IMG/VR virus record: IMGVR_UViG_3300020460_000052
Span: 1 to 24,686 of that record
Strand: one strand, 5' to 3'
DNA from: a virus
Taxonomy: Duplodnaviria > Caudoviricetes
DNA: 24,686 bases
Part shown: positions 1 to 24,686 of the stretch, one piece after another
Layout of the letters: each line of letters begins with the position of its first letter
Numbering within the stretch: the stretch's first letter is position 1
Program-made: the position numbers and the translations under genes
The notes under the pieces: generated by a model
Seen by the model: only the letters and a program-made list of their open reading frames with translations
The model's database searches: none
Told to the model about the DNA's origin: nothing

Positions 1-408
1 CCAGAGTTTGAAGATGAAACTCCAGTAAATCCATTTGATTTCTGGGAGGGTGCGAACTTCAAGTTGAAGATTCGTAAAGTTGAAGGTTATCAAAATTATG
101 ATAAGAGTGAGTTTGAAAAACCTGCACAACTTGTAGAAGATGAGGCTGAACTCGAAAGAATTTGGAAGACACAATATAAATTGAATGAATTTACTGATGA
201 TTCAAATTTCAAAACTTTCGAGGAACTTCAAGAACGATTGAATACTGTTCTTGGTCTTGATTCACCAAAGGTGACCCAGATGTATAAAACCGCTGAGCCA
301 TCTACAACACCAACTGAGAAGCCAACTACGGCTGAAGATTATACTGGTGAAACTACAGGTGAAGAAGATGAAGAGATGTCATACTTTGCTAAACTAGCCA
401 ACGAGTAA
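1..408 (+). CDS. 32: Single-stranded DNA-binding protein (T4 gp32-like), 5'-truncated
   Basis: Frame 1 is open from base 1 and reads PEFEDETPVNPFDFWEGANFKLKIRKVEGYQNYDKSEF. It ends in the acidic tail EEDEEMSYFAKLANE, as in gp32 of marine T4-like phages. The ORF-track start at 64 is internal. Confidence 0.93.
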   Translation, partial: PEFEDETPVNPFDFWEGANFKLKIRKVEGYQNYDKSEFEKPAQLVEDEAELERIWKTQYKLNEFTDDSNFKTFEELQERLNTVLGLDSPKVTQMYKTAEPSTTPTEKPTTAEDYTGETTGEEDEEMSYFAKLANE

Positions 409-421
409 TCTATATAAACAT

Positions 422-2362
422 CTATGCCAGTGCCGTCATCATGTTTAGAGAACTGGTGGTAGGCATTTCTCTCACGGTGTTTTCCGTGTTTTGATATGAG
501 TATGAGTTATTGATTACTGGCATAGATGTTCCTCCACCTCCTCCTTGTGATGCAATCGCAGGTATCATAGCCATCATAGAATCTCTCTCTTGTTTCAATC
601 TATTGTTATCAATTATGTCACCGATAATTTGATTGAATTTCTTTTCGGTAAATACTAATTCTTGACCTTGTGCAGTTGGTTGATCTCCAACTAAAACACT
701 TTGCATTGAACCTGGACTATAAGCACCAAAACCTCTTGCTTGTTTGTCTTCAGGTCTGAGTTTTATTTTTTTAAGTCTCTGTTGGTCTCTAAACATTTTT
801 ACTATTTGTCCACCTGTATCAAATAGATTTGGTGTAGTTAAAGGATGCATATTAGGACCTACCTCTTCTATTCTGCTTTGCATTTCTGTAGGTACCCAAT
901 TTCTCCAATTGGTATTTTCATTTGCATTTATCTGTTCATTATTATCAAGTTTTCTTTGCAAATATTCTCTGAGATAGAATGCTAAATCTTGTGAACCTGA
1001 TGCCTCTATTGATGCTTCGGCGGTCTTTTTAACATTTTCTCTTTGGGCTACGGCGGTATCTGATTTACTAAATTCAACTTGTATAGCATCAGATTCTTCT
1101 TTAAGAATTTTTCTCGCTAATGATTGATCTTCTTTCAGAACTATACCCTCTAAATCCGCATTAACATCGCCTTTTTCAATTTCACCTGCTTGAAGCGAGG
1201 CAACAATTTTTCTTCTCAAAGCAAGTTCACGTAGTTTTTCTTCTTTTTCTCTATATTTTGGTCCTTGTCCAGTTTTACCTTCTTCTTCTAATGCCTTTTG
1301 CATTTCGAGTATTTGATTATCAAGTGATTTGATTTTACCTCTTCTTTCAACTTTTGATTGAAAATGCTTATCGAGAAAATATGTCGCAAGAGATCCTAAC
1401 AATAAACCTACAAGACCTCCAAATAACATACCAAGAGGTCCGCCTACCATACCTATAGCGGCACCTGCTTTAAATCCTGCCATACTTCCTAATACTGCAC
1501 CTCCTGCAGAAAGCATCATAAATTTTAAAGGATTTCTTCCTATAGCATCTTGCATATCCGCCGAACCTAAAGCACCAGCAACACCACCTAAAGCACCACC
1601 TATTAATGCACCTAAGACAAGCCCTTTTATACCGAATGATGATCCAAATTTTGCTCCTGCTAACGCACCACCAACTAATCCTAAACCTCCAGTCACCAAA
1701 GGTGATACATCACCAGTAAAGATATCTCCAAGAGATTCATCATCGTCTAATGATTTGGCAACTAATGATAAACCACCAGCAACTAATGCACCAGCAATTG
1801 CCGCCTTAGGTCCGCCAAAAGCAACACCTGCTAATGCCCCTCCAGCAACTGTTGATAAAAAATCATTTTTCTTTAAAAACTCTGTAAAAATAACATCCAT
1901 TTTACCAGTGAATGTTTCTTCTTTTTCTATATTTTTTTTGATCGATTCCCATATACCAGGTGCTAATAATAGACCGCCCATCAAACCTGCAAGACCTTTA
2001 TAGAACCCACCGCTGAATTTTACGCTATTCCAGAGACCTGTAAAAATTCCTTTACCAGCAGAACCTAATGCTCCTGTTAAAAAGAAATCCATAAACTTAC
2101 CGAGAATGCCTTTAGATGGAATTTTTTTGTCAAAAAGACCTTTACCACTTTTGCCAGATACTTTTACTGCATCTTTTTTTGCTTCAAGTCCTTCTTCTAA
2201 TCTTCTACGTGCATCTGCTCTATCTGATTTTAAAAAATATGCAGTGAGATTTCTAATAGATTTTGTTGTTTCTCTTTGGGCTTCAAGTTGACCTTTATTT
2301 TGCTCTTTGAGTGAACTTACAAGGCTCTCAAATTCCATTTTTCCTAATGTTTTTCTGGCCAT
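422..2362 (-). CDS. Probable tape measure protein (gp29-equivalent)
   Basis: 646 aa with an N-terminal coiled coil, a long Gly/Ala-rich hydrophobic region (about aa 85-330) and a helical charged middle. The C-terminal ARGFGAYSPGSMQSVLVGDQPTAQGQELVF resembles the A-x-GG...LVGE-x-GPE motif near tape measure C-termini. It lies directly downstream of the gp26/gp51-like pair. Confidence 0.65.
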   Translation of the reverse strand: MARKTLGKMEFESLVSSLKEQNKGQLEAQRETTKSIRNLTAYFLKSDRADARRRLEEGLEAKKDAVKVSGKSGKGLFDKKIPSKGILGKFMDFFLTGALGSAGKGIFTGLWNSVKFSGGFYKGLAGLMGGLLLAPGIWESIKKNIEKEETFTGKMDVIFTEFLKKNDFLSTVAGGALAGVAFGGPKAAIAGALVAGGLSLVAKSLDDDESLGDIFTGDVSPLVTGGLGLVGGALAGAKFGSSFGIKGLVLGALIGGALGGVAGALGSADMQDAIGRNPLKFMMLSAGGAVLGSMAGFKAGAAIGMVGGPLGMLFGGLVGLLLGSLATYFLDKHFQSKVERRGKIKSLDNQILEMQKALEEEGKTGQGPKYREKEEKLRELALRRKIVASLQAGEIEKGDVNADLEGIVLKEDQSLARKILKEESDAIQVEFSKSDTAVAQRENVKKTAEASIEASGSQDLAFYLREYLQRKLDNNEQINANENTNWRNWVPTEMQSRIEEVGPNMHPLTTPNLFDTGGQIVKMFRDQQRLKKIKLRPEDKQARGFGAYSPGSMQSVLVGDQPTAQGQELVFTEKKFNQIIGDIIDNNRLKQERDSMMAMIPAIASQGGGGGTSMPVINNSYSYQNTENTVREMPTTSSLNMMTALA

Positions 2363-2363
2363 T

Positions 2364-2498
2364 TTATCTCTGGTTTTGTTGATCTCTCAACTTTTCGTTT
2401 TCCTCTTGAATATGTTGTATCAATAATGTTATGTAAATATCTCTTTCATATGGTATCATTTCATTTAGTTCAGTTAAACTATATTTGTGATGTTGCAT
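2364..2498 (-). CDS. 51: gp51-like baseplate hub assembly ORF (44 aa from ATG; the frame is open upstream past the gp26 stop and is probably expressed as a frameshift fusion)
   Basis: Not in the ORF track. Manual translation gives MQHHKYSLTELNEMIPYERDIYITLLIQHIQEENEKLRDQQNQR*, matching the short 'gp51' of cyanophage-type T4-like phages. There is no Shine-Dalgarno upstream of the ATG. Confidence 0.85.
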   Translation of the reverse strand: MQHHKYSLTELNEMIPYERDIYITLLIQHIQEENEKLRDQQNQR

Positions 2499-2537
2499 TA
2501 ACTGAAAGTTAGTAACGTAATGGTTCTGTAAAGATTC

Positions 2538-2549
2538 GTGACACAGGCT
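2538..2549. repeat. 12-bp inverted repeat, left copy (GTGACACAGGCT on +)
   Basis: Exact reverse complement of 3307-3318. On the mRNA it starts 5 nt 3' of the slippery heptamer. Confidence 0.9.
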
Positions 2550-3292
2550 TATGCGAAAAAATCTTCTATTCCACTTAAAGTTACATGTTCAGTACAACCA
2601 CAACCATCACACACATAATCAAATTCATGCCTTAGATAAGGCATAGTTTGAAAAAAATTTCTCATATCTTCAAACTGTTTTGTATTCAAACTATTTAAAA
2701 AATCTAACATCTCTTCTTTTGTATGGTCATCAGTATAAAAAACTGAATCGTCTTGATAAATCATTTCTATATTATCAATCATAATGTCAAAGACTGCATC
2801 AATTGCATTTACTTCTTCATCATTGTCAAATTTATTAAATCTATTGTACATGTCTAAACCTGGGTATTTCATAACAACACCAACATTATCAGATAAATCT
2901 ATCTTTTTAGTATGTCCTTCAAGTGATGTTGGTTTGATCTGTTTTAGATTTATTTTTACATCCTGTATATGCTTACATTCTTCTTTATTTGAATTTAAAT
3001 CGTCAGGATGTTTAAATCTTAAAACAATTTCTTCACCTACCGAAACACTTCTCATGCTCAAAAATAAATATTGAATATCAAAAATCGGTAATTTCTCGAC
3101 ATCTATATCATTCATCACGCAACTTGAAATAATTTGTTTCATTGATCTCATCATTTCTTGTTCATCATTACTTTCTAATGCCATCAACAAAATTTTTTCT
3201 TCTTTCACCAAGAACGGACGATATTGTATCGTTTCTCCCGATGATGTTAGAGTCAATTCATAAGTTGGTGCATTAAGCACCGGTAAAGCCAT
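2549..3292 (-). CDS. 26: gp26-like baseplate hub assembly protein / tail assembly chaperone
   Basis: MALPVLNAPTYELTL...YRPFLVKEEKILLMALES, LPIFDIQYLFLSMRSVSVGE, GVVMKYP, and a C-terminal CDGC...LSGIEDFFA. Shine-Dalgarno AAGGAG at 3303-3298. Confidence 0.88.
   Translation of the reverse strand: MALPVLNAPTYELTLTSSGETIQYRPFLVKEEKILLMALESNDEQEMMRSMKQIISSCVMNDIDVEKLPIFDIQYLFLSMRSVSVGEEIVLRFKHPDDLNSNKEECKHIQDVKINLKQIKPTSLEGHTKKIDLSDNVGVVMKYPGLDMYNRFNKFDNDEEVNAIDAVFDIMIDNIEMIYQDDSVFYTDDHTKEEMLDFLNSLNTKQFEDMRNFFQTMPYLRHEFDYVCDGCGCTEHVTLSGIEDFFA
2555..2561 (-). promoter_or_regulatory. Putative -1 programmed ribosomal frameshift heptamer U_UUU_UUC
   Basis: The minus strand reads GAT TTT TTC GCA TAA, an X_XXY_YYZ pattern in the gp26 frame. 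The -1 frame (TTT TTT CGC ATA AGC...) is open and in frame with the gp51-like ORF. Confidence 0.75.
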
Positions 3293-3306
3293 AATGTCTC
3301 CTTGTT

Positions 3307-3318
3307 AGCCTGTGTCAC
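3307..3318. repeat. 12-bp inverted repeat, right copy (AGCCTGTGTCAC on +)
   Basis: Exact reverse complement of 2538-2549. It lies in the 32-nt intergenic gap, 3 nt upstream of the gp26 Shine-Dalgarno on the mRNA. Confidence 0.9.
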
Positions 3319-3324
3319 AAAATA

Positions 3325-3930
3325 TTATCCTCCTTGATTGCTATTTGGATTTTGCAATCTATCAGCAGGGTTTAAAGTTTGCTGAGAAGGGGTATTAAAT
3401 TGAAGATCTTTTGCCTTCCATTTTCTATAAGAAAATGTAACAGAAAATTTTGCATAGTCATTCATCTGACCAAATCCTACGTTTATAGCACTTACGTTTT
3501 GAGGAAAAACTTCTAAATAATCTATCTCGTACATTACTTCATTATGATTATCCAACAATTGTAGATTAATATTTCCTACCAAACTATCATAATACTCTAC
3601 ATCAAAAGTATTAATATCAATAATATAATCTGCCCATTTATCAAAAAATCTTTTTTCTATTAGATAAGCATCTGAACACATAAAAGTAAACGTTGACTCT
3701 ATAAATTGTACATTATATGGTATTTGTCTTATTGGTCCATATAATCTTGCATCACTTCTAGAAAATGATCTGCCTGGAAGTTCTGCACTTTCTACCGTCA
3801 TAGCCAATGTTTGTGTGTCAATACTTGAAGCGAGTTGAACTGAAGAAGGGCAATATATTTTTGCAATATACCTATTTACTGGTACAGGATTAAAACTTGT
3901 AAGGTCTGTTAATTTTCCTATGTCTATCAT
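3325..3930 (-). CDS. Baseplate-tail tube initiator / tail-tube-family protein (gp54-like)
   Basis: AELPGRSF...YGPIRQIPY, FFDKWADYI, EVFPQNVSAINV and FSVTFSYRKW are gp19/gp54 tube-fold motifs. Its position after gp2 fits gp54. Confidence 0.75.
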   Translation of the reverse strand: MIDIGKLTDLTSFNPVPVNRYIAKIYCPSSVQLASSIDTQTLAMTVESAELPGRSFSRSDARLYGPIRQIPYNVQFIESTFTFMCSDAYLIEKRFFDKWADYIIDINTFDVEYYDSLVGNINLQLLDNHNEVMYEIDYLEVFPQNVSAINVGFGQMNDYAKFSVTFSYRKWKAKDLQFNTPSQQTLNPADRLQNPNSNQGG

Positions 3931-4529
3931 TTGATCATGCTCCTACTATGCCCCCAAACTACGAGTTTGTTTTCTTTCTTAAAACGTTCTGTGGGTAGAA
4001 ATAATGCTATTTCTCGTTCATCATCTGCAATTTCAACGACCTTAGAACTTATGTGTTTGTACAAATATCTTTTGACTGTTGGTTTTACTTCTTTAATTCT
4101 TGACAGTGCTTTCCAATTAATACCTCGTGCTTTATCGATCTCGTCCATTAATTTTGCTCTCAAGAGAGGAGGTAAATAGTGCATATTACACCCAATGAAA
4201 CCATTTGGCTTAAAATCAAATACAAGAACAAGAGGAAATCTATCATAGTATTTTAATTCTTTCTTATATTTTGGATCATAAAAATATGCAAACATTGAAC
4301 CAGGCCCAATATTACGTTTGCTTGTCTTTTTTGATCTCTGATAGAATTCATCAGCAGTATCAACTTTCGTAAACTTACTTCTTAATTCTGATTTTAATGC
4401 CCTGGCTTTTCTCTGAAACCAATCTCTTGCGTTTCTTGTTTTTACATTGCCTTGACTTTTGTTTAACGCATCCTTGAGTTTTTCAAGAAACGATTTTTCT
4501 CTTTCAGCCATACTATTATTTATTGCCAA
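3927..4529 (-). CDS. 2: DNA end protector protein (T4 gp2-like)
   Basis: YFYDPKYKKELKYYDRFPLV, GCNMHYLPP, VKRYL and ALFLPTERF motifs. Adjacent to gp4. Confidence 0.9.
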   Translation of the reverse strand: MAINNSMAEREKSFLEKLKDALNKSQGNVKTRNARDWFQRKARALKSELRSKFTKVDTADEFYQRSKKTSKRNIGPGSMFAYFYDPKYKKELKYYDRFPLVLVFDFKPNGFIGCNMHYLPPLLRAKLMDEIDKARGINWKALSRIKEVKPTVKRYLYKHISSKVVEIADDEREIALFLPTERFKKENKLVVWGHSRSMIK

Positions 4530-4956
4530 AGATGTGATCTTCAGTCAAAATCTGAAACTTCCAACCTCTATCTTTACAATATTCAGTTGCGGCTTTCCAC
4601 TTTGCTTCATTTACACCATATGTGTAAACTTCTCGTAGATATCTTTTTGTTATACGTGATTTCTTTTTAGGCGCAGTTGTTTGTGCTTTAGGTTTGACTT
4701 CTATTAGAATACCTTCTTTAATACCTTTGTTATTCAATACTTGAATCCAGAAGTCTGGAAAATATCTATGTACTTTTTTGTCGATAGGTGAACGATATGG
4801 AATAACAATTTCTTCACTCGACCATTTTAGAATACTTGGATTGTCATCACAATACAACATAAACTTACGTTCCCATAATGAACGGTATGTTACACTTGTA
4901 GGATCACCTTTATATTTATCAAGATTTTTAACTTTGTACCGACCTTTGTAACTCAT
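4516..4956 (-). CDS. 4: Head completion nuclease (T4 gp4-like)
   Basis: YKGRYKVKNLDKYKGDP, YRSLWERKFM, WSSEEIVIPY, HRYFPDF, IEVKP and VNEAKWKAA (PD-(D/E)XK nuclease). Confidence 0.94.
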   Translation of the reverse strand: MSYKGRYKVKNLDKYKGDPTSVTYRSLWERKFMLYCDDNPSILKWSSEEIVIPYRSPIDKKVHRYFPDFWIQVLNNKGIKEGILIEVKPKAQTTAPKKKSRITKRYLREVYTYGVNEAKWKAATEYCKDRGWKFQILTEDHIFGNK

Positions 4957-4980
4957 ACTAAATATTATGTATATCAGGAG
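4957..4980. promoter_or_regulatory. Divergent control region with putative T4-type late promoters and a ribosome-binding site
   Basis: ACTAAATA at 4957-4964 (+), TATACATA at 4973-4966 (-; one mismatch to TATAAATA) and AGGAG at 4976-4980, all between the two divergent structural operons. Confidence 0.55.
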
Positions 4981-4984
4981 AATA

Positions 4985-5923
4985 ATGTCTAACCCAGTAG
5001 AAAAAATTCAAGCATTAAAAAGTCAAGGTGAAAATGATTTTGCCTTTCCTTCTTCATTAGGTGGCTCAAGCGAAGAAAAACATTTTACTTACATATTGAT
5101 TAAGGATATCGAAAAAGGAGGAAAACAAACATTAGTAGGTACAATTGCATTACCTATGCCTTTGGATATTGTTGATGATTATAAAGTAGAATATGCAGAT
5201 GCTAATTTAGGACCTTTAGGTGCTACTGCGGTAGGTGTTGGCGGAAGTATTGCAAGTGAGCCGAGTTTAGATAATATAAAAAAATCACTTTTGAGTGGTT
5301 TAGGATCATTTAATTCAGGACTGCTTGGACAAGTTGTTGCAAAAAAAGCAATATCTATGATACCTGGAATTAGTACAGGTGATGGACGAGCCGCCGCTGG
5401 ACAGATTGTAACATCTGCTACAAATAAAGCAGTGAACCCATACATTACAGGCGTATTTAAAAGTATAGGTTTTAAAACTTTTAATTTTACTTTTAGATGT
5501 CATCCAAGAAATTCAACAGACACACAAAATTTAACACAAATTATTAAATTTTTTAGAAATTCTATGTTACCTGATGATGTCGTAGTTGATGTAGATTTTG
5601 GTGATCCAGAGTTTACTTACAAACAACAAACAGGATTGCAAACATTACCAAGAAGATTCTATTTAGATTTTTTTACTTCAACAGGTGACTTTGGAGTAGA
5701 AGATGCACAACTCTATGGTTCTCGCTATTTGCCTAGTATCAATGATGCCGCCATGACCAGTTTTTCAGTTGATTATGAGACGGAAGGGGCACCTGCATTT
5801 CATAAAAATTCATCGCCAGTTAGTACAATCTTAAACATGACATTTACAGAATCTAAAATTTATACCAGAGATAATGTAAGAAAAGAAAATGATAGGTATC
5901 AAATTTTACAGGAGAAATTTTAA
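4985..5923 (+). CDS. 48: Baseplate tail tube cap (gp48-like), copy 1
   Basis: IALPMP...DDYKVEY, AVNPY...FKSIGFKTFNFTF..HPRN, IIKFFRNSMLP and LNMTFTE. The start is placed at ATG 4985 because AGGAG precedes it; the ORF track gives 4967. Confidence 0.8.
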   Translation: MSNPVEKIQALKSQGENDFAFPSSLGGSSEEKHFTYILIKDIEKGGKQTLVGTIALPMPLDIVDDYKVEYADANLGPLGATAVGVGGSIASEPSLDNIKKSLLSGLGSFNSGLLGQVVAKKAISMIPGISTGDGRAAAGQIVTSATNKAVNPYITGVFKSIGFKTFNFTFRCHPRNSTDTQNLTQIIKFFRNSMLPDDVVVDVDFGDPEFTYKQQTGLQTLPRRFYLDFFTSTGDFGVEDAQLYGSRYLPSINDAAMTSFSVDYETEGAPAFHKNSSPVSTILNMTFTESKIYTRDNVRKENDRYQILQEKF

Positions 5924-7038
5924 TGTCACCGCAGGAAAAATTAGAAAATATAAAACGAAGTCTAGGTGTTACTACAATTGAAAAATTTCCTGAAAATGTT
6001 GCTAGTGATGAAGTTGGTCATTTTATGATGATAACCGAGTATCAATTTAAAAACACAAATACAAAAAACAGAGATGCTTTAACTCGTTTTTCAGAACAAA
6101 TAACAACTACTGCACCATATGAATCACGTAATGCATTTGCTTTGTACTTACCAAAAGGTTCTTTAAAAACACAATATTCTGCAAGTCATGAAAAAGTAGA
6201 CTTTGGATTTTTTGGTGCCTTGTTAAATTCAGAGTCATCAGATATTTTAAATCGATTACAAGCACAACTTCCAGGTATTATGCAATCTGATAGGAATGAC
6301 ATAAGCAAATCATTTAATTTTTATAAAAATATTGCGACAACTGTAGGTGATGAATTATCACCAAATGTGAATAGATATATTAATCAAGATATGAGTACAA
6401 AAATGGCATTTAACATTGGTCAAGCGGTTGGTGGATTATTATTATCAAAAGATAAGACTGCATCAGTGGCATCATTATCTATGAGAAAAACTGGAAATCC
6501 ATATTCTACGTTAGTTTTTGCAGGTGTTAAAGAACGAAGACAACATGCATTCTCATTTGATTTTTACCCAAGAAGTTCTTTGGAATCTGAAAACATTTTA
6601 AAAATCATAACAAAATTGAAAGCAGGTATGTTACCTGATTATCATAAACCTGATGTTGAAAATAAAAAAAAGGTTGAAAAATATCAAGTTGAAAAACTTG
6701 AAACTAAACTGCGGTATGACGTTCTGAGCGGTCTAAGCACAAATGTAACCTCCATAAAAACAAAACCTGCATCAGATGCTCAAACAAATTTATTGAAGTC
6801 GGCATTTTTCAATTATCCAAATGTTTACACAATAAAATTTTACAAAACAAACGGCACGAAAAATGAATTTCTTCATCAGATAGGTCAGTCATCAATATTA
6901 AATTTAAAATTGTCATATGGTGAAGGAGGTCAGCAAGTGTTTTTTAAAAATGGTGCACCTCAACATGTCAAAATGGATATCACTTTCAAAGAAAATTTTG
7001 CATTATCAAGAAATCTTGCTAAAAATTTAGAGGGTTAA
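5923..7038 (+). CDS. 48: Baseplate tail tube cap (gp48-like), copy 2
   Basis: FALYLP...TQYSASH, GNPY...FAGVKERRQHAFSFDFYPRS, IITKLKAGMLP, FFNYPNVYTIKF and MDITFKE. Immediately upstream of gp53. Confidence 0.78.
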   Translation: MSPQEKLENIKRSLGVTTIEKFPENVASDEVGHFMMITEYQFKNTNTKNRDALTRFSEQITTTAPYESRNAFALYLPKGSLKTQYSASHEKVDFGFFGALLNSESSDILNRLQAQLPGIMQSDRNDISKSFNFYKNIATTVGDELSPNVNRYINQDMSTKMAFNIGQAVGGLLLSKDKTASVASLSMRKTGNPYSTLVFAGVKERRQHAFSFDFYPRSSLESENILKIITKLKAGMLPDYHKPDVENKKKVEKYQVEKLETKLRYDVLSGLSTNVTSIKTKPASDAQTNLLKSAFFNYPNVYTIKFYKTNGTKNEFLHQIGQSSILNLKLSYGEGGQQVFFKNGAPQHVKMDITFKENFALSRNLAKNLEG

Positions 7039-7039
7039 C

Positions 7040-7615
7040 ATGTCAGAGTATTTTTCAAATCTACCATTAATTACATATGATTTAGATAGAAAGAAACCAT
7101 CTACTGAATATGTGGCGGTAGACATTTTTAGAAGAAATTTTGTAAGAGATAAAGTTCTATCAAATATAACATCATACTATCCTTATCAAGTTCAAGAAGG
7201 CGAGAGACCTGATACTCTTGCACACATGTATTATGGTTCAGTAGATTTTATGTGGTTAATATTATATGCAAATGAAATTTTTGACGTATATTATGACTGG
7301 CCTTTTTTTGGGCGACAATTCGAAAAATTTGTAGAAAATAAGTATGGTTCGATACTCTCTGCATCAAATACGGTTCATCATTATGAGCAAATTTTAAGAA
7401 CAGAAGTGGCGGCAACTGCTGATACAGAGAGAATACTAGAAAAGACAGTTCATGTAGATAAGAATACCTATGATAATTTACTTGCGAGTGAACGAAAAAG
7501 TATAAGTAATCTAGATTATGAAGTTTTAGAAAACGAATCAAAAAGAAATATTATTTTAATCGAAGATGTATATGCACAACAAATTTTAGAGGAATCTAGA
7601 ACATTATATGGCTGA
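7040..7615 (+). CDS. 53: Baseplate wedge subunit (gp53-like, LysM-related)
   Basis: MSEYFSNLPLITY, YQVQEGERPDTLAHMYYGS..FMWLILYANEI.D.YYDWP, KYGS, VHHYE and ENESKRNI. Confidence 0.92.
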   Translation: MSEYFSNLPLITYDLDRKKPSTEYVAVDIFRRNFVRDKVLSNITSYYPYQVQEGERPDTLAHMYYGSVDFMWLILYANEIFDVYYDWPFFGRQFEKFVENKYGSILSASNTVHHYEQILRTEVAATADTERILEKTVHVDKNTYDNLLASERKSISNLDYEVLENESKRNIILIEDVYAQQILEESRTLYG

Positions 7616-9239
7616 TGCGAAACAAGATAATCAACAACCTGCTGAATCTAAAAGTGGCGTTGTTATTACGAATTACAAAAACGAAAAAATTGAATTAGAT
7701 TCTAGTGTTGTAATTGATTTTGCCATACACGAATCTTTAAATGATAATGTTATTCATGGTGAAATAACAATACTTGATATCGGTGGTTTTGAAGAACGAG
7801 TACCAATTATAGGACAAGAGAGAATAAACATTAGATTTGGATCAAAAGATTTGAATAATGTTCCGATACAGAATAAACATTTTGTCATTTATAACATGTC
7901 TCCAAAACTAATTGATGAGAGCAGAAAACAGGCCTATGTATTGTATTTTGTTTCGGAAGAGTATATTGCTAACTTAAAATTTAAAGTGTCACGTTCATAT
8001 AAAGATTTTGGATATGAAATAGTAAGTGACATATATCACGAATTTATCAAATCACGAGTAACTTTTCAAAAACCTTTATTTGGATATGAGAAAGATAATA
8101 GCGACTCTACACTTTTTCAAATGCAAATGGTCATGGGTATGTTTAGACCTTTTGAATGTATTAATCTTGTTGCTAAAAAATCAGTGTCTGGTAGAGGATC
8201 GACTATTGGAGCGAAATTTCTTTTCTATGAAAATAAAGATGGCTTCAATTTTAAAACACTCGATACTCTCATGCAACCAAAAACATCTGTACAGGATCTT
8301 GAAACATATGAAGGGGAATCAACATTAGCAAATGTAAATAAATCAAAGCAATTGCAATTTGAAGAAAATCCAATTGTTGACAAATATATCTTGATGCCAG
8401 CAAATGCCATGTCAGAGGGTGATATTTTTGATTTGTCTTCCGAATCAAATATCATTACGTCATTCAAATTTGAATCGACTTTTAATGTTGTAGCAAATTT
8501 AGTAGGTGGCATGTATAATTCTAGATTATTAACTTACGATCCAATCACTATGAGAGTTGGAGCAATCGACAATGAAGGAGCATACGCATCTACATCTGGA
8601 TCAACCAAGGCAACAAGAAAATCAAGTGTAAGACAAAAATTTTATGATTTTGATTATTTGCGAAGATTCAATCAATTTACACATAATTTTGGATCTGCAA
8701 ATCCAATCATTACTAAAAAACATTTTGCATATGGAAGCCCAGAAGCCAGTTACAAATATATGACCACAAACTTTGAAAGAGATGCGAGAAAACAAGTAAA
8801 AATTTTATCAAAGGATATGGGTCAGGAAACAAATTATGATTTTCAAACTGAGAGATGGTTGTTACCAAATAACTCGAAAAATAGACAAATGAAAAATATA
8901 GTTCTTTCAATTAGAGTACCTGGAAATCATACAAGAACTGTTGGTGATATAGTAAATATCGATTTGCCGTCATCACATTTTGCAAACGAAAAGCATAGAT
9001 ATTATTCTGGAAATTATTTGATTACGGAATTAAGTCATAAAATTGTTGGAGATTCTTATTATATGGATATGAAATTAGTTAAGGATAATTTGTCTGAAAA
9101 ATTAGAAAATTTAGAAGATCTGTATGGAGTGACCAATCAGGAAATGTTAGATGCTGGTGCCGATCAATCTTTTCTAGATGCACTTGTAGCGGACGATAAT
9201 ACATGGAATGAAGATGAAGCAGGTGAAGAAGACTATTAA
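7608..9239 (+). CDS. Baseplate hub protein (gp27-like)
   Basis: IHESL...GEITILD, PIIGQERI, KVSRSY, FLFYENKDGFNFKTLD and a C-terminal VPGNHTRTVGDIVNI...YSGNYLITELSH, which is typical of gp27/gpD hub folds. Lies between gp53 and gp5. Confidence 0.72.
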   Translation: MADAKQDNQQPAESKSGVVITNYKNEKIELDSSVVIDFAIHESLNDNVIHGEITILDIGGFEERVPIIGQERINIRFGSKDLNNVPIQNKHFVIYNMSPKLIDESRKQAYVLYFVSEEYIANLKFKVSRSYKDFGYEIVSDIYHEFIKSRVTFQKPLFGYEKDNSDSTLFQMQMVMGMFRPFECINLVAKKSVSGRGSTIGAKFLFYENKDGFNFKTLDTLMQPKTSVQDLETYEGESTLANVNKSKQLQFEENPIVDKYILMPANAMSEGDIFDLSSESNIITSFKFESTFNVVANLVGGMYNSRLLTYDPITMRVGAIDNEGAYASTSGSTKATRKSSVRQKFYDFDYLRRFNQFTHNFGSANPIITKKHFAYGSPEASYKYMTTNFERDARKQVKILSKDMGQETNYDFQTERWLLPNNSKNRQMKNIVLSIRVPGNHTRTVGDIVNIDLPSSHFANEKHRYYSGNYLITELSHKIVGDSYYMDMKLVKDNLSEKLENLEDLYGVTNQEMLDAGADQSFLDALVADDNTWNEDEAGEEDY

Positions 9240-9248
9240 GGAGTATAA

Positions 9249-10184
9249 ATGTTAGACTACACACAATTTAAAACTGCCGTGCCATTAGAAGAAAAACTTA
9301 TTGTCTATGGTGGCGGTAAAAAATATGGACAAATTGTTTTTCTCGCTGGAGGTGCAGGATCTGGTAAAGGATTTGCTTCAGAGAAATTCATGCAAAAAGA
9401 ACTATTTAAGGTTCGTGATGTTGATGAATGGAAGAAAGCATTCATAAAATTGTCTTCAACGATGAAAAGATATTCTGAACTTAAAGGTTTGAATTTAAGA
9501 AATCCTGATGATGTATTCAAGTTACACATGGCAGTTAAGAAGATGGGTATAAAAGGTAGAAGTCTTCAATTGCTTTTGAGAGATGTAAGACCTGACAGAC
9601 TGCCTAACATCATGTTTGACATAACATTCAAAGATACTGATGAGATTAACGAAGCAATGCCTATGTTGTTGAGAGCAGGGTATCAACCTAGAGATATTCA
9701 TATCACATGGGTTCTTACAAACTATCACATTGCAGTCAAGCAAAACAAAGAACGAGATAGAGTAGTACCTGATGATATTATGATTGCTACGCATACAGGT
9801 GCCGCCACATCAATGTACAATGTAATTCAAGGTAATCTACCAAGAGGTGTTGATGGACAAGTGAATGTTGTGCTTAACAATAAAAATAACACAATTAAAT
9901 TTAAGAGTAGCGAATTTACAAGTGATAAAAAAATTGAAAATGTACAAGACTTTGAGTATTTCAGGCTCAAGCGAGAAGGTCAACCTATCGATACTTCTGA
10001 AAAAGCAATTCATAAAGTAATGACATGGGTGAAGAGTAACATACCTAGAAATAGAAAACTCATAGATCTTTTCAGAGATAAAGAAGGTATCATAGTTAAA
10101 GAACCTACGAAAGCAACAAGAGACCGAAGTGAAGTTGAAAAGTTCGGTGTCGGCAGAAGAATTAAACAGAGACTTAGTGCCTAA
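9249..10184 (+). CDS. P-loop kinase, zeta-toxin/AAA_33-like
   Basis: Walker A IVFLAGGAGSGKG, followed by VRDVDEW, a Walker-B-like NIMFDIT and a lid-like QNKERDRVVP. Strong Shine-Dalgarno TAAGGAG. Confidence 0.75.
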   Translation: MLDYTQFKTAVPLEEKLIVYGGGKKYGQIVFLAGGAGSGKGFASEKFMQKELFKVRDVDEWKKAFIKLSSTMKRYSELKGLNLRNPDDVFKLHMAVKKMGIKGRSLQLLLRDVRPDRLPNIMFDITFKDTDEINEAMPMLLRAGYQPRDIHITWVLTNYHIAVKQNKERDRVVPDDIMIATHTGAATSMYNVIQGNLPRGVDGQVNVVLNNKNNTIKFKSSEFTSDKKIENVQDFEYFRLKREGQPIDTSEKAIHKVMTWVKSNIPRNRKLIDLFRDKEGIIVKEPTKATRDRSEVEKFGVGRRIKQRLSA

Positions 10185-12295
10185 TGGAAAATTTTGCTCA
10201 AGCATTTAAAGAATTTGATGCCCAATCTTTTATGGGTAAAAATGGTTTTGTATGGTTCTACGGTGTTGTAGAAGACCGTCATGATCCGTTATATCTTGGT
10301 CGTGTAAAAGTTAGATGTATTGGTTGGCATACTGATGATAAAACTCCTGGCTCTGGCATACCTACAGAAGATTTGCCTTGGGCAGATGTAATCAATCCAA
10401 TAACTTCTGCTTCTATGTCAGGCATTGGACGATCTCCTACAGGTATGGTTCCTGGTACACATGTATTTGGATTTTTTAGAGATGCGAATGAAGCACAAGA
10501 ACCTGTCGTGCTTGGTACGTTAAATGGTATTCCTGAAAGATTGTCAAATCCAGAAAGAGGTTTTTTTGATCCAAGAACACCTGAACAAAGAGAGCAAGAT
10601 CCTTTTCCTCCTCTTTTTATAGAAAGAACAAGATCACCTGAGAAGACAAAGATAATAAACCATTTTCCAGTGTTTTCGCAAAATATTAAAGACGGTACAA
10701 AATTACATGAAATACATGGCGCAAGTTCATGGGCAAAACATAAATCGTTTTTAGAATTATCAAGAGATGATATATCACAAAAAGCAGAAATTGTCATCAA
10801 AGGTTTAAGAAAACCAATCAATACAAACGATTATACAACTGCATATGTTCCTGCAAATAACGAAAATGTAAGACTAGGATCTTATATCAATTTTTCTGCA
10901 CACCCAAATGAGAATAGAACATCATTTAATGAAGATGGTTTTTTAGAATACAGTTTACCAACAACGAATATTCTCGCATCTGCAAAACAAAAACATAAAG
11001 ACAAATTCATAGATCAAAAAAATCCATTCACAAGTGTTATATTTAGAACTCATCGAATTAATCAAGAACTAGAAGATTATAGAGTTGCGTTACATTCAAA
11101 TATTGAGACCACAAACCCTGACAAAAAAATCAGTCAACCTGGAAGCACAGGAACTTTAGGTGAGCCATCTTATCCATTTAATCATGTGACTTATTCTGAA
11201 AGCGGACATCTTTTTGAAATGGATGATACTCCAAATAAAGAACGTGTGAGACTTATGCATCGTTCAACATCATACTTGGAATTTTTACAAGACGGAGATA
11301 GGGTTGACAATACTGTAGGTGAAAAGTTTGATATGGTTGATTCTAATATTAACACTCATGCTTTAGGTAATTCATTTACAAATATAAATGGGTTTTATGA
11401 TTTATTTGTGAACGGTAGTGTTAAGACGGTATCGCCTAGTCCGTATGACAGTACCGCTACGAGTGCATATAATGTTAAAATAGGATCAGGTAATGCCACA
11501 GTTGCAACTGTTGATGGAGACATCAATATTGTTGCTGGTGGTAATGGTCGTGTAATATTAAAAGGTTCAGACATTGTTTACACATCAGGTGATGGTAAAC
11601 CAATAGATCAAAAAACTTTTGGATTAGATAATCAAAATCTCAAAGGTTTTAGTATGGGTCAAGTAGATTTGAGATCTAAATCTATGAATTATAAATCTGA
11701 AGGTGCAATACAGATGAATTCTTCAAATCACAATATTGTGACAGGAGATTATACAATTAATGCGAATAAATCTATTAAAATGTCTGCGACATTTGGATCA
11801 AAAGAAACTATAAATGGATTACTCACGTTTGGTTTTCCTGGAGAATTTAACATAGGTAAACAAGTTAATATTCTTGGCGGTAAGATGGAAGTCAATTCTA
11901 TAAATCCATTAGGAGGTTTCGATGTAAATGTAGGTCCTGCAGGCTCACTTACTTCATCGTCTATGAATGCATTAGGTTTTGATTTATCAACATTAGGAAA
12001 ATATAAATTAGGTGCGAAAGTTGCAATTGACATGCACTCAATGGGTCCAATATCAATTGTATCAGATTTACCTATGGGTATATTGTTAGAAAACCTGTTA
12101 GGTACTATTAATATACAAGCAACAGGAAAAATAGCAATTGAAAATAAAATAGGCTCTTTAGGTGCTATATTGGATGAATTAATGCAAGCATTATTGCAAT
12201 TAAATGTTCCTACTGGTGTAGGTCCTAGTGGTACCCCAATTAACGCTCCTGCATTAACCGCAGTTCAAACAAAATTAAAGGCATTATTAGCATGA
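10184..12295 (+). CDS. 5: Baseplate central spike (gp5-like), no recognisable lysozyme domain
   Basis: OB-fold motifs WFYGVVEDRHDPLYLGRVKVRCIGWHT, PTEDLPWA and VFGFFRD...QEPVVLG, then YPFNHV..SESGH.FE.DDTP..ER....HRS, followed by a beta-helix-like region. Confidence 0.92.
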   Translation: MENFAQAFKEFDAQSFMGKNGFVWFYGVVEDRHDPLYLGRVKVRCIGWHTDDKTPGSGIPTEDLPWADVINPITSASMSGIGRSPTGMVPGTHVFGFFRDANEAQEPVVLGTLNGIPERLSNPERGFFDPRTPEQREQDPFPPLFIERTRSPEKTKIINHFPVFSQNIKDGTKLHEIHGASSWAKHKSFLELSRDDISQKAEIVIKGLRKPINTNDYTTAYVPANNENVRLGSYINFSAHPNENRTSFNEDGFLEYSLPTTNILASAKQKHKDKFIDQKNPFTSVIFRTHRINQELEDYRVALHSNIETTNPDKKISQPGSTGTLGEPSYPFNHVTYSESGHLFEMDDTPNKERVRLMHRSTSYLEFLQDGDRVDNTVGEKFDMVDSNINTHALGNSFTNINGFYDLFVNGSVKTVSPSPYDSTATSAYNVKIGSGNATVATVDGDINIVAGGNGRVILKGSDIVYTSGDGKPIDQKTFGLDNQNLKGFSMGQVDLRSKSMNYKSEGAIQMNSSNHNIVTGDYTINANKSIKMSATFGSKETINGLLTFGFPGEFNIGKQVNILGGKMEVNSINPLGGFDVNVGPAGSLTSSSMNALGFDLSTLGKYKLGAKVAIDMHSMGPISIVSDLPMGILLENLLGTINIQATGKIAIENKIGSLGAILDELMQALLQLNVPTGVGPSGTPINAPALTAVQTKLKALLA

Positions 12296-12450
12296 CAGAA
12301 GATGTAATATTCGAAGAACAAAAAATCAGAAATCATAAATTGGAAAATGTTTTACAAAAAACATTAGATTTTAATATTCAATATTTGGATTTCTTAGAGA
12401 ATAAGTTAAAAGAAATGAGACAAAAAAGAGATGAGTTAAAAAATGGCTGA
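12292..12450 (+). CDS. Small coiled-coil hypothetical protein (52 aa)
   Basis: Not in the ORF track. MTEDVIFEEQKIRNHKLENVLQKTLDFNIQYLDFLENKLKEMRQKRDELKNG*. It overlaps the gp5 stop (ATGA), overlaps the next gene's start by 8 nt and fills the gap exactly. Confidence 0.75.
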   Translation: MTEDVIFEEQKIRNHKLENVLQKTLDFNIQYLDFLENKLKEMRQKRDELKNG

Positions 12451-15400
12451 AGCACCTGTAGAATTTGATCAGAAAAAATTATTTGATCAGAGTGATCCTT
12501 TGCTAAATGCAGTATTAACAAATATTGCAACTTTTGCAAGTGATGTTTCTGGTGGACTTGGTACGTTAGTTGAATTTTTAAATCTGACTAAAATTTATTT
12601 GAAAGCAATTGCTGATCCAATAGCATTAATTTTAATACCTGCGATAGATCAACTCATCGAAGCAATTGAAGATCTAAAAAATATTGGGTTTGGAACCTTG
12701 TCTGTATGGCCATGGGAAACAGGAAAAGTTGAAAGTGGAATTGATTCGACAAAAGCACTTGAAGCAATACAATCACTTATTGTTGCGTTGAATCAAATTA
12801 ATCCTGACAATTTAAAATGGAATCCTAGAACAAATCAATTTCAATCTGTAACCGTTTTAGGTGACAGAGATGATTTGCAACAACAAGGAGCAGGATTTTT
12901 AGACTCACAACCATTTGGTTTTTCTGCTTTTGAACAGGTATCAATCTCAACAGACGAAGAGGGTCGAACTGTTGAAGCAAAAAATTTAGACAAAACATTC
13001 ATTAACAATACTTTAAATACCATTTACAATTATTTAAATCCAAAAGAATGGGAAGAGGGTGATGATGCAACAAAACGTTTTATCAATACATTAAACGAAT
13101 CATTTCAAATAAGAACACTTACACCTTCGCAATTTGTTTCGGAAGTTAGTAGTTCTTTTGATGATACAAATGATCCAGCAAGACCTGTTGGTAGCGGTGA
13201 TTATATAGCGTTTGTAGGGTTTTTTGCATTACCTACGCATCACGCTTTGAGAGATATGATTAATTCACTTCTTAAATTCTTTGCAAATTTTTTGAGAAAC
13301 ATACCTGATCTTCAAGACGATAAGGTTACAGATATTGAATTAGGACATCCATTAGTAATTCCAGGATTAGAGACTGATTTACTTTTAGAAACATACGATG
13401 CTATGGAGGCGGCAGATAGTGAATTAGTAGATGTTGCTAATGAACTTTCTGATGCACAAGAGGCCGAGGCCATAGCCGCAGTAACATCACTATACGGAGT
13501 TAATTCTGATAATATAAAAAAATATAACTCGATCTTAAAAACATCAAGAGAACGATATAAAAATGAATTTAAAAGAAGATGGGATTTAGCAAGTCAAATA
13601 AATGAATTACAAAAACAATTATTAACTTCACCAGATACAATATCAATAGAACAAGAAATTGCTCGTTTATCAGACTTAGCAACAAAGGCGGCCGAAAATA
13701 TTAGAGTTGAAATAATTACACAACAAGAATACGGAAGACAGTTGGCAAATGCTACTGCCGAGGCAAATAATTTACAATCCGATTTTAACGACAAAGAAGA
13801 AAAGACAAAGCAAATTCAAGCAAAAAGAAATGCGTTAGAAAAAAAGAGAAACAATATTAGTCTTGATACAACTGTTTTGCAGGAAAAATTCTATACCTTA
13901 GATAATACATCGATGAGAGATCTGTCCGCAATAACAGAAGAAAAAATATTTACACCTAAAAATAATACCCATAATGGTGTGACAATACCGATGTTTGAAG
14001 AGGGTGCATTAATTCAACAAGGACACGTATTTAATGATTTTACCGCAGAAGTTGTCAGGCATGTAGAGATACGAGTTAAAGACGGACAAGTAATTAGTAA
14101 TAAATTAAAGGTCAGGAAAGTTAGAGGAAATATTAAACATAATACAAGTTCACCTATGCAACAAATAAATGTTCCTCCAATTATTGCATTAGATGGAAAA
14201 CAATTGGATTCGTTTGGAATTTTGAAAACAGGTCAAGGTATTCAAGGAGCAAAAGATGCTTTAAATTTTCCTATGTTTGCGCCGACTAATCCTGACGTGC
14301 CTCAATTACAACCTGCTTTAAAATTTAAAGCAACTATGGAAACAGGTAGTAATATTTTACGAACCGTATTACCAGTTAATGATGAATTGATAAAATACAA
14401 CTCTACAGGTTCTGCACAAGATGATCCTTTGACCGTCACCGATATCTATACCGATCAAAATTTGATTGGTAAATTATCCTTTCAAGTTACGATGGAAAAT
14501 TTTGTTGAAAATCTTACGATTGGATCACCAATCACGCATAATTTTTTAGTTACGTCTTCTGTATCCGAAGTAGATATTCCTGTAAATCCTTTTGACAGAT
14601 TAGGGTGGTCATTATTTCCTGGCATGGGACTAACGCCATGCATCAAAAAAGTTTTGATAGATGGAAAAGAACTGAAAAAACAAGACATAAAAACACAATT
14701 ATTTAAAACTAGGAAAAAAACTTCATCTTCAAAAGACGTTGAATATGAAAGTATGAATGAAATAACAATAGAAATTGGAAGAGTAACGAAGTCTGGTGAA
14801 ATAGAGTCATATGACACAAAGAATGTAATAATACCAAATAAAATTGTTAATAATGCATTTCTTGATGTGCCTTTGACTTTGCATAAAATATCTGGCACTA
14901 GATCGAGCATACCAAATTGGAAGTTTACACGAATACAAGATATCTTTCCGGTGTATGGAAGAGTTTTAGATCGAATAGTAGATAAATTAGAATTTGCAAA
15001 AGATTTGGCATCTGGTTCATTAGATGACATAGACAAATGGATACAATATTTTGAGGATCTTGTACGAGATTTAAAAACTTTAAACAAAGAAATTCAAACT
15101 TTATTACAATTTTTAGCATCAGGGTTGGATAAACAGGGTTTATATTTTGCAAGTTTTTCTGGTAATGATGGTGTCAATGGGTTTAAAAGAAAACTTTCTA
15201 GTGCAAAAATAAAAAACGTCAATCTTGAACCGATCAAAGAATTTTCTCTTGAACCTGTCGTAGTAAACAGAATTGGGGGTGATGGTGAAACGGTTCAAGC
15301 AGAAGTATTAAAACTTGTACAAAAAGAAGATCCTGAAAGCGTGGGCGAACAATTGATCGATTGGTCTGATCTCGACTCTTTAAAATATAGTGGAGGATTT

Positions 15401-16090
15401 GTTTTTTATGCACAAGGAAACGATACTAAACTTTTAGAGAAATTTTTATTAACAAGTGGTTTAAAGAAAGCGGAAGACAAAGAAAATCCTAAACCAGAAG
15501 TAACAGCCACAGACGGTGACGATATAGATTTTAATGTAGTGAATTCTTTACTTGAAAAAGTACAACCAGAGGTTGATAAGATTGAAATAGAGCAAACAGG
15601 ATTCATTAACGATACTGTTTTTGTACAGGCAGATGGTGCCGAACTTGTTAGAAAAAACACACAAATAAAAATTACATTTAAAAATGATAGTATATCTTTG
15701 ACTGAGGAAGAAAAACAAACAATAAGAAATGCTAAAGGTAATGATTTTATTTTCGATGTCGATATAAATTATGGATCAATAATTGCATCAAGTGGAAATG
15801 TTGATGAAGGAAACGTTATATTATCAAATGATAATTTTGAAACTGCAACACCATTAAATTATTCGGTACAACCAATTAGAGAAACTATAACTGTAAACGA
15901 ACAAGAGATAGACGTAGTAAAATCAGTTATAGTTAAGCCTCAAAATAAACTGGAAGCAAAAACAAACTTTAAATTAAAAGTAAAAAAATCCATATTAAAT
16001 AATAGTAATCAACAACTCAAAGAAGAGTTTGTGATGACTTTAGGATTTACAACAACATCAACTACAATAATTGATATCGGATTACTATAA
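12443..16090 (+). CDS. Large hypothetical virion-associated protein with helical modules, a coiled coil and a C-terminal Ig-like (Big_5/SbsA-like) domain
   Basis: 1215-aa ORF, translationally coupled within the baseplate operon. Coiled coil at about aa 315-480. C-terminal IKITFKN...VIVKPQNKLEAKTNFKLKVKKSI...GFTT resembles Big_5. Confidence 0.6.
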   Translation: MAEAPVEFDQKKLFDQSDPLLNAVLTNIATFASDVSGGLGTLVEFLNLTKIYLKAIADPIALILIPAIDQLIEAIEDLKNIGFGTLSVWPWETGKVESGIDSTKALEAIQSLIVALNQINPDNLKWNPRTNQFQSVTVLGDRDDLQQQGAGFLDSQPFGFSAFEQVSISTDEEGRTVEAKNLDKTFINNTLNTIYNYLNPKEWEEGDDATKRFINTLNESFQIRTLTPSQFVSEVSSSFDDTNDPARPVGSGDYIAFVGFFALPTHHALRDMINSLLKFFANFLRNIPDLQDDKVTDIELGHPLVIPGLETDLLLETYDAMEAADSELVDVANELSDAQEAEAIAAVTSLYGVNSDNIKKYNSILKTSRERYKNEFKRRWDLASQINELQKQLLTSPDTISIEQEIARLSDLATKAAENIRVEIITQQEYGRQLANATAEANNLQSDFNDKEEKTKQIQAKRNALEKKRNNISLDTTVLQEKFYTLDNTSMRDLSAITEEKIFTPKNNTHNGVTIPMFEEGALIQQGHVFNDFTAEVVRHVEIRVKDGQVISNKLKVRKVRGNIKHNTSSPMQQINVPPIIALDGKQLDSFGILKTGQGIQGAKDALNFPMFAPTNPDVPQLQPALKFKATMETGSNILRTVLPVNDELIKYNSTGSAQDDPLTVTDIYTDQNLIGKLSFQVTMENFVENLTIGSPITHNFLVTSSVSEVDIPVNPFDRLGWSLFPGMGLTPCIKKVLIDGKELKKQDIKTQLFKTRKKTSSSKDVEYESMNEITIEIGRVTKSGEIESYDTKNVIIPNKIVNNAFLDVPLTLHKISGTRSSIPNWKFTRIQDIFPVYGRVLDRIVDKLEFAKDLASGSLDDIDKWIQYFEDLVRDLKTLNKEIQTLLQFLASGLDKQGLYFASFSGNDGVNGFKRKLSSAKIKNVNLEPIKEFSLEPVVVNRIGGDGETVQAEVLKLVQKEDPESVGEQLIDWSDLDSLKYSGGFVFYAQGNDTKLLEKFLLTSGLKKAEDKENPKPEVTATDGDDIDFNVVNSLLEKVQPEVDKIEIEQTGFINDTVFVQADGAELVRKNTQIKITFKNDSISLTEEEKQTIRNAKGNDFIFDVDINYGSIIASSGNVDEGNVILSNDNFETATPLNYSVQPIRETITVNEQEIDVVKSVIVKPQNKLEAKTNFKLKVKKSILNNSNQQLKEEFVMTLGFTTTSTTIIDIGLL

Positions 16091-19000
16091 TGGCATTCAA
16101 TAGAGAACGAATTGATTCAACTGCAAGTGATTTCGATGTTAATGAAATCAATCAAAATAATTTCTCAAACAATACAATTTTTGTACCTTTAGATAAATCA
16201 TTTACACTTACGTTTGATGATCCAGTTGATTCCGAAACAATATCTCTTCATACAAATAATACAGACATAGATGTAAGCGAAAGAGGTAAAAGAGGTTCTG
16301 TGCAATTATCCTGTGTTGGTGATCCAGGACTCGGTTCTGATGCCGATTCTTTGAATTTAAGATTGAAAAAAGGCACGAGTAGTCCTCCATTTGTCATATC
16401 ATCTTCTCCTGGTACTTTGATAAAAGATCAAGATGCTACTATTGAAGTAGAAATGTTGTCACAACCAGTTATATCAAACGCAAACGCTACATTTTCTTTT
16501 GAACCAGTAGTTAATTTGGCCAGTAATTCAACGTATGTTTTCAATGTGACAAAGGATGTTCAAGATAAAGATGGTAGTGAAACCTCGTTTACCGTTGGTA
16601 CAGGTTTTGTTACGGATAATACTAGAAGTTTAATTTTAAGTTCTAGACCTTTTAATGGTCACATTATCAATTTACCATCGGATAATGAATTAAAGTTTGA
16701 GAAAGATGAAGTTGTTAAAAAATCTGAAAGAAATTTACCAGTGGCAACTGTTATTAAACACGATGAAGTTTCAGTATTAACTTACGATCTAAACCCCGTT
16801 TGTTATTTTATAAATGTGGCGTTTACTGCCGCAAATCCATGTGTGATAACAACCTCAACTGATCACGGACTATTTGCTGATAATAAAATTACGATATATG
16901 ATATAGTAAGCGGTAGTGGATTATCAAAAAGAACATACTCAATATCAAGTGTAACAACAAATACAATAACATTAGACGGTGTTAATACATTATATGGTAC
17001 TGCTGGTAGAATAAATTTTTATGTCGATTTTTCTGCTGATGATGAGATTGTTTCTACGGGTAGAACAAAAATTTTGCCTCCTCGAGAATCTGTTTGGGCA
17101 GGCACAGATATTCCTATAACTCTACCAGCGCCTTTTCCAATACCTACTATACCAGGAATACAGACTCCATCATTTCCAATCGAAAGTTTTCAGGCAACAG
17201 AGGTATCAGATAATATACGAATAAAGGCGACCTCAAACCCAAGAAAAAATTTTGTTGATATAGAATTAAACAAGGAACTGCATCAATTTTTACCAACGAC
17301 CGCTACTAAACATTTTGCGAAGAGTATAAGATTTGATGACACAAATAATCAACTAAGTTATGTTCCAGTGACTGGTTCAGAATCAAATATTATTAAATCT
17401 ACTGATAATTTCGCAAATAATATTATTTTGAAGCAAGGCACAATCACTTTGTTTGTGAGTGCAAATACAAATCCTACTCATAACACACACCCATTCAATA
17501 CATCTGCACCTACAGTAACAGATTTTGTGCCAGATGCGAATGATGCAATAACAAGAAATTTAGAGGTTATAGAAATTACAAGAAGCGGTACGACCGCAAC
17601 AGTTTTTACAAATTCAATACATGCTTTAAACATAGGCGACTCAATAAAAATAGAGGGTTGTAACGAAACCGATTATAATATTTCTGCAACCGTGCAAACT
17701 ATTGTTGATCCATTTAGATTTACTTATGAAGTTGCAAATGAGCCTAGATCGCCTGCAACTCCTTTTTCGGGAAAAATTGAATTAAAGACAGGTGGTACTC
17801 CTGCGTTACAAGCAACCGCTTTTCAGGTTCGTTTTAGTCAATCTATGAATACGAGTACAATAAGTGTAGCAAATGCTTCACATTTTATCTATGCAAATGG
17901 CACTACTACAACTACTGGATATGATAAAACCGCCGCCACTATTCAATTGTCACATGATAATTTTGCTACATCAACCGGTTTAGTGAATTGCAAATCTATA
18001 TCAGCAAATACTGGAAATTCATTGTTTACAATAGTTCCAGAAACACTATTACGTGGTAAATCTTATAAAATAAAAGTCACTACGAATGCCAGAGATCTCG
18101 GAGATACAAATACGGATGTAGATTACATCACAACTAATACTTTTTCAACTGGTACAAAAAGTTTTAATCCATCGACTGGTAAAGAACTTGTTTTTGTTGA
18201 TAACATACCACCAAAAATAAGAAAAATAACATTAGGTTCAAATGTACTAGAAAGTTCAAATGTTGAAGAAATTTCTGCTCCGCCTACTGGTATAGCGGTA
18301 AATTTTACTGACAATTTTGTTGTTCAATTTAATGAATCTATGAACGTTGAAACGGTTAATGTCAATTCTACTAATACAGATCCTTTTGGTACAATACAAG
18401 TTTCGGCTGATGATTTTACGACAGTCATTCAAATGGATGCACAACCAGCCGTTTCAACAACAAGCGAAAGAAACGATACATTCACATTTCATCCAGAAGG
18501 TAATGTTTCGTCAAATGCAACATATGTTGTAAAAGTTACAAAAGGTGTTGCAGATGAATCACCAAATCAAAATTTTTTAGAAACCGATAATGTATCTTCT
18601 ACGAAAACTCTAACTATTGGAAGTGCAACTGGATCATATACTGCAGGAGAAACAGTTATCGGTACAAGAACTGCAAGTACGAGGGCAAATAGCGGAGCCG
18701 TTACTCTTAATGAAACTTTATTAGGAACGACATCTTTGGCAAAAGGTATATTAAGGGCGCACACTCCTGGTAGTGGCACTCTTACATCAATAGAATATAC
18801 CGAGATAGCAAGCGAAGATGGAACAATAAAAGAGTTTTTACCAGGTGAAGTATTAACAGGACTCACATCTGGTAAAACTATAACAACATCAAATGCTACT
18901 ATAACGCAAGCCGCCTCTGGTGTAGTTTTAAATTTTACTGATCCAAGTCTAAGAATTAGACATTCAAATACTTCAATCGCTTTTGATACAACTGACGGTA

Positions 19001-19878
19001 TTTTGACAGGTGTTACATCAGGTGCTAAAGGCACGATGACGGCAATAACTAATACTGGTTTTTCAACTCAATCGACTGCCTTGAGTGTAACATCTTTTGT
19101 GAGAGAAGAGGATAATGATATAGTTGAATTAAATACGACCAGAACAGGTATTGATCATGACTCAAATGTTATAATAAAATTTAGTCAAACTATGAATGCT
19201 GATACTATTATTGTAAATTCAACTGATAGTCAAGTTAATTCATCTGATACTGTTATATTTTCAAAAGATAGTAACTTTACAAATTGTGTGCCTCTTTTGG
19301 CAAGTCCAACAATATCTGAAAATGGAACAAAGTTTGAGTTTAAACCTGCAATACTTGCTAACACAAGTTTAAGATTATCACAACATGATTATTACTATGT
19401 TAAAGTTACAAGAGGAGCAAAAACGAAAGGCTCAAAAAACACCACCTCTGAATATACGTCTTCAAGTGCAAGAATAGGAACAGGATTATCTCCTGATTTT
19501 AAAGGTATAAACGCATCTGTATTTACCACAGACGGTACGGAAGTAATTTTGGGCACCGAAAATAATAATAGCAAAACCAGTTCTGCATCAGTTAATAGTC
19601 CAATAATTTTTCATTTTAGCGAGGCAGTAGATGTTTCACAATTTGCATCTGGTGCTGGTGCTGAAATATTGGTTGATGATTCCTCAGGTTTTGGTTCACC
19701 AGTAACAGTTACATTAGCAAAATCTGGTAGATTTGGAAATCAAATTATAGCAACACCATCATCTGCATTGAGTGCAGGAACACGTTATTACGTCAAAGCA
19801 AATTCTGGAGGATCAAATGATGGCGGACATGCCATATCTACTGCACAAGAATTTGGTTCTTTCACAACTGCATCATAA
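16090..19878 (+). CDS. Large multi-Ig-like-domain (Big_5/SbsA-like) structural or adhesion protein
   Basis: 1262 aa, Thr/Ser/Asn-rich. Five repeats start FTLTFDDPVD, FQVRFSQSMN, FVVQFNESMN, VIIKFSQTMN and IIFHFSEAVD, and most close with P..L....Y.V.VT...F.T. Confidence 0.7.
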   Translation: MAFNRERIDSTASDFDVNEINQNNFSNNTIFVPLDKSFTLTFDDPVDSETISLHTNNTDIDVSERGKRGSVQLSCVGDPGLGSDADSLNLRLKKGTSSPPFVISSSPGTLIKDQDATIEVEMLSQPVISNANATFSFEPVVNLASNSTYVFNVTKDVQDKDGSETSFTVGTGFVTDNTRSLILSSRPFNGHIINLPSDNELKFEKDEVVKKSERNLPVATVIKHDEVSVLTYDLNPVCYFINVAFTAANPCVITTSTDHGLFADNKITIYDIVSGSGLSKRTYSISSVTTNTITLDGVNTLYGTAGRINFYVDFSADDEIVSTGRTKILPPRESVWAGTDIPITLPAPFPIPTIPGIQTPSFPIESFQATEVSDNIRIKATSNPRKNFVDIELNKELHQFLPTTATKHFAKSIRFDDTNNQLSYVPVTGSESNIIKSTDNFANNIILKQGTITLFVSANTNPTHNTHPFNTSAPTVTDFVPDANDAITRNLEVIEITRSGTTATVFTNSIHALNIGDSIKIEGCNETDYNISATVQTIVDPFRFTYEVANEPRSPATPFSGKIELKTGGTPALQATAFQVRFSQSMNTSTISVANASHFIYANGTTTTTGYDKTAATIQLSHDNFATSTGLVNCKSISANTGNSLFTIVPETLLRGKSYKIKVTTNARDLGDTNTDVDYITTNTFSTGTKSFNPSTGKELVFVDNIPPKIRKITLGSNVLESSNVEEISAPPTGIAVNFTDNFVVQFNESMNVETVNVNSTNTDPFGTIQVSADDFTTVIQMDAQPAVSTTSERNDTFTFHPEGNVSSNATYVVKVTKGVADESPNQNFLETDNVSSTKTLTIGSATGSYTAGETVIGTRTASTRANSGAVTLNETLLGTTSLAKGILRAHTPGSGTLTSIEYTEIASEDGTIKEFLPGEVLTGLTSGKTITTSNATITQAASGVVLNFTDPSLRIRHSNTSIAFDTTDGILTGVTSGAKGTMTAITNTGFSTQSTALSVTSFVREEDNDIVELNTTRTGIDHDSNVIIKFSQTMNADTIIVNSTDSQVNSSDTVIFSKDSNFTNCVPLLASPTISENGTKFEFKPAILANTSLRLSQHDYYYVKVTRGAKTKGSKNTTSEYTSSSARIGTGLSPDFKGINASVFTTDGTEVILGTENNNSKTSSASVNSPIIFHFSEAVDVSQFASGAGAEILVDDSSGFGSPVTVTLAKSGRFGNQIIATPSSALSAGTRYYVKANSGGSNDGGHAISTAQEFGSFTTAS

Positions 19879-19886
19879 GGAGAATA

Positions 19887-20144
19887 ATGGCATTAGTATC
19901 AGCAACATTAGCGAGTCAAATTGAAGCGGCAATGAAGGCCGCACAAGCAGATCCTACACCGGCGGCACAAACAAAGTTAGCACAAGATATGGCTACGGCA
20001 ATCGATACATTTGTAAGAAGTGCAACTGTTACAACTGAAATTACTGGCACTGCATCAGGTGGTGTATGTACACCATCAGGTCCTGTGAGTGGAGCAATTG
20101 TTAAAGGATCAGGTATAGGCGCACCAAATGTAGGAATAAGTTAA
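19887..20144 (+). CDS. Small hypothetical protein, paralog 1 (baseplate-associated)
   Basis: 85 aa, strong Shine-Dalgarno TAAGGAG, clear similarity to the next ORF. Confidence 0.75.
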   Translation: MALVSATLASQIEAAMKAAQADPTPAAQTKLAQDMATAIDTFVRSATVTTEITGTASGGVCTPSGPVSGAIVKGSGIGAPNVGIS

Positions 20145-20419
20145 TGGCATTGAATAAAGCAAAATTAGCCGTTGATTTAGAAAACGCATTTAAGATTGCT
20201 CAAAATAATCCGTCACCAACTTCACAGACGGATATAGCACAGGCAATAGCAACCGCTATTCATACCTATTACATAGGTGCAACTGTTAATACGCTAATAG
20301 ATGTTTGTGTGGCAAATGGAGGGGTTAATGCTAGTATACCACCACCATCAGGACCTACACCAGGACCAATAACCGCACCTGCCACCGTTAAAGGTGTGGC
20401 ACTTGGCACACTTTCATAA
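20144..20419 (+). CDS. Small hypothetical protein, paralog 2 (baseplate-associated)
   Basis: 91 aa, TAATG-coupled to the previous ORF. The two share MAL...L...E.A.K.AQ..P.P..QT..AQ..ATAI.T....ATV.T.I...PSGP....A.VKG...G...S. Confidence 0.75.
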   Translation: MALNKAKLAVDLENAFKIAQNNPSPTSQTDIAQAIATAIHTYYIGATVNTLIDVCVANGGVNASIPPPSGPTPGPITAPATVKGVALGTLS

Positions 20420-20425
20420 TAAATA
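20418..20425 (+). promoter_or_regulatory. Putative T4-type late promoter (AATAAATA) upstream of gp25
   Basis: The ATAAATA core ends 5 nt before the gp25 ATG, and no Shine-Dalgarno is present. The sequence is AT-rich, so a chance match is possible. Confidence 0.55.
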
Positions 20426-20430
20426 ATAAT

Positions 20431-20916
20431 ATGGCTACCGCAGATACAACAAGACAATACTACATTTCTCAAAGTGATAAATATAATTCATTTGATGATG
20501 TAGCAAAAGAATATTTAGATAAAAGATTAAAAGCGACACAATACGTAGACTTTGGTGTTAAATTTAACAAAAACCCAAATACAAATGATATTGCAATTTT
20601 GCGTGGGGACAACGCAGTAAAGCAGAGTGTTAAAAATCTAATTAGAACAAATAGATTTGAAAGATATATGAGACCAGATGTTGGATGTGATCTGACAAAA
20701 CTATTATTTGAACCATCTAATCAAATTACGGAAATACGAATAAAAGAACTTATTGCAGAAACTATCAAAAATCATGAAAAAAGAGCAATACTCAAAAATG
20801 TTGATGTAAAGTCTGTCAGAGATGGATTAGGTTATGATGTAACAATTGTTTTTGCTGTAAAAGGAAGTGATAACCCAGTAACTTTTACGACTTTTTTAGA
20901 AACAAATCAAGGATAA
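20431..20916 (+). CDS. 25: Baseplate wedge subunit (gp25-like)
   Basis: YVDFGVKF.KNP.TNDI......AVKQSVKNLIRTN.FER..RP.VGC....LLFEP and I.NHEKR. Confidence 0.92.
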   Translation: MATADTTRQYYISQSDKYNSFDDVAKEYLDKRLKATQYVDFGVKFNKNPNTNDIAILRGDNAVKQSVKNLIRTNRFERYMRPDVGCDLTKLLFEPSNQITEIRIKELIAETIKNHEKRAILKNVDVKSVRDGLGYDVTIVFAVKGSDNPVTFTTFLETNQG

Positions 20917-20919
20917 TTT

Positions 20920-22794
20920 ATGGCATCTCCATCAAACTTGAAATTAACAGGACTAGACTTTGATGAACTCAAAGATAATTTTAAAAATTATCTTGCGACT
21001 CAAAATGAATTTACAGATTATGATTCGACTGGATCTGCATTTTCAGTTCTTCTTGATGTGCTTGCATATAATTCGCATTTAAATGCTTTCTATTTAAATA
21101 TGGTTGCAAATGAGATGTTTTTGGATACTGCAATAAATAGAAATTCACTTATGTCCTTATCAAAAATGTTAGGATATTTACCAAAATCTAGAAAAAGTTC
21201 GTATGCAAATGTAACTATATCGGTAACACCTAATGACAATCCTTCAAACATAACCATAGCAAAAAATACAAGATTTAAATCTGAAATTAATGGTATTACT
21301 TTTACATTTGTTACAGATCAATCTTATTCGGCAGTTGCAAATGGAAATTCAACAGTTACAATTCCAAATATTAAATTGGTTCAAGGTGAACCATTGACAT
21401 TTAGATATACTGCTAACACTTCTGATAATACAATAAAATATAAAATACCAAATACAGGTGTTGATACAGATTCAATAACTGTAACGTTACAAGAATCTGA
21501 TGAAAACACTACTCAAAGTTCTTACACATTGGCTACAGATTTGTTAGATATTAATTCCACATCAAACATATTTTTTGTAGAACCTGATGCAGATGATACT
21601 TTTCAAGTCAAATTTGGGGATGGTATATTAGGAAGAAAAGAAAAGACAGGAAATATTGTCATTATAGGATATAATATAACAAATGGAACTTTAGGTAATG
21701 GTGCAAGAATATTCAGTCCAGTCTCTACCGTTGGAGGATATGCAGGCGCATCAGTCACTACTATATCATCTTCCGTTGGTGGATCGAATGAAGAGACAAA
21801 TGATAATATAAGATTTAATGCACCAAAACATTATGAGGTGCAAAATAGGGCCGTTACTGCAAACGATTATAAAAGAATAATAACAAGAGAATATCCACAA
21901 GCAGAATCGGTAATTGTATATGGAGGTGAGAATGCTGATCCTCCTCAATTCGGAAAAGTGTTTATAGGTGTAAAACCTAAATCGGGTTTAGCGATCACAA
22001 CATCCGTCAAAGATTTTATTAGAGATGTTTTGAAAAAATATAATGTTGGTTCGATAACACCTGAGTTTGTAGACATAGATTACATATATCCAATATTGAC
22101 TTTGACAGTTAATTATGATTCACGATTTACAAATAAAACTACGTCTGTTCTTAGACAAGATGTTTTAAATTCTTTAACGTCTTATTCTACAAATGAATTG
22201 CAGGAGTTTTCAAAACAGTTGAGAATTTCAAAACTAACAAGAACCATTGATGATACAAATAATTCTATTGTAGGCAATGAACTTACACTGAAACTTAAAA
22301 AATCTTTAAATCCAACATTAAATCAGAAGTTAAATTATACAATTCGTTTTAGTAATCCTATTCATCATCCTCATGCTGGTCATTTAGGTGCAATCACATC
22401 AACTGAATTTACAATATTAGATGGTGAAAACATATCTAGAAGTGGTTGTAAATTTGATGATAAAGATGGGATAATTAGAATTTTTAGAATTGTCGATGGT
22501 AATAAAAAAATTGTTTATGAGAATCAAGGAACAGTTGACTATGATAAAGGTGAAATTCTTTTAAGTCTTTTTAATCCAACCGCATATGTAGGAGCATCAT
22601 TAGATATTATTGTCAATCCTCAAAATCAAGATGTACAACCATTAAGAGAACAAGTCGTATTGATTTCTGAATCGAATGTCAATATAACTATGAACGATGT
22701 TTCGAGTGTGAGAACAGGTTTAATAACAGAAACACAAACCTCTACAACCACAACAACCACAACATCTGCAACATCATCTAGTTCAACTTATTAA
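20920..22794 (+). CDS. 6: Baseplate wedge subunit (gp6-like)
   Basis: LDFDELK.N.K.YL..Q.EFTDYD..GS..SVLLDVLAYN, MVANEMFLDTA..R, LGY.PKS, FGDGILG, QNRAVTANDY and PPQFGKVFI..KP. Confidence 0.95.
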   Translation: MASPSNLKLTGLDFDELKDNFKNYLATQNEFTDYDSTGSAFSVLLDVLAYNSHLNAFYLNMVANEMFLDTAINRNSLMSLSKMLGYLPKSRKSSYANVTISVTPNDNPSNITIAKNTRFKSEINGITFTFVTDQSYSAVANGNSTVTIPNIKLVQGEPLTFRYTANTSDNTIKYKIPNTGVDTDSITVTLQESDENTTQSSYTLATDLLDINSTSNIFFVEPDADDTFQVKFGDGILGRKEKTGNIVIIGYNITNGTLGNGARIFSPVSTVGGYAGASVTTISSSVGGSNEETNDNIRFNAPKHYEVQNRAVTANDYKRIITREYPQAESVIVYGGENADPPQFGKVFIGVKPKSGLAITTSVKDFIRDVLKKYNVGSITPEFVDIDYIYPILTLTVNYDSRFTNKTTSVLRQDVLNSLTSYSTNELQEFSKQLRISKLTRTIDDTNNSIVGNELTLKLKKSLNPTLNQKLNYTIRFSNPIHHPHAGHLGAITSTEFTILDGENISRSGCKFDDKDGIIRIFRIVDGNKKIVYENQGTVDYDKGEILLSLFNPTAYVGASLDIIVNPQNQDVQPLREQVVLISESNVNITMNDVSSVRTGLITETQTSTTTTTTTSATSSSSTY

Positions 22795-22795
22795 A

Positions 22796-24686
22796 ATGAC
22801 TGAATACCTAACTGACGAAAAAAATAATAAGGTCATAAATTCTATTGTTCCTCTTTTGGAACAACAATTTCCTGAGTTTATTCGTGAAGATGCTCCAACT
22901 TTCATAAACTTTATGAAAGAGTATTACAAATGGATGGAGGCTAGTGAATTAAAAATAACAGATGTAATTCAGAACGAATATAGATTTACATTAGAAGATG
23001 ATGATACAAATTTAGAATTGGAGGATGGTTCGAATCTTACTCTTGAAAGTACAAGAGAAACAACTAATACAAGTATTCTTAGTTCATTTGAAAAAAATGA
23101 AAAGATCGTAGGACAAACATCCGGTGCGGTAGGTATTGTTGACCGAGATATGACAACATCAAATACTGTAATTTATGTATCTGGATTAGAAAGAACAAAA
23201 TTTTTAAGTGATGAAGTTATATTAGGTGATAACAATAGAACAAAAGCCACAGTAACATCATTCTCAAAAAATCCATTATTTGCTTCTAAATCTCTTTTAG
23301 CAGAAAGAGATATTGATTTAATTGACAATAATATAGTTGATTTATTTCAAAAAGAATTTGCAACAACATCAGATACAAATATTATAACAGAGAAAAGAGA
23401 TTTTTTCAAACGAATTTTTAATCTGTATAGATCAAAAGGTACTGAATATTCTTATGATTTATTTTTTAAATCTTTCTTTAACGTACAAGATCTTGAAGTT
23501 TACAGGCCAAAAACGGATTTATTAAAACCTTCTTTTGGTGATTATAGAAGAGAGAAAACTCTTAGAGTTATTACGAGTGATACTAATGATAAATTTGAGT
23601 CAAGAATAATTACAGGTCAAACATCTTCTGCAAGTGCCACAGTTGATAGAGTAGAAAATTTTCAATCTGGTGCATTGACAGTAACAGAATTGTTTTTAAC
23701 AAATATTGTGGGTACGTTTGTGGTAGGTGAAAATATTGTGTCATCTGAATTTGAAGGCACAACAGGAAGCGGTACCGCACAAGGAGTTATAACAAACATT
23801 AATATTACAAGTGCAGGTACGAACTATAAAGTTGGCGACACCGTTACGATTACTGGAGGTGGTGGACAAGATGCCGCCGCTAGGGTATCTCAAATTGGAA
23901 CTGGTGCTATTACAGGTTTTACAATTTTTGATGGAGGTGATGGTTATGTAAACACCGCAGTATTGACTGTAAATAATTTTGCTACTGGTGGTACAGGTGT
24001 ATCTGGTGATGTAAGTAATATTGCTCATACGTTTACTTTTTCAATTAACGAAGACATTATCGGCAATTTTACTACTGTGGTTTTTAATGATGCTAACTAT
24101 AATTTGTCTGGACAAGAAACAACATTAAGAACTACAAGATTAGTTGATGCATTTGGTTTTTCTGCTCTTCAAATTGGTTCGATAGCAAATGTGAGAGCAA
24201 CTGGATTAGGTTCTGGATATGAATTGTCTCCGATAATATCAATCGTTCAAGATAATATTGTAAAATTTAATGATCCTGCGGTTGGTATAATTAACTTAAA
24301 TGATGATCCTGATTCAATTTCAGAAACTAATGCTATATCAGGTACATTTACGACTGGTGAACGTATTACATCTAATTCAGGTAATAAGGTAGGAACATTT
24401 CTAGGTTTAGTGAGTAATACTTCAACCTTAAGTGATCCATCAAGATTTCGAGCAAGACCTGTTTTATACACTGGCACTTTTGGTGTTGGTCGAAATGATT
24501 TAACAATTAATACTTCAAACTATATCAACTCTACTATACCTACAGTTTATGACATACAATTTAACACACCTACTGAAACTGCTGGTTTAGAAGACACAAA
24601 CACATTTGTTTTTCGTAGAGGCATAAATGCCGCCAGTGTAACAGAATCAACAAATACAGATACAACTATTCAATACACCTCTACAT
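22796..24686 (+). CDS. 7: Baseplate wedge initiator (gp7-like), 3'-truncated
   Basis: Absent from the ORF track, consistent with running off the window end. Starts MTEYLTDEKNNKVINSIVPLLEQQFPEFIREDAPTFINFMKEYYKWME and contains LYRSKGTEYSYDLFFK. Follows gp6. Confidence 0.85.
   Translation, partial: MTEYLTDEKNNKVINSIVPLLEQQFPEFIREDAPTFINFMKEYYKWMEASELKITDVIQNEYRFTLEDDDTNLELEDGSNLTLESTRETTNTSILSSFEKNEKIVGQTSGAVGIVDRDMTTSNTVIYVSGLERTKFLSDEVILGDNNRTKATVTSFSKNPLFASKSLLAERDIDLIDNNIVDLFQKEFATTSDTNIITEKRDFFKRIFNLYRSKGTEYSYDLFFKSFFNVQDLEVYRPKTDLLKPSFGDYRREKTLRVITSDTNDKFESRIITGQTSSASATVDRVENFQSGALTVTELFLTNIVGTFVVGENIVSSEFEGTTGSGTAQGVITNINITSAGTNYKVGDTVTITGGGGQDAAARVSQIGTGAITGFTIFDGGDGYVNTAVLTVNNFATGGTGVSGDVSNIAHTFTFSINEDIIGNFTTVVFNDANYNLSGQETTLRTTRLVDAFGFSALQIGSIANVRATGLGSGYELSPIISIVQDNIVKFNDPAVGIINLNDDPDSISETNAISGTFTTGERITSNSGNKVGTFLGLVSNTSTLSDPSRFRARPVLYTGTFGVGRNDLTINTSNYINSTIPTVYDIQFNTPTETAGLEDTNTFVFRRGINAASVTESTNTDTTIQYTST

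Follow-up and report, generated by a model that had tools for sequence, protein, structure and literature searches.

In one clade of T4-like phages, the leader of gp26, which codes for a tail assembly chaperone, and the strand that follows the slippery heptamer at the end of the same gene probably pair on the mRNA as a −1 frameshift stimulator, of which the whole gp26 frame would be the loop. The gp26/gp51 frameshift of T4-like phages is already known (PMC12846349 cites Vladimirov, Gautam and Davidson 2022 for it); what is new here is the helix, not the frameshift itself.

The gp26 Locus and its Frameshift Setting

The window, i.e., the whole stretch of DNA analyzed here, is a linear virus record of 24.7 kb (33% GC) that encodes a T4-like tail module according to PHROG matches. 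Sequencing runs containing it are mostly marine metagenomes, and the phage and its host are uncultured. The nearest cultured relatives of its gp26 belong to cyanophages (44% identity), while a search with the junction found no cultured clade member and gave only weak matches to KVP40-like phages. On the minus strand, the gene order is a head-closure gene, a DNA end protector, a tail-tube-like gene, gp26, a gp51-like −1 frame and a gene of 646 aa. The tail-tube-like (gp54-like) gene upstream (3325..3930, minus strand, 201 aa) matches the tail tube family PHROG 45 (E 4.5e-26). The gp26-like gene (2549..3292, minus strand, 247 aa, with its ATG at 3292) matches PHROG 150 (E 4.9e-67) and PF12322, and likely encodes the short tail assembly chaperone (TAC-N). 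Its structure model (pLDDT 93.6) resembles, over residues 1–95 only, 3fgx (Z 8.1) and YqbN 3klu (Z 7.0; next row 5.2), both of which we take to be TACs, and its N-terminal part aligns with 2ob9, the tail assembly chaperone of HK97 (Z 7.5, rmsd 3.8, 84 aligned), Z values near 7–8 being borderline according to the note of the tool; Foldseek with the same model gave no match at E 0.001.

The slippery heptamer T TTT TTC (2555..2561, minus strand), the predicted −1 shift site, is followed by a spacer of 6 nt (2549..2554, minus strand) composed of one sense codon and the zero-frame stop TAA (2551–2549). The gp51-like −1 frame (2364..2555, minus strand, 63 codons) matches PHROG 634 (E 4e-26), and the predicted products are a fusion of 309 aa and a short form of 247 aa. 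The 646-aa gene (422..2362, minus strand) would encode the tape-measure protein, as suggested by its position directly downstream, its own match to PHROG 1047 being weak (E 3e-5); across six contigs, the gene downstream of gp26/gp51 codes for 617–1015 aa and has weak family matches only. From the tight gene spacing we infer that both arms of the helix described below lie on one mRNA, and terminator-like matches inside gp26 are at chance level (1 vs. 0.6 expected).

The heptamer reads TTTTTTC or TTTTTTT in 208 of 211 non-identical gp26 loci (154 and 54, respectively), in-frame Phe–Phe being absent from the slip site of the other three (L020, L076, L121), where it is replaced by Phe–Leu. The −1 frame is open over 57–69 codons in all 201 loci with a stop in range, and in 181/208 loci 3 nt separate the heptamer from the zero-frame stop. 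In 12/208 loci (including L013, L026, L027, L037, L042, L053, L056, L058, L060 and L078), 9 or 24 nt, rather than 0–3 nt, lie between the heptamer and that stop.

The Two Arms and the Specificity of Their Predicted Pairing

The 5′ arm of the predicted helix (3307..3321, minus strand) lies within the 32-nt intergenic gap, where the stop of the gp54-like gene ends 7 nt ahead of the helix core. It contains a perfect 12-mer, GTGACACAGGCT, at 3318–3307 of the minus strand (−26 to −15 from the ATG), and a core, TGACACAGGC, at 3317–3308, which is invariant in 30/30 clade loci. The Shine–Dalgarno-like AAGGAG of gp26 (3298..3303, minus strand) is located 3 nt 3′ of this arm and outside the helix. The 3′ arm (2535..2549, minus strand; core 2548–2539) carries the matching 12-mer, AGCCTGTGTCAC, at 2549–2538, i.e., 5 nt past the heptamer (2561–2555), while the core itself begins 6 nt past; this arm shares the final A of the gp26 stop, and its −1-frame codons, which are fixed, spell S-L-C-H. 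The arms, 758 nt apart, form 12 Watson–Crick pairs, or 15 pairs with one G–U and two U–A, the 12-mer having 7/12 GC. The end of the helix that faces the ribosome consists of G–C, C–G and C–G, without any relaxation to G–U, and the loop corresponds in the window to little else than the Shine–Dalgarno sequence, the ATG and the ORF to its stop. All positions, spacings, pair counts and the GC content reported in an earlier, sequence-only reading of this DNA are indeed present in the sequence. The core motif is found in the window only at the two arms, and the same holds in 5/5 other contigs (38–84 kb). A scan of the window against 4227 Rfam families gave no match at gathering score. A promoter reading of the arm was considered and rejected: promoter-like matches are at chance level (19 vs. 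15.2), and the arm match would start inside the gene.

Perfect inverted pairs of at least 12 bp are not rare in the window (63, of which 4 within 1 kb). The sequence-only reading had proposed to set the duplex against controls, and in such a comparison the leader duplex is unmatched: none of 6127 other 32-nt windows reaches its −26.5 kcal/mol with the same tail, the best one attaining −22.0 kcal/mol. Moreover, gp26 ranks first for pairing between leader and stop region among the 18–53 ORFs of each contig, in 6/6 contigs. The helix is present in both the MFE and the centroid folds of the 921-nt region, its core pairs have probabilities of 0.98–1.0 in 5/5 loci folded, and, when the loop is forced fully open, the state expected behind translating ribosomes, it still amounts to −12.5 to −20.9 kcal/mol.

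Conservation of the Predicted Helix within One Clade

A protein search yielded 80 loci (78 complete), of which 11 have the pairing. Scanning with the 3′ arm alone retrieved 37 loci, four of them without a gp26 start; the other 33, which include near-identical strains, all carry the complement in the leader (10–16 bp). The pooled set contains 330 loci with a gp26 match, of which 307 are complete, 211 non-identical and 208 endowed with the heptamer. In these 208 loci, duplex energies are bimodal: 30 lie at or below −19.5 kcal/mol, a cut set after the gap in the energies was seen, and all have the core, while the remaining 178 lie at or above −18.4 kcal/mol and none has it. The sequence-only reading had proposed to look for complementarity in related T4-like phages, and it does occur, within a single clade (30/208 gp26 loci). 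The members of this clade share 43–100% gp26 protein identity, reduce to 18 representatives and all retain the 10-bp core unchanged. Among 61 further complete loci, the duplex was found only in L596, a contig of a known member. A search with the 5′ arm and a start codon was too loose, as gp26 was present in no more than 2 of its 120 loci (known members of the set), and it did not properly sample leader arms lacking a 3′ arm.

The spacer between heptamer and core measures 6 nt in 30/30 loci, a constancy partly forced by the two reading frames, whereas the distance from the arm to the ATG varies from 6 to 17 nt. Only 3 of the 47 residue-invariant codons of gp26 are also codon-invariant, and yet neither the non-coding 10-nt arm nor the codons of the 3′ arm ever change. 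Conserved pairing does not extend beyond about 15 bp. In 14 loci (30–42% identity), S-L-C-H is encoded by other codons, and no leader pairing exists. An AGGA or GGAG 4-mer is found 3′ of the arm in 24/30 clade loci, a possible overlap between the Shine–Dalgarno sequence and the arm being restricted to six loci, in which the arm lies 6 nt from the ATG. As for the stop of the upstream gene, its distance to the core ranges from −3 to 92 nt across the clade. Competition between the pairing and ribosomes terminating on that gene, which was also part of the sequence-only reading, is thus not a conserved feature.

The gp26 tree places the 27 distinct proteins of duplex loci together with those of L118 and L119 (29 rows, support 98/96), the latter two being left either within or beside the duplex group. 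These two loci and 12 complete loci of the same junction type have neither arm and no strong downstream partner; their slip site features a run of 9 U, and this lineage may rely on intrinsic or transcriptional slippage. Loci listed under this type are L118, L119, L584–L595, L597 and L598. Since the lineage does without it, the helix is not required for the gp26/gp51 pair.

Covariation is of little help within the clade. The compensatory changes predicted by the sequence-only reading are weak and not significant: the covariation score is 0.102 vs. 0.085 for shuffles (31/500 shuffles, a level that the notes of the tool do not count as evidence), and there are 8 both-side cells vs. 6.0 (90/500 shuffles). 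The ten core pairs never vary and are hence uninformative. Outside the core, the next pair is G–C in 17, A–U in 6, G–U in 2 and broken in 2 of 27 cases, while the second pair outward is U–G in 12, C–G in 7, U–A in 6 and broken in 2. Read on the tree, these changes amount to about two independent G–C/A–U swaps, two G–U intermediates and two breaks; in addition, the leader base that faces a G switches several times between U and C, the pair being kept in 19/19 cases. Clade members with an altered core were found neither with a degenerate S-L-C-H pattern in viral contigs (77 loci), nor in metagenome contigs (114 loci from 14 of 64 parts scanned, 20 of them encoding gp26), nor in five further protein scans. 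Recognition in a sequence-specific manner would also account for such an invariant core.

Predicted Downstream Partners outside the Clade

For comparison, we used 119 representatives of the 167 usable loci among the 178 non-clade ones; as these representatives are related, the p-values obtained with them are overstated. The strand starting at +4 finds a partner downstream with an energy of −13 kcal/mol or lower in 50% of the 119, vs. 44% at offset 0, 23% at +8 and 0–10% at the remaining 22 offsets. The downstream partner from the same locus reaches −12.6 kcal/mol, compared to −9.4 kcal/mol for those of other loci and −9.9 kcal/mol for synonymous shuffles, and it outperforms the former in 95/119 and the latter in 90/119 representatives. 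Within a 100-nt window, the strongest contiguous helix begins at +4 to +9 in 56/119 representatives (7 expected), with a mode at +7, which is precisely where the clade core starts; in the other 63, the best helix begins elsewhere. Depending on the lineage, the partner ends near +33, +60–65, +83–91, +112–120, +153 or +185. Predicted helices of 9–13 bp starting at +6 to +8 can be seen, for example, in L029, L160, L012, L080 and L137. Among cultured T4-like phages, local stems are predicted for Syn1 and KVP40. No published description of such downstream-partner helices was found in the literature searched.

Within the clade, none of the 18 representatives has a downstream partner, and the best partner of the post-slip strand is the leader in 24/24 loci. 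Outside the clade, leader pairing is indistinguishable from controls (−8.7 vs. −8.5 kcal/mol, p 0.70, n = 118), with five leaders beating all 30 controls when about four are expected; the pairings of L159 (−18.4 kcal/mol) and L057 (−17.3 kcal/mol) may be due to chance. On these comparisons, the predicted position of the first strand is conserved, while the source of the second strand moves between lineages. Because the clade lacks the downstream partner that is common elsewhere at the same position, its leader most likely stands in for the 3′ strand that a −1 frameshift stimulator usually has. The central idea of the sequence-only reading, i.e., that a stimulatory helix receives its partner strand from the leader, hence receives strong comparative support from the 6-nt spacer (30/30) and from the replacement of the downstream partner.

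Two further differences separate the clade from the other loci. A Shine–Dalgarno-like 4-mer occurs 5–20 nt upstream of the heptamer (2566–2581 in the window) in 159/178 non-clade loci and in 7/30 clade loci; this 4-mer might act as a second stimulator, dropped by the clade, or might just code for Glu–Gly. TAAATA, which at gp26 leaders we take to be a late-promoter-like motif, occurs no more than 60 nt from the start of gp26 in 53/178 non-clade loci and 1/30 clade loci, a scarcity that fits a clade needing its leader to be transcribed from further upstream.

How the Helix Would Act

According to the mechanism that we propose, the arms would pair into a helix of 10–16 bp and, with TTT-TTC in the P and A sites, the ribosome would have the GC-rich end of this helix at its mRNA entry, the first pairs standing 12–13 nt from the first P-site base. 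It is at this entry that the ribosomal helicase is located. Most ribosomes would melt the first pairs and stop at TAA, which would yield the 247-aa chaperone and probably open the helix, while a minority would slip by −1 and produce the 309-aa fusion. A partner lying in translated sequence would often be melted by the ribosomes reading gp26, so that the −1 frame, seldom read, and an untranslated gap would be the places left for it, the clade using the gap. Since this melting argument alone would explain the location of the arm, no coupling to initiation is required. Ribosome loading and frameshift rate may be linked, because the arm ends 6–17 nt before the start codon.

Regarding geometry, most stimulators start 6–9 nt 3′ of the slip site (PMC5009743), and the helix of the clade, which starts at 6 nt, falls within the 5–9 nt range of stimulators in 30/30 loci. 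According to PMC3458567, an annealed oligonucleotide duplex alone stimulates −1 shifting in vitro, though its optimum in eukaryotic lysate is 0–3 nt, vs. 6 nt here. The joint absence of both arms from the related L118/L119 lineage also counts in favor of a stimulator, against which stand the break of the next pair out in 2/27 cases and the very existence of a related lineage devoid of the helix.

A more ambitious version, which we put forward tentatively and would rather doubt, makes of the gp26 cistron a self-regulating closed loop, where the helix would both stall ribosomes at the slip site and crowd the start codon, so that each finishing ribosome would open the way for the next one. If true, the ribosome load and the ratio of short to fused product would stay constant whatever the mRNA level or the state of the host, and a bacterial recoding signal would be wired to the initiation region of its own gene.

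Alternative Explanations

In place of a stimulator, the helix might mainly hinder 30S loading on gp26 and alter frameshifting only indirectly, the ribosome at the stop opening the helix and freeing the start, which would limit the output of chaperone or space the ribosomes. The arm does end 6–17 nt ahead of the ATG in 30/30 loci, and in 6/30 no Shine–Dalgarno-like 4-mer is left outside of it. Long-distance pairing between 5′ and 3′ regions blocks the translation of type I toxin mRNAs (PMC6733600), and ribosome load shifts the −1 frameshifting of IS3 about 2-fold (PMC6815119). However, the Shine–Dalgarno sequence lies outside the helix in 24/30 loci, it is the distance to the slip site that is fixed and the distance to the ATG that is free, and the downstream partners of other phages, which are nowhere near a ribosome-binding site, would be left unexplained. 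Overall, we regard such an initiation effect as unlikely. The competition with initiation envisaged in the sequence-only reading is plausible as far as the position of the arm is concerned, but the Shine–Dalgarno sequence is left outside the helix in most loci.

The helix could also act at the slip site in another capacity, by pausing ribosomes at the stop codon or by reducing frameshifting, which we deem improbable. The proximity of the zero-frame stop, 3 nt past the heptamer in 181/208 loci, would suit this role, as would the retention of the gene pair by the helix-free lineage and the upstream pairings that, according to PMC10602861, destabilize the stimulator of umbravirus-like RNAs. Yet, the start of the helix equals the usual spacing of stimulators, and the clade offers the leader no local structure to break up.

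Very improbable, in our view, is a processing stem cut by a double-strand nuclease, e.g., RNase III, so as to excise a gp26-only message and favor the short product. Such a role would be reminiscent of rRNA processing stems, the loop holding in the window almost exactly the Shine–Dalgarno sequence, the ATG and the ORF to its stop. RNase III usually needs about two helical turns, for which 10–16 bp are short, and the pairing is not conserved past about 15 bp; nor would processing give any reason for the downstream partners of other phages.

We give even less credence to an element acting at the DNA level, either inverted recombinase sites flipping gp26 or two sites bound by a protein that recognizes DNA or duplexes. 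The core neither varies nor covaries, and its TGACA resembles a sigma-70 −35 box, but the window and 5/5 contigs each hold just two copies of the motif, which is not expected of a regulon site, and all 30 loci have a gp51-like −1 frame, of full length in the 29 where the DNA extends far enough. An inverted gp26 arrangement was not seen in the 30 loci, nor were strand-change joints in eight runs, where only contigs, which drop rare forms, were considered. Furthermore, the outer pairs are repeatedly G–U, a pair that is workable only in RNA. Finally, chance complementarity inherited by descent, to which the 63 perfect inverted pairs of at least 12 bp in the window might lend some appeal, is scarcely credible because the complementarity is conserved in relatives, both arms being invariant even though the proteins are only 43% identical and synonymous sites nearly saturated.

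Comparison with Known Systems

Like other tail assembly chaperone loci (lambda G/GT and T4-like gp26/gp51), the window has a slip site rich in U, followed by a −1 frame that stays open; the next gene would be that of the tape measure, and the fold of the chaperone may be TAC-like. No stimulator helix, local or long-range, was found for T4-like chaperone sites in the literature covered, the 2022 T4-chaperone paper lying outside that coverage. As in the stem-loops of HIV gag-pol, E. coli dnaX and the IS3 family, the predicted helix begins 6 nt past an X XXY YYZ heptamer, but here it is the 3′ strand of the helix that follows the slip site, the other strand being located about 760 nt upstream, ahead of the start codon. 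Barley yellow dwarf virus, umbraviruses, coronaviruses and IS3411 (distal stem-loop) also have pairings that span hundreds to thousands of nt and include the frameshift element. Their partners are found downstream, where they either modify a local stem or pseudoknot or compete with it; in the clade, the sole predicted helix has an upstream partner, and the host is bacterial. Long-range frameshift partners are described as downstream in PMC7618472 and PMC11326378.

The closest upstream precedent in the literature covered, described in PMC10602861, is provided by PK3 and PK4 of the umbravirus-like RNA CY1, i.e., upstream pairings supported by compensatory mutations. These are pairings of 5–7 bp in a plant RNA, proposed to unzip a local stimulator (PMC10602861), unlike the 10–16 bp predicted here, which would come from an untranslated ribosome-binding region and act without a local stimulator. 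Frameshifting induced by antisense oligonucleotides likewise involves a duplex 3′ of the slip site with its second strand outside a hairpin, but, according to PMC3458567, that system is synthetic, works in trans in eukaryotic lysate and has its optimum at 0–3 nt. Whether oligonucleotide-induced frameshifting has natural counterparts has been called unclear (PMC5009743), and the leader helix, if true, would be a natural tethered version of it. Finally, the type I toxin mRNAs aapA and hok, as well as the control of the MS2 maturation gene, share a pairing that encloses an ORF near its ribosome-binding site; according to PMC6733600, the Shine–Dalgarno sequence itself is sequestered there and its release needs 3′ processing, whereas in the clade it is outside the helix in 24/30 loci and the 3′ arm is tied to the slip site.

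A frameshift stimulator supplied by a leader was not found in the literature covered, most subscription papers being outside this coverage. Because nearly every known −1 stimulator is encoded downstream of its slip site, and because frameshift predictors fold windows of only 50–100 nt (PMC10274946), a stimulator closed by a leader would be missed by local scans; if true, it would also be lost in standard reporters. Such a helix makes testable the relation between ribosome loading and frameshift rate, which is an under-studied question (PMC5009743). More broadly, the slip sites of T4-like chaperone genes would often come with a helix of fixed start, the partner of which moves between lineages, even into the leader.

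Other Features of the Window

Three other features of the window deserve mention. A perfect 15-bp inverted repeat (417–431 and 516–530, with an 85-nt loop) overlaps the stop of the 646-aa gene and faces a convergent single-strand-binding gene; it is kept in the near-identical end of G005 and was not seen in four more distant contigs. Two tandem genes (4967–5923 and 5923–7038, plus strand) each have a match in PHROG 230, a family of baseplate tail tube caps. Two adjacent ORFs (12443–16090 and 16090–19878, plus strand) of 1215 and 1262 aa, which are flanked by the hub-lysozyme gene on one side and the wedge genes on the other, have no PHROG match at E 0.001.
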